A DNA stretch of 64,000 bases from an uncultured Candidatus Saccharibacteria bacterium (GTDB lineage: Bacteria; Patescibacteriota; Minisyncoccia; Phycocordibacterales; UBA5272), in contig CAZNZQ010000001.1 in NCBI GenBank assembly GCA_964577675.1, positions 5,875 through 69,874 on the forward strand, in the 5' to 3' direction. Positions 1-64,000 of the stretch are shown one piece after another. The translations under genes and the position numbers were made by a program. The notes under the pieces were generated by a model, which saw nothing but the letters and a program-made list of their open reading frames with translations, was not told the DNA's origin and did no database searches. Numbering within the stretch: the stretch's first letter is position 1; each line of letters starts with the position of its first letter.

Positions 1-773
1 TTCCAAAAGTATTTTCTAATACCGAACTCGCCTACCGTAACGACTTAGCTGCGTGGGCTGAAAAAGCTGGCTATAAAGGCATCATCGCAGAAGGATGGGA
101 CCCAATACTTGGGTGGAGGTCATCGAATTTCGTCTACCAGCCGCACGGCACCTCAAAGATAAAACTTCTTCTTAAGAACTATCGCCTTTCAGATGACATT
201 GCTTTCCGATTCAGTAATAAAGGATGGTCAGAATGGCCACTTACGGCGGATAAGTTCGCCTCATGGGTAAATGCACTTAATGGAAACGCAGAAACTGTCA
301 ACCTCTTTATGGACTATGAGACTTTCGGAGAACATCAATGGGAGGACACCGGCATCTTTGAATTTTTAAAGCATATGCCGAAAGAAATATATAAAAACAA
401 AGATAATGGATTCCTCACACTCTCTGAAACATGTAAGCAATATAAGCCAAAAGATGTTGTCGATATGCCACATATAGTGACTTGGGCAGACACCGAGAGA
501 GACCTCTCGGCCTGGACTGGTAATCACATGCAACAATCATCTCTGGCAGAACTCTACAGAATCGAAGGGCAAATTCTGGCCACTAAAAATAAAAAACTTA
601 TTGATGATTGGCGTAAATTGCAGACATCGGATCACGTTTATTATATGTGCACGAAATGGTTCGCAGACGGCGATGTGCATAAATACTTCTCCCCTTACGA
701 ATCCCCTTATGAGGCGTATATAGCATTCACTAACGCTCTCACCGATCTCAAGCTAAGGGCAAAAATTATATAA
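1..773 (+). CDS. GH57-family glycoside hydrolase (alpha-amylase/4-alpha-glucanotransferase-like), 5'-partial
   Basis: The frame is open from the window edge, so translating from nt 3 gives ...LLLKNYRLSDDIAFRFSNKGWSEWPL...FMDYETFGEHQWE... with no stop until 773. That matches the GH57 C-terminal region pattern. The ORF-track entry 309..773 is only an internal Met. Confidence 0.6.
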   Translation, partial: PKVFSNTELAYRNDLAAWAEKAGYKGIIAEGWDPILGWRSSNFVYQPHGTSKIKLLLKNYRLSDDIAFRFSNKGWSEWPLTADKFASWVNALNGNAETVNLFMDYETFGEHQWEDTGIFEFLKHMPKEIYKNKDNGFLTLSETCKQYKPKDVVDMPHIVTWADTERDLSAWTGNHMQQSSLAELYRIEGQILATKNKKLIDDWRKLQTSDHVYYMCTKWFADGDVHKYFSPYESPYEAYIAFTNALTDLKLRAKII

Positions 774-776
774 ACC

Positions 777-2738
777 ATGTCTCGACCTCTCACCCTATCA
801 AACGGAAACATTTTAGTCGGACTCGATAATCGCGGTTCAGTAACCGACTTCTTTTTCCCGTTTGTTGGTGTAGAGAATCATGTACGAGGTGAACCACATC
901 GCATTGGCGTGTGGCAGCACGGGAAGACATCGTGGCTATCAGATGATGAATGGAATATAGAAATAAACCTTCGTAAAGATACGTACATAGGAGAGGTAAA
1001 ATGCTTCAACAAGAGTACAAACTTAGAAATTCTTTTTACTGACATTGTCTACAACGAAAAAAATATCTTCCTTAGAAAGGCAAAAGTGACTAATCACGGG
1101 GAATCAACTGAGGACATAAAACTATTTTTCCATCAAGTCTTTTCAATCTACGGCACTCCTCAACAAGACACTGCGTACTATGATCCAAACAAAAATGTCT
1201 TGATTCACTACGAAGGGCGCAGAATGTTTCTTATTTATGCCGAAATGAGTGATATTCCTTTTGATGAATACAGTGTTGGTCTCTATGGCATAGAAGGAAG
1301 AGAAGGCACTTATAAAGATGCAGAGGATGGGAGTCTTTCTAAAAACTCTATCGAGCATGGCCACGTTGACTCAGTGTGTGGAGTATCTCTTACCCTTCAC
1401 AAAGGAGAAACTAGGGAGGTTTTCTATTGGATAACTGTTGGGGAGACAAAAGGAGAAGTGTATGAACTTCATGACTACATACACTACAAGAGACCAGACA
1501 GCTTAATAGAAAGTACTGATAAGTTTTGGCATGCTTGGCTCACTCGTCAGGACTACATAACATGCGACGTGAAAGATGAGAGAATGCTCGACCTTTTTAA
1601 GAAGAGTCTCTTTTACATACGCGGTAACATTGATAACCGCGGGGCCATACTCGCCTCCCCTGACTCATCGATGCTACAACACGGACGAGACACCTATAGC
1701 TACATGTGGCCACGTGACGGCGCCATGACCGTAATGGCTTTGCTGGAAGTTGGTGAATACAATATCTCTAAACACTTCTTCAAGTTTTGTAACGACGTTA
1801 TTGAGCCAGATGGATACCTAATGCATAAGTATCTAGCGGACAAATCTCTAGGTAGTTCATGGCACTCTTTTGTTAAAGACGGTGGACCTATTCTTCCTAT
1901 CCAAGAGGATGAGACAGCGCTTGTGCTCGTAGCCCTTTGGCAGTACTACGAAAAAACGAAGGATATCGATTTTATCGAAATGCATTACAATGCAGTAATT
2001 CACAGAATGGCGACATTCTTAAGTGAGTTTATCGACGAGGAGACTGGACTACCTATGCCGAGTTACGATCTGTGGGAGGAGAAGCATGGCGTCTCAACAT
2101 TTACTGCAAGCACTGTATACGCAGGACTTCAAGCTGGGGTTAACTTTGCCAAACTTTTCCAGAAGGAAAGCGACGAGGTACTCTTTACTAAAAAGGCAGA
2201 CGAGGTACGAGAAGCTATCTTAACACATCTCTATGATGAGAAGCGCGGCGCTTTCATAAAACTGCTTAACAAAAAGAATGGCGGGATAATAAAGAATACT
2301 ATTATAGACATGTCGAGTGTATATGGAATTTTTGCTTATGGAGTACTTGATGTTCACGATGAGAGAGTTGTCTCTTCTATAAAGGCAATTGAGGAAAATC
2401 TACGCCTACACACTGGGATTGACGGCGTTCCTCGTTATGAAGGTGATCGCTACTACATGCAAGTAGACGGCACACCAAACCCTTGGTACATCACAACACT
2501 ATGGCTAGCTCAATACTATGCGAAAGCTGCAACCAAGTCAGAAGACCTTGAACAAGTGCGTTATTGGATCAACTGGGTCATAGTACACTCCCCGTTATCA
2601 AAAGTATTATCTGAACAGCTTCACCCTTTCACCGGAGAACAGCTCTCTGCGACACCTCTTACGTGGAGCCATGGAGAGTACGTCCGTACGATTATTGCTT
2701 ATTATGAAGCACTTAAACGTATGGGCCTCTGTGAGTAA
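777..2738 (+). CDS. GH15 glucoamylase / glucodextranase-like (archaeal-type)
   Basis: 653 aa. It has an N-terminal beta-sandwich region plus an (alpha/alpha)6 catalytic region with LASPDSS, YSYMWPRDGAMT and WLAQYY motifs typical of GH15. It starts 4 nt after the GH57 stop, suggesting an operon. Confidence 0.75.
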   Translation: MSRPLTLSNGNILVGLDNRGSVTDFFFPFVGVENHVRGEPHRIGVWQHGKTSWLSDDEWNIEINLRKDTYIGEVKCFNKSTNLEILFTDIVYNEKNIFLRKAKVTNHGESTEDIKLFFHQVFSIYGTPQQDTAYYDPNKNVLIHYEGRRMFLIYAEMSDIPFDEYSVGLYGIEGREGTYKDAEDGSLSKNSIEHGHVDSVCGVSLTLHKGETREVFYWITVGETKGEVYELHDYIHYKRPDSLIESTDKFWHAWLTRQDYITCDVKDERMLDLFKKSLFYIRGNIDNRGAILASPDSSMLQHGRDTYSYMWPRDGAMTVMALLEVGEYNISKHFFKFCNDVIEPDGYLMHKYLADKSLGSSWHSFVKDGGPILPIQEDETALVLVALWQYYEKTKDIDFIEMHYNAVIHRMATFLSEFIDEETGLPMPSYDLWEEKHGVSTFTASTVYAGLQAGVNFAKLFQKESDEVLFTKKADEVREAILTHLYDEKRGAFIKLLNKKNGGIIKNTIIDMSSVYGIFAYGVLDVHDERVVSSIKAIEENLRLHTGIDGVPRYEGDRYYMQVDGTPNPWYITTLWLAQYYAKAATKSEDLEQVRYWINWVIVHSPLSKVLSEQLHPFTGEQLSATPLTWSHGEYVRTIIAYYEALKRMGLCE

Positions 2739-2746
2739 AAATAGCC

Positions 2747-3715
2747 ATGCACAACAACGAACAACTACATCCTCTTCTTCTCTTTAAAGACCAGTTCACA
2801 TTTGAACCGAAGCTTCGTAACGCTGAGGCATTAAAGGCACACCAGAGCTACCTCGTCTGTGGAATGGGTGGTTCTGCTATCTCTGTGCATTTTTTGAAAA
2901 TGCTCTTCCCTATGATCCCACTTTCACTTCATAATTCTTATGGCTTACCAAAAAGTATAAAGCCTGGGACTTTAGTAATAGTGAACTCATATTCTGGAAA
3001 CACAGAAGAAGGGCTCGATAGTTATACAAAAGCCTTAAAGAGTGGATACTCTGTGGTAGCTATCAGCAAAGGAGGTGAGCTTATCCGACTTGCTAAAGAG
3101 GTTGGACACCCTTATATAGAACTCCCAGAATCAGAACTTGAACCACGGTTTGCTATAGGACATCAAATGATAGCAATCCTAACCTGTATCTTAGAAAAAA
3201 GGTATCTCAGGCTGTTGCGAGACGCAGCCACAAAAATAGAACAGCGAAAATGCCTAGATGTCGGGTCAGTCTTAGCATCTCGCTTTTCTGAGAGATACCC
3301 AGTACTCTACTCTTCATCTCTGCTTGGTCCGCTCAGCTATACGATCAAAGCTGCAGTTAATGAAGGCGCCAAGCTCCCCTGCTTTACAAATATCATCCCC
3401 GAAGCGAATCATAACGAGTTACAGGGTTTTGTAGTGGACGACACCAGAAATGAGAGCAAAGTGTTTGGTTTCCTCTTTTTTGTATCTACGTTCGATAACG
3501 AAAGGATAAAAAAGAGAATGAACGCCATGAGAGAGCTTTACTCTTCAAAAGGTTTTACATGTGAAGAAATACTAGTTGACCACTCTTCTCCTTCTTCCCT
3601 GTTAGAGGTTCTGTTCTTGGGGTACGCGTTTGCCACGTCTCTCGCCATTAATAGAAATGTTCATCCGTATACAACCCCTTTTATACAAGAGTTTAAAAAA
3701 ATAATGAACACATAG
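2747..3715 (+). CDS. bifunctional phosphoglucose/phosphomannose isomerase-like SIS-domain protein
   Basis: 322 aa. It has the SIS-domain motif VCGMGGSAIS and NSYSGNTEE, and its size and architecture fit archaeal-type PGI/PMI. It is in an operon with the glucoamylase and glucokinase. Confidence 0.55.
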   Translation: MHNNEQLHPLLLFKDQFTFEPKLRNAEALKAHQSYLVCGMGGSAISVHFLKMLFPMIPLSLHNSYGLPKSIKPGTLVIVNSYSGNTEEGLDSYTKALKSGYSVVAISKGGELIRLAKEVGHPYIELPESELEPRFAIGHQMIAILTCILEKRYLRLLRDAATKIEQRKCLDVGSVLASRFSERYPVLYSSSLLGPLSYTIKAAVNEGAKLPCFTNIIPEANHNELQGFVVDDTRNESKVFGFLFFVSTFDNERIKKRMNAMRELYSSKGFTCEEILVDHSSPSSLLEVLFLGYAFATSLAINRNVHPYTTPFIQEFKKIMNT

Positions 3716-3719
3716 CACT

Positions 3720-4541
3720 ATGTATATACTCATCGATATCGGAGGAACAAAAACACGTGTCGCTTCTACACGGACAGGAGAGAACTTTGGCGAGCCTGAT
3801 GTTTTTAAAACACCTCAAGACTTTAGCGAGTGGCTTGCTCACCTCCATAAAAGCAGTGAGAACCTACGTAATGACAAAAGTCTTGCTGGGATTATTGTAG
3901 GATTACCAGGAACTTTTACGACAGAAGGGGTTATCCTCCGGACCCCCAATCTGCCACACTGGCAAGGAATTCCACTCAAAGAACATTTAGATAAACTCTT
4001 TAGAGCAACTACTGTTATTCATAATGACACCGCTCTTGTCGGACTAGGAGAGGCTGTTTATGGTGCAGGGAAAGGTCACAGCATCAACGCTTATATCACG
4101 ATTAGTACTGGGGTTAATGGCGTGCGTATTATAGACGGCAAGATTGATAGAGGTGTGCATGGTTTTGAGATTGGTCACAGCATCATCGACGTCGAACAAG
4201 GAAGAGACGTGGAGAGTATTATTGGGGGAGGTGCTCTTGAACGACGTTTTGGTAAGCCGTCGCACGAAGTGCAGGATGTTACACTCTGGGAAAAGATAAG
4301 CCGTTACGCAGGGGTATTCTGCGCGAATACGACGATGTACTGGTCCCCGTCCGCGATTATAATTGGCGGACCTGTGATGAACGATCTTCATATAGACATA
4401 ATTGAAAAGGAGGCAAAGAGACATCTCTATATGTACAACGACTACCCCGTATTTGCGCGTGGCACTCTTAAAGATTTCGGTGGACTATACGGCGCTTTAG
4501 TTATCAGTAAAGAGTTGATGACTGTTAACAATTCTGAATAA
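3720..4541 (+). CDS. ROK-family glucokinase
   Basis: 273 aa. The N-terminal LIDIGGTKTRVA is a sugar-kinase phosphate-1 motif, and its length fits ROK/glucokinase. Confidence 0.65.
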   Translation: MYILIDIGGTKTRVASTRTGENFGEPDVFKTPQDFSEWLAHLHKSSENLRNDKSLAGIIVGLPGTFTTEGVILRTPNLPHWQGIPLKEHLDKLFRATTVIHNDTALVGLGEAVYGAGKGHSINAYITISTGVNGVRIIDGKIDRGVHGFEIGHSIIDVEQGRDVESIIGGGALERRFGKPSHEVQDVTLWEKISRYAGVFCANTTMYWSPSAIIIGGPVMNDLHIDIIEKEAKRHLYMYNDYPVFARGTLKDFGGLYGALVISKELMTVNNSE

Positions 4542-4548
4542 GAAAAAC

Positions 4549-4576
4549 AAAAACAGATGCAGGCATCTGTTTTTGT
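4549..4576. terminator. bidirectional rho-independent terminator between convergent genes
   Basis: Perfect inverted repeat AAACAGATG-cagg-CATCTGTTT, flanked by an A-run upstream and TTTTTGTTG downstream. It lies between the + glucokinase and the - FAD oxidase. Confidence 0.7.
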
Positions 4577-4587
4577 TGTAAATATCT

Positions 4588-6279
4588 TTACTTCTTATCT
4601 ACGTGACTCCAAGCAAAATCTCTATCTCCGTGCACCTTCTTCCCTGGGTTGAGGATTCCATCTGGATCAAAAATAGCTTTTGTCTTCTCGAAAAGCTGGA
4701 TGACTTCTGGTGAGAACATTTTAGGTAGATATGATGTTCGTAACAACCCGTCATTGTGCTCTCCAGACATTGAGCCTCTGTACTCAAAAATGAGTGCATA
4801 TACCTCATCCATGAGCTGATGCAAGGCTTCTACTATCCCCTCTTTGTGAATATCAACGAGTGGAATAATATGAAAGTTAGCATCTCCCATGTGACCCGCT
4901 ACTGTATAAATAAGATCTTTGTACTCAGGTTTAGAAAAGATTGCCTCTAATCTTGGAAGAAACTCTGGGAGGTCGCTTGGGTGTACAACAATATCGTCTA
5001 TGGTCGGCGCTGTGCGGAACCCCTGCATGCGTGACCGGAGGAGCGCGAAGCTCTCTCTTCTGAATGTCCAATACTTCTTGGCTTGCTTCTCACTGGTTGT
5101 CTTTTTCATCGGAAGATGAAACTGCTTCATATCTTCATACGCCTTGGTGACTTTTTCATCTACCTCCTCTTCTGTATCTCCGGTGAATTCTGCCATAAGA
5201 ATAATTTTAGGCACCCCACCGGTGAGTACCATTATAAACTCTGGCAAGAACTGAAGTCCGAGGGTGAGCATATTCCCTCCCATGCGAAGAGCGATGTCTT
5301 TGAAGAACTTCATCGCTATCTTAAACGTATGGTCATCGTATGACTCCATTGTCTCTGGTTTATGTTCAAGTAACTTTACTATTATCTCCCCTAAGTGGAC
5401 GGTTGATGGTACGAACATCACCATCATTCTTGAGTGAAGTTTTGGCTTAACCCCCGTAAAGGTAACCGAAGAAACTGCAGCAAGTGTCCCTTGGCTTCCA
5501 GCAATCAGTTTAGAGAGATCGAACACACCAGTTTCTTTATCATAAACATTCCATAGGTAGTACCCGGAGGAATTCTTGGAGACAGTTGGTTTCTCTTTCA
5601 TTATTGTCTCGTAATTAGAGGTAATGAGATCGTACATCTCTTTGTGGATTCTTCCGCCTTCACTCTTTTCTGTCATTTTCTGCGCCAGTTCATCTTCACT
5701 AAAAGCATGAAGTACATCTCTTGCACCACTCGCATAAACAACATCTAGGGCTTGTATGTACTTTTCTGTCTTACCGTAGGTAAGTGTCTTTTCACCCCCA
5801 GAGTTATTGGAAACTATCCCTCCAATGGCTGCGAGCTCACGAGAGGCTGGGTAGCTCGGCATAAGCCAACCTTCTTTTAGTGTCTGCTTTTCAAAGTCGC
5901 GGTAGTAAACACCGGGCTCCGCGGAAGCGTAATCAGGTGTCACCTCAGTGACGTGATTCATATGGCGGGTCGTGTCTACCACGATTGAGGTCGAGAGAGG
6001 TCCTCCCGTCATACATGTTCCAGCAGCACGAAATGCCACACTAACATCTAATCCTTCTTTCTTTTTCTTAGTCACAAAGTCAAGAAGAATACTTATATCT
6101 TGGGCGTCTTTCGGATAAATAACCATCTCTGGTTTAACATAAAAGATGCTTGTGTCTCGTGCAACATGTTCTCTGTCAACATCAAGAAGCGATCCGTCTC
6201 CTTTAATAAGTACTGATAATTCTTTTGCTAATTCTTCGTAGTTGGGAGTTGTCATATAGTACCTTAGAGTGTAGCACAT
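4588..6279 (-). CDS. FAD-linked oxidase (GlcD / D-lactate dehydrogenase-like, FAD_binding_4 + C-terminal oxidase domain)
   Basis: 563 aa with AAIGGIVSNNSGGEKTLTYG typical of FAD_binding_4. The likely true start is MTTPNYEEL at 6255. Confidence 0.65.
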   Translation of the reverse strand: MCYTLRYYMTTPNYEELAKELSVLIKGDGSLLDVDREHVARDTSIFYVKPEMVIYPKDAQDISILLDFVTKKKKEGLDVSVAFRAAGTCMTGGPLSTSIVVDTTRHMNHVTEVTPDYASAEPGVYYRDFEKQTLKEGWLMPSYPASRELAAIGGIVSNNSGGEKTLTYGKTEKYIQALDVVYASGARDVLHAFSEDELAQKMTEKSEGGRIHKEMYDLITSNYETIMKEKPTVSKNSSGYYLWNVYDKETGVFDLSKLIAGSQGTLAAVSSVTFTGVKPKLHSRMMVMFVPSTVHLGEIIVKLLEHKPETMESYDDHTFKIAMKFFKDIALRMGGNMLTLGLQFLPEFIMVLTGGVPKIILMAEFTGDTEEEVDEKVTKAYEDMKQFHLPMKKTTSEKQAKKYWTFRRESFALLRSRMQGFRTAPTIDDIVVHPSDLPEFLPRLEAIFSKPEYKDLIYTVAGHMGDANFHIIPLVDIHKEGIVEALHQLMDEVYALIFEYRGSMSGEHNDGLLRTSYLPKMFSPEVIQLFEKTKAIFDPDGILNPGKKVHGDRDFAWSHVDKK

Positions 6280-6308
6280 ACCTGGAACCAGTTCGGCCGT
6301 GCTGATTA

Positions 6309-8015
6309 CTATGCCGCTGCTTCTAGTTTCTTCTCTATCTCTTGTTCTATTATCTCCAGTCTTTTCTTAAATTTTTTGAGAATAGCCTGTTCTTCTTTTG
6401 TTAACTCTCTTTTACGTTCCGCTTTAACAAGGACATCGTGGAACTCTTCGACATCACGTCTTAGTGCAGCCACGTTAACCTCAAGAGTGTTCTCCACTTC
6501 TTTCAACTTTCTACGGACACCTCTTCTAAAACGATTAAATTGCACGAACGAATACCAGAGCGTCCCTAGTACAGCAAGGACAGCAATAATAATAATCAAG
6601 ATAACTGAGAGCCAGTTCATAACAAAGATACCGAAACGCACGAGCATCATTCTTTCTATTTCTATAACCCTAGTATCTGTATACTCACTTACTGCCCCAC
6701 GACTATCCAGAACCCTTGCTTTCATTTCATAAACACCAGAGGTTAGTTTGTCTCCCCACACCAAACTAAAAACACCTGACTCGTTAGATACTGCTTCTTT
6801 AGTAAACGTCTTACTATTCTTGTCTGTAAGCACCACCTCAACTGTTGACTGCGGGTATGTCGCCCCTACTATTTTAAACGTATTATCAAACTCAACTTTT
6901 CTTGTGTACTCGGTTATAACAGGAGGGGTGATGGCTTGTACTGTATAGTCTAACGAGACACTGCTACTGTTTCCTGCACCATCAATTGCGTTTACTATAA
7001 CTGTATGGTTGCCCGGGGTTTGTTTTGGAAGACGGTATAAGTTCGTAGCATCAATAGGATATTCTATCGCCTGCCCATTATCTATACTTACTGTGATTTT
7101 ACTAATCCCTGACCTAGCATCTTCTGCTTGCACCAAAAGATTTGGGGTTAAGTTGGTGGTGACACTTCCATCAGGGAAAGAAGCTTTTAAGGACTCTGGC
7201 GCTTGTGAGTCTATTTGAAACTTATACGTTGTTACAGAACCCCATCCGCTCCTGGTCTTAAACTGTACATGCATGTAGAAAACACCATCCTCATCTACGG
7301 TAAAAGAACGATTTGAGACTGGAGGGTCGTACACCTTGGTCGGCGTTTCTTTTTCATTCTCTCCATACAAAGTTCTTACCGCGGTGACACCATCAGGTAT
7401 CTTCCATTCAAATGTCGCGTCTCTTCTTGAATACCATTTGGTGCTGTCTTCGTGGGTGGGAGAGGTTATGACCGGCACGAAAGACTCTGTCTTAACTTCT
7501 GGAGCCTCGACTTCGTTAATATAAATAAGCGCAGCCCCTGTTGTCTTTAAAACATCAGTAGCGTTACCATCATTTGCAAGCACCGAACCTTCCTTAATCG
7601 ATAAGGTTACGTTCCCAGCCTGTTTTGCCTTAAACGTTACAGAAAGCACGTTACCCGTTGCTTTATTGAAACCTGGGTTAAGAGCGACCCCCTCTAATGA
7701 AACAGTTCCTTTATCGTTGGAGAAATTAGGCTCTTCTGCCCAGAGGGTTATAAAAGAGCTAGTCTTAGACGTGGAAGTTACCTCTAGTGCATCTTTTGGA
7801 AATGAGAGCAGCGCGGAGACAGCGTTAATAGCGTCGAGATTATTATTAACAATAATATCAACCTTAAATGTCTTCCCTACCGTTGTGGTAACTGAAGAAG
7901 GAGAAAGTACCAGGTTGGCAGCGAAAGCTCCATTTACTAAAAAAGTAAACGCACTAAAAAATATGAGAGTATTACGAATTTTTCTTAAAGTGCTTTTTTG
8001 AAAAAAAGTGAACAT
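6309..8015 (-). CDS. membrane-anchored surface protein with N-terminal cohesin-like domain
   Basis: The signal peptide is MFTFFQKSTLRKIRNTLIFFSAFTFLVNGAFA. A cohesin-like segment follows (TVGKTFKVDIIVNNNLDAINAVSALLSFPKDALEVTS), then Ig-like middle regions. The C-terminus has a TM helix (ILIIIIAVLAVLGTLWY) and a charged coiled-coil tail. The ORF-track start 8066 was replaced by the Met that gives a canonical signal peptide. Confidence 0.5.
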   Translation of the reverse strand: MFTFFQKSTLRKIRNTLIFFSAFTFLVNGAFAANLVLSPSSVTTTVGKTFKVDIIVNNNLDAINAVSALLSFPKDALEVTSTSKTSSFITLWAEEPNFSNDKGTVSLEGVALNPGFNKATGNVLSVTFKAKQAGNVTLSIKEGSVLANDGNATDVLKTTGAALIYINEVEAPEVKTESFVPVITSPTHEDSTKWYSRRDATFEWKIPDGVTAVRTLYGENEKETPTKVYDPPVSNRSFTVDEDGVFYMHVQFKTRSGWGSVTTYKFQIDSQAPESLKASFPDGSVTTNLTPNLLVQAEDARSGISKITVSIDNGQAIEYPIDATNLYRLPKQTPGNHTVIVNAIDGAGNSSSVSLDYTVQAITPPVITEYTRKVEFDNTFKIVGATYPQSTVEVVLTDKNSKTFTKEAVSNESGVFSLVWGDKLTSGVYEMKARVLDSRGAVSEYTDTRVIEIERMMLVRFGIFVMNWLSVILIIIIAVLAVLGTLWYSFVQFNRFRRGVRRKLKEVENTLEVNVAALRRDVEEFHDVLVKAERKRELTKEEQAILKKFKKRLEIIEQEIEKKLEAAA

Positions 8016-8955
8016 GGTTGTGAAGATACACAGAGAAGATATACAACAAACAAAGAAGTAGTACACCCTTAAGTATACGCGAGATTGTGTTGCTTAATTG
8101 TAAGTTTTCAACAGGAGCAATTGTTTTGAAAGCGTATGCGCCATTTGAGTACTCAACCTTCACCTGTGTAAACTTACTTCTATCTTGGTGGAACAAAATA
8201 TACGGTGTCGTTATTTTTTTCCAACGCCTGTCATCCTTATCAGTCACACTTGCTTCAGATGTTTCGATGAGGAAGATATTCTCTATGGCACTCTTAGGTT
8301 CGCCATCATATATTGTGAGGTACCATGCCCCCATATGAATAAGGTCACTCTTTTCAATTGAAGCCTTAAGACTATCTGGCTGTACTTGTTTCACCACCTT
8401 GCCAGGAAGGATAGCGTTCGAAATAAGGCTCGGTACAGATATACTTACATATTGAGGGGTAACAGGGAAAGGGGTAGCTCGCTCATCAAATGAATTAAGA
8501 GAGATATTATCTAAAGAGATGATGCCAATACCTTGTTGGATAGGAAGTAAGATAGCAGTGAAGATGGTTCCCGTGTTTTCTCCAGAATGGTATGCGCTCT
8601 TTACTCCACCGAAACCTCCAGCAAAAATACCCTCAAAGGTAATATGCTCCTTCCCGTCTAGGTATTCTCCTTGCCTCACATTTGGATAAATAAGCCAAGG
8701 AGAAACAACAGACTCATCGACAGAGATTGAGTGCAGTTTAAAAAGCTCTTTCGGGTAAGAGAGTTCTCCTGATATACCGCTCACAATGCCCCCCTCTGGG
8801 TCGAGCATCACTCGGACCATCACCGGGTCACTAGTATTACTAGCCCGCTCAGGCGCGACTATTTCTAGTCTTGCAGCAGAAACAGACATGCATGGCGTCA
8901 ACATGATCCAAATTGCTATGATGCTATTTCTCATATAGTTTCTTTTCATGTTCAT
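7972..8955 (-). CDS. secreted cohesin-like domain protein with C-terminal TM anchor
   Basis: It has a signal peptide and a cohesin-like segment (LEIVAPERASNTSDPVMVRVMLDPEGGIVSGISGELSYPKELFKLHSISV), and ends in a hydrophobic helix plus a basic tail. Confidence 0.4.
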   Translation of the reverse strand: MNMKRNYMRNSIIAIWIMLTPCMSVSAARLEIVAPERASNTSDPVMVRVMLDPEGGIVSGISGELSYPKELFKLHSISVDESVVSPWLIYPNVRQGEYLDGKEHITFEGIFAGGFGGVKSAYHSGENTGTIFTAILLPIQQGIGIISLDNISLNSFDERATPFPVTPQYVSISVPSLISNAILPGKVVKQVQPDSLKASIEKSDLIHMGAWYLTIYDGEPKSAIENIFLIETSEASVTDKDDRRWKKITTPYILFHQDRSKFTQVKVEYSNGAYAFKTIAPVENLQLSNTISRILKGVLLLCLLYIFSVYLHNHVHFFSKKHFKKNS

Positions 8956-8956
8956 T

Positions 8957-9916
8957 TTATCCCGTCCAACAATAAGCGAGAATGCTCAAGTCAGTCAAGT
9001 TTATTTGCCCGTCGACACTAAGATCTACCTTCGCAGGAAATCCGGTGCGCTTATACCAAAAGGCCATAATACTAAAGTCTAGCAGGTTAACCCTGTTGTC
9101 ATTATTTAAATCACACCTCCTGCGGAACCCGCTCAGTTCTGAAAGTTTTGCTCTTAGACGATTAGCATCACCAATCCTAAAATCTATTTCTTGAGAGTAT
9201 GCAGATAGATCATCTACAGTTATAGATCTTGCCTTGGCATAGTGATCTCCAAGCCCTCCTTCCTTTGAGTCAAATACGTACACCCATTTCCCTTCTGCAT
9301 TAGCTCTTACCTGCTTCAGCATCTCCTGTTCAAGCCCGAGCAAAAGACGGACTTCTGCCAAAGGAGCAGAACGTCCAGTAAATGTAACAGGGTCGCCGTA
9401 CTTTACTTCTATCTTATCTGATGTAATCGTAGGCGAAACAAAAATACCATCTATTACAGTCACGACACCATCTGTCACATAAACGCTAAACGTAAGGAGC
9501 TTAGAAGTGAGCCTTTCTACATCCTCTGCCCTAATACCGAAACTATACGTTCCTTGTGTTAAATTGCCAAGACGTATCTCAAATGTCCCGTTCGGAGCAG
9601 CTGGTGATTCTGCGACAATTGAGCCATTTTTTAGAAGAGAGACAACACTACCCGGGTACGCAACACCTCTAAAAATTGCAGCGTCTTTGGTAGTTACTAG
9701 ATTGAGAGGCCCAGGTGCGGGCGGAATCGGGGGGGTGTCTGGGTAGACCAAAGGTGACTGAGGCACAACCGCAGTCACCGTTATGTCTACATACAAAGGA
9801 TTCTGTGTCTGAGCAAAAACCACATCTCTAGCACCTAACAAAAGCACTATTACTGTTAGCGAAGAAAGTGCAGTTCTTATTGCTTTGCTGCAGCGCGAGC
9901 TTGCTCTATGATCCAT
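8957..9916 (-). CDS. secreted protein with C-terminal type-I dockerin domain
   Basis: It has a signal peptide (cleavage VFA-QT). The C-terminus carries two canonical Ca-binding dockerin repeats, DLNNDNRVNLLDFSIMAFWY and DLSVDGQINLTDLSILAYCW. Confidence 0.6.
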   Translation of the reverse strand: MDHRASSRCSKAIRTALSSLTVIVLLLGARDVVFAQTQNPLYVDITVTAVVPQSPLVYPDTPPIPPAPGPLNLVTTKDAAIFRGVAYPGSVVSLLKNGSIVAESPAAPNGTFEIRLGNLTQGTYSFGIRAEDVERLTSKLLTFSVYVTDGVVTVIDGIFVSPTITSDKIEVKYGDPVTFTGRSAPLAEVRLLLGLEQEMLKQVRANAEGKWVYVFDSKEGGLGDHYAKARSITVDDLSAYSQEIDFRIGDANRLRAKLSELSGFRRRCDLNNDNRVNLLDFSIMAFWYKRTGFPAKVDLSVDGQINLTDLSILAYCWTG

Positions 9917-10854
9917 TTGTTGTACTTCTTAACTAAGATGATAAGAAGAAGAATAACTATGAGCAAAATACCAATGACAACTGATAGGAGCTGCCAAGGA
10001 AACATAAAATACGTGACAGAGGCTCCTGCCTTTCCCTCTGCACCAAAAGATAGTTCAAGGTCTGCGGTATACATACCAACGGCTAAGTTACTCATTTGAT
10101 ATTTAACATGATCAAAGAAAGGCGCAGAAACCGCAGGGGCTTCTCCTTCACCATAACGAACATCGAAACGTCTCACACTGCCAGGAAGTACGTTACCTTC
10201 ATTCTGGTTTGCATTAATGCGTGCAGTTTCCATCCCGATACTGTTGCGAATGACAATATCTCCAGCTGGCTTAACACGATCATTACCTGCGTTATTAAAA
10301 CGATAAACGAAATCTACCGGAATACTGCTGAGAACTTTTTTATCTTCTTTGATTGTAAATGAGGAGAGCCCTCCTTCTTCTTTTATGTCACCTGTAACCT
10401 TGAGCAGTATAAGCATTCCAACCTTTGCTCCAACAGAAACCTGACCTCCGTCAGCGCTTGGTGGCACTGTAGAGAGGAAAACTGCAGCAAAGTGTCCACC
10501 AGCGTCAGCGTCTTGAGGGATAGTAACTGTATATGGAATAGTTATTCTCTCCCCTTTCTTAATAGTTACTTTGTCCGTAATAGTTATCCAAGAAGGCAGA
10601 CCGTCTGTTCCTGGTGTAAAGTTAGGTGTACCACTTTCACCTTGTGAGTCGAATGCTTCAACTGAGGTATACAGCACCTGGTCAGTATCTTGTTCATTAA
10701 TAACCAAGAAAGTTTTAGCTATTGACTCCCCCCTATCCCCGGTGAGCTCTTCTCTGGCCGGTGAAATAGTGAGCGCTGTAGCGACACCTAGAGAAAGTGC
10801 TAGCTGTAATGCTACTAGCCCTAGAATTTTTTTCGTGAAGTGATTAGATGACAT
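9877..10854 (-). CDS. cell-surface protein resembling DUF916/DUF3324 (CscA-like) with C-terminal TM anchor and Lys-rich tail
   Basis: 325 aa with a signal peptide, a ~280-aa ectodomain (GGHFAAVF motif), a C-terminal TM helix (VVIGILLIVILLLIILV) and a KKYNK tail. This is the architecture of WxL-cluster DUF916/DUF3324 proteins. The assignment rests on architecture and loose motif resemblance. Confidence 0.35.
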   Translation of the reverse strand: MSSNHFTKKILGLVALQLALSLGVATALTISPAREELTGDRGESIAKTFLVINEQDTDQVLYTSVEAFDSQGESGTPNFTPGTDGLPSWITITDKVTIKKGERITIPYTVTIPQDADAGGHFAAVFLSTVPPSADGGQVSVGAKVGMLILLKVTGDIKEEGGLSSFTIKEDKKVLSSIPVDFVYRFNNAGNDRVKPAGDIVIRNSIGMETARINANQNEGNVLPGSVRRFDVRYGEGEAPAVSAPFFDHVKYQMSNLAVGMYTADLELSFGAEGKAGASVTYFMFPWQLLSVVIGILLIVILLLIILVKKYNKWIIEQARAAAKQ

Positions 10855-10873
10855 TGGAGATTAGTTTAGATTT

Positions 10874-11965
10874 CTAGAAGTTTGCAGTAGCAACGTAAGT
10901 AAGGTTGGCTGCATATGTACCTGCTTCTGTGATAGCAGCGATGTTAGCGAGATAACGTAGAGAAATTGTCGATGTTGGAGTCGACCCTGTTCCTGATGCT
11001 AGTGATGACGGTGTTGAAGACGAAGCATCAAAGCCGTACGACGTAGCCGCTGAGTAAGTCGGATCTAGAGTGACGTTCGTGCCACCAGATTCGGTCGCAC
11101 GTAGTGCAAATTGTTCTGTTCCTGGTGTAGAAGATGCAGCTGTCCCGCCAACCGCTGTAATGGTATTGAGAGAGTTCTGTTGAGAAGTTAATGTATCTCC
11201 GCGCACAGTAACAGCGAAGCCGTATGGCGCATTCGTAGAAACAGCTAACGTATGCGCAATTGTATCTGTAGTATCTCCAGCTGTATTAGTCGATGAAGCG
11301 AATTTAGCAGCGCCAGACCCTAGGTTGCCGAAATAGATAGTAGTAGTAGAGATAGTGAAGGTGAGAGACTGTTGGACGGTGCCAGTCATAGACACTGTAT
11401 CATCTGAGATAATATAGGTGCTTATAGAGCCTGTATCGCCAAAGGTTCCTCCGATTGTTATTTCGTAGAGACCAGGTGTAGCAGGGTTAGTGATCTGCTG
11501 AGCGCCTGTCGCGCCGAAAGTAGCATTTGAGCCAATTTCTATCTGAACACACCTGTTCGCTGGAATAACAGCAGTGCCTGACGTGATAGTGATGGTCTGG
11601 GAAGCCTGAGCGGTTCCCCACGTCTGACCAGATGCTGCACCCGCTTGAAGTGCGGCATCCTGGAAACCAGAACACGTAGCTGAGGTGCTAGTTGCGAAAT
11701 CTAGATTGTTAACACTAAAAGTTCCCATTGCGTATCCGGCTGGGAATGTGATTTGAATGTTCTGTCCCGCACCCACACCAGTAGGAGTTACAAACTGAAT
11801 TGTATGGTTAGAAAGAGTGCTCACCTGAACCGAACTCTGAGTATTGGAAAGGCTAGTAAGAGAAGCAGCAAATGCGAGCTCTATGTGAACCAGAGAAGCT
11901 CCGACACCGATAGCCGCAACAGTAACGGCGCTTACAGCTTTCTTTATAAATGAATTTTTAAGCAT
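10874..11965 (-). CDS. secreted T/S/G/A-rich protein, paralog 1, with WxL-like C-terminal module
   Basis: 363 aa with a signal peptide. Its C-terminal ~170 aa are shared with 12108..13226 and 13275..16553 (QQSLTFTISTTTIYFGNLGSGAAKFASSTNTAGDTT...AGTYAANLTYVATANF). Confidence 0.5.
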   Translation of the reverse strand: MLKNSFIKKAVSAVTVAAIGVGASLVHIELAFAASLTSLSNTQSSVQVSTLSNHTIQFVTPTGVGAGQNIQITFPAGYAMGTFSVNNLDFATSTSATCSGFQDAALQAGAASGQTWGTAQASQTITITSGTAVIPANRCVQIEIGSNATFGATGAQQITNPATPGLYEITIGGTFGDTGSISTYIISDDTVSMTGTVQQSLTFTISTTTIYFGNLGSGAAKFASSTNTAGDTTDTIAHTLAVSTNAPYGFAVTVRGDTLTSQQNSLNTITAVGGTAASSTPGTEQFALRATESGGTNVTLDPTYSAATSYGFDASSSTPSSLASGTGSTPTSTISLRYLANIAAITEAGTYAANLTYVATANF

Positions 11966-12107
11966 ATCAATAATTAATTACTAAACTATCTTTTAAGAAT
12001 TTTTTATTCTTATTTTATCTAAGTGTACCATCTGCGTAGAATTTTCCATCGTTTTATGTGGAAAAGCTTGGAAAGTAATAGAAGTTACACACTCAAACAG
12101 CCCACAA

Positions 12108-13226
12108 TTAGTAGTTAGCAGTCGCCACATAGATAAGACTGGCTACGTAGGTACCAGCTTCAGTGGTACCAGCTATATTGGCCACATATCTGAGCGAATA
12201 GGTAGAAGTGTTCGTTGACCCGCTTCCTGTTGCTAGAGTTGCCGGGGTTGTGGATGAGGCATCAAACCCGTATGATGTTGCAGCAGAAAACGTAGCATCG
12301 ACAGTAGCGCCTGTTCCTCCTGATACGGTAGCCCTGATTCCGAACTGCTCAGTGGCAATAGTAGAGGAAGCAGCTGTTGCCCCCATGGCAGTAATAGTAT
12401 TGAGTGCACTTTGCTGAGAAGTAAGCGTATCTCCTCGTATTGTTATGTTGTACCCAGAAGGCGCGTTAGTTGATATAGCTAAAGTATGCGCAATTGTTTC
12501 TGTTGTATCTCCTGCAGTATTAGTTGATGAGGCAAACTTAGCTGCACCAGACCCTAGGTTACCAAAATAGATAGTAGTAGTAGAGATAGTGAAGGTGAGA
12601 GATTGTTGGACGGTCGCACTGACGATAACAGTATCGTTAGTGATAATATTCTGTGTAATTGTTCCATCGTCTGCTCCGGCTCTAATTGTGAGTGCATAAG
12701 AACCAGGAGATGCTGGGTTAGTTATCTGCGAGACCCCAGTTGCGCCTGACGTTGCATTGGCTCCGATCTGAACTTGTACACAACGGTTGGCTGGAATGGT
12801 GGCTGTACCAGAAGTAAGGTACACAGTTGCAGTTGCTTGTGTTACTCCCCATGTGTTTCCAGAAGCTGCACCAGACTGGATAGCTGCGTCTTGGAAAGTA
12901 ACACATGACGCTGAAGTACTAGTTGCCAGATCAAAGTTAGCTATTGCAAAAGTACCCGTTGCGTAACCAGAAGGAAAGGTGATGCTAATTCCCTGCCCCG
13001 CAGAAAGCCCTGTTGGTGTAACAAATTGAATTGTGTGATCAGACAGCGTACTTACTTTGAGTGAGCTTTGAGTGTCTGAGAGACTTGAGAGGGCTGCAGC
13101 ATGAGCTAGCTCAACATGCACAATAGAGACACCTAAAACGATTGAAATAATTGTGACAAACGAAAGCGTCCTATTTAAAAAGCTGCTACCAATCCGTATT
13201 CTGGAAAAAAGACTGCTGAGTACCAT
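12108..13226 (-). CDS. secreted T/S/G/A-rich protein, paralog 2, with WxL-like C-terminal module
   Basis: 372 aa, about 65-70% identical to paralog 1 over the full length, ending ...AGTYVASLIYVATANY. Confidence 0.5.
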   Translation of the reverse strand: MVLSSLFSRIRIGSSFLNRTLSFVTIISIVLGVSIVHVELAHAAALSSLSDTQSSLKVSTLSDHTIQFVTPTGLSAGQGISITFPSGYATGTFAIANFDLATSTSASCVTFQDAAIQSGAASGNTWGVTQATATVYLTSGTATIPANRCVQVQIGANATSGATGVSQITNPASPGSYALTIRAGADDGTITQNIITNDTVIVSATVQQSLTFTISTTTIYFGNLGSGAAKFASSTNTAGDTTETIAHTLAISTNAPSGYNITIRGDTLTSQQSALNTITAMGATAASSTIATEQFGIRATVSGGTGATVDATFSAATSYGFDASSTTPATLATGSGSTNTSTYSLRYVANIAGTTEAGTYVASLIYVATANY

Positions 13227-13274
13227 AGACCTTTATAGAATATCATAGAAGAAACTGCTTAGTAAGTGGGCTAC

Positions 13275-16200
13275 TTAAAAATTAGCCGTAGCTACATATA
13301 CTAGACTGGTACTGTAATCTGCGGGCGGAGTTGTAGCAGCTACATTAAGAAGATATCTAAGCGAAAAAGTGGTCGTCGCACTGTCGCCAACCGTAGAAGA
13401 AGCCACTTGCACCGCAGTAGATGTAGAAGCACCGAATGCGTAGAGAGCCGATGCGTAAGGAGAATTAACGCCACCAGAACCACCTGATGCTGTAGCTCGT
13501 ATACCGAACTGTTCAGTCCCTGGATTGGAAGTCGAGCTTGTGCCACCTAATCCAGCTATGGTCGTTGTCCCTGCTGAAAGACTTCCACCCTGGAGGGTGA
13601 TAGAATACCCGTTTGTAGCGCTTGTTAAGACAGAGACGGTGTGCGCCACGACTTCTGTGTTACTTCCGCCTGTACTTGTACTCGACGCATATCTCGCCTG
13701 CGCAGGAGAGGCTACACCAAAGTAAACGCTTGATGTTGATATGCTAAACGTAATCGCCTGCGAAGATGACGCACTACTGCGCTCCTCCCACTCTACGAGC
13801 AACCTGTACCGGACCAGGGCATCGCCGCGAGCCTGTTCGTTATAGAGAGCAAAACCTTCTCCTTCTTTGAGAATAAGTTCGTCTCCATAATAGATGTCAC
13901 TTTCATAGTTACCAAAGGGTTGGTTGACCACGCCCGGCACAGTAATACCAAGAAGTCGTGATTCGGCAGCCTGCGCAAGCGTTACCGTGACACCTGTGGT
14001 ACGTATATCTGATGTGGTCGTTGCCGTGCCTGAATGTTTTCTAGGGATACTCGTAGAAGCGACAGAAGTCCCAGCTGAGACTGCGCTTATTTTTCTAACG
14101 GCCGCTGAACCGTAGACTGGCGCAACCGCTGTACCACTACGATTAACCCTGATGCCTAACTTCTTCACCAAAAAGTTTTTACCTGAACCAGACGGGTTAA
14201 AGAATGACGTATAGACATACCCATTTGCAGTAGACTGATTGACTGGACCAGATGTGTACAGATACTCTCCTTGAGAAGATGGAGTTACAGATTCCTCGTC
14301 CCATTCAATAAGAACTTTTACCCTAAAATCAGCATCCCCAGCTGCAGTATCATGATAAAAACCAACACCTTCACCTGCTTGTAAAATTAAAGGTTCCTTA
14401 TTGCTAAATTCTATTTCTTTATACCCAGTATTGCCAGCTGCAGCACTGGCTACTGCCCCTGGTGTCTGTATCGCGAGAAGCTTAGAATCGGTTGTCCCGG
14501 AATATGTAGCCGTAACACCAGTTCGACGTATTTCTACAATACTATTTGCAGTTCCAGAATGTTTTTTAGGTATGTTTGCTGCAGTAATTTGTGTCCCTGC
14601 TGACGCAGCAGAGATACGCCGTAGCTGCATTGGAATATAGACCGCCGCTGCAGCAGTGTCTACTCTTATACTTACCCTCCTAATAATTGCAGTCTTACCA
14701 GAGCCAGCTGGGTTAAAAAATGTCGCATAGTTATATGAGGTCGCAGCACTTCCGTTAATAGGTCCTATATCTATAAGGTACTCTCCTTGGGATGTGGGCG
14801 CAGAAGCTTCTTCATCCCACTCGATCTGAATCTTTACATAATTATCAACATCCCCTGTTGCTAAGTTATAGAGCCCTATTCCTTCCCCTGGTTGTAGTAC
14901 TATCTTCTCATTCTCACCAAGAACAATTTCTCTCTCTCCTATGGTCTGCCCTACAGCACCTGGGGAGTTAACGGTTAGAAAGTTAGAGTCTGTTGTTCCG
15001 AAGTAAGTAGCAGTAATGGCAGAAGCACACGCAAGTCCACACCACCTCATTTCCATTACACTATTTGCTGTCCCGGTATGCTTCTTCGGTAGAGCACCAG
15101 CTGCTACGAGTGTACCCCCCGACGCTACGGTCATCCTCCTAAAAGCGTACCCAACATACACTGCGGTAGTATCTGCATTTATCTTCACCAAGAGCCTCTT
15201 AACAACCGCGGTCTTACCTGAACCAACTGGATTAAAGAACGAGTAGTGGGTTGTGTTAGCTGCGGGTGACGCTTCTACGCGTGATGACGCCCATATATAC
15301 TCGCCCTGCGACGAAGGCGTATTACTTGTATCAACTTCTTGCCACTCTATAATCATACGAACAATTTGATCGATGTCACCAGCCGTCTCTGAAATAAGGG
15401 CTATTCCTTCACCGGCCTGTAATATAAGTTTTTCATCACTCTCATGAAAGTCCATTTGTTGCCAGCCTATTGCCTGTCCTGTTGTGCCACATGGAGTAAC
15501 ATTACCGATACGCGCATCAATACCACCGGCAGTCGTAGTAGAGACAGTAACCCCTGTGCGCCTAAACTCCATTTTAGTATCAGTACCGCTTGTGTTTTTC
15601 TTTGGAATACTAGACGTAGCGATAGACGTCCCACCGGTTGCTGATGATGTTCTCTGCAAAATAATGTTATTGGTATAGATGGCGGCTGCGTCACATGTCT
15701 CTGTCCCGAACCAAACACGCTTCACAACTGCTGTCTTACCGGACGCAGATGGGTTAAAAAAGGAATTGTAAGTGTACCCTGCGGTTGCCGCCACTTCAAC
15801 ACGAGGAAAAGCAAAGAGAAACTCGTTTTGCGGAGAAGGAGCATTCACTGTTTCCTCCCACTCTATAAGTACACGGACGCGAGCTGTAACTGTGCCAGCA
15901 GCTTCTTGATAAACTGCGACACCTTCCCCTGGCTGAACCACAATTCGCTCATCACTTTCCCCAAACGTAATATCACGCCCTGGGTAATACGCTCCAACAG
16001 CACCAGAAAGAGGTCGCCCTAAAATTCTGGAATCTGTTGTTCCTGAAAGAGACACTGTAGGGCCAGCTGTTCGAACCTCGATAACAGAATCAGTTGAACT
16101 AGAGTTTTTATCTACATAATCTGTCGCTATAATTTGCGTACCAGCTGAGGATGTAGAAATCCTGCGCAAGCTTAAGTTAACATAGTTTGAAGCAGTAGAG

Positions 16201-16553
16201 GAGGCGGTGTTTGCTCGTATGGCCACTCTCTTAATAGAAGCAGTACGCCCAGAAGCAGATGGGTTAAAAAAAGCTACATATACATAGTTCGCCCCAGTGG
16301 AACCGTTCACAGGCCCGATATCTAACATATATTCTCTTTCTCCTGGGTTTAGTGCAGCCTGTGCCTTGGGCACTGAAAAGTAATTATCAACAACATTTTT
16401 GTTAAGCGAAGCTAAGTAGAGTTTGTCCACTATTTGAGAATTTTTATGCTCTTTTACTATATATTGAGAAGCGTAAAAAAGAGCCACTGGATCAAAACCA
16501 GAGAAGAACAGGTATACAATAAGAAAGAGTGAGAATATTTTCTTAATCAGCAT
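13275..16553 (-). CDS. giant secreted paralog: 5 tandem ~165-aa repeats plus the shared WxL-like C-terminal module
   Basis: 1092 aa. It has five internal repeats, each containing FFNP[SA][GA]SGKTA[VI][VI]KRV and ES/NDE[KR][LI][IV]LQ[AP]GEG[IV][AG] and ending in IEW[EQD]E. The last ~195 aa are homologous to the two smaller paralogs (...SLVYVATANF). Confidence 0.55.
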   Translation of the reverse strand: MLIKKIFSLFLIVYLFFSGFDPVALFYASQYIVKEHKNSQIVDKLYLASLNKNVVDNYFSVPKAQAALNPGEREYMLDIGPVNGSTGANYVYVAFFNPSASGRTASIKRVAIRANTASSTASNYVNLSLRRISTSSAGTQIIATDYVDKNSSSTDSVIEVRTAGPTVSLSGTTDSRILGRPLSGAVGAYYPGRDITFGESDERIVVQPGEGVAVYQEAAGTVTARVRVLIEWEETVNAPSPQNEFLFAFPRVEVAATAGYTYNSFFNPSASGKTAVVKRVWFGTETCDAAAIYTNNIILQRTSSATGGTSIATSSIPKKNTSGTDTKMEFRRTGVTVSTTTAGGIDARIGNVTPCGTTGQAIGWQQMDFHESDEKLILQAGEGIALISETAGDIDQIVRMIIEWQEVDTSNTPSSQGEYIWASSRVEASPAANTTHYSFFNPVGSGKTAVVKRLLVKINADTTAVYVGYAFRRMTVASGGTLVAAGALPKKHTGTANSVMEMRWCGLACASAITATYFGTTDSNFLTVNSPGAVGQTIGEREIVLGENEKIVLQPGEGIGLYNLATGDVDNYVKIQIEWDEEASAPTSQGEYLIDIGPINGSAATSYNYATFFNPAGSGKTAIIRRVSIRVDTAAAAVYIPMQLRRISAASAGTQITAANIPKKHSGTANSIVEIRRTGVTATYSGTTDSKLLAIQTPGAVASAAAGNTGYKEIEFSNKEPLILQAGEGVGFYHDTAAGDADFRVKVLIEWDEESVTPSSQGEYLYTSGPVNQSTANGYVYTSFFNPSGSGKNFLVKKLGIRVNRSGTAVAPVYGSAAVRKISAVSAGTSVASTSIPRKHSGTATTTSDIRTTGVTVTLAQAAESRLLGITVPGVVNQPFGNYESDIYYGDELILKEGEGFALYNEQARGDALVRYRLLVEWEERSSASSSQAITFSISTSSVYFGVASPAQARYASSTSTGGSNTEVVAHTVSVLTSATNGYSITLQGGSLSAGTTTIAGLGGTSSTSNPGTEQFGIRATASGGSGGVNSPYASALYAFGASTSTAVQVASSTVGDSATTTFSLRYLLNVAATTPPADYSTSLVYVATANF

Positions 16554-17532
16554 AACTTATATAAGAATAGACATCTTCGCTAATTTCTTTGAAAATCTCC
16601 TTAATTGCAAATTGATTAAGTTCTCCTGGCTTATTTTGTGCTATCATCACAGTTAGTATGTACGGCCTCCCCGGCACATAAACAATCCCAGAGTCCGCCA
16701 TGACCTTCTCGTCTATCCTGATACCAGTCTTGTGTACGAAAGCTATGTCACTAGGTAACCCAAGAGAAAGATATTCTTTTGGCGCTCGACTCAAGATATC
16801 CAAAAATAACTTAGAGTTCTCGTGTGTAAAGTATGTTGAGTTATAAAGAGATCTAAAAAAGATAGAGTAACGCTTCGCGGTGATTCTGTTGTCTACATCT
16901 GAGTCTTTTTTATTATCGCGTTTAAGTGTATCTATAACGTCGTCCATTCCAAGGTGAACAAACACCTCTTCGAGCTCTTCCCCTTCTAAGTTGCGAAGAA
17001 GGATGAAGTGGGCGGTGTTGTCAGAGTTAATTAACGACTCTTCCAAAAGTCGCTTAATCGACATAGATGTACCTGTTGGAAGTTTATACATTTCACCAAA
17101 CTCACTATCTTTATCTTGATCCAAGATGACGAGCTCGTTATGTAACTTCCACTTCCCTTCCTCCACCTTTTTTAGTGCTGCCATGGCAACAGGTATCTTG
17201 ATGAGACTGGCTGGCCATATCTTCTCATCTTTATTAACAGCAATGTTAGCCCCTGTAGGTAAATACTCAAAATAAATTGATATCGTATAATCCCCTTTCC
17301 CTTCATACCCCTGCAGCTTCTCTCTCAATTCTTGAAAATCAACTATTAGATTCCTTTTGTCTAGGACAGCAAGCGACGGGTTAAGGTAACTAGAAACATC
17401 ATTTGCAGTAAAGCGGGCGTCGCCTCTAGTTAACAGGAGAATAAAAACTGTGCAAAGCAGTACTCCAATAATTACAACATATGCTTTGTTGGTATAAAAA
17501 TTGTGTAGAGCTTTTGTAATTATTTTTTTCAT
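16543..17532 (-). CDS. class A beta-lactamase-fold serine hydrolase (beta-lactamase/transpeptidase-like) with N-terminal TM
   Basis: 329 aa. All three class-A motifs are present in the right order and spacing: S-x-x-K (ASLIK), SDN (INSDNTA) and KTG (HKTGI). Confidence 0.55.
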   Translation of the reverse strand: MKKIITKALHNFYTNKAYVVIIGVLLCTVFILLLTRGDARFTANDVSSYLNPSLAVLDKRNLIVDFQELREKLQGYEGKGDYTISIYFEYLPTGANIAVNKDEKIWPASLIKIPVAMAALKKVEEGKWKLHNELVILDQDKDSEFGEMYKLPTGTSMSIKRLLEESLINSDNTAHFILLRNLEGEELEEVFVHLGMDDVIDTLKRDNKKDSDVDNRITAKRYSIFFRSLYNSTYFTHENSKLFLDILSRAPKEYLSLGLPSDIAFVHKTGIRIDEKVMADSGIVYVPGRPYILTVMIAQNKPGELNQFAIKEIFKEISEDVYSYISYAD

Positions 17533-17537
17533 ATATA

Positions 17538-20057
17538 TTATTCTTCGGTTGTAGTTGCGGTAACCGGCAAGTTGAGGCTGCTGATAGTATCTTTATCTAG
17601 AATACTATCTAGTTCAAACTTTCGCCTAAGAGCTTCTGATAGGCTGCCGTCATCGTCAGAGAATACCTCTCCTGTTTGTTCACTATAAAATGCAAAGTCC
17701 TGCGCTCCAACTATAACTTCCCATCGAACACCGTCAAAGACAACACGGCCTCTTTCTCCAATTGATGTGTCATGTGCCGGAACCTCTCTCACTTGAATAG
17801 ATTTGTCGGTCAAATTAAAAGCATACACTCTTGACCTATCTTCAGAGAGCCAAAATAAGTGCGTATCCTTAATTCCAATCTGCATATTTTTATCTATTGT
17901 AATAGATGTTGAGGATCCAGCTTCTATCTTATACTCCCCTCCATTCTGGAGATCATACAACCACAACTCTTCCTTGCCATCTTTCTCCACCTGAACAATG
18001 ACAGCATTAAGGAGTGCGCCTCTAATTCTTTTAATCAAGTCTTTTGCAAAATCAGGCAAGCGATCCTCTTTCGTTTCTTCTGTCTTATCTTCCTTCTCTT
18101 CTTTTTTTATTTCTTGGACGATTTCGCGAGGAGAAAGTAAGGACCATGATTCTTTCTTCTCCAGCTTAAACCACTTATTCTTCGGTGTAACTGGAATGAT
18201 CACTGTGCTGCTTGTTGCAGTAGAAGTAGCTGTGATATCTGTACTCGCGGCAACTGAGCTTGTAGCTACTTCTGTCGTTGAAGTTGCGGTTACTAACGAG
18301 GATACCTCTTCTGTGGAGGTAGCCAAACTATTAGTTGTTGTCGCTACAGTTGTACTTGCGATATCTAAGGTACTGGTTGCTTGCGACACCTCTTCCTCAA
18401 GATACATATACCATATCTCTTCTTCATTGGTTTCGTTATTGATAATAGTTACTAGTCGCACACCATCAATCATCTCATCGTTAAGTATCGTATCTCTCGT
18501 AAAGTCTGGATGAGTATACTCTAGAGTAGAATCGTAAAGCACTTCTACCTTAACTGCATCGAGATATGTCACAGGCGTCTCACGTTCTAGGCTTTTAACA
18601 GTTACTTTTACTTGTAGCTGAGTCATATCTGCCCAGGTAGACGAGGCAGAAAGCGGGATTTCGAATGTTCTATATTTCATAGAGATCTCGTTGAGTTCAC
18701 CAAGAGAAGTCCAAGTAACTCCATCGAATGTGTACAGTATTTCTAAGAAGTTATTCTGTGACTCTTCTGGCGCTTGAGACAATAGCTCAGATGATGTTGA
18801 AACCATTTCTGTGGTTGATGCTAGACTTGAACTAGCTATAGAGAAGAGGTCGTCTGTGGAGGAAGCCGTTGTTGTGGCTGACAAAGAAACAATACTAGAG
18901 GTAGAGTTCTCCGGTGAAGCTTGTGACGAAGTGGATACAACCAAGGAGAGACCTTCGTCTGCCGTTTGAGTTACAGGCGTAGCTGTTTGTTCCTCTGTTC
19001 CTGGCTCGTCTATCTCTTGCGTCTCACTAGAGATTGAAGTAGTAAAAGATTCTTCGGGTGTAATGGCTACGAGCGGAGCCTCTTCCTCCATAGCCTGAAC
19101 AGGAGTGGCTACCTCCTCACTGCTCTCCTGCGCGAAAACAGTGGTAATAAAAAGTGAACCGATTCCCTGAAGAAGGTCCCGCATAAAAGATGTAGGGGCT
19201 TCAGGTGGTACTGAACTATCTCCTGCGGGCGTGACCTCTGCAGGGATTGACACTTCTTGGGATGCTGGCATGGTTTCTATCACAGGCGGTGGCACTACTA
19301 CCGTGTCTGTAACACTCTCAGACGGTGAGTTGTTAAAAATATTCCCCAGCGTTTCAGTTACCGCTCCTACAATAATCTCCGCGAATGATTGATTATCGTT
19401 TACTGATTGTGTGGTCGAAGCCTCAAGTGCCTCATTGGCAGTTTGAACAGGCGGAGATGAGGAGGCGGATGTTGAAGTTGACACAGTCTCTGTAGAGGAA
19501 GCTGAGAGTAATTCTTCAGAAGTTGAGGATGTTATCAGGGTTGTACTTGCGACAGCATTTATTACCTCAGTTGTTGTAGCTAGTTCACCAATAGTAATTT
19601 CTTCTTTATTAGTTATCGCAAGAGAAACAATTATCTTCTTAGGGACAGTTGCGTCATTAAATGTACCGTCGAAATTACCGCAATAGATATCAGCTGCTGT
19701 ATTCTTGTCTAGAATGGCTGAGTTCTTGTCGTTAAATTGTGAAGGGTCTGCATTAGATGTTGTCTCTCCTTCTTTCTCTGCATTACGAGGGTTGCTCCAA
19801 CCACCTAAACACGTCTCTGGATAAAAAGTTACAATATCAGCCTTACCACGTGGTGAGATAAAGCTGCCAACCACAAGAACAAGGACAAGCGAAGACAGTG
19901 CCATCATCATGTGCTTCTTCTGAAGAGCTCTATCGACTTGCTCTGAATACGAGAAGACCAAGTCATTCAGCGACTTGCTAACATTGTCGATATGAGACCC
20001 GACTTCGGGAAAATTCTTAGAAATGATTCTTGGTTTTCTTAGTTGGAATTTGCCCAT
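17538..20057 (-). CDS. single-pass membrane protein with very long S/T/A/E-rich low-complexity ectodomain
   Basis: 839 aa with an N-terminal TM (MMMALSSLVLVLVVGSF) and several hundred residues of S/T-rich low complexity. It has no recognisable catalytic motifs. Confidence 0.5.
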   Translation of the reverse strand: MGKFQLRKPRIISKNFPEVGSHIDNVSKSLNDLVFSYSEQVDRALQKKHMMMALSSLVLVLVVGSFISPRGKADIVTFYPETCLGGWSNPRNAEKEGETTSNADPSQFNDKNSAILDKNTAADIYCGNFDGTFNDATVPKKIIVSLAITNKEEITIGELATTTEVINAVASTTLITSSTSEELLSASSTETVSTSTSASSSPPVQTANEALEASTTQSVNDNQSFAEIIVGAVTETLGNIFNNSPSESVTDTVVVPPPVIETMPASQEVSIPAEVTPAGDSSVPPEAPTSFMRDLLQGIGSLFITTVFAQESSEEVATPVQAMEEEAPLVAITPEESFTTSISSETQEIDEPGTEEQTATPVTQTADEGLSLVVSTSSQASPENSTSSIVSLSATTTASSTDDLFSIASSSLASTTEMVSTSSELLSQAPEESQNNFLEILYTFDGVTWTSLGELNEISMKYRTFEIPLSASSTWADMTQLQVKVTVKSLERETPVTYLDAVKVEVLYDSTLEYTHPDFTRDTILNDEMIDGVRLVTIINNETNEEEIWYMYLEEEVSQATSTLDIASTTVATTTNSLATSTEEVSSLVTATSTTEVATSSVAASTDITATSTATSSTVIIPVTPKNKWFKLEKKESWSLLSPREIVQEIKKEEKEDKTEETKEDRLPDFAKDLIKRIRGALLNAVIVQVEKDGKEELWLYDLQNGGEYKIEAGSSTSITIDKNMQIGIKDTHLFWLSEDRSRVYAFNLTDKSIQVREVPAHDTSIGERGRVVFDGVRWEVIVGAQDFAFYSEQTGEVFSDDDGSLSEALRRKFELDSILDKDTISSLNLPVTATTTEE

Positions 20058-20130
20058 AGTACTTCTTTAGTATAGCAACGAAAAGTACTTAAAAATGAAG
20101 GGCAATCCACACAAAAGACTTTTACTACTT

Positions 20131-20232
20131 CTAAACTTCAAGAATCTCGCCAGACTGGTGTGCCCATAACTTAGCGTATAGCCCTTCCTGTTTGATGAGG
20201 TCTTCATGTGTACCATCTTGCACAATCTTTCC
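20131..20232 (-). pseudogene. 3'-terminal remnant of an ABC exporter ATP-binding protein gene
   Basis: The last ~33 codons of ORF 20131..20331 read GKIVQDGTHEDLIKQEGLYAKLWAHQ, the conserved C-terminus of MsbA-type ABC ATPases. The upstream part of the ORF has no ABC similarity and there are no Walker motifs anywhere nearby. Confidence 0.5.
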
Positions 20233-20262
20233 CTTGGTTTCCTTTCTCGAAAGATTTGACTT

Positions 20263-20292
20263 ATCGGCGCGCAATGCGCCGATTTTTATTTT
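20263..20292 (+). terminator. rho-independent terminator-like hairpin at the left edge of the island
   Basis: ATCGGCGC-gcaat-GCGCCGAT followed by TTTTTATTTT. Confidence 0.5.
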
Positions 20293-20528
20293 CAAAAACG
20301 GGGTCAGGCATCGTTTTAGAACCTGACTCAACTTGGCTGCGATGTAAGGTCTAGTACGTACTGTGTACGTGTGTGTAAGGGGATTTGGGCTAGTTCGAAT
20401 CTCAAACCCTAAGGGGTTTAGGTCGTTATTTACAGTTTATGAAATACCGTATTTGCTGTGATTTTACTGTGATTTCCGTTAATGAATCTGATATTAAAAA
20501 AGCCACAAGTTTTGTATACTTGTGGCAT

Positions 20529-20936
20529 ATGGCAAACCCAGGATCTCTTAAACCTTTCAAGAAAGGTCATGACCCAAGACGTAATGTTAAAGGGAGAATT
20601 TCTAAACCTCTATCTGAGTCTGGAGCTTTGAAAAAGTATCTTCTAAAGCACCTACATAAGAAAGTTACTGTTAATGGTGTACAAATGAGGATGATGGATC
20701 TCGTAGCGGAAAGACTCGTTGATGATGCTGTCAGAGGTAGTATTTCAGCATTAAAAATATTACTTGATAGAACAGAGGGTAAAGTAATGACACAAGCCCA
20801 GATGGCAAAAGTACGAGATAAAGAAGAACGAAAGTTGTCAGCAGCAGAAGACAAAGAGATGCTTCGAGTTATGAGACTTTTTGCAACCGAAGAAGAATTA
20901 AAGAAACTGGACGCTCAGGACTCGACCAAATCCTAA
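20529..20936 (+). CDS. phage-associated protein with DUF5681-like N-terminus
   Basis: MANPGSLKPFKKGHDPRRNVKGRISKP resembles the FKKGQSGNPxGRPKG motif of DUF5681 phage proteins. The start was chosen at the internal Met of ORF 20439..20936. Confidence 0.35.
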   Translation: MANPGSLKPFKKGHDPRRNVKGRISKPLSESGALKKYLLKHLHKKVTVNGVQMRMMDLVAERLVDDAVRGSISALKILLDRTEGKVMTQAQMAKVRDKEERKLSAAEDKEMLRVMRLFATEEELKKLDAQDSTKS

Positions 20937-21005
20937 GGTGTCTGTACTGTAGCTTACATAAAGGCATTTGTGTAGCCGAAGTTATCCACTCAAGTTACTC
21001 TAGGT

Positions 21006-21419
21006 CTATCTCGTTCCAAAGTGGGTATGTTGAACATAGTTGAACTCACCCTTATCTCCACCAACAATTCTTCCATCAATATTTTCCATATAGTACCCTA
21101 AAGTTTTATTTGTAAATAAATCTACAATACTTTTTTGAGTTATTCCCTGACCAACTGATATAGAGCGATACAAACAATCATTCGTATTTTTATCAAAAAT
21201 ATAGTCAGACGATGAGACAATGTCATTAGATGTATTTTGCTTGTTATATGTCTGATCTTCTTTTTCTCTTTTAGATCCTAATTCCAAGCACTGTTTCTGT
21301 AATGATATTTTGAGAGTCCGTTCATTTTGTTCAGGAATATATTTGAGAAGATAATATACAACTGAGACAGCGATAACCAAACATGACAAAGCAACTATAT
21401 GTTGAGTATTTTTATTCAT
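21006..21419 (-). CDS. hypothetical membrane-anchored protein (island)
   Basis: 137 aa with an N-terminal TM helix (IVALSCLVIAVSVVYYLL) and no recognisable domain. Confidence 0.35.
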   Translation of the reverse strand: MNKNTQHIVALSCLVIAVSVVYYLLKYIPEQNERTLKISLQKQCLELGSKREKEDQTYNKQNTSNDIVSSSDYIFDKNTNDCLYRSISVGQGITQKSIVDLFTNKTLGYYMENIDGRIVGGDKGEFNYVQHTHFGTR

Positions 21420-21422
21420 AAG

Positions 21423-21564
21423 TGTGTGATAGGCCTTATAAAGTGTGGTAGCAAAAATCCCACCACGTGGTGAGGTCTTGCGACCTCCATACCCGTTTCC
21501 AGGTACGGCCTATCACAGCAAAATCCACATGATGGGGTTTTTACTGTGATAGGACATTGTTCGC
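21423..21564. promoter_or_regulatory. palindrome-rich divergent control region (operator-like TGTGATAGG repeats)
   Basis: GTGTGATAGGCC at 21423, the inverse GGCCTATCACAG at 21509 and CTGTGATAGG at 21553; the last two form a 10-bp-stem inverted repeat around a 25-nt spacer. A perfect 12-bp palindrome CACCACGTGGTG sits at 21458, with GAGGTCttgcGACCTC next to it. Confidence 0.45.
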
Positions 21565-21710
21565 CATGCCGCTGATTACTCAAATGGTTTAGGCTACTTG
21601 TATTGATTTGTAAGAACATTATACCTCGTTTTTGAGGTCTTTGGTACTATAGCTTACTAATAAAATTTTGTGTAGAGAAATTATTTTATAATTAGTTTGT
21701 ATTTTTTACA

Positions 21711-21719
21711 TGCTATAAT
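21711..21719 (+). promoter_or_regulatory. extended -10 promoter (TGcTATAAT) giving a leaderless transcript
   Basis: TGCTATAAT ends 6 nt before the ATG at 21726, so the predicted TSS coincides with the start codon and there is no SD sequence. Confidence 0.4.
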
Positions 21720-21725
21720 CAAATT

Positions 21726-21905
21726 ATGTCAAAAACTATTCGCCAAAAAAGAGGAGACACTCTTGTCGGAACAATAGAGAAACAATACAATGTAGATCTT
21801 GGACATCGTTCTGATAAGAAATTAGCAACTGTTTTAAAAGAAACAGGTGCTCCTTCTTTGTCGAAACTACTTAAGATGGCAGACTCTTCGAAAAAGAAGA
21901 AATAA
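21726..21905 (+). CDS. small basic protein (59 aa), first gene of recombinase operon; candidate regulator/RDF
   Basis: MSKTIRQKRGDTLVGTIEKQYNVDLGHRSDKKLATVLKETGAPSLSKLLKMADSSKKKK. It is below the 60-aa cutoff of the ORF track. It ends 6 nt before the next ORF. Confidence 0.35.
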   Translation: MSKTIRQKRGDTLVGTIEKQYNVDLGHRSDKKLATVLKETGAPSLSKLLKMADSSKKKK

Positions 21906-21911
21906 GATGGT

Positions 21912-22436
21912 ATGAGCGAAGATAGTTTTGATTTTATTGATTATCAAAATTTGAGGAACAATATAATTGACTCTATTAATTATATTGCAACACTTTGGAT
22001 ACAAGCTGAAAGTATTGAAAAAGCACATCACCAAGAACTATACAGGACAATTATTTTTTATAACGCATCTATAGTAGAAGCATTATTACTGTTCTTTTGT
22101 ACTAAAAAGTCAATTTTAATTACTCAAGATAAATATACGGAGCCGTATAAATTACCTGACGGTTTTCAAAAAACAGGCGGAGAAACTTACATAGCTATAA
22201 AAAAGAAAGTTAAAAAAACATATGCCGAAATTTCATTTGCAGATCTACTTGGTGCTACTGAAGATTTCTTGGGGAAGGCTTTATTTAAAAAGATTACAGA
22301 TTTGAAAGATCTCCGTAATACTGTACATCTAGCAAAGAGTAGGACACTAATTAAGCAGGAAGTCGTTAAAGGTTCGAGTGATACTGTTTTTAAATTAGTA
22401 AAAAAAATTCAAAAAGAAGTTAGGGTTATCAACTAG
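21912..22436 (+). CDS. hypothetical protein (island)
   Basis: 174 aa, AT-rich codon usage, in an operon between the small ORF and the recombinase. No motif could be assigned; the RNTVH stretch is not a canonical HEPN Rx4-6H. Confidence 0.4.
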   Translation: MSEDSFDFIDYQNLRNNIIDSINYIATLWIQAESIEKAHHQELYRTIIFYNASIVEALLLFFCTKKSILITQDKYTEPYKLPDGFQKTGGETYIAIKKKVKKTYAEISFADLLGATEDFLGKALFKKITDLKDLRNTVHLAKSRTLIKQEVVKGSSDTVFKLVKKIQKEVRVIN

Positions 22437-22461
22437 CTATATTGCGTGTTTCGGGTATGTT

Positions 22462-23751
22462 GTGTGTTGTATGGAAAACATAACAGAACCAATAAGATAT
22501 TGCCTCTACGCCCGTAAGTCAAGCGAAGCTGAGGAAAGACAAGCACTTTCAATAGATTCTCAGATAAAAGAGATGCTTTCACTGGCAAGTAGAGACGGGC
22601 TTGAAATTGTAGATATTTACCGAGAATCCCACTCAGCAAAGGATTGTGGACAAAGACCGGTCTATAACCAGCTTTTAACCGATATACGAGCCGGTAAGTT
22701 CAATGGAGTAGTTGTTTGGCATCCAGACAGACTTGCACGTAATGCAGGCGACCTTGGGGTAATTGTAGACCTTTTAGACCAAAAGAAGCTGGTGGAGATA
22801 CGAACACATAGTCAGAGATTTACCAATAATCCAAATGAGAAGTTCTTGCTGATGATTCTAGGGTCACAAGCAAAGCTAGAGAATGATAATAAGAGTATCA
22901 ATGTGAAGCGTGGACTTAAGATGAGGTGTGAGATGGGGTTTTGGCCAAGCGGAGCACCCACTGGATACATCAACTCACCGAATCGAGATGAGAAGGGTGT
23001 GGTCTATATAGATCCTGCGCGCGCGCATGTAATGAAAGATATGTTTGTGAAAGTTGGTCATGGAGGGTGGAGTGGAAGGAAGCTCTATAAATGGCTAAAA
23101 GATATAAAGTTCACCACCAGGTATGGCAAACCTCTTAGCTTAAGTAATATTTATAAAATACTTTCCAATCACTTCTACTATGGAATGTTTGAATACCCAA
23201 AAGGTAGCGGTAAGTGGTATCAAGGTAACTACGAGCCAATCATTTCCAAAGATTTATTTACTGATGTTCAGAACCAGCTACATCAAGAAGTAAGAGTGAA
23301 AGGAAAGAATAAAGAGTTTACATTCACAAAGATGTTTACTTGTGGAGCATGTGGCTCGGGTGTCACTGCGCAAGAGAAGTATAAAAACCTAAAAGACGGA
23401 ACGATTAATAAGTACATCTATTATGGATGTACACGAGCAAAAGATATAAACTGCAAGGAGGGTTATATAGAGGAAAGAGTACTATTAAGTGAGTTGCTGA
23501 AAGTGTTAGATCAAATAGACTTAGATAAATCAGGACTAAAGAAAAAGCTTGAAAAGGAAATTGAGAGGCATAAAGTTTTTCACTCTAAAATCATGGGTAA
23601 AGAAGAAGAAAACTATGAAGTAAAAGACGTAGACATACGCAATTATGCTAAGTATGTCCTAGAGAAAGGATCGGTGTTTGAGAAGAGAGATTTGTTGGGA
23701 ACTTTTAAGAGTGGAGTGAGTCTAAAAGATAAATATATTACGTTAACCTAA
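22462..23751 (+). CDS. large serine recombinase (resolvase/integrase family)
   Basis: The N-terminal resolvase catalytic region contains YARKSS (the Ser nucleophile) and VVWHPDRLAR. A recombinase domain and a C-terminal Cys-rich zinc ribbon (CGACGSG...YYGCTRAKDINC) plus a coiled coil follow. Confidence 0.8.
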   Translation: MCCMENITEPIRYCLYARKSSEAEERQALSIDSQIKEMLSLASRDGLEIVDIYRESHSAKDCGQRPVYNQLLTDIRAGKFNGVVVWHPDRLARNAGDLGVIVDLLDQKKLVEIRTHSQRFTNNPNEKFLLMILGSQAKLENDNKSINVKRGLKMRCEMGFWPSGAPTGYINSPNRDEKGVVYIDPARAHVMKDMFVKVGHGGWSGRKLYKWLKDIKFTTRYGKPLSLSNIYKILSNHFYYGMFEYPKGSGKWYQGNYEPIISKDLFTDVQNQLHQEVRVKGKNKEFTFTKMFTCGACGSGVTAQEKYKNLKDGTINKYIYYGCTRAKDINCKEGYIEERVLLSELLKVLDQIDLDKSGLKKKLEKEIERHKVFHSKIMGKEEENYEVKDVDIRNYAKYVLEKGSVFEKRDLLGTFKSGVSLKDKYITLT

Positions 23752-23757
23752 TTTATT

Positions 23758-24492
23758 TTAAACTATTTCTACCCACGAAGAGTCATAGCCAATGGTTTCT
23801 AGCAATGTGTCAGTATTAAGGGATGGCGGTTTCTTTATGAAAAACTTTAATCGATTTTCAGGGATATTTTCTTTTATTGTAAATTGAGAACCATGTCTTT
23901 GCCAGGTAAACTTATGTTCTTGAGTTTCCTTATCGAAACCTTCTAGGTTTCCATTTTTATTCTTTTTCCAAAAAAATCTATCTTCTGGATACCTAACTGT
24001 TTCGTACTCAAATACACTAAATGGGATTTTCTCATCTTCAAAATCCGTTGGCTTAAGAAGCACAACGGTTCTTATCTCTTTAAATTTATCCCTAAGTCCT
24101 TCTACTCTTCCATTCCAAATTTGAAGGACCTGGGCTCCAATACCATCATCTGTATCAGCAATTGTATCAAAAGAATACTCAGGATTATTTCTACCAGATA
24201 TAAGTCGTACTGAGGTCACAGTATGAGGGCTGCCTGCTTTTACAGTTTTTGCCCCCCAAGCGAAACTCCCTTTAATTACATCATCTAATCCAACATTAGA
24301 AGGTTTCCATTCCGCGTCTATTGCTTTTGCAAAAATTCTTTCCCACTCTGAACCTTCCAGTGCAGGATGTCTACTGGTGGCAAGCATGAAAACTAATTCC
24401 ATACCAAGAATACTCGTAAATGATTTTGGGAAATCATTTAATTGGTATGGTGGCACAGCCTTTTGCACTGTTTTTAGTTTTGGTTCTGACAT
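23758..24492 (-). CDS. putative type II restriction endonuclease (partner of the m5C methyltransferase)
   Basis: 244 aa, sitting 7 nt downstream of and co-directional with the MTase. It has no similarity I can name. The assignment is by genomic context only. Confidence 0.35.
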   Translation of the reverse strand: MSEPKLKTVQKAVPPYQLNDFPKSFTSILGMELVFMLATSRHPALEGSEWERIFAKAIDAEWKPSNVGLDDVIKGSFAWGAKTVKAGSPHTVTSVRLISGRNNPEYSFDTIADTDDGIGAQVLQIWNGRVEGLRDKFKEIRTVVLLKPTDFEDEKIPFSVFEYETVRYPEDRFFWKKNKNGNLEGFDKETQEHKFTWQRHGSQFTIKENIPENRLKFFIKKPPSLNTDTLLETIGYDSSWVEIV

Positions 24493-24498
24493 AATATC

Positions 24499-25491
24499 TT
24501 ATTTTACTCCAATTTTAGATTTTACGCTTCTTTTTTGCGCGGGAATGGGCTTTTTTGACAATGCTTCTATTATTGCACTTGCCACGGCTTCCATTTGAGG
24601 AACTACCACTGCGTTTCCGGCTTGTTTTCGTGCTTGTGAATCAGGCACTATTATTCTGTAATCATCCGGGAACCCTTGTAGTCTAAACATCTCTCTCGGA
24701 GTAAGTCTTCTTTCTCCATTCACAACAAGATAATTATAAGATCCGCTTGCTCTCAGTGCGCAAGAGTAGGACTTCATACTAATGTTACCTGACATATTCT
24801 CATGCCACACAGAAGGATAGGCAGGGGCTGTCTTATTCTGTTCCTTCAGTTTTCTTTGTAACTTTAATTTAAAATAATTACTTAAGAAATGCTTAGAATC
24901 TATTTCTTTATTATCTTCTAAAATGTCTTCAAGCTTCTTAGCTCTTCTCTTTCCTTTGGTGGGAAATTCGAAAGGATGATTATCTCTGAAACCTACTATC
25001 ATTATTCGCTCTCTTTTCTGAGGCACACCAAAATCTAAACCGTTCAAAACCTTGTAGTGAACAAAATAACCTAACTTTTCAAGACTTGAAATTATTGTAT
25101 TAAAGGTTCTACCATGATCATGGGTTGTAAGGTTCTTAACATTCTCAAGGAACACTACTTTAGGTTTTTTATCTTTTATGATTCTTTCCACTTCAAAAAA
25201 CAAAGTTCCCCGTGTATCTGCAAAACCTTTCCTGTTTCCTGCAATACTAAAAGCTTGGCAAGGGAACCCTCCAGTTAAAATGTCATGGTCGGGGATTTCT
25301 TTTGTGGTTATTTTGGTTATATCTCCGTGAGGTTTATCACCAAAGTAGTTTTCATACATTATTTGAGCTGATTCGTCCCATTCAGAACCAAATACGCAAG
25401 TTGCCCCAGCTTTTTCAAAGCCGATTCTAATTCCGCCAATTCCAGCAAATAAATCTATAAAAGTTAATTTCTTCTCTGTATTTTTTTTCAT
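24499..25491 (-). CDS. DNA (cytosine-5)-methyltransferase, M.HhaI-like
   Basis: Motif I FIDLFAGIGG, motif IV GGFPCQAFSIAG, motif VI VVFLENVKN and motif VIII QKRERI. The N-terminal ~190 aa align closely by eye with my recollection of M.HhaI. The start was taken at MKKNTEKK. Confidence 0.85.
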   Translation of the reverse strand: MKKNTEKKLTFIDLFAGIGGIRIGFEKAGATCVFGSEWDESAQIMYENYFGDKPHGDITKITTKEIPDHDILTGGFPCQAFSIAGNRKGFADTRGTLFFEVERIIKDKKPKVVFLENVKNLTTHDHGRTFNTIISSLEKLGYFVHYKVLNGLDFGVPQKRERIMIVGFRDNHPFEFPTKGKRRAKKLEDILEDNKEIDSKHFLSNYFKLKLQRKLKEQNKTAPAYPSVWHENMSGNISMKSYSCALRASGSYNYLVVNGERRLTPREMFRLQGFPDDYRIIVPDSQARKQAGNAVVVPQMEAVASAIIEALSKKPIPAQKRSVKSKIGVK

Positions 25492-25585
25492 TACTCTAAT
25501 AAGTATACACCAAAACGGGTGCCTAAATTTTAGGCTCTCCACAGGTGGAGATTTTGAACAAATTAGAATAGTATTGTTTCAAAAG

Positions 25586-26878
25586 CTATTGAGTCTCCGT
25601 CTTATCTTCTAGCGATTTTAACTCAGAAAACTTAGCTGCCATTGTAGGGTTACCTTTAACAAGCTTCTTAACAGTTAACTCTTCTGCTTTGTCATTAGCT
25701 AGACGCAAGTTGTTCTCTGAAGAGATAAGATCTTTTTTTGTTTTTTCGAGCTGTTTGATGGATTCATCAATGTGATCTATGGCAGTTTTAAACTTTTCAG
25801 ATGCGAGGCGATAATTGCGATTAAAACCATCTCGGAATTCAGTCAAATCATTTTCAAAATTAGTAACATCAATGTTTTGATTTTTAACAATTGCAAGCTC
25901 AGCTTTATACTCAAGTGATTTGAGGGAAGCGTTACGAAGCAAAGTTATTATTGGAATAAAGAATTGTGGGCGAATAACATACATCTTTGAATGACGATAA
26001 GACACGTCAACTATACCTCCATTGTAAAGATCACTCTCCGGCTCAAGTAGTGAAACTAAAACTGCATACTCACATTTCTTTTCATCTCGATCTTTATCAA
26101 GTTCTTTAAGAAAATCCTCATTCTTTTTCTTTGTGGCAGTTTCGTCTCCTTCGTTTTTCATTTCAAACATAATAGAAATGATCTCATTGCCATTCTGATC
26201 AGTTTCTCGATATATATAATCTCCTTTACTGCCAGTTTTAGAATCATTATCTTTTTCAAAATATGCATTTTGAAAAGCTGTAGCACGAAGCTTGTTGAAT
26301 TCGTTTTCACAGTGTTGCTCTAGTGTCTCACCAATCATTTTTGTTGAGAGTTTAAGCTTCATATCTTTACGAAGAGCAATCTCCTCATCTTTCATTTTTA
26401 TGATGTCGTCTTTGGTTTTTAGTTCGCTAGAAAACTTCTCTTTTAGAGATGTCTCGAGTAACTGTTTTTCAACATCTTTACTCTTAAGTTCACCAGCAAG
26501 CTCGTCACGTTCTTTCTCGATTTTATTTACAGCTTCATTAATAGCCAGTTTCTTCTCGGTTTCAGTGGATGCAATTTTTGCTTTTAGTTCAGATATCTCA
26601 AGTTCGCTCTTTGATTGATGTAGAGCTACTTCACGCTCCTTTTCTGCTTTAAGCTTTGCTATTTCTGTATCTTTTTGAGAAAGATCATCTTTTATCTTAT
26701 TTTTAATCTGTTCTTCGGCAAGCTTCACAGCATTCTCTTTATCAGCCTTAAAAAGCCTTTCTCTCTGGAGCAGCTCTTCTTCAAACTGATGATCTCTTAC
26801 TTGCTTGAGAATGTCAGCAAAACCAGCTTCATCAATTTTAAAAGCTTTATGACAGTTAGGGCAGATAATCTCGTTCAT
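25586..26878 (-). CDS. DUF2130-like protein: N-terminal C4 zinc ribbon, long coiled coil, C-terminal RmuC/PD-(D/E)xK-like region
   Basis: CPNCHKAF...; roughly 200 aa of heptad-rich E/K sequence; then GDYIY...[13 protein letters not shown] (a candidate D...ExK nuclease motif). Confidence 0.45.
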
Positions 26879-26951
26879 TGTTATATTCTAACATTTATCA
26901 AGATGTAATCTAAATCACTAAGTAAAATCAAAATATATAGATAGTAATTGT

Positions 26952-27266
26952 TTACGTCCTTTGATATTTTAGTCGTCCATATAAAGCTTCACTGTAATAG
27001 TTAGCAAAATAAAACCATTGACCGACAAAAGCTCCGCAATCAGAACATGTATTGGCTAAATAGGTTTCATTTGCTGTTTTGCTAGTTACTTTTTTAATGA
27101 GAACTCCGTTTTTCTCAGCAAGCTCTATTTCTTTTTGGTTAAATTTCTCAGGCCCATAATCCATATTTCCGTTGTCGTCCCCAATAAGAGCAATGAGCAT
27201 TTCTTTACCACACTGCCAACAAGGTGCTGATATGATCATCATTTTTTCTTGTTGTTTATTATTCAT
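26952..27266 (-). CDS. small zinc-finger protein (two CxxC pairs)
   Basis: 104 aa containing CWQCGKEM...CSDCGAF. Confidence 0.4.
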   Translation of the reverse strand: MNNKQQEKMMIISAPCWQCGKEMLIALIGDDNGNMDYGPEKFNQKEIELAEKNGVLIKKVTSKTANETYLANTCSDCGAFVGQWFYFANYYSEALYGRLKYQRT

Positions 27267-27299
27267 GCAATAATATTACACTAAACAAACTACATGCAC

Positions 27300-27643
27300 C
27301 ATGTCATTTAGATCTACTAAGTATTGACCCGTTTAGGTCCTTCGATACTTATTTACAAAGCTGGGGCGTTGAGACTGTCACTGTGTATAGGTCTAGTACG
27401 AGTCCTAACAGGGTGATGGGTTTTGGTCTAGAAAATTCTAAAACCACCTATTGAAAAATATAGGTCTTTAGGTCCTTCGATACTTATTGCTTCTGCTGGG
27501 GCGTTGAGAATGTCACCGGCTTTAGGTCTGGTACTAAGTGACCCCATTGAGACTAGCTTTTTTATTTTTGTGTCAATAGTTGATCTTAAAAAACTATTGA
27601 AAAATATACGAAGTGTTTAGGTCCTTCGATACTTATTGATTCT
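27300..27643. repeat. three tandem degenerate ~140-bp repeats containing the tRNA-Gln 3' flank sequence
   Basis: TTTAGGTCCTTCGATACTTATT..CTGCTGGGG recurs at 27332, 27467 and 27615. Copies 2 and 3 also share CTATTGAAAAATATA upstream. The third copy runs directly into the real tRNA-Gln 3' end. Confidence 0.7.
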
Positions 27644-27714
27644 GCTGGGGTATAAGGACTCGAACCTCAATTAACGGTGCCAGAAACCGTTGTCCTACCA
27701 TTAGACGATACCCC
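27644..27714 (-). tRNA. tRNA-Gln (anticodon CUG)
   Basis: Reverse complement TGGGGTATCGTCTAATGGTAGGACAACGGTTTCTGGCACCGTTAATTGAGGTTCGAGTCCTTATACCCCAG folds as a cloverleaf. It has a U1-A72 acceptor, anticodon stem ACGGT/ACCGT, loop TTCTGGC and a TTCGAGT T-loop, and closely resembles E. coli tRNA-Gln. CCA is not encoded. Confidence 0.75.
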
Positions 27715-27756
27715 AATTAATATTTTGTGGCTCACTACCTCGTTCCTGCCCTTAAT

Positions 27757-27952
27757 CTCTTATTGATACTTGAGATTATTTTGCTCGAAATCTTGCTAGA
27801 TTTACGAGCCCTCGAAGCCGAGCTTCTCGGCCCAATTGTTATTCCTACTTCTCAAACTTTTATTTGCCTCGACTCGGTTATTGATTCTCGAGATTACTTT
27901 GTTCAAAACTTTGCTAAGCTTTGAACCCTTCGAGGCCGAGCCTCGGCGGCCC
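27757..27952 (+). repeat. two tandem ~100-bp imperfect repeats each ending in a GC-rich palindrome
   Basis: Unit 1 (27757-27845) and unit 2 (27860-27952) are about 75% identical. Each carries GCCGAGCTTCTCGGC or GCCGAGCCTCGGC followed by a T-rich tract. Confidence 0.55.
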
Positions 27953-28238
27953 ATTTTATATTTCTCACTATCTTCCGCTCTTCGGGCCGTTGCGACTATG
28001 CTTCCGGCACTGCGATTTCAAAAGATTGATTACTATCTAAGAAATCGGGAGCCCATTTCCTGCTGACAACATTTTGTCGCTGAACAGCTGTGCAAATTTC
28101 TAAATTTTTGAACTTTGCCACAGAAACGTATCCGAAATTCTACCACAATGTTGGACTTTTTTCTAGGCTGACCTGATGAGGCACTCGATAAGTGAGTCTA
28201 GCTTAAAAAGCAATTATGTAGTATTATGCAGTACTCAA

Positions 28239-28769
28239 ATGCGATGGGTAATTTTTACAGGGACATGGCGTCTCACAAATAAAGAAGTAGAGAACGACGT
28301 ACGAAAGCGGGCTCGTTCTGTTTTCGAGATGGGTGACGGACTTGTAACAGGTGGGGCTACTGGTGTCGACTACTTCGCAATGGATGAATGGCTAAAACTC
28401 GACCCAGAATGCAAGCGTTTGCGTATCTTTATTCCTGCGCGACTTACTCACTTTATTGAAGACTACCGCAAAAACTGGAAACATTCGCCGATAACTGATG
28501 CAGATATTGATAACCTAGAATATATCCTAAAGATAATCCACGAGAGAAACCCTGCCTGCATGTTTGAAGTACGAAAAGAGTCAGGCGATATTACCCAAGG
28601 TGAGTATGACTTACGTCACAATGAAGAAGTAACGTTCTCTGACGAGGTATACGCATTTCAGGTTAACAACAGTACTGGAACTGGAGATACTATTACGAAA
28701 GCTACGGCAGCTGGCCTCCCTATTACTGTTCACGAGAAATATATAATTGAAGAGTCTAAGAAAAATTAG
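28239..28769 (+). CDS. SLOG-superfamily (DprA/LOG/YpsA-like) Rossmann-fold protein
   Basis: VIFTGTWR...LVTGGATGVDYFAMDEW matches the strand-loop GGxxGxD nucleotide-binding signature of SLOG domains. The start was taken at MRWV. Confidence 0.35.
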   Translation: MRWVIFTGTWRLTNKEVENDVRKRARSVFEMGDGLVTGGATGVDYFAMDEWLKLDPECKRLRIFIPARLTHFIEDYRKNWKHSPITDADIDNLEYILKIIHERNPACMFEVRKESGDITQGEYDLRHNEEVTFSDEVYAFQVNNSTGTGDTITKATAAGLPITVHEKYIIEESKKN

Positions 28770-29458
28770 AGAGGAATTTCTATCAAGAGAAGTTTTGTAT
28801 TTGATGAAAGATGAAGAGGAAGTTCTGTGGTCTCGGCGATACAGAGCGCGTCTCGCCTCTGTGCGGCAACATCTCCCAACTTCACTTCACCTTCAATAAC
28901 AAAAAGGTATACCCCTCTTTCTCTAGCATTAAAAGAATACATTTCGTCTTTTCCTTCAATGCTGCTGATATATGTAATCGAGGCATCCTGATTAATTGTG
29001 AGAGCCTCCTCCCCAACAAGAATGGCGCAGACATCCTCGTCCTTTAAAAAGTCTATTTTCCTCTCTTCATACCTCGGCGCAATCCCTTTTTCCTTAGACT
29101 CAATCCATAACTGGAAGAGCTCAAGCGGAACATCTTCGTTATTATGTTCGGAGTGCATCACGCCGGTGCCTGCTGACATTACCTGTATCATCCCCTGTTC
29201 CACCTTTCGTTCATTACCCATACTGTCCTTATGTGAGACTGCACCTCGCATGACGACGGTGATGATTTCCATGTCTCTGTGGCCGTGGGTATCGAAGCCT
29301 GTATGAGGTGCGATAATGTCCTCATTTAAAACACGCAGCTTACCGAACCCCATGCGTGCCGGGTTATACCAGTTAGAAAATGAGAAGCTATATCTCGTAG
29401 AAAGCCATCCGTATTCCGCTCCGCCCCTATCTTCATTTTTATGTATTTCTATTTTCAT
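28766..29458 (-). CDS. pirin-family cupin protein
   Basis: GWLSTRYSFSFSNWYNPARMGFGKLRVLNEDIIAPHTGFDTHGHRDMEIITVVMRG...MHSEHN matches the pirin N-terminal cupin with its metal-binding His residues. Confidence 0.75.
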   Translation of the reverse strand: MKIEIHKNEDRGGAEYGWLSTRYSFSFSNWYNPARMGFGKLRVLNEDIIAPHTGFDTHGHRDMEIITVVMRGAVSHKDSMGNERKVEQGMIQVMSAGTGVMHSEHNNEDVPLELFQLWIESKEKGIAPRYEERKIDFLKDEDVCAILVGEEALTINQDASITYISSIEGKDEMYSFNARERGVYLFVIEGEVKLGDVAAQRRDALCIAETTELPLHLSSNTKLLLIEIPL

Positions 29459-29460
29459 AG

Positions 29461-31125
29461 TTATTTCTTTTTGTTCTGTGCTCTGTATGCCCTCACTAGC
29501 TTAATATCATTATACGAAACCTTGCCACCTAACTCGTCAAAAATGGGAGTGAGTTTGGTAGTATCGAGCTCGTCGAATGCCTTAGATATCTTTTGCAGCA
29601 AAGCTTTCTTAGGAAGAATCTTGTCGAACATAACTGACTCACCACTATCAACTAACTTTTCGATGTGGGCAATGAGTGTGTCGACACCGATGTCTCTGAA
29701 CGTAGCGATTTCTTCTAAAGTCATACCCTTATCTAGCATCTCCTTAGTCACGATGTGTGACAAGGTCTTCACTTCTTCTGATATCTCATCAATCTCCTCA
29801 ATTGACCCGCCAACTTCCATCAGTCGTTTATTATGCATCCCTTCAAGCTCTTCTTTTGTATATTTCTTCAGAGCGTCAGAGGCTTGAGAGCTTTTCTTGT
29901 GAAAGAGCTCGTCCGCTTCTCTTACCTCTTCACTCACCATGAGAGCTTCATTATTGAAGCCGGCGAGATACAACCCGTCGAGTGTAGTGAGGCGAGAGAG
30001 TGCTACATATCCCTGTCCACGCACGAACGTTCGAGATAGATCCATCTCAGCCTCATCGAGTGTCATACCTTGGCTCTTATGCACAGTTATAGCCCATGCA
30101 TAGCGAAGCGGTAACTGACTGATCTCGGCTTTTACCTTTCCGTCTTCTTCTATCTTCCAACTATCCCCTCGCACAGTTATCTTCCTTCCATTATTAAGCG
30201 AGACCACCGGGAAGCCGTCGTCTGCTATCGCACTCACGATACCAAGGGAGCCGTTCACATATGACTTGTCTTGAGCATTTTTGATACACATCACCTTAGC
30301 CCCTATCTTAAGCCGTAAACTCTCGGGTGCGAGACAGTTACTCTTAAGAGAGTCCACAAGATGCTTCTTACCCTTGGTGACCATTTCAAAGTAATACTCG
30401 TCCCCATCTAACTCGTCAAAAAACTTCTCATTTATCTTGTCTACGTTTTCATTGTGAGTGTACAACTTGAGCGTGCTTTTCTTTGGTTTCTTTTCCGATG
30501 CTTCGCGGAGCGTATCATAGTGCCCCTCTTCTATTTCACCACCACGAATTGCTTTAAGAAGAGATAGTAGCTGATCATCGTCTTGTCTATGCTGCTCAGT
30601 GAGATAGCAGATGACTGGCTTTGCCTCTATCCATGCATTAGAAAGAAAAGCGTACACCTTGGCCCCTGGTATATGATTCTCAGTTCTTACAACAGGAGGA
30701 AGCTGAAAAAAATCCCCAGAGAATATAAGCTGTATGCCACCGAACGGCCTCGCGTCTCTTCGTATATGCTTAGCGACGCTGTTTAACATGTCCAAGAAGT
30801 TCGCGTGGAGCATCGAGACTTCGTCGATGATGAGTACCTGTGTCTCAGTCCAACGTTTATAGAGATTCTGCTTTTCCTCGAGCACGTCCAGGTCGAACTT
30901 CGTTAACTTATCTTTTATGCCGATGCCGCTCCATGAATGGATGGTAGAGCCTCCAATATGGGTCGACGCGATACCGGTAGACGCGGTTACTGCGTACTTC
31001 ACCCCGTGTTTCTTGAGGTAATCTACGTACTCTCTTAAAACGTAACTTTTACCAGAACCAGCCTGCCCTGTAAGGAATGTCGTATGTCCGAGTTTTAGAA
31101 TATTGAGAGCTGTCTTTTGAGTCAT
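29461..31125 (-). CDS. PIF1/RecD-family ATP-dependent DNA helicase
   Basis: Walker A TGQAGSGKSY, motif II IIDEVSM and Pif1 signature GDFFQLPPVV, with a C-terminal extension. Confidence 0.75.
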   Translation of the reverse strand: MTQKTALNILKLGHTTFLTGQAGSGKSYVLREYVDYLKKHGVKYAVTASTGIASTHIGGSTIHSWSGIGIKDKLTKFDLDVLEEKQNLYKRWTETQVLIIDEVSMLHANFLDMLNSVAKHIRRDARPFGGIQLIFSGDFFQLPPVVRTENHIPGAKVYAFLSNAWIEAKPVICYLTEQHRQDDDQLLSLLKAIRGGEIEEGHYDTLREASEKKPKKSTLKLYTHNENVDKINEKFFDELDGDEYYFEMVTKGKKHLVDSLKSNCLAPESLRLKIGAKVMCIKNAQDKSYVNGSLGIVSAIADDGFPVVSLNNGRKITVRGDSWKIEEDGKVKAEISQLPLRYAWAITVHKSQGMTLDEAEMDLSRTFVRGQGYVALSRLTTLDGLYLAGFNNEALMVSEEVREADELFHKKSSQASDALKKYTKEELEGMHNKRLMEVGGSIEEIDEISEEVKTLSHIVTKEMLDKGMTLEEIATFRDIGVDTLIAHIEKLVDSGESVMFDKILPKKALLQKISKAFDELDTTKLTPIFDELGGKVSYNDIKLVRAYRAQNKKK

Positions 31126-31288
31126 TTTGAAAATCGACAATCACTTTCAGAGTTAACGAGAGAGGAAAGCTCGGGAATTATGTTTGATAAGAGATGTGGC
31201 TATCATACACATCAGTGTAAGCGGAAAGTAGAAAACGGAGAAGACTTGACTATTTAATTATATATTTTAAGATAGATTTATCCAAACG

Positions 31289-31603
31289 ATGGAGAAAAGA
31301 TTGAAAACTACGCTCTTTAAAATTTTGAGAGACTCGGCATCTCAAACGTTTCCTGGCACAACATCAACCTACGGGGAAAATGCTGGACAGGCCGTACTAA
31401 TCTGTCTCTTGGGTCTGGCGATAAACATCGCCTCGCAGGACCTTATCGGCACTGTGAGCATCAACAGCCTTCCATGGCTCATGATGTGGTCGATTCATGC
31501 CACATCTACGATGGTTGCCATCGTTTCGATGCTATATTTTTTATTTTTTTTGGTTGTCGTGACACTATCTAGCATAGAAAGGATCATTCAACCAAAAAAA
31601 TAG
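31289..31603 (+). CDS. small hypothetical membrane protein
   Basis: 104 aa with two predicted TM helices, followed by a strong terminator. Confidence 0.35.
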   Translation: MEKRLKTTLFKILRDSASQTFPGTTSTYGENAGQAVLICLLGLAINIASQDLIGTVSINSLPWLMMWSIHATSTMVAIVSMLYFLFFLVVVTLSSIERIIQPKK

Positions 31604-31614
31604 CCTGGTCAATC

Positions 31615-31652
31615 ACCCACCGAAACCCACCTCGGTGGGTTCTTTTATTTTA
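31615..31652 (+). terminator. rho-independent terminator
   Basis: ACCCACCGA-aacccacc-TCGGTGGGT (9-bp stem) followed by TCTTTTATTTT. Confidence 0.8.
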
Positions 31653-31727
31653 TACAAACAGAGTGACTGCTTTAAATATCGAAACACCTGAATTCCTTCA
31701 GAAAGAGGGTGGGTAATTTTAAATATT

Positions 31728-32654
31728 CTATACTTTCAAATATTTTCGTACCGCGAGAAGCGAAGACACTGTTGTCAAAACTGCACCAAAAGCAAGGAGC
31801 GAGAGAACAAGCGCCCCAAGATGAGCTGTATAGAACGAGTGGATATTCATACCTTCGAAAAAGAACACTGTCTTCTTGGTTACCCAGATAGTTGCTGGGA
31901 AGAAAATAATAACGGTTATTAGTGTCGCTGCTACAGAGTATAGAATAGACTCTACTACAAAAGGCCCCCTAATAAACATATTAGATGCCCCCACAAGCTT
32001 CATCACCGCTATCTCATCACGATATACGAAAATGGCTAAACGAATTGTATTGTATACAATCATACAGCTCATCAAGATGAATATAACAGAAAGCCAGAAG
32101 CCTACTGTATTGGTCCATCCGATAATGTTGTTGAGCTTGTCGATACTGTCTTTTATTTGATAATAGTTTATCTTATCGATCGCAGTCTTGTTGTCTCCCA
32201 AGAGTCCAGATGTATCCTCGAGTTGCTTAGCAATAGCCTCATAACGAGAAGTATCGTTAGCCACCACTGAGAGCGACGCCCCGAACGGGTTGATACCCAG
32301 TTCTTCAAGGGCTTGAAGTGTCAGCTGATCCCCTTCGTGTTTCTTTCTAAAGTCTTCGAGTGCTTGTTCCTTTGTTGTTTAGGTAACCATCTTCACATCT
32401 GTTAGACCCATGAGCTTAGCCTTCACCTCGCTTGTCTGTTGTTCTGTTGCGTCAGTCTTGAAATAAATACGAATATCTACCTTCTCTCTTACTTCATTGA
32501 GCGTATAGTCGAAGACCGCTCTAAAAAGATAAAATGATGTAATAATCGAAAGCGTAATCGTCAGAATAAAAATCGAAGACAGTGAAACCGTGCGGTTACG
32601 ATAGAATCCTCTTAGTCCAGCAAGTGCAACCCTTTTCCAAAGTACAGTTCGCAT
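31728..32654 (-). pseudogene. ftsX: cell-division permease FtsX interrupted by an in-frame TAA
   Basis: ORFs 32379..32654 (N-terminal TM1 region) and 31728..32267 (C-terminal TM2-4) are in the same frame. The 37 codons between them (TTKEQALEDFRKKHEGDQLTLQALEELGINPFGASLS) read as the FtsX extracellular loop. The only interruption is TAA at 32379-32381. Confidence 0.6.
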
Positions 32655-32666
32655 AATAATTATTGT

Positions 32667-33347
32667 TTAAATACTAAATCTTCCAGACTTCTGATCTCTC
32701 ACGATTCTTCCGTTCTCCATCGTTAGTACGCGACGTCCGAGATTATCCACTATACCTTTGTTGTGAGTGGTTAGGATGACGGTAGTACCGAGGTCATTAA
32801 TCTTCTTGAGAATCTGAACAATATCGTAAGTATTAAGCGGATCAAGGTTCCCTGTTGGTTCATCCGCAATAATAATCTCCGGACGGTTGATAATTGCACG
32901 AGCAATAGCAACACGCTGCTGCTCACCACCAGAAAGCTGATGTGGGAAGTGGTGCATCTTACTCTTTAGGTCTACAAGATCTAATACATGTGGAACATCC
33001 TCTTCTATTTCATCGTCGTGCTTGCCAGCTGCTTCCATGGCAAAAGCCACGTTCTCATACGCGGTCTTATTAGGAATGAGCCTAAAGTCTTGGAAAACCA
33101 CTCCGATTTTTCTACGGAAGTGCATCATCTCCTTTCCTTTCAGTGTATGAATATCGTCTGAGTTAAACGACACACTTCCTTCTGTCGGAGACTCTTCTGC
33201 CATCATGAGCTTAATGAGAGTAGTCTTGCCAGCGCCTGAGTGACCTACTATTGAGACCAGTTCGCCTTTGTTTATAGTAAGAGATATGTCGTCGAGTACG
33301 CGGTTACCGTTTTCGTACTCTTTAGAAACTTTGTCGAAGTAAAGCAT
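32667..33347 (-). CDS. ftsE: cell-division ABC ATPase FtsE
   Basis: Walker [10 protein letters not shown], signature [14 protein letters not shown] and Walker B IIIADEPT. It lies immediately upstream of ftsX. Confidence 0.85.
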
Positions 33348-33452
33348 GTAGGGAGTATACCATGCTGACTACACTCCAAAAGGGTGTGGAAAGATGAGAC
33401 TTGCTATTCGTTAGAAAAATTATGACGTTAGAAAGATCCGGCGAAGAGCTTC

Positions 33453-34340
33453 CTAACTTCCTAACAGTACCACCTTTTCTGCTTCAATAAACCCTTCTAT
33501 CTCACCTTTTTCTAAAACAGCTTCTACATTACTGGTCTCATAGTCAGTTCTGTGATCCTTTACCATCTTGTACGGGTGAAGTACGTATGAACGTATCTGA
33601 TTCCCCCACTCTATCTCAGTGGTCTTACTAATCTGCCTCCCCTCTACTTCGGCCTGGCGCTTCTCTTCTTCTAATTTAAAAAGTTTGGATTGCAAAATTT
33701 CTAATGCCTTCTGCTTGTTCTGCTCCTGCTGACGTTCAGTCGCCACATGCACTGCGATATTAGTCGGTATATGAATAACGCGCACAGCAGTCTCTCTCTT
33801 GTTAACGTTTTGACCACCGGGACCGCTCGACTTAGACATCTCTATACGTATCTCGTCCGGCGACAATGTCTTCCTCTCTACTTCTGGGATGATTGGGAGC
33901 ACTTCGACTAGAGCAAAAGAAGTGTGCCGCTTTGCCTGTGCATTAAACGGTGAAATTCTAACAAGGCGATGCACACCGGACTCATGTTTGAGATTACCGT
34001 AGACCATCTTACCCTCTATTTCGAGCGTGATATTGCGATACCCGCCATGGTCGTTCTTATTATCATGAAGCGTGTTATAACGATAACTATTTCTATCGAA
34101 GTACTTCTGATACATCATTAGGAGTATACGAGCGAAATCTTCACTATCATCCCCTCCTGCACCAGCCAAGATGGAGAAAATTGCTCCACCTTTATCGAGT
34201 GCTCCCACACCCTCCTTTTTATCCTTTAATTCTTTAATTTTTTTGATGACAGACTGCGCTTTCTCTTTATCAGTCCAAAAATCAACCTCATTCATCGAGG
34301 CTTCAAGCTCTGCTATTTCGAGATCCAGGTTTTCTCCCAT
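33453..34340 (-). CDS. prfB: peptide chain release factor 2
   Basis: GGQ motif (SGPGGQNVNK) and the RF2-specific SPF motif (RISPFNAQAKRHTSF). The start was taken at MGENLDLEI. No CUU-UGA-C frameshift site is present. Confidence 0.75.
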   Translation of the reverse strand: MGENLDLEIAELEASMNEVDFWTDKEKAQSVIKKIKELKDKKEGVGALDKGGAIFSILAGAGGDDSEDFARILLMMYQKYFDRNSYRYNTLHDNKNDHGGYRNITLEIEGKMVYGNLKHESGVHRLVRISPFNAQAKRHTSFALVEVLPIIPEVERKTLSPDEIRIEMSKSSGPGGQNVNKRETAVRVIHIPTNIAVHVATERQQEQNKQKALEILQSKLFKLEEEKRQAEVEGRQISKTTEIEWGNQIRSYVLHPYKMVKDHRTDYETSNVEAVLEKGEIEGFIEAEKVVLLGS

Positions 34341-34393
34341 TAGTGGACAGTATACCAAATCTCCACCACCTCGTGGTATGCTATAAAGCAATT

Positions 34394-34816
34394 ATGAAAA
34401 TCGGATTCACAGCAGGTGCGTTTGACCTCTGTCATGCAGGGCACATGCTCATGTTTAAAGAATGTAAAGAATACTGCGATTACCTTATTGTGGGCTTACA
34501 CACTGATCCGACAATTGACCGACCAGAAAAAAATAAGCCAGTGCAAGACATAGAAGAAAGAAAAGCTCAACTGGAGGCCGTGAGGTACATCGATAAGATA
34601 GTGCTTTACGACACAGAAAAAGATTTATACGATATTTTACAAAAAAACGAACTAGGGATTAATATTAGAATCATAGGCGCAGACTGGAAAGGTAAACCTT
34701 TTACTGGCCATGATCTTCCCCTTGATACAGTTTTCAATACCAGAGACCACGGGTACTCATCATCTAACCTAAGAAAGAGAATCTACGAGGCAGAGAAAAA
34801 GAAATATGAGCCATAG
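34394..34816 (+). CDS. cytidylyltransferase (TagD / glycerol-3-phosphate cytidylyltransferase-like)
   Basis: GAFDLCHAGH (HxGH), VRYIDKIV and GADWKGK, at ~140 aa like TagD. The start was taken at MKIGF. Confidence 0.6.
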   Translation: MKIGFTAGAFDLCHAGHMLMFKECKEYCDYLIVGLHTDPTIDRPEKNKPVQDIEERKAQLEAVRYIDKIVLYDTEKDLYDILQKNELGINIRIIGADWKGKPFTGHDLPLDTVFNTRDHGYSSSNLRKRIYEAEKKKYEP

Positions 34817-34857
34817 CTATAGAAAAATTCTGTTAGGAAAGCGTCTCATTTTGATAT

Positions 34858-35988
34858 TTATTTAAAGTAATTTTTATTTTTTATCTCTTCTGGTAAAAAG
34901 CTTTCGTCGTCGTACATCTCATACCCTTTTCCGTATCCATTTGCTTTCATAAGCTTCGTAGGAGCATTCCGTAGCTTCATTGGTATAGGCAAATTGCCTA
35001 ATTTTTTAGCATCCTGGAGAGCTTCCTGGTAAGCATCATATGCGCTTCTGTCTTTCTTTGCTGCTGAAAGATATGCCACCCCGTGAGCTAAGTTGATACC
35101 ACACTCAGGTAACCCAACAGTTTCTACAGCTTTAAATACTTCATTGGCTATAATGAGGGCCCCCTTATCAGCGAGACCTATGTCTTCTGATGCGAATATT
35201 ACCATTCGGCGAGCTATAAACTTCGGGTCTTCGCCAGCATCAATCATGCGCGCTAGGTAGTACATAGCAGCGTCTGCCTGAGATGCGCGCATACTTTTTA
35301 TAAACGCACTGATTGTGTTGTAGTGCTCCTCTCCTTTCTTATCATAACGGAGATGCTTGGATTGAATAGTATCTTTTATGGTCTCAGTGGTGATGTCACC
35401 ATAAAGGTCTCGTGTTGAGGAAATAACGCCAAGTATCTGCCTAGCGTCACCGCCACCAAGTGCACACAACATCTCTCTAGCTTCTTGGTCTATAGAGATA
35501 TTAGTACGATCAATGATGGTATTGATTTCGTCTTTTGTTAATTCGTTAAGAACAAAGACTCGACATCTGGAAAGGAGTGCAGAGATAACCTCAAAGCTTG
35601 GGTTCTCTGTCGTTGCCCCAATGAGAATAAGCTTTCCGTTTTCAACATACGGAAGGAGAAAGTCCTGCTGCGCTTTATTAAAACGATGTATCTCGTCTAG
35701 GAAGAGAACCCGTGGACCAAAGAGGTCTCCTCCTGAGTCTACGATATGGCGAATATCATCTTTGCCAGCTGAGACAGCAGAAAGCTCATGATAATCAGCA
35801 TTGACTGCCTTAGCATAAATACGTGCAAGACTTGTCTTCCCTGAGCCTGGAGGTCCCCAGAGAATAAATGAGAAGATATGTTTCTTTTCTATAGCAACAC
35901 GAAGAGGTTTACCTGGACCGACCAGGTGAGTCTGACCAATATAGTCATCAAGAGATGTTGGACGAAGAATGGAGGCGAGAGGTTCCAT
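34858..35988 (-). CDS. rarA: replication-associated recombination protein A (AAA+ ATPase RarA/MgsA)
   Basis: LWGPPGSGKTSLARI, LFLDEIHRFNKAQQD and a conserved C-terminal MgsA domain. Confidence 0.85.
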   Translation of the reverse strand: MEPLASILRPTSLDDYIGQTHLVGPGKPLRVAIEKKHIFSFILWGPPGSGKTSLARIYAKAVNADYHELSAVSAGKDDIRHIVDSGGDLFGPRVLFLDEIHRFNKAQQDFLLPYVENGKLILIGATTENPSFEVISALLSRCRVFVLNELTKDEINTIIDRTNISIDQEAREMLCALGGGDARQILGVISSTRDLYGDITTETIKDTIQSKHLRYDKKGEEHYNTISAFIKSMRASQADAAMYYLARMIDAGEDPKFIARRMVIFASEDIGLADKGALIIANEVFKAVETVGLPECGINLAHGVAYLSAAKKDRSAYDAYQEALQDAKKLGNLPIPMKLRNAPTKLMKANGYGKGYEMYDDESFLPEEIKNKNYFK

Positions 35989-35993
35989 GGGGA

Positions 35994-36054
35994 GTAGCGT
36001 GTAGCGTGTAGCGTGTAGCGTGTAGCGTGTAGCGTGTAGCGTGTAGCGTGTAGG
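35994..36054. repeat. heptanucleotide microsatellite (GTAGCGT)x8.7
   Basis: Eight perfect copies from 35994 to 36049 plus a partial copy. It begins 6 nt upstream of the rarA start codon on the transcribed strand and replaces any SD sequence. Confidence 0.9.
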
Positions 36055-36234
36055 AGATAGTTTACGCTTTTGGCTGGAAGACGTAAATAGAACGGAAATG
36101 CTAAGAATCGGTCACAAGAGCACTCGCTTCGCTCAAGAAGCTATTGCTTGTTCCTAGAACCGAACTTGCTAACTCGCCTATTCGACTCTCGACATAAAGT
36201 CACTCAAGTGACTTTTTCTTTGGATCACTGCGTG

Positions 36235-36490
36235 AGCCAAGAGCGGGAATCGAACCCGCGACCTCTTCCTTCGTTTACACCCCATCTTCATTCTTATACA
36301 TAGGGACTAGACTGTATCTTTATCCACTAAGGATACCCTTGTCAGTCGTTCGGGCGAATACTCGCCACGGTCTTAGCTTATTGTCAGCCGTTAACCGTTA
36401 TTCGGGATTCACAATACAGTTACCTGTATTGTGGGCAGGAATCTTTTACGACCCACCATGGAAGTGCTCTACCAACTGAGCTATCTTGGC
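36235..36490 (-). tRNA. tRNA-Thr (anticodon GGU) interrupted by a 183-nt intron between positions 36 and 37
   Basis: Exon 1 is GCCAAGATAGCTCAGTTGGTAGAGCACTTCCATGGT and exon 2 is AAGGAAGAGGTCGCGGGTTCGATTCCCGCTCTTGGCT. Joined, they give a perfect 73-nt cloverleaf with a 7-bp acceptor stem, D-arm GCTC/GAGC, anticodon stem CTTCC/GGAAG, loop AUGGUAA and T-arm GCGGG-TTCGATT-CCCGC. Confidence 0.7.
36272..36454 (-). ncRNA. putative group I self-splicing intron in the tRNA-Thr anticodon loop
   Basis: The 5' exon ends in U and the intron ends in G. The intron contains AAGAUACAGUCUAGUCC, resembling the group I J8/7-P7 (S) element, and GACUG upstream as a P7 partner. It has a P8-like hairpin UAUCC-uuagu-GGAUA and a 10-bp hairpin capped by a GUAA tetraloop. 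Confidence 0.5.
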
Positions 36491-36978
36491 TTTTTAGAAA
36501 CAATCTAATAAGCTTACCTTATTTTCTGCAGTTTTTCAATTTCATTAATGAGCACATCCCTCATTTTTTTATTATTATAATAAACTGTCAAAACTCCATG
36601 TTCAATCTTCCTTTTATACGAACCAGATCCTCGAGAAGGCGTGACAACGGTCTTCATGAACTGACTACTGGAAACTTTTAGTTACCGTTTCCAAAAACTC
36701 AATACATCCTCGACCTCGGTGGTATTAAAAACTTGAATACCGAATCTCATGTCTTTTTTATCCACTTCAAAAAAAGTTTCCAAAAACAAGACGAAAGTGG
36801 TGACTAACTTTGGTTCCGTATTGCCTAGCCGAACTTAATACTTATTGGCTTTTGTGCCTTCTCCCCAATACAGGCCAAGGCCAAGGCCAAAAAGAATAGC
36901 TTCTTCATTAGAACTTGGCCCCCCTAAACAGAAATGGGTCTCCGCCAGGGTTATTTTTTAAGTAAACCCTGTAACGAG

Positions 36979-37191
36979 CTAGTTGATAGAAATAATTTTT
37001 GATGGTGAATGGTGACCATTTATAATACGCACTGAAACACCAGGAAACTTTTCATGTAAAAGATCTATGACTCTTCTGTTAGCTGCATTATTTTCGGCAG
37101 GGACCTTTACCCAGATACGATACTCATCGTTTTTTATTTGCTCAACCTTTTCTTCTTTAGCGTCTGGAACGACTTTTATTTTTAAGTACAT
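36979..37191 (-). CDS. DUF167 (YggU/UPF0235) family protein
   Basis: 70 aa reading KIKVVPDAKEEKVEQ...WVKVPAENNAANRRVIDLLHEKF, the family pattern. Confidence 0.6.
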   Translation of the reverse strand: MYLKIKVVPDAKEEKVEQIKNDEYRIWVKVPAENNAANRRVIDLLHEKFPGVSVRIINGHHSPSKIISIN

Positions 37192-37285
37192 GTACGAGAT
37201 AGTAATTCGTAATTAGTAACTAGTTTACTTGTATGTTCTTCAAAACCTTGAATAATTTGCATTTCCACTAATTACCAATTACTAA

Positions 37286-37978
37286 TTACCGAGCCTTCTT
37301 CCCTATCGTATTTTCCTTCTTCATTCTGTATTCGTCGATTAGTTTATGATTACCAGAGAGAAGCACTTTTGGTACGCGATACTTCTTACCTCCGGTTTCA
37401 TATATCTCAGGCCGTGCATATATCTCATGTGACGCTACTCGCTTCTCTTCAAGAGAAAGTTCATCATGCAGCACCCCTTTTACTTGTCTAGAGATTGCGT
37501 CGATACACACCATAGCAGGAAGCTCACCTCCGGTTAAAACATATTCGCCAATACTCCATTCTTTTGCCCTCAAAATTTTTTTTACCCTTGAGTCAACTCC
37601 TTCATACCGACCACAGACAAAAATAACATCGGTGTAACTCTTCGAAGTCTTCTGCGCAAGAGTATTCGTGAATTTCTCCCCTCCTGCGTTAAAAATAACA
37701 ACAAGCGCCTTAGACACCTTTCTCTTGGCGATAGTTTTTTGTATTTTTGTAACACAGCTAACGATTGGGTCTACCCACATTACCATTCCAGGACCGCCAC
37801 CGTAGGGCTTGCCATCAACCCTCCTATGCTTATCGGTTGTATACTCGCGAAGTGCGTACGTCTTTACCTCTATCAACTTGTTCTCTATGGCCCGAGAAAT
37901 AATAGACTCAGCGAAGTAGCTGACGAACATATCTGGGAAAATGGTAACTATGTGAAACCTAAGAGGTTGCTGTTTCAT
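37286..37978 (-). CDS. trmD: tRNA (guanine37-N1)-methyltransferase
   Basis: RFHIVTIFPDMF...YGGGPGMVM and the SPOUT knot region. Confidence 0.85.
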   Translation of the reverse strand: MKQQPLRFHIVTIFPDMFVSYFAESIISRAIENKLIEVKTYALREYTTDKHRRVDGKPYGGGPGMVMWVDPIVSCVTKIQKTIAKRKVSKALVVIFNAGGEKFTNTLAQKTSKSYTDVIFVCGRYEGVDSRVKKILRAKEWSIGEYVLTGGELPAMVCIDAISRQVKGVLHDELSLEEKRVASHEIYARPEIYETGGKKYRVPKVLLSGNHKLIDEYRMKKENTIGKKAR

Positions 37979-38085
37979 AGCAAAATACTAACACAGCTTT
38001 TCACTCTTAGCCATGAGCCCGTGGCTTTTTACTACAACAAAAGCGCCCCCTGGCGCTTTTGTTACTATTACCTAGTGACGATTAA

Positions 38086-38427
38086 CTATAAACTTTTCAG
38101 ATCATTCATCACTGCATCCACATCCGTCGTATCATAGCGAGAAACTATAGGAGTCGACTCTTCTTGATCACTATATGAAGCACGACCCTCTGGTTCATTA
38201 ATCTTGAGGTTAACGCGGGCGTTATTCTTCATACCAACCACGCGGAGGAGGGTGCGCAAAGCTTTAGCTGTTGCGCCGTCACGTCCTATAACCTTACCCA
38301 TATCAGCTGCGTCTACATCGAGCGTAATAAGTACCCCCATCTCATCAACACGTCTATCTACTTTTACTTTCTCTCCATTATCTACTAAAGCCTTAACTAC
38401 ATATTCAACAAATTCTTGATCTTTCAT
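38086..38427 (-). CDS. KH-domain RNA-binding protein (YlqC/UPF0109-like)
   Basis: GKVIGRDGATAKALRTLL is a KH GXXG loop. It sits between rpsP and trmD, as in the standard operon. Confidence 0.7.
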   Translation of the reverse strand: MKDQEFVEYVVKALVDNGEKVKVDRRVDEMGVLITLDVDAADMGKVIGRDGATAKALRTLLRVVGMKNNARVNLKINEPEGRASYSDQEESTPIVSRYDTTDVDAVMNDLKSL

Positions 38428-38547
38428 ATTCTATTGTATTTATATCTTTAATCGTATCAGTAATTCTCTCATAGTCCCAACCAGTTATTCACAAAAGAAC
38501 AATGATGACTCATTGTTCTTTTGTTTTCGTATCAATAAGGGTTAAGA

Positions 38548-38847
38548 CTATTTAGCCTTGACGTCCTTTGCTACAGGCTTCTTCTTAGGAAGAACATTTC
38601 TCTTCTTTCCTTCAATAACACCTTTGGAAACGAGAAGATTATGAACGGTGTCACTCGTCTGAGCTCCTACAGAAATCCAGTGCTTGATGCGGTCAGCTTT
38701 TGGTGTAAAAACACCAGCCTTTACATTGAAAGTCCCCAAGATTTCAGCGAACTGAGTAGTCTTTGGTTTGAGGGTGCTTTCTGTAACAATCAAGCGAAAA
38801 TGAGGGTCATTCTTGCGTCCCGTGCGTTGTAATCTGATTTTTAGCAT
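38548..38847 (-). CDS. rpsP: 30S ribosomal protein S16
   Basis: MLKIRLQRTGRKNDPHFRLIVTES... matches the S16 N-terminus. Confidence 0.85.
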   Translation of the reverse strand: MLKIRLQRTGRKNDPHFRLIVTESTLKPKTTQFAEILGTFNVKAGVFTPKADRIKHWISVGAQTSDTVHNLLVSKGVIEGKKRNVLPKKKPVAKDVKAK

Positions 38848-38929
38848 GGACTAGATTCTACCACAAACACAGGAAAAAGGAAAGTGCCAACTAACACCAA
38901 AGAGTCCAGGAACCTTCTCCGCATATATC

Positions 38930-39316
38930 TTATGGCCTCTTGCTAGCAGTGAACTCTTCAACGAGATAATTAACCTTATCGACAAGCTGCCTGCCGACGT
39001 AGTCTACTTTTAGTAAGACCGCGGCAGCTCCTTCTTTTATAGCCTTATTAATCATCTCTATGTCAGAAATATTAGAGCAAACGATGACCGGAATACTAAC
39101 ACTCTCTATTTCTTTTATCTTTTGTAAAAACTCAAAACCATTCACCCCAGGCATCATAAGATCAAGGAGGATAACAGTAGGCAACTCTTCTGCGATAGCG
39201 TCAAATCCGTCTTGACCGTTGTCTTTAGTGACGACCACATAACCATCTTTTTCAAAACTGTGCCTATAAATATCTTGGAGGTCCTTGTTGTCTTCAATGA
39301 TTAAAATTTTTTTCAT
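38930..39316 (-). CDS. single-domain response regulator (receiver only)
   Basis: ILIIEDNKDL...VILLDLMMPGVNGFEFL...PVIVCSN. There is no output domain. Confidence 0.75.
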   Translation of the reverse strand: MKKILIIEDNKDLQDIYRHSFEKDGYVVVTKDNGQDGFDAIAEELPTVILLDLMMPGVNGFEFLQKIKEIESVSIPVIVCSNISDIEMINKAIKEGAAAVLLKVDYVGRQLVDKVNYLVEEFTASKRP

Positions 39317-39321
39317 AAGCA

Positions 39322-40902
39322 CTACTTAATGTTAGCTTCTGGTAACTGTATAAAAAACTGAGTCCCTCTTCCTTCTCCTTCAGACTCAGCCCATATCTTT
39401 CCTTTGTGAGCTTCAATAAATTTTTTAGCAAGGTAAAGACCAATACCGGAACCAAGGATATTAACTCTTTTTAGGTCTGCTCGCGAGAACTCTTTGAATA
39501 GATGAGGAATGATATCTTGCTTTATTCCGACACCTGTATCTGAAACTTTTACTATTACTAAGCCTTTTTCATTTCTTACAGAAACGTTAATTGAGCTCTG
39601 AGGGGTGTACTTGAGCGCGTTATCAATAACGTTGGTGAGCACCTCTTTAATCTTTGATTGGTCAGCAAAGACAGCGTGCCTTTCTTTAGTCTCTACCGCT
39701 TTAGTTAAAGTAACACCCTTCTGTTCTGCGTTAATTTGAAACGTACTTAGCACATCATTAACTGTTCTAGCCAAATCAAAGTTGGCTTTAACATATTCTA
39801 TCTGCCCGAGCTCGATCTTGGACTTGTCTAGATACTGAGACAAAAGATTTATAACGTCATTTCCTGAGATAAGAATTTTTTGGAGCAGATCTCTTACCCT
39901 AGGACTAATCTCACCCTTATCTCCATCTAGGAGCATCGTAGCGTACCCACGCATAACAGTAAGAGGGGTTCGTATCTCGTGTGTAGCAAAAGACATAATC
40001 TCTGACTTTTGCTCATTAGCCAGCTCTATCTCAAATGTATTTTTAACAAGCTGAATACCGATGATAAGGGTCAAGAAAAAGACAGCAACGCGGAGTAATA
40101 CCTGTTCAATACTCTCTGCAACAATAAGTTCAATGAGAGAAACGATGCAGAGAAAGAAAGTGAAGAGACCGGCGAAAATATTCTTAACATGGAAGAGCTC
40201 TACGAGATAGATGGCGTAAGCAGTAAATACAATAATCGGGAATATGAAGAGTGCTCCGTACGGAACGAAATCAAAATTTTTGAATCCGATCGGAAGAATG
40301 AAACTAAACAAGAGAAGCAGCCCGGCTGTTAGAGACATACCTGTAAACATGAGCATCACTTGTCTGCGTTCATCTCCTTTGGTCTCATAGACTCTATGGA
40401 GAAGCACCAAAAGTCCAGAAATAAAGAAGCTAAATGTTACTACTGCAGCTAATATAATCCCCTGACTTTGCTCTGGATTAATAACTTCATCTACCGAAAT
40501 GAGACCGCTTACCTGTTTGAAAACAAATGGAATGAGAAGTAGGGACGATGTAAAAAAAGCAAGAGGAAGGAGCACATACCTGTGCCATGCAGGCAAAACC
40601 TTATTCTCATACGGGAATACGAATGCCAACTGGAAGAAAGAGTACGCATGCCAAATGGTGAGGAAGATGTGTAAGCGGAGGGCCAGAAGCGCCAGATCTG
40701 GGTCGGTAAACTTATACAAAAAATAATTAGAAAGTCCCCAAAAGATGGTAACAATAGCAAAGAAAAAGAAACTTCTGCTTGTAATACTGTTAGTGCTACG
40801 AACAAAAACAATGCCGGCCAAAACGAGAATCCCAATGACAGCCACCACCACACCTATTAAGTCAAACTGAATATCAAAAAAAATAGTAGGTAGAAAGTCC
40901 AT
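39322..40902 (-). CDS. sensor histidine kinase with polytopic N-terminal membrane domain
   Basis: About 8 TM helices, then a HisKA H-box (SFATHEIRTPLTVMRGY) and HATPase_c with N, G1 and G2 boxes. Confidence 0.8.
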   Translation of the reverse strand: MDFLPTIFFDIQFDLIGVVVAVIGILVLAGIVFVRSTNSITSRSFFFFAIVTIFWGLSNYFLYKFTDPDLALLALRLHIFLTIWHAYSFFQLAFVFPYENKVLPAWHRYVLLPLAFFTSSLLLIPFVFKQVSGLISVDEVINPEQSQGIILAAVVTFSFFISGLLVLLHRVYETKGDERRQVMLMFTGMSLTAGLLLLFSFILPIGFKNFDFVPYGALFIFPIIVFTAYAIYLVELFHVKNIFAGLFTFFLCIVSLIELIVAESIEQVLLRVAVFFLTLIIGIQLVKNTFEIELANEQKSEIMSFATHEIRTPLTVMRGYATMLLDGDKGEISPRVRDLLQKILISGNDVINLLSQYLDKSKIELGQIEYVKANFDLARTVNDVLSTFQINAEQKGVTLTKAVETKERHAVFADQSKIKEVLTNVIDNALKYTPQSSINVSVRNEKGLVIVKVSDTGVGIKQDIIPHLFKEFSRADLKRVNILGSGIGLYLAKKFIEAHKGKIWAESEGEGRGTQFFIQLPEANIK

Positions 40903-40976
40903 ACATGATAATAACTTATATGTGTACTACCTCAAAGTATATCTGCTTTTCTCCATTTCTTGCTGTGTGTAACCGG

Positions 40977-41360
40977 TTATTTGTGGACGCTGTTTTTTTG
41001 CATCAGGATACCTTCTATTTTCTGGACAAGCTCTTTACCAGAATAATCTACCTTAAGGAGCACCGCGGAAGCTCCTGCGGCAAAAGCTTTATCATATGTT
41101 TCCTTATCTGAAAGATTAGAACACACAACGATTGGAACACTAATGCTCGTATTCTCTTTTACTGCGCGCAAGAAAGCAAAGCCATCCATATTAGGCATCA
41201 TAATATCAAGAAGGATGATATCTGGCTTCTTTTCTACTACCGCAGAGATCCCAGAGAGGCCATCTGCTTCTATCACGACATCAAAGCCAGCAACTTCAAA
41301 ATTGATCTTATAGATCTCTTGAAGGCTTTTGTCATCCTCTATAATCATTATTTTTCTCAT
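40977..41360 (-). CDS. single-domain response regulator (receiver only), paralog
   Basis: IMIIEDDKSL...IILLDIMMPNMDGFAFL...PIVVCSN. Confidence 0.75.
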   Translation of the reverse strand: MRKIMIIEDDKSLQEIYKINFEVAGFDVVIEADGLSGISAVVEKKPDIILLDIMMPNMDGFAFLRAVKENTSISVPIVVCSNLSDKETYDKAFAAGASAVLLKVDYSGKELVQKIEGILMQKNSVHK

Positions 41361-41408
41361 ATTCTTTGCATTATACCACTTCTACCTGGAGTAAAGGAGC
41401 CCGCTCAC

Positions 41409-43052
41409 CTACCTTTTACCGTCTTGGTGAAGTGGTAGGTACACAGAAAAAGTAGAGCCCTTACCCTCTCCCGGTGAGGAAACCTCTATTCTACCCTTAT
41501 GCGCCTCGACTATTGATTGGGCAAGATAGAGTCCAAGACCAGAGCCTCCACCGTTAAGCGCACTTCCGGCTCCACGCCCAAATTTTGTAAACAACTTCTC
41601 TATTGTTTCCTTGCTTATACCTATTCCAGAGTCCGAGACCGAAAACTTCATACTCTCGTCGAGCGCATTCTGAGAAAGTGTCACTCTCACGAATCCTTCT
41701 TTCGTATACTTGATACTATTATCTACTAGGTTAAGAAATACCTGCTTTAGCTTAGTGCTATCTCCTTCTATTGTATAGTCGCGAGTACTATCAATAACAC
41801 TTTCGAACGTAAGCCCTCTATCTTCTGCCGCTATCCTCATATCACTCGAAAGATCTTCGGCTATTTTTTTAATATCCACCAAACCGAACTCATACTTCAT
41901 GCCTCCTTGTTCAATCTTAGTCACATTAAGAAAATCCTCTACCACGTTAGCAAGTCCTTGTGCTGCAGTGTAGATATGTCTCACTATCTCTTTTTGTTTA
42001 GGTTCAAGCTCACCGACAACACCATCAGTCAGGGTAGATGCATATCCTTTTATGACTGTAAGCGGGCTACGGAGTTGGTGAGAGGCAAGTGAGATGAACT
42101 CACTCTTTAACGTATCGAGAGATTGAAGTTTTTTATTAGCAACTTCTAATTCTTGGTTAATGTTTTTAATTCTTTTGTTAAGACTAAGCGTATGCTCTAA
42201 AGAAAGCCTTTCATTCTTACTCATCTTTACAAGATAATATCCTGTTACTAATGCTATCAAAAAAACGATAGCACTTACCAAAAGATTTTTTGTCGAGTCT
42301 GCAAAAAGTATCTGAGAAAAGGTAATAATACAGAGAAGTACCACTCCAGTATTAATAGCAACAAGTTTAATGTTCATCGAGTTAAACTTAATGATAGAGT
42401 ACGTTGTAAAAGAAACGAGAATAATAGTAAAGTATTGCCCAACCCAATTATAATCAAAGATACCTACCCAAGGTAAAAATAAATTAGTCACAAAAGCAAT
42501 ATTGGCTGACATAAGATATCCGATAAATAAATACCAGAGCTTATGATGATGTTTAACAATAAGATAAAAATATCGAGAAAAAGCAAGGATAAACGGCACA
42601 AGAATTATCCCCATATAGAGTAAGTATCCGGGGCCAAACACTATGGAAGGCTCTCCTCCTATAACCTTAGTTGCGGACACAACTATTAAATTACTAAACA
42701 TAGTAAGTAGGGATGTTGCTACAGCAAGTAGAGTAACAAGGCCTACATATAGCTCAGCGCGCTTTATTTTTACAGGATAGTAAAAAGTAAACTGCATATA
42801 CGTAACTCCTATGAAAATTGCAGAAGTATAGAGGGCTCGCAACCAAAACGAAATGTCATCGTTTTGTGATCTAAAAAATATCATTGTCACGATCCACAAA
42901 AGAAGCATAATGATATTAATTGCGTGCACACGAGTTTCTATATTAGCTCCTACGCTCCTTATCATAGGTATAAGAAGTGCTAGATTAAACAGCGTAATAA
43001 TAACTAGGAGCGTATTAATAGTGTCAAAAACAATTGAATTCATCGTTACCAA
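41409..43052 (-). CDS. sensor histidine kinase with polytopic N-terminal membrane domain, paralog
   Basis: Multi-TM N-terminus, a coiled coil, H-box SLASHQLRSPLTVIKGY and HATPase_c. Confidence 0.8.
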   Translation of the reverse strand: MVTMNSIVFDTINTLLVIITLFNLALLIPMIRSVGANIETRVHAINIIMLLLWIVTMIFFRSQNDDISFWLRALYTSAIFIGVTYMQFTFYYPVKIKRAELYVGLVTLLAVATSLLTMFSNLIVVSATKVIGGEPSIVFGPGYLLYMGIILVPFILAFSRYFYLIVKHHHKLWYLFIGYLMSANIAFVTNLFLPWVGIFDYNWVGQYFTIILVSFTTYSIIKFNSMNIKLVAINTGVVLLCIITFSQILFADSTKNLLVSAIVFLIALVTGYYLVKMSKNERLSLEHTLSLNKRIKNINQELEVANKKLQSLDTLKSEFISLASHQLRSPLTVIKGYASTLTDGVVGELEPKQKEIVRHIYTAAQGLANVVEDFLNVTKIEQGGMKYEFGLVDIKKIAEDLSSDMRIAAEDRGLTFESVIDSTRDYTIEGDSTKLKQVFLNLVDNSIKYTKEGFVRVTLSQNALDESMKFSVSDSGIGISKETIEKLFTKFGRGAGSALNGGGSGLGLYLAQSIVEAHKGRIEVSSPGEGKGSTFSVYLPLHQDGKR

Positions 43053-43062
43053 AAAGTATATA

Positions 43063-43090
43063 ACAAAAAGCGCCGGATTTTATCCGGCGC
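43063..43090 (-). terminator. rho-independent terminator for the 43117..44001 gene
   Basis: GCGCCGGAT-aaa-ATCCGGCGC followed by TTTTTGTT on the minus strand, with a second CCCCC-aaaga-GGGGG hairpin adjacent. Confidence 0.7.
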
Positions 43091-43116
43091 CCCCCAAAGA
43101 GGGGGACAAAGAACTT

Positions 43117-44001
43117 TCATGACAATCTTTCAATGACAATCTCGTAAGGCAGACCTGGAATAGCCGCACAGCAAGGTGCTGCATTTCCGTATCCGAATGG
43201 AAAAGCGGGGAATGATTCCCCATTTACTCCAGCTAGGTGATATACTCTCACCACTTTTTCTTTTAGTTCTTCGAGAACTTTTCCGCTTGGTGGCGGATAG
43301 ACCTCGTTTAGAACCACGGTCCTTGCTGTGAATCCTTTCATATGCTTTTTGATCGCGTCAGGAGTTGATATGTCAACCACTATGTGATTTAAAGAGTGGG
43401 CAACAAAAAAATCATGTTTATCTACCCCATACACAGTGACACCATTTTTCCCAAGAAGGCGAACTACCTCCCTCCCCACAAAACCAAGAGAGCCAAGAAT
43501 GGTAACTATATTTTGGGGTCCATGATGCAAGTTTTTTCGTAGTGCAGTAATTGCCCTTACCACATTTTCTGCTGTGGCTTGTTGCTCAACGTTATCTCTA
43601 CGCACCTTAAGACGCGCAAAAACTCCAGGCAAAATACCGGCAAAATGAGTAGTTCCACCCTCTTTACATATCCTCCTTGCTAAACCAAGAACCTCTTCAT
43701 GTAGCTGTTTCAATACCTCCTCGTGTATGCCAGAAAGAAACATCTTGTCATTTGCTGTGATTGCGAGCGAAAGAGTCCGTCTACCGTCTGGGTGTGTTAT
43801 GAATCCAGCAAAACGTGGTTTGAATCGCATGTTTTCTTGCCTGAAACGGAAGAAGTAGTGATCAGCATAACCCTGTTCTCCAGGGTACATGACAAACACT
43901 GCAGAGAATATCTTTCTCTTTTCCAAAAAAGCACGCCCACCCTTACTAAAAAGGATCAGATGCATAGCTTCGAGGAATAATTTTCGAATGAATGCTTTCA
44001 A
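43117..44001 (-). CDS. NAD(P)-binding Rossmann-fold protein of unknown function
   Basis: ILGSLGFVGREVVRLLGKNGVTVYGVD is a GxGxxG dinucleotide-binding motif. The family is not recognised. Confidence 0.35.
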   Translation of the reverse strand: MKAFIRKLFLEAMHLILFSKGGRAFLEKRKIFSAVFVMYPGEQGYADHYFFRFRQENMRFKPRFAGFITHPDGRRTLSLAITANDKMFLSGIHEEVLKQLHEEVLGLARRICKEGGTTHFAGILPGVFARLKVRRDNVEQQATAENVVRAITALRKNLHHGPQNIVTILGSLGFVGREVVRLLGKNGVTVYGVDKHDFFVAHSLNHIVVDISTPDAIKKHMKGFTARTVVLNEVYPPPSGKVLEELKEKVVRVYHLAGVNGESFPAFPFGYGNAAPCCAAIPGLPYEIVIERLS

Positions 44002-44126
44002 AGGAGCCCTCCAAAAAAATTAAAAAGTAATGATGTGCGAACACTAACAATAACCTAAAGGCATACTGTAAGGTTGCTCTAATAAGTATTATACAATAAA
44101 AATATATTTTTGTATAGGCACCCTTT

Positions 44127-46067
44127 CTATCCAACCAAGCTATAGTCAATAATTTTGAGATCAAGGTTCGCTCCTTTTACTTTTATCTTAACAGGTGTTC
44201 CGATTTTCCACTCGATACCGCTACGCTCACCGAACACTCTGTTATTTTTCGCATCGTGAACATAGAAGTCATTTCCGAGATCGCGCAGCTTAATCATTCC
44301 TTCGCACTTACTCTTCTTTTCTTCTACATAGAGTCCCCACTCAGAAATACCAGAGACCATGCCATCAAACTCTTGTCCCACACGATATGACATGTATTCT
44401 ACCTGCTTGTACTTGATACTACCGCGCTCAGCGTCTGACGCTTCCTTTTCCCGACGTGATGCCTGCAGACACAGCTTATCGAACAGACCCCTCTCCTCTT
44501 CTCTCGGATAATCCTTTTCGAGAACTCTCATAAGCAACCTGTGTGTGAGCACGTCTGGGTAACGTCTAATCGGTGACGTGAAGTGAGAGTAGTAATCAAA
44601 AGCAAGACCATAATGTCCGATATTTTTGGTACTATAAATCGCTTTCGCCATTGAGCGAGTGATATGCATCTGCAGGAGCGGCTTTTCTGGTCTATCTCCC
44701 ATCTTTGCAAGGAGAGCATTCAGCTCTGTAGAAGCAATGAGCCCGTCCATAAATCGAACGTTATACCCGAGACTTCTAATATAAAGATCGAGGTCATGCA
44801 TGCGATCAGCATCCGGCTTATCGTGGATACGGTAGACACAGATTGCTTTTCCTTCTCCTACTTTTTCTTCCTGCTTCTTGGTAATAAAATTGCTCACATA
44901 CTTATTAGCTAAGAGCATGTACTCTTCTATAAGCTTATGCGTGTCGCCGCGTTCTTTAGTATAAACATCAATTGGCACACCTTTCTCATCAAGCTTAAAT
45001 TTTACTTCTTCGGTCTCAAGTGAAAGCGCCCCTCCCTCAAACCGTTTCTTTGTGAGTGTCTTTGCAATCTTGTTAAGAATAGTTAACTCTTCGTAAAAGT
45101 CCCCTTTCCCGGTATCGAGCGTAATCTGCGCATCTTCATAGGTGTATCTCCTATGAGAATTAATAACAGACCTTCCATACCATTCACCATATACTTCCCC
45201 TTCGTCATCTAGCTCAAGCACACATGACATCACCAACCGGTCTTGTCCTTGCACGAGAGAACAGAGGTCGTTAGAGAGTACTTCTGGAAGCATTGGGATA
45301 CATCTATCCACAAGATAGACGGATGTCTCGCGCGCGATTGCGTCTTCATCGAGCGCCATCCCTGGGCGGACGTAATATGAGACGTCAGCAATATGAACCC
45401 CAACTTCATAGCGACCATTTTCTAATTTTTTAAAGGAAATAGCATCATCAAAATCTTTCGCATCAATTGGGTCGACGGTAAACGTAGGCACCTGACGGAA
45501 GTCTCTTCGCCCTGCTTTATCTTCTTCCGTGATGCCGCGTGACTTAATGGCATTAGCCTCATCTACTACAGCGTGATTATGTTCGTCAGAAAACCCTCGC
45601 TCAAGAGCATAAGCGAGCATCTCGGCGTTATTATCTCCAGGCATTCCGAGCACCGCTGATATTACGCCGATCGGAGACTTCTTCGGATCTGACCATTCGA
45701 TAAGGGAAGCTATTACCTTCATCCCAGGCTCTGCATCATGAAGATGATTAGCGTCTATCAAGATGTCGGTATACATCTTCTTATCATCCGGCACCAAGAA
45801 ATACATACCGTGATCTTGCTCCAAGACACCTGCGTACCCTTTCTTGCTTCGTTCAATAACTTGAGTTACCTTGCCGTATAATTCTTGCTCTCCTTTCTGA
45901 TTAGTGTGCTTACCAAGAAGTTCTACCTCCACTGTGTCATAGTGAAGCGCAGTATTAAGATGAGAGTGGTCAACAAAAATAGAACCCTCAGCCTCTAGCT
46001 CAGAAACACGTACATAGCCATCTTTTTTAGAGGTAATGGCAATAGAACCTGTATAGAGTCGTTGCAT
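44127..46067 (-). CDS. rnr: ribonuclease R / RNase II-family 3'-5' exoribonuclease
   Basis: N-terminal cold-shock domain, RNB catalytic motifs (DFDDAISF, CIPMLPEVLSNDLCSL) and a C-terminal S1 domain. Confidence 0.8.
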   Translation of the reverse strand: MQRLYTGSIAITSKKDGYVRVSELEAEGSIFVDHSHLNTALHYDTVEVELLGKHTNQKGEQELYGKVTQVIERSKKGYAGVLEQDHGMYFLVPDDKKMYTDILIDANHLHDAEPGMKVIASLIEWSDPKKSPIGVISAVLGMPGDNNAEMLAYALERGFSDEHNHAVVDEANAIKSRGITEEDKAGRRDFRQVPTFTVDPIDAKDFDDAISFKKLENGRYEVGVHIADVSYYVRPGMALDEDAIARETSVYLVDRCIPMLPEVLSNDLCSLVQGQDRLVMSCVLELDDEGEVYGEWYGRSVINSHRRYTYEDAQITLDTGKGDFYEELTILNKIAKTLTKKRFEGGALSLETEEVKFKLDEKGVPIDVYTKERGDTHKLIEEYMLLANKYVSNFITKKQEEKVGEGKAICVYRIHDKPDADRMHDLDLYIRSLGYNVRFMDGLIASTELNALLAKMGDRPEKPLLQMHITRSMAKAIYSTKNIGHYGLAFDYYSHFTSPIRRYPDVLTHRLLMRVLEKDYPREEERGLFDKLCLQASRREKEASDAERGSIKYKQVEYMSYRVGQEFDGMVSGISEWGLYVEEKKSKCEGMIKLRDLGNDFYVHDAKNNRVFGERSGIEWKIGTPVKIKVKGANLDLKIIDYSLVG

Positions 46068-46275
46068 ATAGAGGCTATTCTAGCACAAGACACAGACAGT
46101 AGACAGTAAGTCTACTGGGGTGCAGAGTAGTCAGCCAAGCTTTTAGTGATTTGCCTTTATCTTCCTGCACTTTCCTCATTCTCCCCAAAAGCTCCCAACC
46201 ATTTCCATGCGACAAAAGTCCAGAATAACTAGAAATATACACTCTACAAGCGAAGCGGTCTAGATTCTTCCCCAT

Positions 46276-48516
46276 CTACCCTCTCGCGTACCCACCTGCG
46301 TCTTTTAGGTTAATGGAGAGGAGCTTAGACCCGCCTTCTACGCCAAGCGTCACTCCGTAGAGCATGTCACAGTGATTCATTGTCTCACGGTTGTGGGTAA
46401 TCACGAGAAGCTTACTCTTCTCTGCTAATCTCCTCATCATAGCGCCGTACTTTCGTGCGTTACTCTCATCAAGCGGTGCGTCTGTTTCGTCGAGCACCAT
46501 AAACGGAGGAGGTGTCACCTGAGACATAGCGAAGAGAAGTGCGATAGAGACGAGAGCTCTCTCGCCACCTGAAAACATGGCGAGCTCTTTTACTTTCTTA
46601 TTCGGAAGACTTACGTCTAAATCAATTCCCTCTTCCACCTCTTCATTACCATCTTCATCTGTTTTCTTCAAAGTAACACGTGACAACTTAGCCTTCCCTC
46701 CTGGATATACCTCGTGGAAAAATGTTGTGAATATCTTAGAAACCTCCTCAACACCATGAGCGAAGCGTTCGCTTAGCGTAGTCGTTAATTCTTCTATTAA
46801 TTGAAGCAGTTTACCTTCTGTCTCACGAATATCGAGAAGCTCCTTAGAGAGATACTCCTCGCGCTCCTTGGTGGTCGCATATTCTGTAAGAATCTCTTCA
46901 CGATTAGGAACACTCGCCTCTTCGATACGAAGCTTGGACCGCTCTATCGCACGTGTCAGGTCAGTATCTGACATAGCGACAACATTAGGATCGTCATTTG
47001 ATTCCCTATACTCAAGAATCACTCTTCCAACAATAAGAACACCCTCTTCGAGGAGCGCTTTCCATCTTGCTGTCCTGTCGCCAAGCTCCCTCTCTTCTTG
47101 CTCACGAAGGCGTATCTCACTTCCGAGTTCGCGGAGCTTGCTCTCTAAAAGCACCTTTTTCTTTTCTTCCTCATGACGAGAGATGATTCCTTCGTTTACA
47201 GAACTACTCAACCTTTCTATCTGTTCACTTACAATTCTTACCGAACCAGTAAGGGCAAGCGCTGTCTTTTCATGTTCACTGATTCTTTCACTTACTTCAC
47301 TAATGTCTTTTTCTAGGTCCTCTTTTCTCGTCTTGTCGTCATACAGATACTTTTGGAAGAAAGAGCTGGCCTCTTCTTTTAAAACGTCTACTGCCTCAAT
47401 AGCTTTCTCCTCTTCTCCAGTAACAATGGCACGAGCAATGGAGGAGAGCCCATTTTCAATAAGTGTCGCACCTGCTCGCAAATCCTTTTCTTCTATTGTG
47501 ACACTAGTCACTTCTACCTCCCTCTTTAGTTCACGCTCTAGATATGACTTCTCAGCCTCAAGTCGTCCTAGGGTTTTCGTTACTTCACGAAGCTTCTCTT
47601 CATTAAGCGACTTTTCTGCATAGAGTCTTTCTTTTTCTAGATTAATAGATATGGCCACATCTTCTCGCTTAACGCTTTTTAAGAGCTCGAGCTCCTTCTC
47701 TATTGTGTCTCTGACAAGATGAAGCGACGTCGCGGTGCCTCTTTCGTACATTTCCCCTTTCCTTCTTTCAAGCTCACGTTCTTCTCTTTTTAAATACACG
47801 ACTAAAAGTCTATGGAGTTTCTGACGCTCTTCTTCTTGTGACTCTATTTTTTTTACCTGTCGTTCCAGGTGTGCAAGGTGTGGCCTTATCTCATTACGAA
47901 GGAGTTCTATCTCTCGCACGTGAGATTTTACTTTTTCTAACTTACGACTGCTTTCGTTCAACCGAAGATGAAACACACGGAGCCCAAGAGCGTCTTCTAG
48001 TGCTTCTTTTCTTTCACGGGGGTTCGCTAACAGTATCTTATCGGCTTCACCTTGATTAATAATGGTATGAGCGCTACCACCAATACCTGCGAAGGACAAT
48101 AATTCCTGCACGTCCTTGAGGCGAACTTTTGCATCGTTTAACGTATACTCACTTCCTCCATCTGCATAAATAGTACGCGAGAGCGTAAGTTCATCATATA
48201 CAAGGTATGAAGCAAGGTCTTCGCTAATATGAGAAGTGCTGATGCGCGATTTATCCTTGTTATCTATGACCATCGTGACAGTTGCTCGCGACATGGGAGA
48301 AAGATGTTCAGAGCCCTTAAAAATAACATCACTTCCTGACTTGGAACGCATACTCTTCATTGACTGCTCACCCAAGACGAAGCGGATTGCTTCTGCGATG
48401 TTACTCTTACCACTTCCGTTTGGGCCAACAACACCTGTCACCTGATGTGTGACATCGAGAGTAGTTTTCTTGGCAAAAGACTTGAAGCCGTGGACAGTAA
48501 TGTGAGATAGATGCAT
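46276..48516 (-). CDS. smc: SMC-family chromosome-partition ATPase (short, 746 aa)
   Basis: Walker A GPNGSGKSN, long coiled coils, signature FSGGERALVSIALLFA and Walker B MVLDETDAPLD. It is much shorter than the canonical ~1150 aa and the hinge is only vestigial. Confidence 0.65.
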   Translation of the reverse strand: MHLSHITVHGFKSFAKKTTLDVTHQVTGVVGPNGSGKSNIAEAIRFVLGEQSMKSMRSKSGSDVIFKGSEHLSPMSRATVTMVIDNKDKSRISTSHISEDLASYLVYDELTLSRTIYADGGSEYTLNDAKVRLKDVQELLSFAGIGGSAHTIINQGEADKILLANPRERKEALEDALGLRVFHLRLNESSRKLEKVKSHVREIELLRNEIRPHLAHLERQVKKIESQEEERQKLHRLLVVYLKREERELERRKGEMYERGTATSLHLVRDTIEKELELLKSVKREDVAISINLEKERLYAEKSLNEEKLREVTKTLGRLEAEKSYLERELKREVEVTSVTIEEKDLRAGATLIENGLSSIARAIVTGEEEKAIEAVDVLKEEASSFFQKYLYDDKTRKEDLEKDISEVSERISEHEKTALALTGSVRIVSEQIERLSSSVNEGIISRHEEEKKKVLLESKLRELGSEIRLREQEERELGDRTARWKALLEEGVLIVGRVILEYRESNDDPNVVAMSDTDLTRAIERSKLRIEEASVPNREEILTEYATTKEREEYLSKELLDIRETEGKLLQLIEELTTTLSERFAHGVEEVSKIFTTFFHEVYPGGKAKLSRVTLKKTDEDGNEEVEEGIDLDVSLPNKKVKELAMFSGGERALVSIALLFAMSQVTPPPFMVLDETDAPLDESNARKYGAMMRRLAEKSKLLVITHNRETMNHCDMLYGVTLGVEGGSKLLSINLKDAGGYARG

Positions 48517-48615
48517 AAGGGTGGCGTATAGTTGCTAGGGTGTAGCGCATAGAAAAACCAAAACCAGCACCCCAAGATGAACAAAGTGTAGCACGAAGAT
48601 TATCCCACTAATTGT

Positions 48616-49053
48616 TTATAGAGTAAAAAGAAAGATGAGCCCAAAGATGAGCAACATGGTCACAATACCCCCGACTAAAATTCCCCCTACTATGTCTTTG
48701 TAGTCGTGCACCTTACCCTTAACCCTAGCTAAAAGAATTATGCCTGACGATACAGCAATAAATATAGAGACAGGATCGCCGAGAGTGGAAACAATAAGTG
48801 AAGAGAGTCCAGCTGCATGACTAGAAGGAAACGCATACATATTACCTGTTGTAAACATCTGCTCTTTTACATTTCTTTTCTTGGCAATAATCCGCTTCAA
48901 GAGCTTGGTCATAAGGACTGAGATACAAGAGAACATCCCCGACAGAATAAGAGCAACGGGGAACCCTAGGATAAACAGAAAGTAAGCACTCACCATGACG
49001 ACAACAATATAGATATAGTATTGTGCGAAAAATCGGATTAGGGGTGTTTTCAT
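48616..49053 (-). CDS. PAP2-superfamily membrane phosphatase
   Basis: PSSHAAG (the PSGH motif) and RVKGKVHDYKDIVGG (SRx5Hx3D) in a small 4-TM protein. The start was taken at MKTPLI. Confidence 0.5.
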   Translation of the reverse strand: MKTPLIRFFAQYYIYIVVVMVSAYFLFILGFPVALILSGMFSCISVLMTKLLKRIIAKKRNVKEQMFTTGNMYAFPSSHAAGLSSLIVSTLGDPVSIFIAVSSGIILLARVKGKVHDYKDIVGGILVGGIVTMLLIFGLIFLFTL

Positions 49054-49115
49054 GAATGTAAGTATAGCATTCTGTCTTTGCCTTAGGTGGCGCACCAATA
49101 TGCTACACTTCTCTA

Positions 49116-49892
49116 ATGACTATTATACAATCTATACTTTTTGGAGTAGTGGAGGGTCTCACTGAGTTCCTCCCTGTATCATCCACTGCCCACCTCATCA
49201 TCACTTCGCATCTCCTTGGTATCGCTCAATCTGACGAACACATACTCTTTGAAATTGCTATCCAGCTAGGAGCAATTAGTGCCGTCCTTGTGATGTTCTT
49301 TAAAAAGTTTCTGTCATTCGCCAGGATCAAAAAACTCGCCTTTGCATTTATCCCAACCGGGATAGCAGGGCTCTTTATCTACCCCTACCTTAAACTTATT
49401 TTTAATACACCGATTATAATTGGATTCACACTTTTAGTCGGAGGGATCATCATCCTCTTCGCTGAGCATTTCTATACTAAAGCTGAAGCAAAAGGAGAGG
49501 TAGAAGCAAGTCACGAGATAACACTCGCTCAAGCGCTCTTCTTGGGATGCTACCAAGCTCTCGCCATCATACCTGGAGTATCTAGATCAGGCGCCATGAT
49601 TGTTGGAGGGCTTTTCCACAAAATGGAAAGAAAAATACTCACTGAATTTACTTTCTTACTTGCAGTTCCGACAATGGTAACAGCTACTGCGTACTCGCTC
49701 TACAAAAACAAAGAAGCTCTCTTAGGCGGCACTCATGACTTGCTACCTTTTGGCGTTGGTTTTATTTCGTCATTTCTGGTAGCTTCTTTTGTCATAAAAT
49801 TCTTCCTTGATTACATCAAGAGGCACTCTTTCGCCCCTTTCGGTTTCTACAGAATCATCTTGGGTGTCGTCGTGATTGTTATGTTTTTGTAA
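49116..49892 (+). CDS. uppP: undecaprenyl-diphosphatase (BacA/UppP)
   Basis: FGVVEGLTEFLPVSSTAHL and the second conserved GVSRSGA motif. Confidence 0.85.
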   Translation: MTIIQSILFGVVEGLTEFLPVSSTAHLIITSHLLGIAQSDEHILFEIAIQLGAISAVLVMFFKKFLSFARIKKLAFAFIPTGIAGLFIYPYLKLIFNTPIIIGFTLLVGGIIILFAEHFYTKAEAKGEVEASHEITLAQALFLGCYQALAIIPGVSRSGAMIVGGLFHKMERKILTEFTFLLAVPTMVTATAYSLYKNKEALLGGTHDLLPFGVGFISSFLVASFVIKFFLDYIKRHSFAPFGFYRIILGVVVIVMFL

Positions 49893-49924
49893 AGAAAAAG
49901 TTAATGGCGGTAAGTTAGGGCAAC

Positions 49925-49943
49925 GCGCAGCCTTCGGCTGCGC
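49925..49943. terminator. UUCG-capped hairpin between convergent uppP and atpC
   Basis: GCGCAGCC-ttcg-GCTGCGC. The U-tract is weak on both strands. Confidence 0.4.
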
Positions 49944-49967
49944 TTTGACCTTCCTCGCTTCTAGAAA

Positions 49968-50384
49968 CTATCTTCTATACTTCCTTGCAATCTTAACCCT
50001 GTTTAATTCTCGTTCGATTGTACTCTCAATTCTTCCTACATCTAAGTCTTCTTCTTTTTCGTCCTTTATTTCTTCTGCGCGCTTAAGAGCCTGCTCTATT
50101 TTCTCGGTATCAAGCTCGTCTACCTTATCTGCACTTTCTAGCATTACAACAACTTCGGTAATGCCTTTGCGATGAGGGCGCACGTTAACGAGACCTTTAT
50201 AAACAGCAAAACCAAAACCTGCTCCTTCCTTTCTAACAGTCATCTCCCCTGACTTAATAATCGAGACGATAGGCACATGCTTATTAAGGACGGTAATCAT
50301 ACCGCTCACCGTAGGAAGTGACACACTTGTCACTATCTCATCTACCAATATTTTATCTGGGGTAACAAGTTTGAGTTTTAACAT
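49968..50384 (-). CDS. atpC: F1 ATP synthase epsilon subunit
   Basis: LKLVTPDKILVDEIVTSVSLPTVSGMITVL matches the epsilon N-terminal beta-sandwich. It is the last gene of the atp operon. Confidence 0.8.
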   Translation of the reverse strand: MLKLKLVTPDKILVDEIVTSVSLPTVSGMITVLNKHVPIVSIIKSGEMTVRKEGAGFGFAVYKGLVNVRPHRKGITEVVVMLESADKVDELDTEKIEQALKRAEEIKDEKEEDLDVGRIESTIERELNRVKIARKYRR

Positions 50385-50434
50385 ACTAGTTATTCATTAT
50401 TAGTTATTCGTTCTACTACACTAATTACGAATTA

Positions 50435-51829
<1,395 letters not shown>

Positions 51830-51885
51830 TTATTAGTAATTAGTTGGTGGTTAATAGTTAATGGTTGATAGTTTTGCTCGGTGGT

Positions 51886-52449
51886 TTAAGTTGTTATGCC
51901 GAGTAAGTCTTTTAGTTTTTGTTTTTCCTTTTCGTCTTCACTGGCTTTTTGAAATATGGCTATTAAATCTTTGTTTCTAAAACTTGGATTATCTTTTAAT
52001 TCAAGTAACTGTTCAAAGGAAATTAATTGTACTTCTATTTTTTCACCCGGATCATTGGTCGGATCTTTTTGTTGTACAGCGTCTTTTGCAATATAATAAT
52101 GGTTATTCCAAACCATCTTACTATAACCAAGCACGTCTACAGAAAACCATTCCTTCCATTCCTTGCTTACATATCCCGTCTCTTCGAGTAATTCACGTTT
52201 TGCGTCTTCAATAAAAAATTCAGATCCCGTGTCGCCAGCAGGAAGAGAGATAAATTTGCCCACGCTTGGTTGTTCTTCGTGATTAATAAGAATCTTATCA
52301 CCAGCAACAGCAAGGACCGTAACCGCATCACGCCTCCTCAACATTTCAAATGTAGAAAAAGAACCGTCGAACATTTCCTGTTGCCACTGATAAACATCAT
52401 GAAGAACCCCTTCAAATACCTTCTTTGCATTGTCTGGAATTTTTTTCAT
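51886..52449 (-). CDS. NUDIX hydrolase inserted in the atp operon
   Basis: Nudix box GDTGSEFFIEDAKRELLEETGY (Gx5Ex7REUxEExGU). Confidence 0.7.
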   Translation of the reverse strand: MKKIPDNAKKVFEGVLHDVYQWQQEMFDGSFSTFEMLRRRDAVTVLAVAGDKILINHEEQPSVGKFISLPAGDTGSEFFIEDAKRELLEETGYVSKEWKEWFSVDVLGYSKMVWNNHYYIAKDAVQQKDPTNDPGEKIEVQLISFEQLLELKDNPSFRNKDLIAIFQKASEDEKEKQKLKDLLGITT

Positions 52450-52454
52450 AATAG

Positions 52455-53303
52455 TTATTGAGCGAGCGCCGCGGCCCCACCTACGATTTCGGAGATCTCT
52501 TGTGTTACAGCGCTTTGACGGGCTCGGTTATAGTAGAGCTTAAGATCCTTTTGGAGTTCATTTGCATTGTCAGTCGCACTCTTCATTGCTAACATTCGAG
52601 CTGAATGCTCAGAAGCATAGCTCTCAAGAATTGCACCATAAATAAGATTATGTACCATCATTGGAACAATAGTTGATAATACTGAATCTCGATCGGGTTC
52701 ATAGCTATACCGAGGCTCTCCCGTTGAGTCAGGAGAAGACTCCCCAACAAAAGGGAGCAGCTGGAGCACGACCGGCTCAAAAGAAGAAGCGCTCACGTAG
52801 TCGGTATAAATAATACGCACTGTCCCCACCTTCTTTTCTTTATACCACTCGACAACTTTATTTGCTGTAACACGCGCATGATCTCCGGTGAGTACTGGAT
52901 GGTTAAATGAAGCGAGTGTTTCTATATGAAGCTTCTTGGCAACTTTTTCTGCATACTTACCAAAGGTAACCATCTTCAGTTTCTTCCTTTCTTCCTCAGA
53001 ATAAGCTTCGAGCAGCTTACGATATATGTTCACATTAAAACCTCCGCAGAGGCCTTTGTTAGATGTAACTAGGATGACGAGTTCAGTATCCACACCATTA
53101 TGCATAAGTAACTCATGTCGCATGAGCGGATCAAGAGACATGTCTTCTAAAATATGCGCTGCCTCTTTATGAAATGGTCTAAGGGTGAGCGCTTGGTCAA
53201 TCGCCTTTTTCATCTTTGCAGCAGAAATCATCTCCATTGTCTTGGTGATTTTCTTGATACTGCCGACACTTTTTATTTTTTGGCGAATTGCTTTTGTTTG
53301 CAT
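52455..53303 (-). CDS. atpG: F1 ATP synthase gamma subunit
   Basis: N- and C-terminal gamma coiled-coil helices (IKSVGSIKKITKTMEMISAAKM ... ITQEISEIVGGAAAL). Confidence 0.9.
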   Translation of the reverse strand: MQTKAIRQKIKSVGSIKKITKTMEMISAAKMKKAIDQALTLRPFHKEAAHILEDMSLDPLMRHELLMHNGVDTELVILVTSNKGLCGGFNVNIYRKLLEAYSEEERKKLKMVTFGKYAEKVAKKLHIETLASFNHPVLTGDHARVTANKVVEWYKEKKVGTVRIIYTDYVSASSFEPVVLQLLPFVGESSPDSTGEPRYSYEPDRDSVLSTIVPMMVHNLIYGAILESYASEHSARMLAMKSATDNANELQKDLKLYYNRARQSAVTQEISEIVGGAAALAQ

Positions 53304-53327
53304 CTTTTAATGAATACGCATAATTCT

Positions 53328-54824
53328 CTAAACACTACGCGTCTCAGAGTAAGAAGTGAGAGCATCCTTAAGGGCATTCTCTGTCGCATCATCCCAACCT
53401 TTATCAATAAGCTCAAGCGTTCCTTTATGAGAAATATCTAGATACTCATGCATTCCTTTCTCCCACTTAGTCACGTCAGTAACTGGTACTGCGTCTAAAA
53501 AACCATTATTCACTGCGTAAACAGATGCAATTTGAAGTGAGGTCTTAATTGGGTTACCGTTTGACTGCTTGAGCATCTCGGCTGTTCTCTTGCCTCGTTC
53601 TATTGTCTTCTTGGTTTCATGATCGAGGTCAGAGTCGAACTGCGCAAATGATTCAAGCTCTCGATATTGTGCCATAGCGAGCTTCATCTTCCCTGCGTTT
53701 TTCTTCATAGCTTTTGTCTGTGCTGATCCTCCTACACGCGACACAGAAAGACCTACGTCAATCGCTGGACGCATACCCTTATAGAAAAGGTTAGAGTCAA
53801 GGAATATCTGACCATCGGTAATTGAAATAACGTTTGTTGGGATATACGCTGACACATCTCCTGCCTGTGTCTCAATAATTGGGAGCGCTGTGATTGAACC
53901 ACCTCCTGCATTTTCGTTACGACGACATGCACGCTCCAGAAGGCGTGAGTGAAGATAAAAAACATCTCCTGGGTACGCCTCACGTCCTGGCGGACGACGA
54001 AGGAGAAGTGACATCTCACGATACGCGACTGCGTGTTTAGAAAGATCATCATAGACAACGAGCACATCTTTCTTTTTGTTCATAAAATATTCTGCAACCG
54101 CAGTCCCTGAGTATGGCGCAAGGAACGACAATGCGGCCGAGTGTGACGCACCTGCAAGCACGACAACGGTATACTCCATCGCCCCTGCTTCACGGAGCTT
54201 TTCTACGATCTGAGCAATCTTGGATTCTTTTTGCCCAACCGCAACATAAACACAAATAACACCATTACCTTTTTGGTTAATGATTGTATCAATAGCAATA
54301 GTGGTCTTCCCTGTTTGTCTGTCACCGATGATAAGCTCGCGCTGTCCACGCCCAACTGGAATCATGGCATCGACCGCCTTCACACCTGTCTGAAGTGGAA
54401 CATTCACAGGCTCGCGTTCCATTACACCAGGTGCGATCTTCTCTACGAGCTCACGCCCGTCTATATCTGTTAACTTAGATCCATCGAGAGCATTTATAAG
54501 GGGGTCAACCACGTGACCAAGAAGCCCCTCACCCACTGGAATAGAAAGTACCTGTTTTGTTCTTTTCACCTCTTCACCTTCTTTTACTTTTTCTCCACCA
54601 CTTACAATCACCACACCAACCAAATCACTCTCTAGGTTAAGTGCGAGTCCGCGCGCACCAGAAGCAAAAATAACTTCTTCCATGCTCGCTACTTCGCGAA
54701 GCCCGGATACACGAGCAATACCGTCACTTACAGAAATAACATTCCCGATATCACTCACCTCAAATGAGGTTTCGAGGTTCGCAACTTTCTTTTCAAGTTC
54801 TTTGATTATTGTATCTACTGACAT
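53328..54824 (-). CDS. atpA: F1 ATP synthase alpha subunit
   Basis: Walker A GDRQTGKT and the characteristic alpha C-terminal domain. Confidence 0.95.
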
Positions 54825-54866
54825 AACTTTTGGTACTAGTTTGTAAATTAGAATTGGTAGGGATTA

Positions 54867-55220
54867 TTAATAATTTTTTGTGAACTGCTTAATGATTCTC
54901 TCAGCACTTCCGTCGTACATCACATCTTTATATTTAGCTTTGAATCCAGCCAAGAGGTTCTCATTAATTGTCACTGAGTGCCTGGCTTCGCTTGCTTTAA
55001 CTAGTTGTTTAATAAACAGGAGCGATTCTTCGTTTAAGAGGAAAGGAGATTCGATCTCCACCATTTCTTTTTGTTCTCTCATCTTTTGTTTACGAGAGAG
55101 AATTCTTAGTATTTCTGGGAGCAGTGACTGAAGGTTGTACTTACCGAGAACCTCTTCTAGGTCTTTGAGAGTAGTGTTACTAGTTTCTAGATATAGAGCT
55201 ATGGAGCGAGAGAGAGACAT
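54867..55220 (-). CDS. atpH: F1 ATP synthase delta (OSCP) subunit, truncated form
   Basis: 117 aa matching only the C-terminal half of delta. It sits between atpF and atpA. Confidence 0.55.
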   Translation of the reverse strand: MSLSRSIALYLETSNTTLKDLEEVLGKYNLQSLLPEILRILSRKQKMREQKEMVEIESPFLLNEESLLFIKQLVKASEARHSVTINENLLAGFKAKYKDVMYDGSAERIIKQFTKNY

Positions 55221-55225
55221 ATCAA

Positions 55226-55720
55226 CTACTTAATACGGGAGATAAAAGCGTTATTCTCTGACTCATTCATCTCCCTTTTGAGGGTTGCAGCGTACAGCGC
55301 AGCAACAAGTGCTGGAGCTCTCTCGAGAAATTCTTTTTCCACCTTCTCTACTATTGTTGCCTCTTTAGCACTTAACTGCTCTTCTTTTACGTCTATTTCT
55401 TTCTGAGCAATAGTCTTCATCTTGGCCACAAGTTCCTGACCTTCTGTTCTAGCTTTTTCCAAAAGGGCGTGACTTTCTTTTTTAGCCTCGCTTAAGATAG
55501 CGCTTTTCTCCTCTTCAGCTCTCGCTAAAAGCTTCTCGCCATCACTAGCTTTAGTGAGACCTCTTTCAATTATCTCACCTCGTTCTCGTATGGTTCTCCC
55601 AAGCTTCTTAAAGAAGAAGGTATTGAGAAGAAAAAGAATAATAAGAAAGTTAACAAAGTTAGCAAGTGCAACATGCCAATTGAAACCTACTGATGAGAGA
55701 ATTTCTAGAATGCTTTGCAT
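55226..55720 (-). CDS. atpF: Fo ATP synthase b subunit
   Basis: A single N-terminal TM followed by a long charged coiled coil. Confidence 0.75.
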   Translation of the reverse strand: MQSILEILSSVGFNWHVALANFVNFLIILFLLNTFFFKKLGRTIRERGEIIERGLTKASDGEKLLARAEEEKSAILSEAKKESHALLEKARTEGQELVAKMKTIAQKEIDVKEEQLSAKEATIVEKVEKEFLERAPALVAALYAATLKREMNESENNAFISRIK

Positions 55721-55787
55721 AGTAATTAGTAGCTAGCAACCAGCAACCAGGGCAACCCCTGATTGCTATTTACTAATTGCTTTCTAC

Positions 55788-56006
55788 TTATTTAATGAGG
55801 AAGAACGCTACGAGCGCAAAGATCGCAGTAGTTTCTGTCATCGCGATTGCAATAATCATCTTAGAAAAGATGGAACCTTCTACGTCTGGGTTGCGTCCAA
55901 TGGCTTCCATAGTTTTACCTACGAGGTAGCCTTGTCCGATGGCTGTTCCTAGCATTGCTAAGATACACATTCCTTTTGCGATATAAATTGCTGCTTCTGG
56001 GGTCAT
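55788..56006 (-). CDS. atpE: Fo ATP synthase c subunit
   Basis: 72-aa two-helix hairpin with the conserved carboxylate in AIAMTETTAIFALV. Confidence 0.9.
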   Translation of the reverse strand: MTPEAAIYIAKGMCILAMLGTAIGQGYLVGKTMEAIGRNPDVEGSIFSKMIIAIAMTETTAIFALVAFFLIK

Positions 56007-56156
56007 AAAATTAGTTGTTAGTTATTAGTTGTTAGTTATTAGTTGAATGCAAAACACATTCAAAATTCTAACTGCAACATTTCAATAAAAATCTGCCCTA
56101 CCTAGGCTTTAGCTTGTAGTATAACAGAAATTATCCTCTCAAGCCAGTTAGTTCTG

Positions 56157-56996
56157 CTAATGCCCATTACCTTCTTTCTTTAAAACAAGAGAGTAGTATA
56201 CAGTAACGAGCGCGACGAATACTACCGATTGTACAACCCCAACGAGTACACCCATCCCCATCCAAATCGCAGGCACACCGTATGCAAAAGCCCCTAGTAA
56301 AATAACAGTTAACACTTCGTGTGCGAACAAGTTACCAAAAAGACGTAGCGAAAGTGAAAGCATCTTGGCAAACTCAGAAATAATTTCGATAAGACCAACT
56401 AAGAAACCAACAATGGAAACCAACCCCTCTCCGAAACTTTTTCTAAAACCATGGTACACCTGCTTCACCTGAATAAAATGTGAGAGGTACCCAAAAACCC
56501 CCTGCTCTTTCATCCCAATCAGCTGCATCATAAGAATAACCGCGAGCGCGAGACCGAATGTAGTATTAAAATCTGTGGTCGCGCCTCTAAAAAGAGTGAC
56601 ATGTTCTCCATTCGCACCGGTGACATAAAAAGCGGCCACCCCAGGCATCATAGGGAGAAGGTTCGCTATGATGAGGTACACCATGAGCGCACCCACAAAT
56701 GGCACCGCCTTTTCACTTTTTTCTTTACTTCCAAGAATTGATGAGAGGAAAGAGACGACAGCCTCATAAAACATTTCCATAACATGCTGAACCTTACCAG
56801 GAATAAGCTTAGACCGGAGAGCAAGTACACAAAGTGCCGTAACAATAAAGGTAATCAAACCAACTGTGACTGTTGAGGTTGCGATAGAAAAAGGCCCAAT
56901 ACTTCCGAGAATTGGTGCATCTATAGTCGGTAGCGGTTCATGAACCTGGAAAAAAGAGCCCGCTGTCTCTCCGTGTTCTGTAACTGGTGTAGCCAT
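56157..56996 (-). CDS. atpB: Fo ATP synthase a subunit
   Basis: LSLSLRLFGNLFAHEVL carries the essential Arg of subunit a. Confidence 0.85.
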   Translation of the reverse strand: MATPVTEHGETAGSFFQVHEPLPTIDAPILGSIGPFSIATSTVTVGLITFIVTALCVLALRSKLIPGKVQHVMEMFYEAVVSFLSSILGSKEKSEKAVPFVGALMVYLIIANLLPMMPGVAAFYVTGANGEHVTLFRGATTDFNTTFGLALAVILMMQLIGMKEQGVFGYLSHFIQVKQVYHGFRKSFGEGLVSIVGFLVGLIEIISEFAKMLSLSLRLFGNLFAHEVLTVILLGAFAYGVPAIWMGMGVLVGVVQSVVFVALVTVYYSLVLKKEGNGH

Positions 56997-57023
56997 AATA
57001 GTCGCTATTCTAACACAAGAGAG

Positions 57024-57626
57024 CTACTTCTTAAAAATGGGGTTCGGGTGAATATCGTCTTTAAGCTCAAAACTTAAGTATAGCGCCACAAGGCCGAACA
57101 GACTTGTAAGAATAATAACTATTCCCTTAAATAATAGCCAATCTGAAAAACTGTAAAAATTGCGGACCAGTTCATTAGTTATGGCAGTTATCAAAAAGTA
57201 ACCAATCCATAGATGTGTGAGTCTATTCCATGCTCGGCTGGTAAGCGGGAACACTTCCTCAAATGCATACTTTAGGAACGGCTTCTGAAAAATCATCCCA
57301 ATGACCAGAGTGAGTGCGCACGTCATGTCATATAACGTATCTCTCATCTGTATGAATTTAATATCATGCGAGGAAATAGTAAGGTACCCAAACGTAGTAG
57401 TAATAAGTGCTATATAGAGAGCAAGAAAAGGCACCCTTCTCTGGAGACGATACGTTACGAACGTAGATATAATAGTAGTAACCATGAGAAGCACGGTCGA
57501 CTCATATATATTCATATATTCAGTCGATGCTAGAAAAGCAAGGACAGGACCAAACTCAAGGAATGCAGAAAAGATAACATGACGCAAGACGCGAGCAGAG
57601 AAGAAAGAATGTTTTTGTTCTGTCAT
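57024..57626 (-). CDS. YciB/IspZ-family inner-membrane septation protein-like
   Basis: EFGPVLAFLA...HDIKFIQMRDT...LTHLWIGYFLITAI aligns block-by-block with my recollection of E. coli YciB. The start was taken at MTEQKH. Confidence 0.5.
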   Translation of the reverse strand: MTEQKHSFFSARVLRHVIFSAFLEFGPVLAFLASTEYMNIYESTVLLMVTTIISTFVTYRLQRRVPFLALYIALITTTFGYLTISSHDIKFIQMRDTLYDMTCALTLVIGMIFQKPFLKYAFEEVFPLTSRAWNRLTHLWIGYFLITAITNELVRNFYSFSDWLLFKGIVIILTSLFGLVALYLSFELKDDIHPNPIFKK

Positions 57627-57664
57627 GGTATGATTGTTTATATAGTAAATAGAGTATAAATCAT

Positions 57665-58423
57665 ATGGACACAATTACAGAACCAGAACATAAACATACA
57701 GCTGAGATGGGAATAAAATCTCATGCCACTCATAAGAAAAAGTTTGAACTTACCACACCTGTTGCGATCATACTTGGGTCAATTATCATCGCGGTTTCAC
57801 ACATAGCATACGGAGTACTTGTAGGACCTACTAACTCTCAACCAGTAACACTCTTCGCTGGGGCGCCGATCACAGAAAAAGATTTCCCGACTGGCGATGT
57901 TAAGAGTGATGTTGTTGTTGTCGAATACTCTGACACAGAGTGCCCTTTCTGTGCTCGACTCCATCCTACGATGACCCAGATACAATCAGAGTACAAGGAT
58001 AGAGTAGCTTTTGCTTACCGCTACTTCCCGCTGACTCAGATACACCCTAACGCGTTCGCTGAGGCTCAAGCTATTGAATGTGTTGGCAAGCAGTTAGGTG
58101 CAGCAAAACGTAGAGAATATATCGACCAGATGTTCCAGTACAAAATCACCAAGAATTCCATGACACTTCCAAAAAACGGCAAGGAAGACCTGGCTAAAAA
58201 CTTCGGGGTCAATATGGCTACATTTAACTCTTGTGTCTCTGGTGAAGAATCATCTGCAACAGTAACTGCGGGAATACAGGATGGTGTGGCAGCTGGTGTT
58301 ACAGGCACCCCAGCAACTATTATTCTCAAGCGAGATGGTGACGACTACGAAGTCTTTGCTCTCATAGAAGGTGCGAGGGAGTACGAGTACTTTAAGGCAG
58401 CCCTAGATGCTGCGTTAGAGTAG
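57665..58423 (+). CDS. DsbA-like thiol:disulfide oxidoreductase (thioredoxin fold, membrane-anchored)
   Basis: N-terminal TM helix and CPFC active site in VVVEYSDTECPFCARLHP. Confidence 0.75.
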   Translation: MDTITEPEHKHTAEMGIKSHATHKKKFELTTPVAIILGSIIIAVSHIAYGVLVGPTNSQPVTLFAGAPITEKDFPTGDVKSDVVVVEYSDTECPFCARLHPTMTQIQSEYKDRVAFAYRYFPLTQIHPNAFAEAQAIECVGKQLGAAKRREYIDQMFQYKITKNSMTLPKNGKEDLAKNFGVNMATFNSCVSGEESSATVTAGIQDGVAAGVTGTPATIILKRDGDDYEVFALIEGAREYEYFKAALDAALE

Positions 58424-58444
58424 TAAAGATTAAAGCAGGAATAC

Positions 58445-58476
58445 AAAAGGGCGCCCTTCGGGCGCCCTTTTGTATT
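58445..58476. terminator. bidirectional rho-independent terminator
   Basis: AAGGGCGCCC-ttcg-GGGCGCCCTT flanked by A-rich upstream and TTTTGTATTC downstream. It lies between the convergent dsbA-like and SIMPL genes. Confidence 0.8.
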
Positions 58477-58492
58477 CTAAACAAACAGCCTC

Positions 58493-59266
58493 TTACTTAA
58501 CTTCAAATGACGCTCTCACTATCGCTGTCACTTTCTTTTCTATAGTAGAGGTGTCATAGGAACCATAATCACTCACCTCGATACTATTCCTTTGGGTGAC
58601 CTGAAATACTCCCTGGGACGCACTACGAACTCCGCCAATTCTATCCCCAGTTGCCTTCGCGATTGCTTCTGCTCTATCTTTAGCGTTCTTACCAGCTTCC
58701 TCTAACAGTTCAACACGAAGGTCTGCTAGCTTGTTATAGAAAAACTCAACCTGATTACTTTGGATAAGTATTCCTTTCTGACTAAGCGCCTGTTGCGCTG
58801 TGAGTGATAGATCTCTTATAAGCTCTACATCTTCTGACTCTACAATAGTCGTCGCCGTAATAGAGTAGGTGTATGGACCGGAACATTGCTGGCGCCCAAG
58901 ACTGTCATACATTACTTGGTTTTGAGACTGACAAACTACATTCGATGTAATCGGCTGAACAGTAATCTGCTTTTCAGTAATTCCCTTTTCTACCAAGTAT
59001 TTAGACGTAGCGACTTGTTGAGCACGTATTTCGTTAGAAACATATGAAAGCTGACTAGGTTCTGCCTGTTTAGTGATAGAAAAGGTCCACTTACCTCCAT
59101 CGCTCTCGACCATCCTTTCTGCTGTCCCGGTTACAGAGATGCTGTTATTCTGGCCAACTGCCTTTACTCCACCTGCGAGGACTAAAGACGCAGCGATGAG
59201 CATCACCCCTCCTAGCACACACGCCGTTACTACATTATTTTTAAAAAGTTCTTTAAATGAGTTCAT
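58493..59266 (-). CDS. SIMPL-domain (DUF541/BP26/YggE-like) periplasmic protein
   Basis: N-terminal TM/signal followed by the SIMPL pattern ...VSVTGTAERMVESD...GGVRSASQGVFQV.... The start was taken at MNSFKE. Confidence 0.55.
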   Translation of the reverse strand: MNSFKELFKNNVVTACVLGGVMLIAASLVLAGGVKAVGQNNSISVTGTAERMVESDGGKWTFSITKQAEPSQLSYVSNEIRAQQVATSKYLVEKGITEKQITVQPITSNVVCQSQNQVMYDSLGRQQCSGPYTYSITATTIVESEDVELIRDLSLTAQQALSQKGILIQSNQVEFFYNKLADLRVELLEEAGKNAKDRAEAIAKATGDRIGGVRSASQGVFQVTQRNSIEVSDYGSYDTSTIEKKVTAIVRASFEVK

Positions 59267-59350
59267 GTAAGCAAAAATTATTTTTATATTTTTAAGTATA
59301 CACCCGAGCTTTGACAGCATAGAGAAAGTCTTTACATTTAGAAGAAATAT

Positions 59351-59360
59351 TGTATAATAT
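59351..59360 (+). promoter_or_regulatory. extended -10 promoter (TGtATAATa) for the 59399 gene
   Basis: TGTATAATAT lies about 40 nt upstream of the ATG, with an AGAGG SD 7 nt before the ATG. Confidence 0.4.
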
Positions 59361-59398
59361 ATTTGCGGAATATACCGTGCATTCTACAAGAGGTTCCT

Positions 59399-59734
59399 AT
59401 GGCAAAAAAGCCAGCAAGAAATATCGACAAGCTTTCAAGGACTCTCACCCTTGCAACAACGAGAAAAGGGGGGTTGTCCCTGCTTGTGACACGACAAGGT
59501 GGTGTCGAAATCACCCCCTTTCGTTTCATTGTCACGAACGAACTTGTCCTTGTGAAAACAGGGCAAGGCGGACGGATACGTGTACTTTTCGGAGTACATG
59601 AAGTAAGGCTCGTCGGAGGAAGGTCAGCCAAGAAAGCGCTCATTGCCTGGGCTAAACAAGCCAACTACTCCCAACAGGAAGCGAAGGGTAAGCTCCTTTA
59701 CGGTCAACCAAAGCCGCATTTTGGTCTGTATTAG
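59399..59734 (+). CDS. small basic hypothetical protein (111 aa)
   Basis: MAKKPARNIDKLSRTLTLATTRKGG.... It has its own promoter, an SD sequence and an immediate downstream terminator. It is preferred over the antisense ORF 59338..59664. Confidence 0.45.
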   Translation: MAKKPARNIDKLSRTLTLATTRKGGLSLLVTRQGGVEITPFRFIVTNELVLVKTGQGGRIRVLFGVHEVRLVGGRSAKKALIAWAKQANYSQQEAKGKLLYGQPKPHFGLY

Positions 59735-59780
59735 GTAGATCTCTCCACTAAACAATCAACCAAAAATGGAGAGGCAAAGA

Positions 59781-59807
59781 GGGTGTCGCCATGCGACACC
59801 CTTTTTT
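59781..59807 (+). terminator. rho-independent terminator
   Basis: GGGTGTCGC-cat-GCGACACCC followed by TTTTTT. Confidence 0.85.
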
Positions 59808-59831
59808 ATATACGCACAAGTACACCTTGCA

Positions 59832-59862
59832 ACAAAAAGGAGGGCGCTTAGCAACGCCCTCC
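59832..59862 (-). terminator. rho-independent terminator for 59890..60276
   Basis: GGAGGGCG-cttagcaa-CGCCCTCC, with TTTTTGTTG following on the minus strand. Confidence 0.75.
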
Positions 59863-59889
59863 AATCTCAAGAAGCAACACCCTCACGAT

Positions 59890-60276
59890 TCATTTTTTTA
59901 TCGTGTAAGGACCGAAATATTTATTTCTTCCATCTTTTGCTTCATCGGGTGACGAGTAGACCCGGCACAGGATAGCGTCATAAATTGAATCACATGATCC
60001 GCCGAAAGAAGCCGAGAGTACGTAGTACTGCCGTTTGCCGCGAGTGTCGGCCACATACCCATTCACTTCCCTTATCGTACAATATTCGGGAAGAATGATG
60101 AGTTTTGATGGGTCTCCGTGCAAAGGTTTAAAATATCTCGTGGCATGCCAAGAGACAACCATGTTGTGATCTTTCGGAGTAACAACATAGCGCTTATCTT
60201 CGTAAGGCACCGCTTTTGCCAAGATACCCCGTATTTCAATTAAGTGTTCATCTTGATTTCGTCGCTTTGCAACCAT
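59890..60276 (-). CDS. hypothetical protein
   Basis: 128 aa with a terminator 30 nt downstream. No recognisable motif. Confidence 0.4.
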   Translation of the reverse strand: MVAKRRNQDEHLIEIRGILAKAVPYEDKRYVVTPKDHNMVVSWHATRYFKPLHGDPSKLIILPEYCTIREVNGYVADTRGKRQYYVLSASFGGSCDSIYDAILCRVYSSPDEAKDGRNKYFGPYTIKK

Positions 60277-60348
60277 TAGAATACCCCAAAGGGAAGGAAC
60301 TAGAGGGGTTCATCATAGCAAACATTAGTGTTAAGTCAAATACGTATT

Positions 60349-60801
60349 TTAAATATCTCCTTTCACCTCCCCTACGTGCTCCTTCGGCTTCACCTCTTCA
60401 TACACCTTTGCTATCTTCCCCTCTTCATCAATCAAAAAACTCATTCTCTCTATACCCATGTATTCACGCCCCATAAACCTTTTCTTTCTCCAGACGCCGT
60501 ACGCTTCGCAGACCTCCCCTGTAGTATCTGATAAAAGCGGGAACGGGAGCTCGTACTTCTCTGCGAATTTCTTGTGACTCTTTACACAATCTTTACTAAC
60601 ACCGAGCACGACAAGTCCAGATTTCTGTAACTCTTCATAGTTATCTCTAAAGTTACATGCTTCTGTAGTACACCCGGGTGTATCGTCTTTTGGATAAAAG
60701 TAGAGGAGAATTTTCTTCCCCTTATATTGCTTTATTGTATGCGTTTCTCCATTCTGATCTTGTAATGAAAAGTCTGGCGCTTTGGTTCCTGTAGTTATCA
60801 T
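60349..60801 (-). CDS. bcp: peroxiredoxin Bcp (thiol peroxidase, AhpC/TSA family)
   Basis: KAPDFSL...ILLYFYPKDDTPGCTTEACNF is the peroxidatic Cys context. The start was taken at MITTGT. Confidence 0.85.
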   Translation of the reverse strand: MITTGTKAPDFSLQDQNGETHTIKQYKGKKILLYFYPKDDTPGCTTEACNFRDNYEELQKSGLVVLGVSKDCVKSHKKFAEKYELPFPLLSDTTGEVCEAYGVWRKKRFMGREYMGIERMSFLIDEEGKIAKVYEEVKPKEHVGEVKGDI

Positions 60802-60819
60802 ATACAGGAAGTGTACCAC

Positions 60820-61953
60820 TTAGTGGTGGTGATGAGTATGCGAAGCGTGAGTAACACTGTCGTCTTTCTTCATCAAAAAAACTGCGATGAGTGTGGTGAG
60901 TGGCACGGCAGCTAATAGCCCGAGAGACCCAACGACCGTCCTCACAATCTCTGTTGTAATAACCTCGCTATTAATAAGCTGAATAGTGGGTGTCTCGCTC
61001 ACATAGAGTAAAAGTACCAGCGGGAGAGAAGCTCCAGTGTACGCGAGTATTAGCGTGTTCACGACAGCACCCATATGATCCTTGCCAACTTTCATTGCTC
61101 TAAAATATAACTCCCCTCTTGAGAGGTGCTCGCCTGCGCTCTTTAACTCCATTACAACAGAAGCTTGGGTGATGGTAATATCGTCTATTACACCTATAAC
61201 ACCTATGATAATTCCACCGATTAAAAGCGCGACAAAGTCTAGTCCACCTTTTGTTGCAAGGTTAAGGAACACAGACTCTTCTGATGCAAACCCCGTAAGA
61301 GCTGTAGCCTTAACGGCAAATGTAGCTGCCACAAGCGTTACAAGCACCGAGCCTACACACCCTAGATACGCAGAGACAGTTAGCCTAGAAATACCGTGCG
61401 TAAGGAACATCACAACAAAGAGAGATAGGAGAGCCCCAAGTGTTGAGATAACGACAATATTCGCACCCGTCAGTATCCCTGGGAACAAAATTTTAAATAT
61501 AAAACCGAAAGAAACAAAGAGTGCAACAAGAGAAAGGAACCCTTGCCTCCCCCCAATCACTACTACCGCCACAACAAATATTCCAAAGAGTAACAAAATT
61601 GTAGGGAACCTGTAGATATCAAAGACACTAAAGTATTCTGTCCCGTCACTGGAGAGTACGTACCTAACATATACCCTGTCTCCGGCTTTTATATCAAAAG
61701 TAGAGTCTGTTATCTCGCTTTCCTTGCCTTTCAAGTCACCTTCTAAAAAACGAACCTTAATTGTCGAATAGGAAGCACTTGTCTCAGTATTAGGAACAAC
61801 TTTTTCCGAAGAAGAAACAACTGATATAACCAGAGCCTTCTCTACAGTCTCTTTACCTTCCACAAACTGTGTTGGTTCGTTAACAGCAAATGTAGACGAA
61901 GTGAAGCTCGCTGTAAGCAATAAGGAGATGAGGACTATGCGCAGCTTTTGCAT
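60820..61953 (-). CDS. YibE/F-family polytopic membrane protein with C-terminal His-rich tail
   Basis: A signal or TM segment, an extracytoplasmic ~110-aa segment, then 7-8 TM helices. It ends ...HASHTHHHH. Confidence 0.5.
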   Translation of the reverse strand: MQKLRIVLISLLLTASFTSSTFAVNEPTQFVEGKETVEKALVISVVSSSEKVVPNTETSASYSTIKVRFLEGDLKGKESEITDSTFDIKAGDRVYVRYVLSSDGTEYFSVFDIYRFPTILLLFGIFVVAVVVIGGRQGFLSLVALFVSFGFIFKILFPGILTGANIVVISTLGALLSLFVVMFLTHGISRLTVSAYLGCVGSVLVTLVAATFAVKATALTGFASEESVFLNLATKGGLDFVALLIGGIIIGVIGVIDDITITQASVVMELKSAGEHLSRGELYFRAMKVGKDHMGAVVNTLILAYTGASLPLVLLLYVSETPTIQLINSEVITTEIVRTVVGSLGLLAAVPLTTLIAVFLMKKDDSVTHASHTHHHH

Positions 61954-62357
61954 AGGCCGTATATCTCTATTGAATGTGTAGTGGTGTTCTTGAACTTCTT
62001 ACTTTTCTTGAGCATCTTCTTAATTGCGTCTTCGACGGAGATGCCTTCTATTTTTTCTATCGTCTCACATTTACCACACACTATTTGGTGAGACGCCCTT
62101 CCAGTTTCTAGTTCGTAATGAGCGTGGCCATGGTTAAAATCAAGCCTGCGAAGAAGCCCAGACTCATGAAGTGAGTTTAAATTACGATAAACAGTTGCCT
62201 GGTCGATGTTTTCCTTCTTACGGAGAAGCTCAACTAGCTCATACACTGTGATCGGCTGCTTTTGACGAGCGACAATATCTAATACGAGCAACCTGTGATC
62301 AGTCACACGAAGCCCGGCCTCTTGAACCATCGTCTTAAGTTCATCTTTTGCGTATGT
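61935..62357 (-). CDS. Fur-family metalloregulator (Zur/Fur-like)
   Basis: Winged helix (RVTDHRLLVLDIV...ITVYEL...TVYRNL) and a metal-site HGH plus C-x2-C...C-x2-C (CGKCETIE...CKSC). The start was taken at MATYAKDEL. Confidence 0.75.
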   Translation of the reverse strand, partial: TYAKDELKTMVQEAGLRVTDHRLLVLDIVARQKQPITVYELVELLRKKENIDQATVYRNLNSLHESGLLRRLDFNHGHAHYELETGRASHQIVCGKCETIEKIEGISVEDAIKKMLKKSKKFKNTTTHSIEIYGLCKSCA

Positions 62358-62450
62358 CGCCATATACCAACATACTATCATGTCTTGTCTATGTTTGCTA
62401 ATGCGAATCTTTTGCAAAAAATAGCCTAAGCGAGTATACTTGGGTACACA

Positions 62451-63113
62451 ATGACTACAATACTTATTACCTTCTTTAGCGCCTTAGCACTCCCAGTTCT
62501 TGCGGTAATTGCTATTCTCCTTCGTAAAGAGCTCATATCGGGGAAGGCGAAACTTCTCATGCTTGGGGTCGGCATTCTACTCCTCTCATACGCAGTGGTA
62601 TCTGACATCTTGCATCACGGCGAAGAGTTTGGACCGAGAGAATTAATAGCTTCTTTTATAGTTGGAGGAATAACTCTTTTTATTCTGGCGTCGTTTAACA
62701 GATATCATAAGCACTCTCCTGCCGAAGGAGGGGTAAAAGGTATTGTAGTGAGCGAAGCATTCCACTCCCTTATCGACGGCGCTGTAATTGGTGCGACTTA
62801 CCTAGTTAACCCAGTCTTGGGGGGCGCTGCAACTTTAGGAATAATCGTTCACGAATTTCCTAAGATACTTGGGACACTCGCCCTATTCCGAGGACTCAAT
62901 CTTTCTATTAAAAGGACGATTATATATGGCGCACTCGCTCAAGGGGGAGCACCAGTTGCGGCGCTCTTCATCTACCTTCTCGGAAAAGAAGTTGACCCTG
63001 AGCAATTCCATACGCTTGAGATTGCTAGTCTCGCATCACTTGCAACAATTATTCTTTGGATAATCTACCTAGAAATAAAGCACCATAGGAAGCATCCTAG
63101 ACACTCTCACTAA
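62451..63113 (+). CDS. ZIP-family divalent metal (zinc) transporter, ZupT-like
   Basis: HEFPKILGT and HSLIDGAVIG motifs in 7-8 TM helices. It is divergent from the Fur-family gene. Confidence 0.65.
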   Translation: MTTILITFFSALALPVLAVIAILLRKELISGKAKLLMLGVGILLLSYAVVSDILHHGEEFGPRELIASFIVGGITLFILASFNRYHKHSPAEGGVKGIVVSEAFHSLIDGAVIGATYLVNPVLGGAATLGIIVHEFPKILGTLALFRGLNLSIKRTIIYGALAQGGAPVAALFIYLLGKEVDPEQFHTLEIASLASLATIILWIIYLEIKHHRKHPRHSH

Positions 63114-63166
63114 AACACATTTGCGAACTACTTGCGTTTATAGAGTCTCTATAGTACGATTGGTCC

Positions 63167-64000
63167 TATGATACTTGGCTTTTTAGGAAAAGGAGGTAGC
63201 GGGAAAAGCACTCTCTCCTACAGATACATACAACTACTCAACAAAAAAGAGGAGGTCGTTTTAGCGGTAGACGCAGACCATAACATGGACCTAACCTATA
63301 ACCTTGGAGTAAACGAGGAGTTTAATTATATGGGCGGAGCACAAACTGATATCCGGGTAATGCATGGCGCACAAGAAGACGATGCCCCTTCTGCTTTGGC
63401 ACTACTGGAAAAAACACCCACTTTCACTATTTCCCCAAAGGATGCCTTTACTCAGAAATATTCCTACTCTATTTCCCCTAACCTGTCCTTGATGACCGCA
63501 GGTCCTCATACTGACGATCAGCTCTATGGACAAGCCTGTAGTCACTGGCTCACTACAGCCATAAAAGTATACTTGCCTCACGTATCCCTCAAAGAAAGGG
63601 AGCACGTTGTTGTTGATGAACGAGCGGGAGTAGATGGGGTTGGAACTGGGATGACTCTAGGGTGGCATGCGGCAATAATAGTCGCAGAAGCCACAGAACA
63701 TGGTATAAAAGCTGCTAATCAGATCGCAAAAATGGTTTCCTTTTTTGGAACACCATATGAGTTCGCTCTCAATAAGGTACGAGAGACTGACGATGTTAGC
63801 GAACTACACAAGAAACTAATTAAGCCTGCCATATTTGTATTTATGCTAGAGCCTGCAATGACAAGAAAAGAGGACGCAGTCACTGAATCATTTGAACAAG
63901 AGTTAGAAAAAATATACACATGGGAGCAGAAGCTAAAAGAGTTACAAGACGACCGACTTGAAAGAACTAAAGAAAAGGTTCTTGCCAACAAAAACTATGA
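63167..64000 (+). CDS. P-loop NTPase of the MinD/ParA/CooC (SIMIBI) type, 3'-partial
   Basis: MILGFLGKGGSGKSTLS is a deviant Walker A with the signature Lys. The frame is open to the window end. Confidence 0.55.

Follow-up and report, generated by a model that had tools for sequence, protein, structure and literature searches.

Group I introns reportedly interrupt the tRNA-Ile(CAU) gene of Azoarcus and the tRNA-Arg(CCU) gene of alpha-proteobacteria. In both cases, the intron is inserted after U36 and the anticodon constitutes the exon half of P1, an arrangement combined with a compact P1–P9 architecture of about 200 nt (about 205 nt in Azoarcus), a GNRA tetraloop in L2 and the absence of an ORF. 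All these features are shared by the tRNA-Thr(GGU) introns considered here. However, the Azoarcus and alpha-proteobacterial introns belong to subgroup IC3 and are well detected by the Rfam group I model (Intron_gpI, RF00028), which is not the case for the Thr introns, and their P7 reads GACUA/UAGUC instead of GACUG/CAGUC, while the P3 helix of the Thr introns comprises only 3–4 bp. The cyanobacterial and plastid tRNA-Leu(UAA) intron is likewise a self-splicing group I intron located in the anticodon loop, and its splicing is said to be helped by the exons pairing within the anticodon stem. Unlike the Thr introns, it occupies site 34/35, belongs to subgroup IC3, measures about 250 nt and is detected by RF00028.

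Within Patescibacteria, introns of subgroup IA are found in tRNA-Asn(GUU) as well as tRNA-Asp(GUC), also in the anticodon loop and mostly without homing endonuclease genes, as in the Thr introns, but they differ from these in their site (35/36), in their length (about 230–260 nt in two sequences) and in being detected by RF00028. One Asn and one Asp intron of this 35/36 class self-splice in vitro (Nakagawa et al. 2026, mSystems, PMC13011429; preprint July 2025). Table 1 of the same paper lists introns at 36/37 of tRNA-Thr(GGU) in three complete Patescibacteria genomes, which were missed by RF00028, found by the gpI_bact_tRNA.cm model of tFind, and assigned to the IA clade of Patescibacteria introns, in which their branch is long. 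According to its authors, Castelle et al. 2018 (Nat Rev Microbiol) had named them 'divergent group I introns', and tRNAscan-SE finds only two tRNA-Thr genes, instead of the usual three, in two of the genomes that carry them, which suggests that these two have no GGU copy besides the split gene. Therefore, a group I intron in tRNA-Thr of Patescibacteria is already described in the literature, contrary to the original prediction, which had been aware of none in tRNA-Thr(GGU).

The window, i.e., the whole 64-kb stretch of DNA analysed here, represents a further genome beyond these three, and its exact MgsA sequence is absent from the protein collection searched. Its intron agrees with the published Thr introns in phylum, tRNA, anticodon and insertion site, is comparable in length and predicted group I structure, and likewise escapes RF00028 and, in part, ARAGORN. 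The family described below and the published Thr introns are presumably one and the same, an identification based on the common tRNA, site, phylum and tool behaviour. The new elements of the present work are the large size of the family, a covariation-backed structure that includes P3 and P9.0, intron sizes down to 170 nt, and conserved synteny.

The split tRNA-Thr(GGU) gene and the fold of its precursor

The tRNA-Thr(GGU) gene is located on the minus strand of the window (36490–36235) and specifies a precursor of 256 nt, which reads GCCAAGAUAGCUCAGUUGGUAGAGCACUUCCAUGGU, 183 nt of insertion, and AAGGAAGAGGUCGCGGGUUCGAUUCCCGCUCUUGGCU in the order 36490 to 36235. When introns are allowed, ARAGORN reports a tRNA-Thr(ggt) gene with the coordinates c[36234,36490] and an intron of 183 nt at position 36-37, and the joined exons (36 + 37 nt) form a canonical cloverleaf with the acceptor stem GCCAAGA/UCUUGGC and the anticodon loop AUGGUAA. 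The 183-nt insertion at 36/37, originally proposed with no strand given, and the 73-nt cloverleaf assembled from the two halves are thus borne out, and the U at the end of the 5' exon (U36) and the G at the end of the insertion (36272) are both where they had been placed. In default mode, ARAGORN misses the split gene when applied to the whole 64-kb window, and together with Rfam at gathering thresholds it calls only tRNA-Gln (27644–27715) and a LOOT RNA. Rfam at gathering thresholds gave no group I match in the whole window, and a scan of 36100–36620 at E ≤ 10 returned no RF00028 match either, but only a T-arm fragment against the tmRNA model. The features of the locus are collected in Table 1; regarding the promoter match included there, the number of matches to the consensus in this region is not above that expected from shuffled sequence.

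Two further sequence features accompany the gene. A perfect 7-nt tandem repeat (GTAGCGT × 8.6, 35994–36053) is situated between the start codon of MgsA (35988) and the 3' end of tRNA-Thr, and a palindromic hairpin (AAAGTCAC-TCAA-GTGACTTT, 36196–36215) is found downstream of the tRNA 3' end, at a distance of about 20 nt. This hairpin was scored by the scan as a plus-strand terminator, whereas the tRNA is encoded on the minus strand.

Table 1. Features of the split tRNA-Thr(GGU) gene and of its intron (positions in the window).
Feature	Position	Strand	Basis
Sigma-70-like promoter match (TTGACA-17-AAAAAT), some 70 nt upstream of the tRNA 5' end	36563-36591	-	consensus scan only
5' exon, tRNA positions 1-36, with the anticodon G34 G35 U36 at its end	36455-36490	-	ARAGORN -i and sequence
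183-nt group I intron at tRNA site 36/37, lacking an ORF	36272-36454	-	ARAGORN, fold, alignment, profile
P1 5' strand, G34 G35 U36 + G1 G2 G3; 5' splice site after U36	36452-36457	-	minimum-energy fold, covariation
P1 3' strand / internal guide CCUGCC; G pairs with U36, CC with G35 and G34	36434-36439	-	fold, covariation
P2, 10-bp hairpin, GUAA loop L2 at 36420-36423	36410-36433	-	fold, covariation
P3 5' strand CCCG, followed by J3/4 AAUA	36403-36406	-	pairs with 36336-36341
P4 (ACGGUU/GACCGU) enclosing P5 (GGCU/AGCU)	36367-36398	-	fold; P5 covaries
P6 hairpin GGCGA-GUAU-UCGCC	36353-36366	-	fold, covariation
J6/7 CGAAC + P7 5' strand GACUG (R element; presumed G-binding G-C pair)	36343-36352	-	invariant, 67 sequences
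P3 3' strand C-AA-GGG, AA bulged, pseudoknot with P7	36336-36341	-	family counts
P8 hairpin UAUCC-UUAGU-GGAUA	36321-36335	-	fold, covariation
J8/7 AAGAUA + P7 3' strand CAGUC (S element)	36310-36320	-	near-invariant; RF00028 alignment of family locus L113
P9.0 5' strand GU, pairs with AC at 36273-36274 before the terminal G	36306-36307	-	covariation
P9 hairpin (CCCUAU ... AUGGGG)	36280-36305	-	fold, covariation
P9.0 3' strand AC (36274-36273) + terminal omega-G (36272); 3' splice site G/A37	36272-36274	-	family ends
3' exon, tRNA positions 37-73 (A37 A38 GGAAG ...), CCA not encoded	36235-36271	-	ARAGORN -i

The precursor folds with an energy of -91.6 kcal/mol, compared with -68.3 ± 4.4 kcal/mol for 200 shuffled sequences, none of which equalled it (z = -5.3), so its stability is beyond chance. 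Its minimum-energy structure pairs GGU/GGG across the 5' splice site with CCUGCC, forms the 10-bp GUAA hairpin, and places ACGGUU/GACCGU around GGCU/AGCU; the same structure contains the GGCGA/UCGCC hairpin, GACUG/CAGUC around UAUCC/GGAUA, and a 3' hairpin. The sequence elements on which the group I reading was originally founded, namely AAGAUACAGUCUAGUCC, the upstream GACUG, a hairpin between them (UAUCC/GGAUA) and a 10-bp hairpin capped by GUAA, are all present. With the helices established by comparison (see below), the hallmarks of a group I intron found at this locus include a P1 with a U.G pair, an omega-G, a P3–P9 core with its pseudoknot, the R and S elements, and P9.0.

The intron family and its conserved structure

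Homologues were sought in metagenome contigs with the pattern TAGCTCAGTTGGTAGAGC-N7-TGGTB, which describes the conserved 5' half of the gene for tRNA-Thr(GGU) and, after it, a nucleotide other than A37. The resulting figures are lower bounds: at least 120 matches were obtained, about 100 of those listed being members of the family, and at least 84 complete split genes with at least 79 distinct introns of 170–297 nt could be reconstructed. All 79 distinct introns among the matches listed interrupt tRNA-Thr(GGU) at 36/37, end in G and are followed by AA. Using nhmmer, the same intron was recovered in about 100 loci among the matches listed and once in the window. Moreover, an independent profile, for which 66 metagenomic relatives but not the window were used, gave a single match in the 64-kb window, at 36452–36272 on the minus strand (135 bits, E = 4.5e-41). 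Apparent cases of family genes with a missing 3' half turned out to be contig ends. On the other hand, nhmmer with the Thr-family profile detected no similarity to two published Patescibacteria tRNA-Asn introns of the 35/36 class, other than the two known to self-splice, a result in line with the designation 'divergent'.

The shortest introns among the matches listed (L141 and L185) measure 170 nt, less than the 205 nt or so of the Azoarcus intron, and the expectation that the 183-nt intron would rank among the smallest of its class is therefore a fair one. At the other end of the range, the longest among the matches listed are those of L131 (1993–2306, minus strand, 297 nt) and L101 (602–872, plus strand, 254 nt), whose extra length comes mainly from expansions in the P5/P6 region and in P9 and not from ORFs; neither ORF-sized insertions nor homing endonucleases were found in the family introns among the matches listed.

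An alignment of 67 sequences (MAFFT, 266 columns) displays the near-invariant blocks GAAUCCCGAAUAACGGUUAA, AAGACCGUGGC, GCCCGAACGACUGACAAGGG and AAGAUACAGUCUAG, separated by variable hairpins. RNAalifold predicted 48 pairs in this alignment, 31 of them with compensatory changes, and P3 and P9.0 were added to the structure by hand before the pairs were counted. In the resulting structure, 96.5% of the cells are paired, compared with 35–42% in slid controls and 78.6% in shuffled alignments; 34 of 54 pairs show changes on both sides, against a shuffled mean of 27.0; and the covariation score amounts to 0.489, against 0.143 after shuffling (a value of 0.489 was reached in 0 of 500 shuffles) and 0.06–0.10 in the slid controls.

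The distribution of these changes follows the helices of both the tRNA and the intron. Covariation extends to all five pairs of the anticodon stem, all nine counted pairs of P2, all four of P8, five of six in P9, four of five in P6 and two of three in P5, and the P2 hairpin is closed by a GNRA loop in 66 of 67 sequences. In P1, the pairs G34-C and G35-C are invariant, as is the GCC of the guide, and the U36.G pair marks the splice site in 66 of 67 sequences, while the next two pairs, which extend the helix, covary (G.U/G-C/U-A and G-C/A-U). P9.0 consists of 2 bp, in which the two nucleotides that follow 'CUA' pair with the two that precede the terminal G, in the combinations GC/GC, GU/AC, AU/AU and AC/GU; both pairs covary, the one occurring as G-C (51), A-U (14) and U-A (2), the other as C-G (40), U-A (20) and U-G (3). 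P4 and P7 are complementary yet invariant and, since they never vary, covariation is silent on them. J6/7 shares the invariance of P7, and CGAACGACUGACA is nearly invariant. A G-C pair closes P7 on the J6/7 side; ahead of it, an A-U pair may form with a bulged C, and all these positions are likewise invariant and show no covariation.

P3 is unusually short and consists of CCC(G) paired with (C)AAGGG, i.e., only 3–4 bp. Over all loci listed, its triplets read CCC/GGG in 84 cases, CUC/GAG in three and CCU/AGG in three, with a single mismatch, and these two sets of compensatory changes support the P3/P7 pseudoknot. An extension of P3 by the nucleotides flanking CCC/GGG showed no covariation in the alignment. 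Similarly, no conserved P10, in which the 3' exon would pair with the guide sequence, was found in the 67 sequences, where a single potential pair, U-A37, occurs in 44.

The gathering score of RF00028 is 50 bits, a value reached neither by the window intron nor by the only two loci that matched when 20 family loci were scanned permissively, L113 (21.4 bits) and L112 (19.4 bits). Both matches are weak and far below this threshold, but they are full-length, have the expected orientation and coincide exactly with the intron. In the alignment of L113, P1, P2, J8/7-P7 and P9 of the model fall where they were assigned in this analysis, the S element AAGAUACAGUC being aligned to the consensus AAGAUAUAGUC; in addition, the R element GACUG resembles the consensus AGACUA. 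However, the P4 of the family is forced into the 7-bp P3 of the model and the R element is deleted. As this alignment reads, the short P3 of the family plausibly explains the misalignment and contributes to the failure of the model. The original prediction regarded the lack of an RF00028 match combined with the lack of any alternative fold as refuting: the first is indeed what the window intron shows, whereas the fold and the comparative evidence are strong. Altogether, the fold, the covariation in about 80–100 homologues and the weak RF00028 matches on two members support the proposed group I intron.

A pattern scan of viral contigs returned six matches, none of which belonged to the tRNA-Thr intron family, and blastn of the locus against phage genomes gave no match. 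In one of these contigs (L086, IMGVR_UViG_3300031992_000063, 2503–2668), ARAGORN -i calls a tRNA-Thr(GGU) with a 91-nt insertion at 36/37 within a phage tRNA array; this insertion ends in U instead of G, is unrelated to the family, and is too short for a group I intron. In three further viral contigs (L082, L083 and L084), the 5' half of tRNA-Thr(GGU) stands alone and unrelated sequence comes after it; they look like what is left of the attachment sites used by elements inserting into tRNA-Thr.

Genomic neighbourhood and inheritance

The window belongs to a Patescibacteria chromosome, in which the neighbours of the split gene have chromosomal housekeeping functions and include MgsA/RarA, RF2, TrmD, an FtsE-like ABC ATPase and two-component systems. 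When MgsA was compared with 185,579 species genomes, most of the best matches came from Patescibacteria/CPR metagenome-assembled genomes (66–74% identity, and 91% in one case), and some from Acidobacteriota. None of 80 genome loci related through MgsA contains the intron (0/80). Three of them (L040, L059 and L077) carry an intron-less tRNA-Thr(GGU), which in L059 has the same arrangement as in the window, directly upstream of MgsA and sharing its strand, and spans the insertion point with the sequence ...CAUGGUAAGGA... Among the metagenomic matches listed, the closest intron is that of L154 (73% identity), whose TrmD is 88% identical, and RF2 is found within about 0.5–3 kb of the split gene in at least 21 loci, with FtsE following in at least 12. 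Since the intron occurs in conserved synteny across relatives, it has probably been inherited vertically and is probably not actively mobile.

The RF2 ORF of the window (33453–34391; the region 34392–34857 was also inspected) encodes only 312 aa and matches just the C-terminal half of the PCRF profile (positions 97–194 of 194), and neither an upstream frame for the N-terminal segment nor a CUUUGA prfB frameshift site was obvious near it. Its relatives in the family loci align over the same length as this ORF.

Elsewhere in the window, a block of low GC content (20000–28000; 0.36 versus about 0.43 in the remainder) contains a LOOT RNA (RF03000, 21472–21595 on the minus strand, 83.5 bits), a DUF5681 ORF, DUF2130, a large serine recombinase (22462–23751) and a C5 DNA methylase (24499–25542), and ends at tRNA-Gln(CUG) (27644–27715). 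This block looks like an integrated mobile element adjoining a tRNA gene, with an orphan LOOT RNA inside.

Proposed splicing of the intron and its significance

On the basis of these comparisons, the locus very probably contains a group I intron whose splicing leaves a functional tRNA-Thr(GGU), a reading that also covers a reaction assisted by proteins. The mature tRNA would arise only once the 183-nt intron has been removed from the primary transcript. Following the established group I pathway, an exogenous guanosine bound at the G-C pair of P7 would attack the phosphodiester bond after U36. In turn, the terminal G of the intron (36272), positioned by P9.0, would take the place of this guanosine in the G site, and the 3'-OH of U36 would then attack the bond between this G and A37, thereby joining the two exons and setting the intron free. 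As P10 is essentially lacking, the alignment of the exons is probably ensured by the anticodon stem (27–31/39–43), which would hold them together in a manner comparable to that reported for the Anabaena pre-tRNA.

The failure of the standard annotation tools (default ARAGORN and Rfam) to call a tRNA at this locus speaks for a dead pseudogene, a tRNA gene that a decaying insertion has disrupted. Nevertheless, such an origin is scarcely conceivable in view of the perfect cloverleaf formed by the joined exons, the full covariation of the anticodon stem, and the intron core, which is under strong purifying selection with compensatory changes; furthermore, the number of tRNA-Thr genes in two of the published genomes suggests that the split gene is their only GGU copy. 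The pattern of substitutions in the family thus demonstrates selection on both the tRNA and the predicted ribozyme core. Equally hard to credit is an intervening sequence of a kind other than group I, removed by a protein endonuclease and a ligase, as in the archaeal bulge-helix-bulge (BHB) type, or by some other pathway. Protein-spliced tRNA introns are also located in the anticodon loop, but the site used here is 36/37 and not the canonical 37/38, the host is a bacterium, and the conserved elements match the group I consensus. The BHB intron was rejected for its wrong site and for the position of the 5' junction within a continuous helix, which leaves no bulge-helix-bulge.

A third alternative accepts the group I origin and denies the catalytic autonomy, such that the insertion would be excised in vivo only with the help of a protein cofactor or chaperone. 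The pared-down core, with a P3 of 3–4 bp, no P10 and no peripheral domains, speaks for this possibility, as do the very low RF00028 scores within the family and the absence of any on the window intron; besides, no published splicing assay was found for tRNA-Thr introns, the introns tested being only Asn and Asp ones. However, the hallmarks of the catalytic core are all conserved (U.G, terminal G, P9.0, J8/7, J6/7, P7, and an L2 of the GNRA type for tertiary docking), efficient self-splicing is known from compact tRNA introns of comparable size, such as that of Azoarcus, and no candidate cofactor gene is linked to the split tRNA-Thr locus. Dependence on such a factor is consequently regarded as unlikely, if less so than the two preceding alternatives.

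Beyond the spliced group I intron itself, a more far-reaching proposal is that the tRNA-Thr(GGU) introns constitute a distinct, ultra-compact group I lineage, locked to the GGU anticodon and vertically inherited across Patescibacteria, which would be characterized by a length of 170–200 nt, a P3 of 3–4 bp, and the lack of P10 and of peripheral domains. This proposal is tentative and at present rather doubtful.

The practical consequences of this locus concern genome annotation, since the split tRNA gene is missed by standard tRNA and Rfam annotation. Carrier genomes thus seem to be devoid of tRNA-Thr(GGU), which distorts completeness estimates of CPR genomes. The roughly 100 family loci among the matches listed, compared with three published cases, are enough to seed a dedicated covariance model. 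If self-splicing were confirmed, the tRNA-Thr(GGU) introns would count among the smallest self-splicing group I introns that occur in nature, and the members of 170 nt would be attractive as minimal group I ribozymes. Moreover, if the proposed ultra-compact lineage holds true, the maturation of the only tRNA-Thr(GGU) could depend on GTP and Mg, which might provide a form of growth control at the RNA level in organisms with few regulators.
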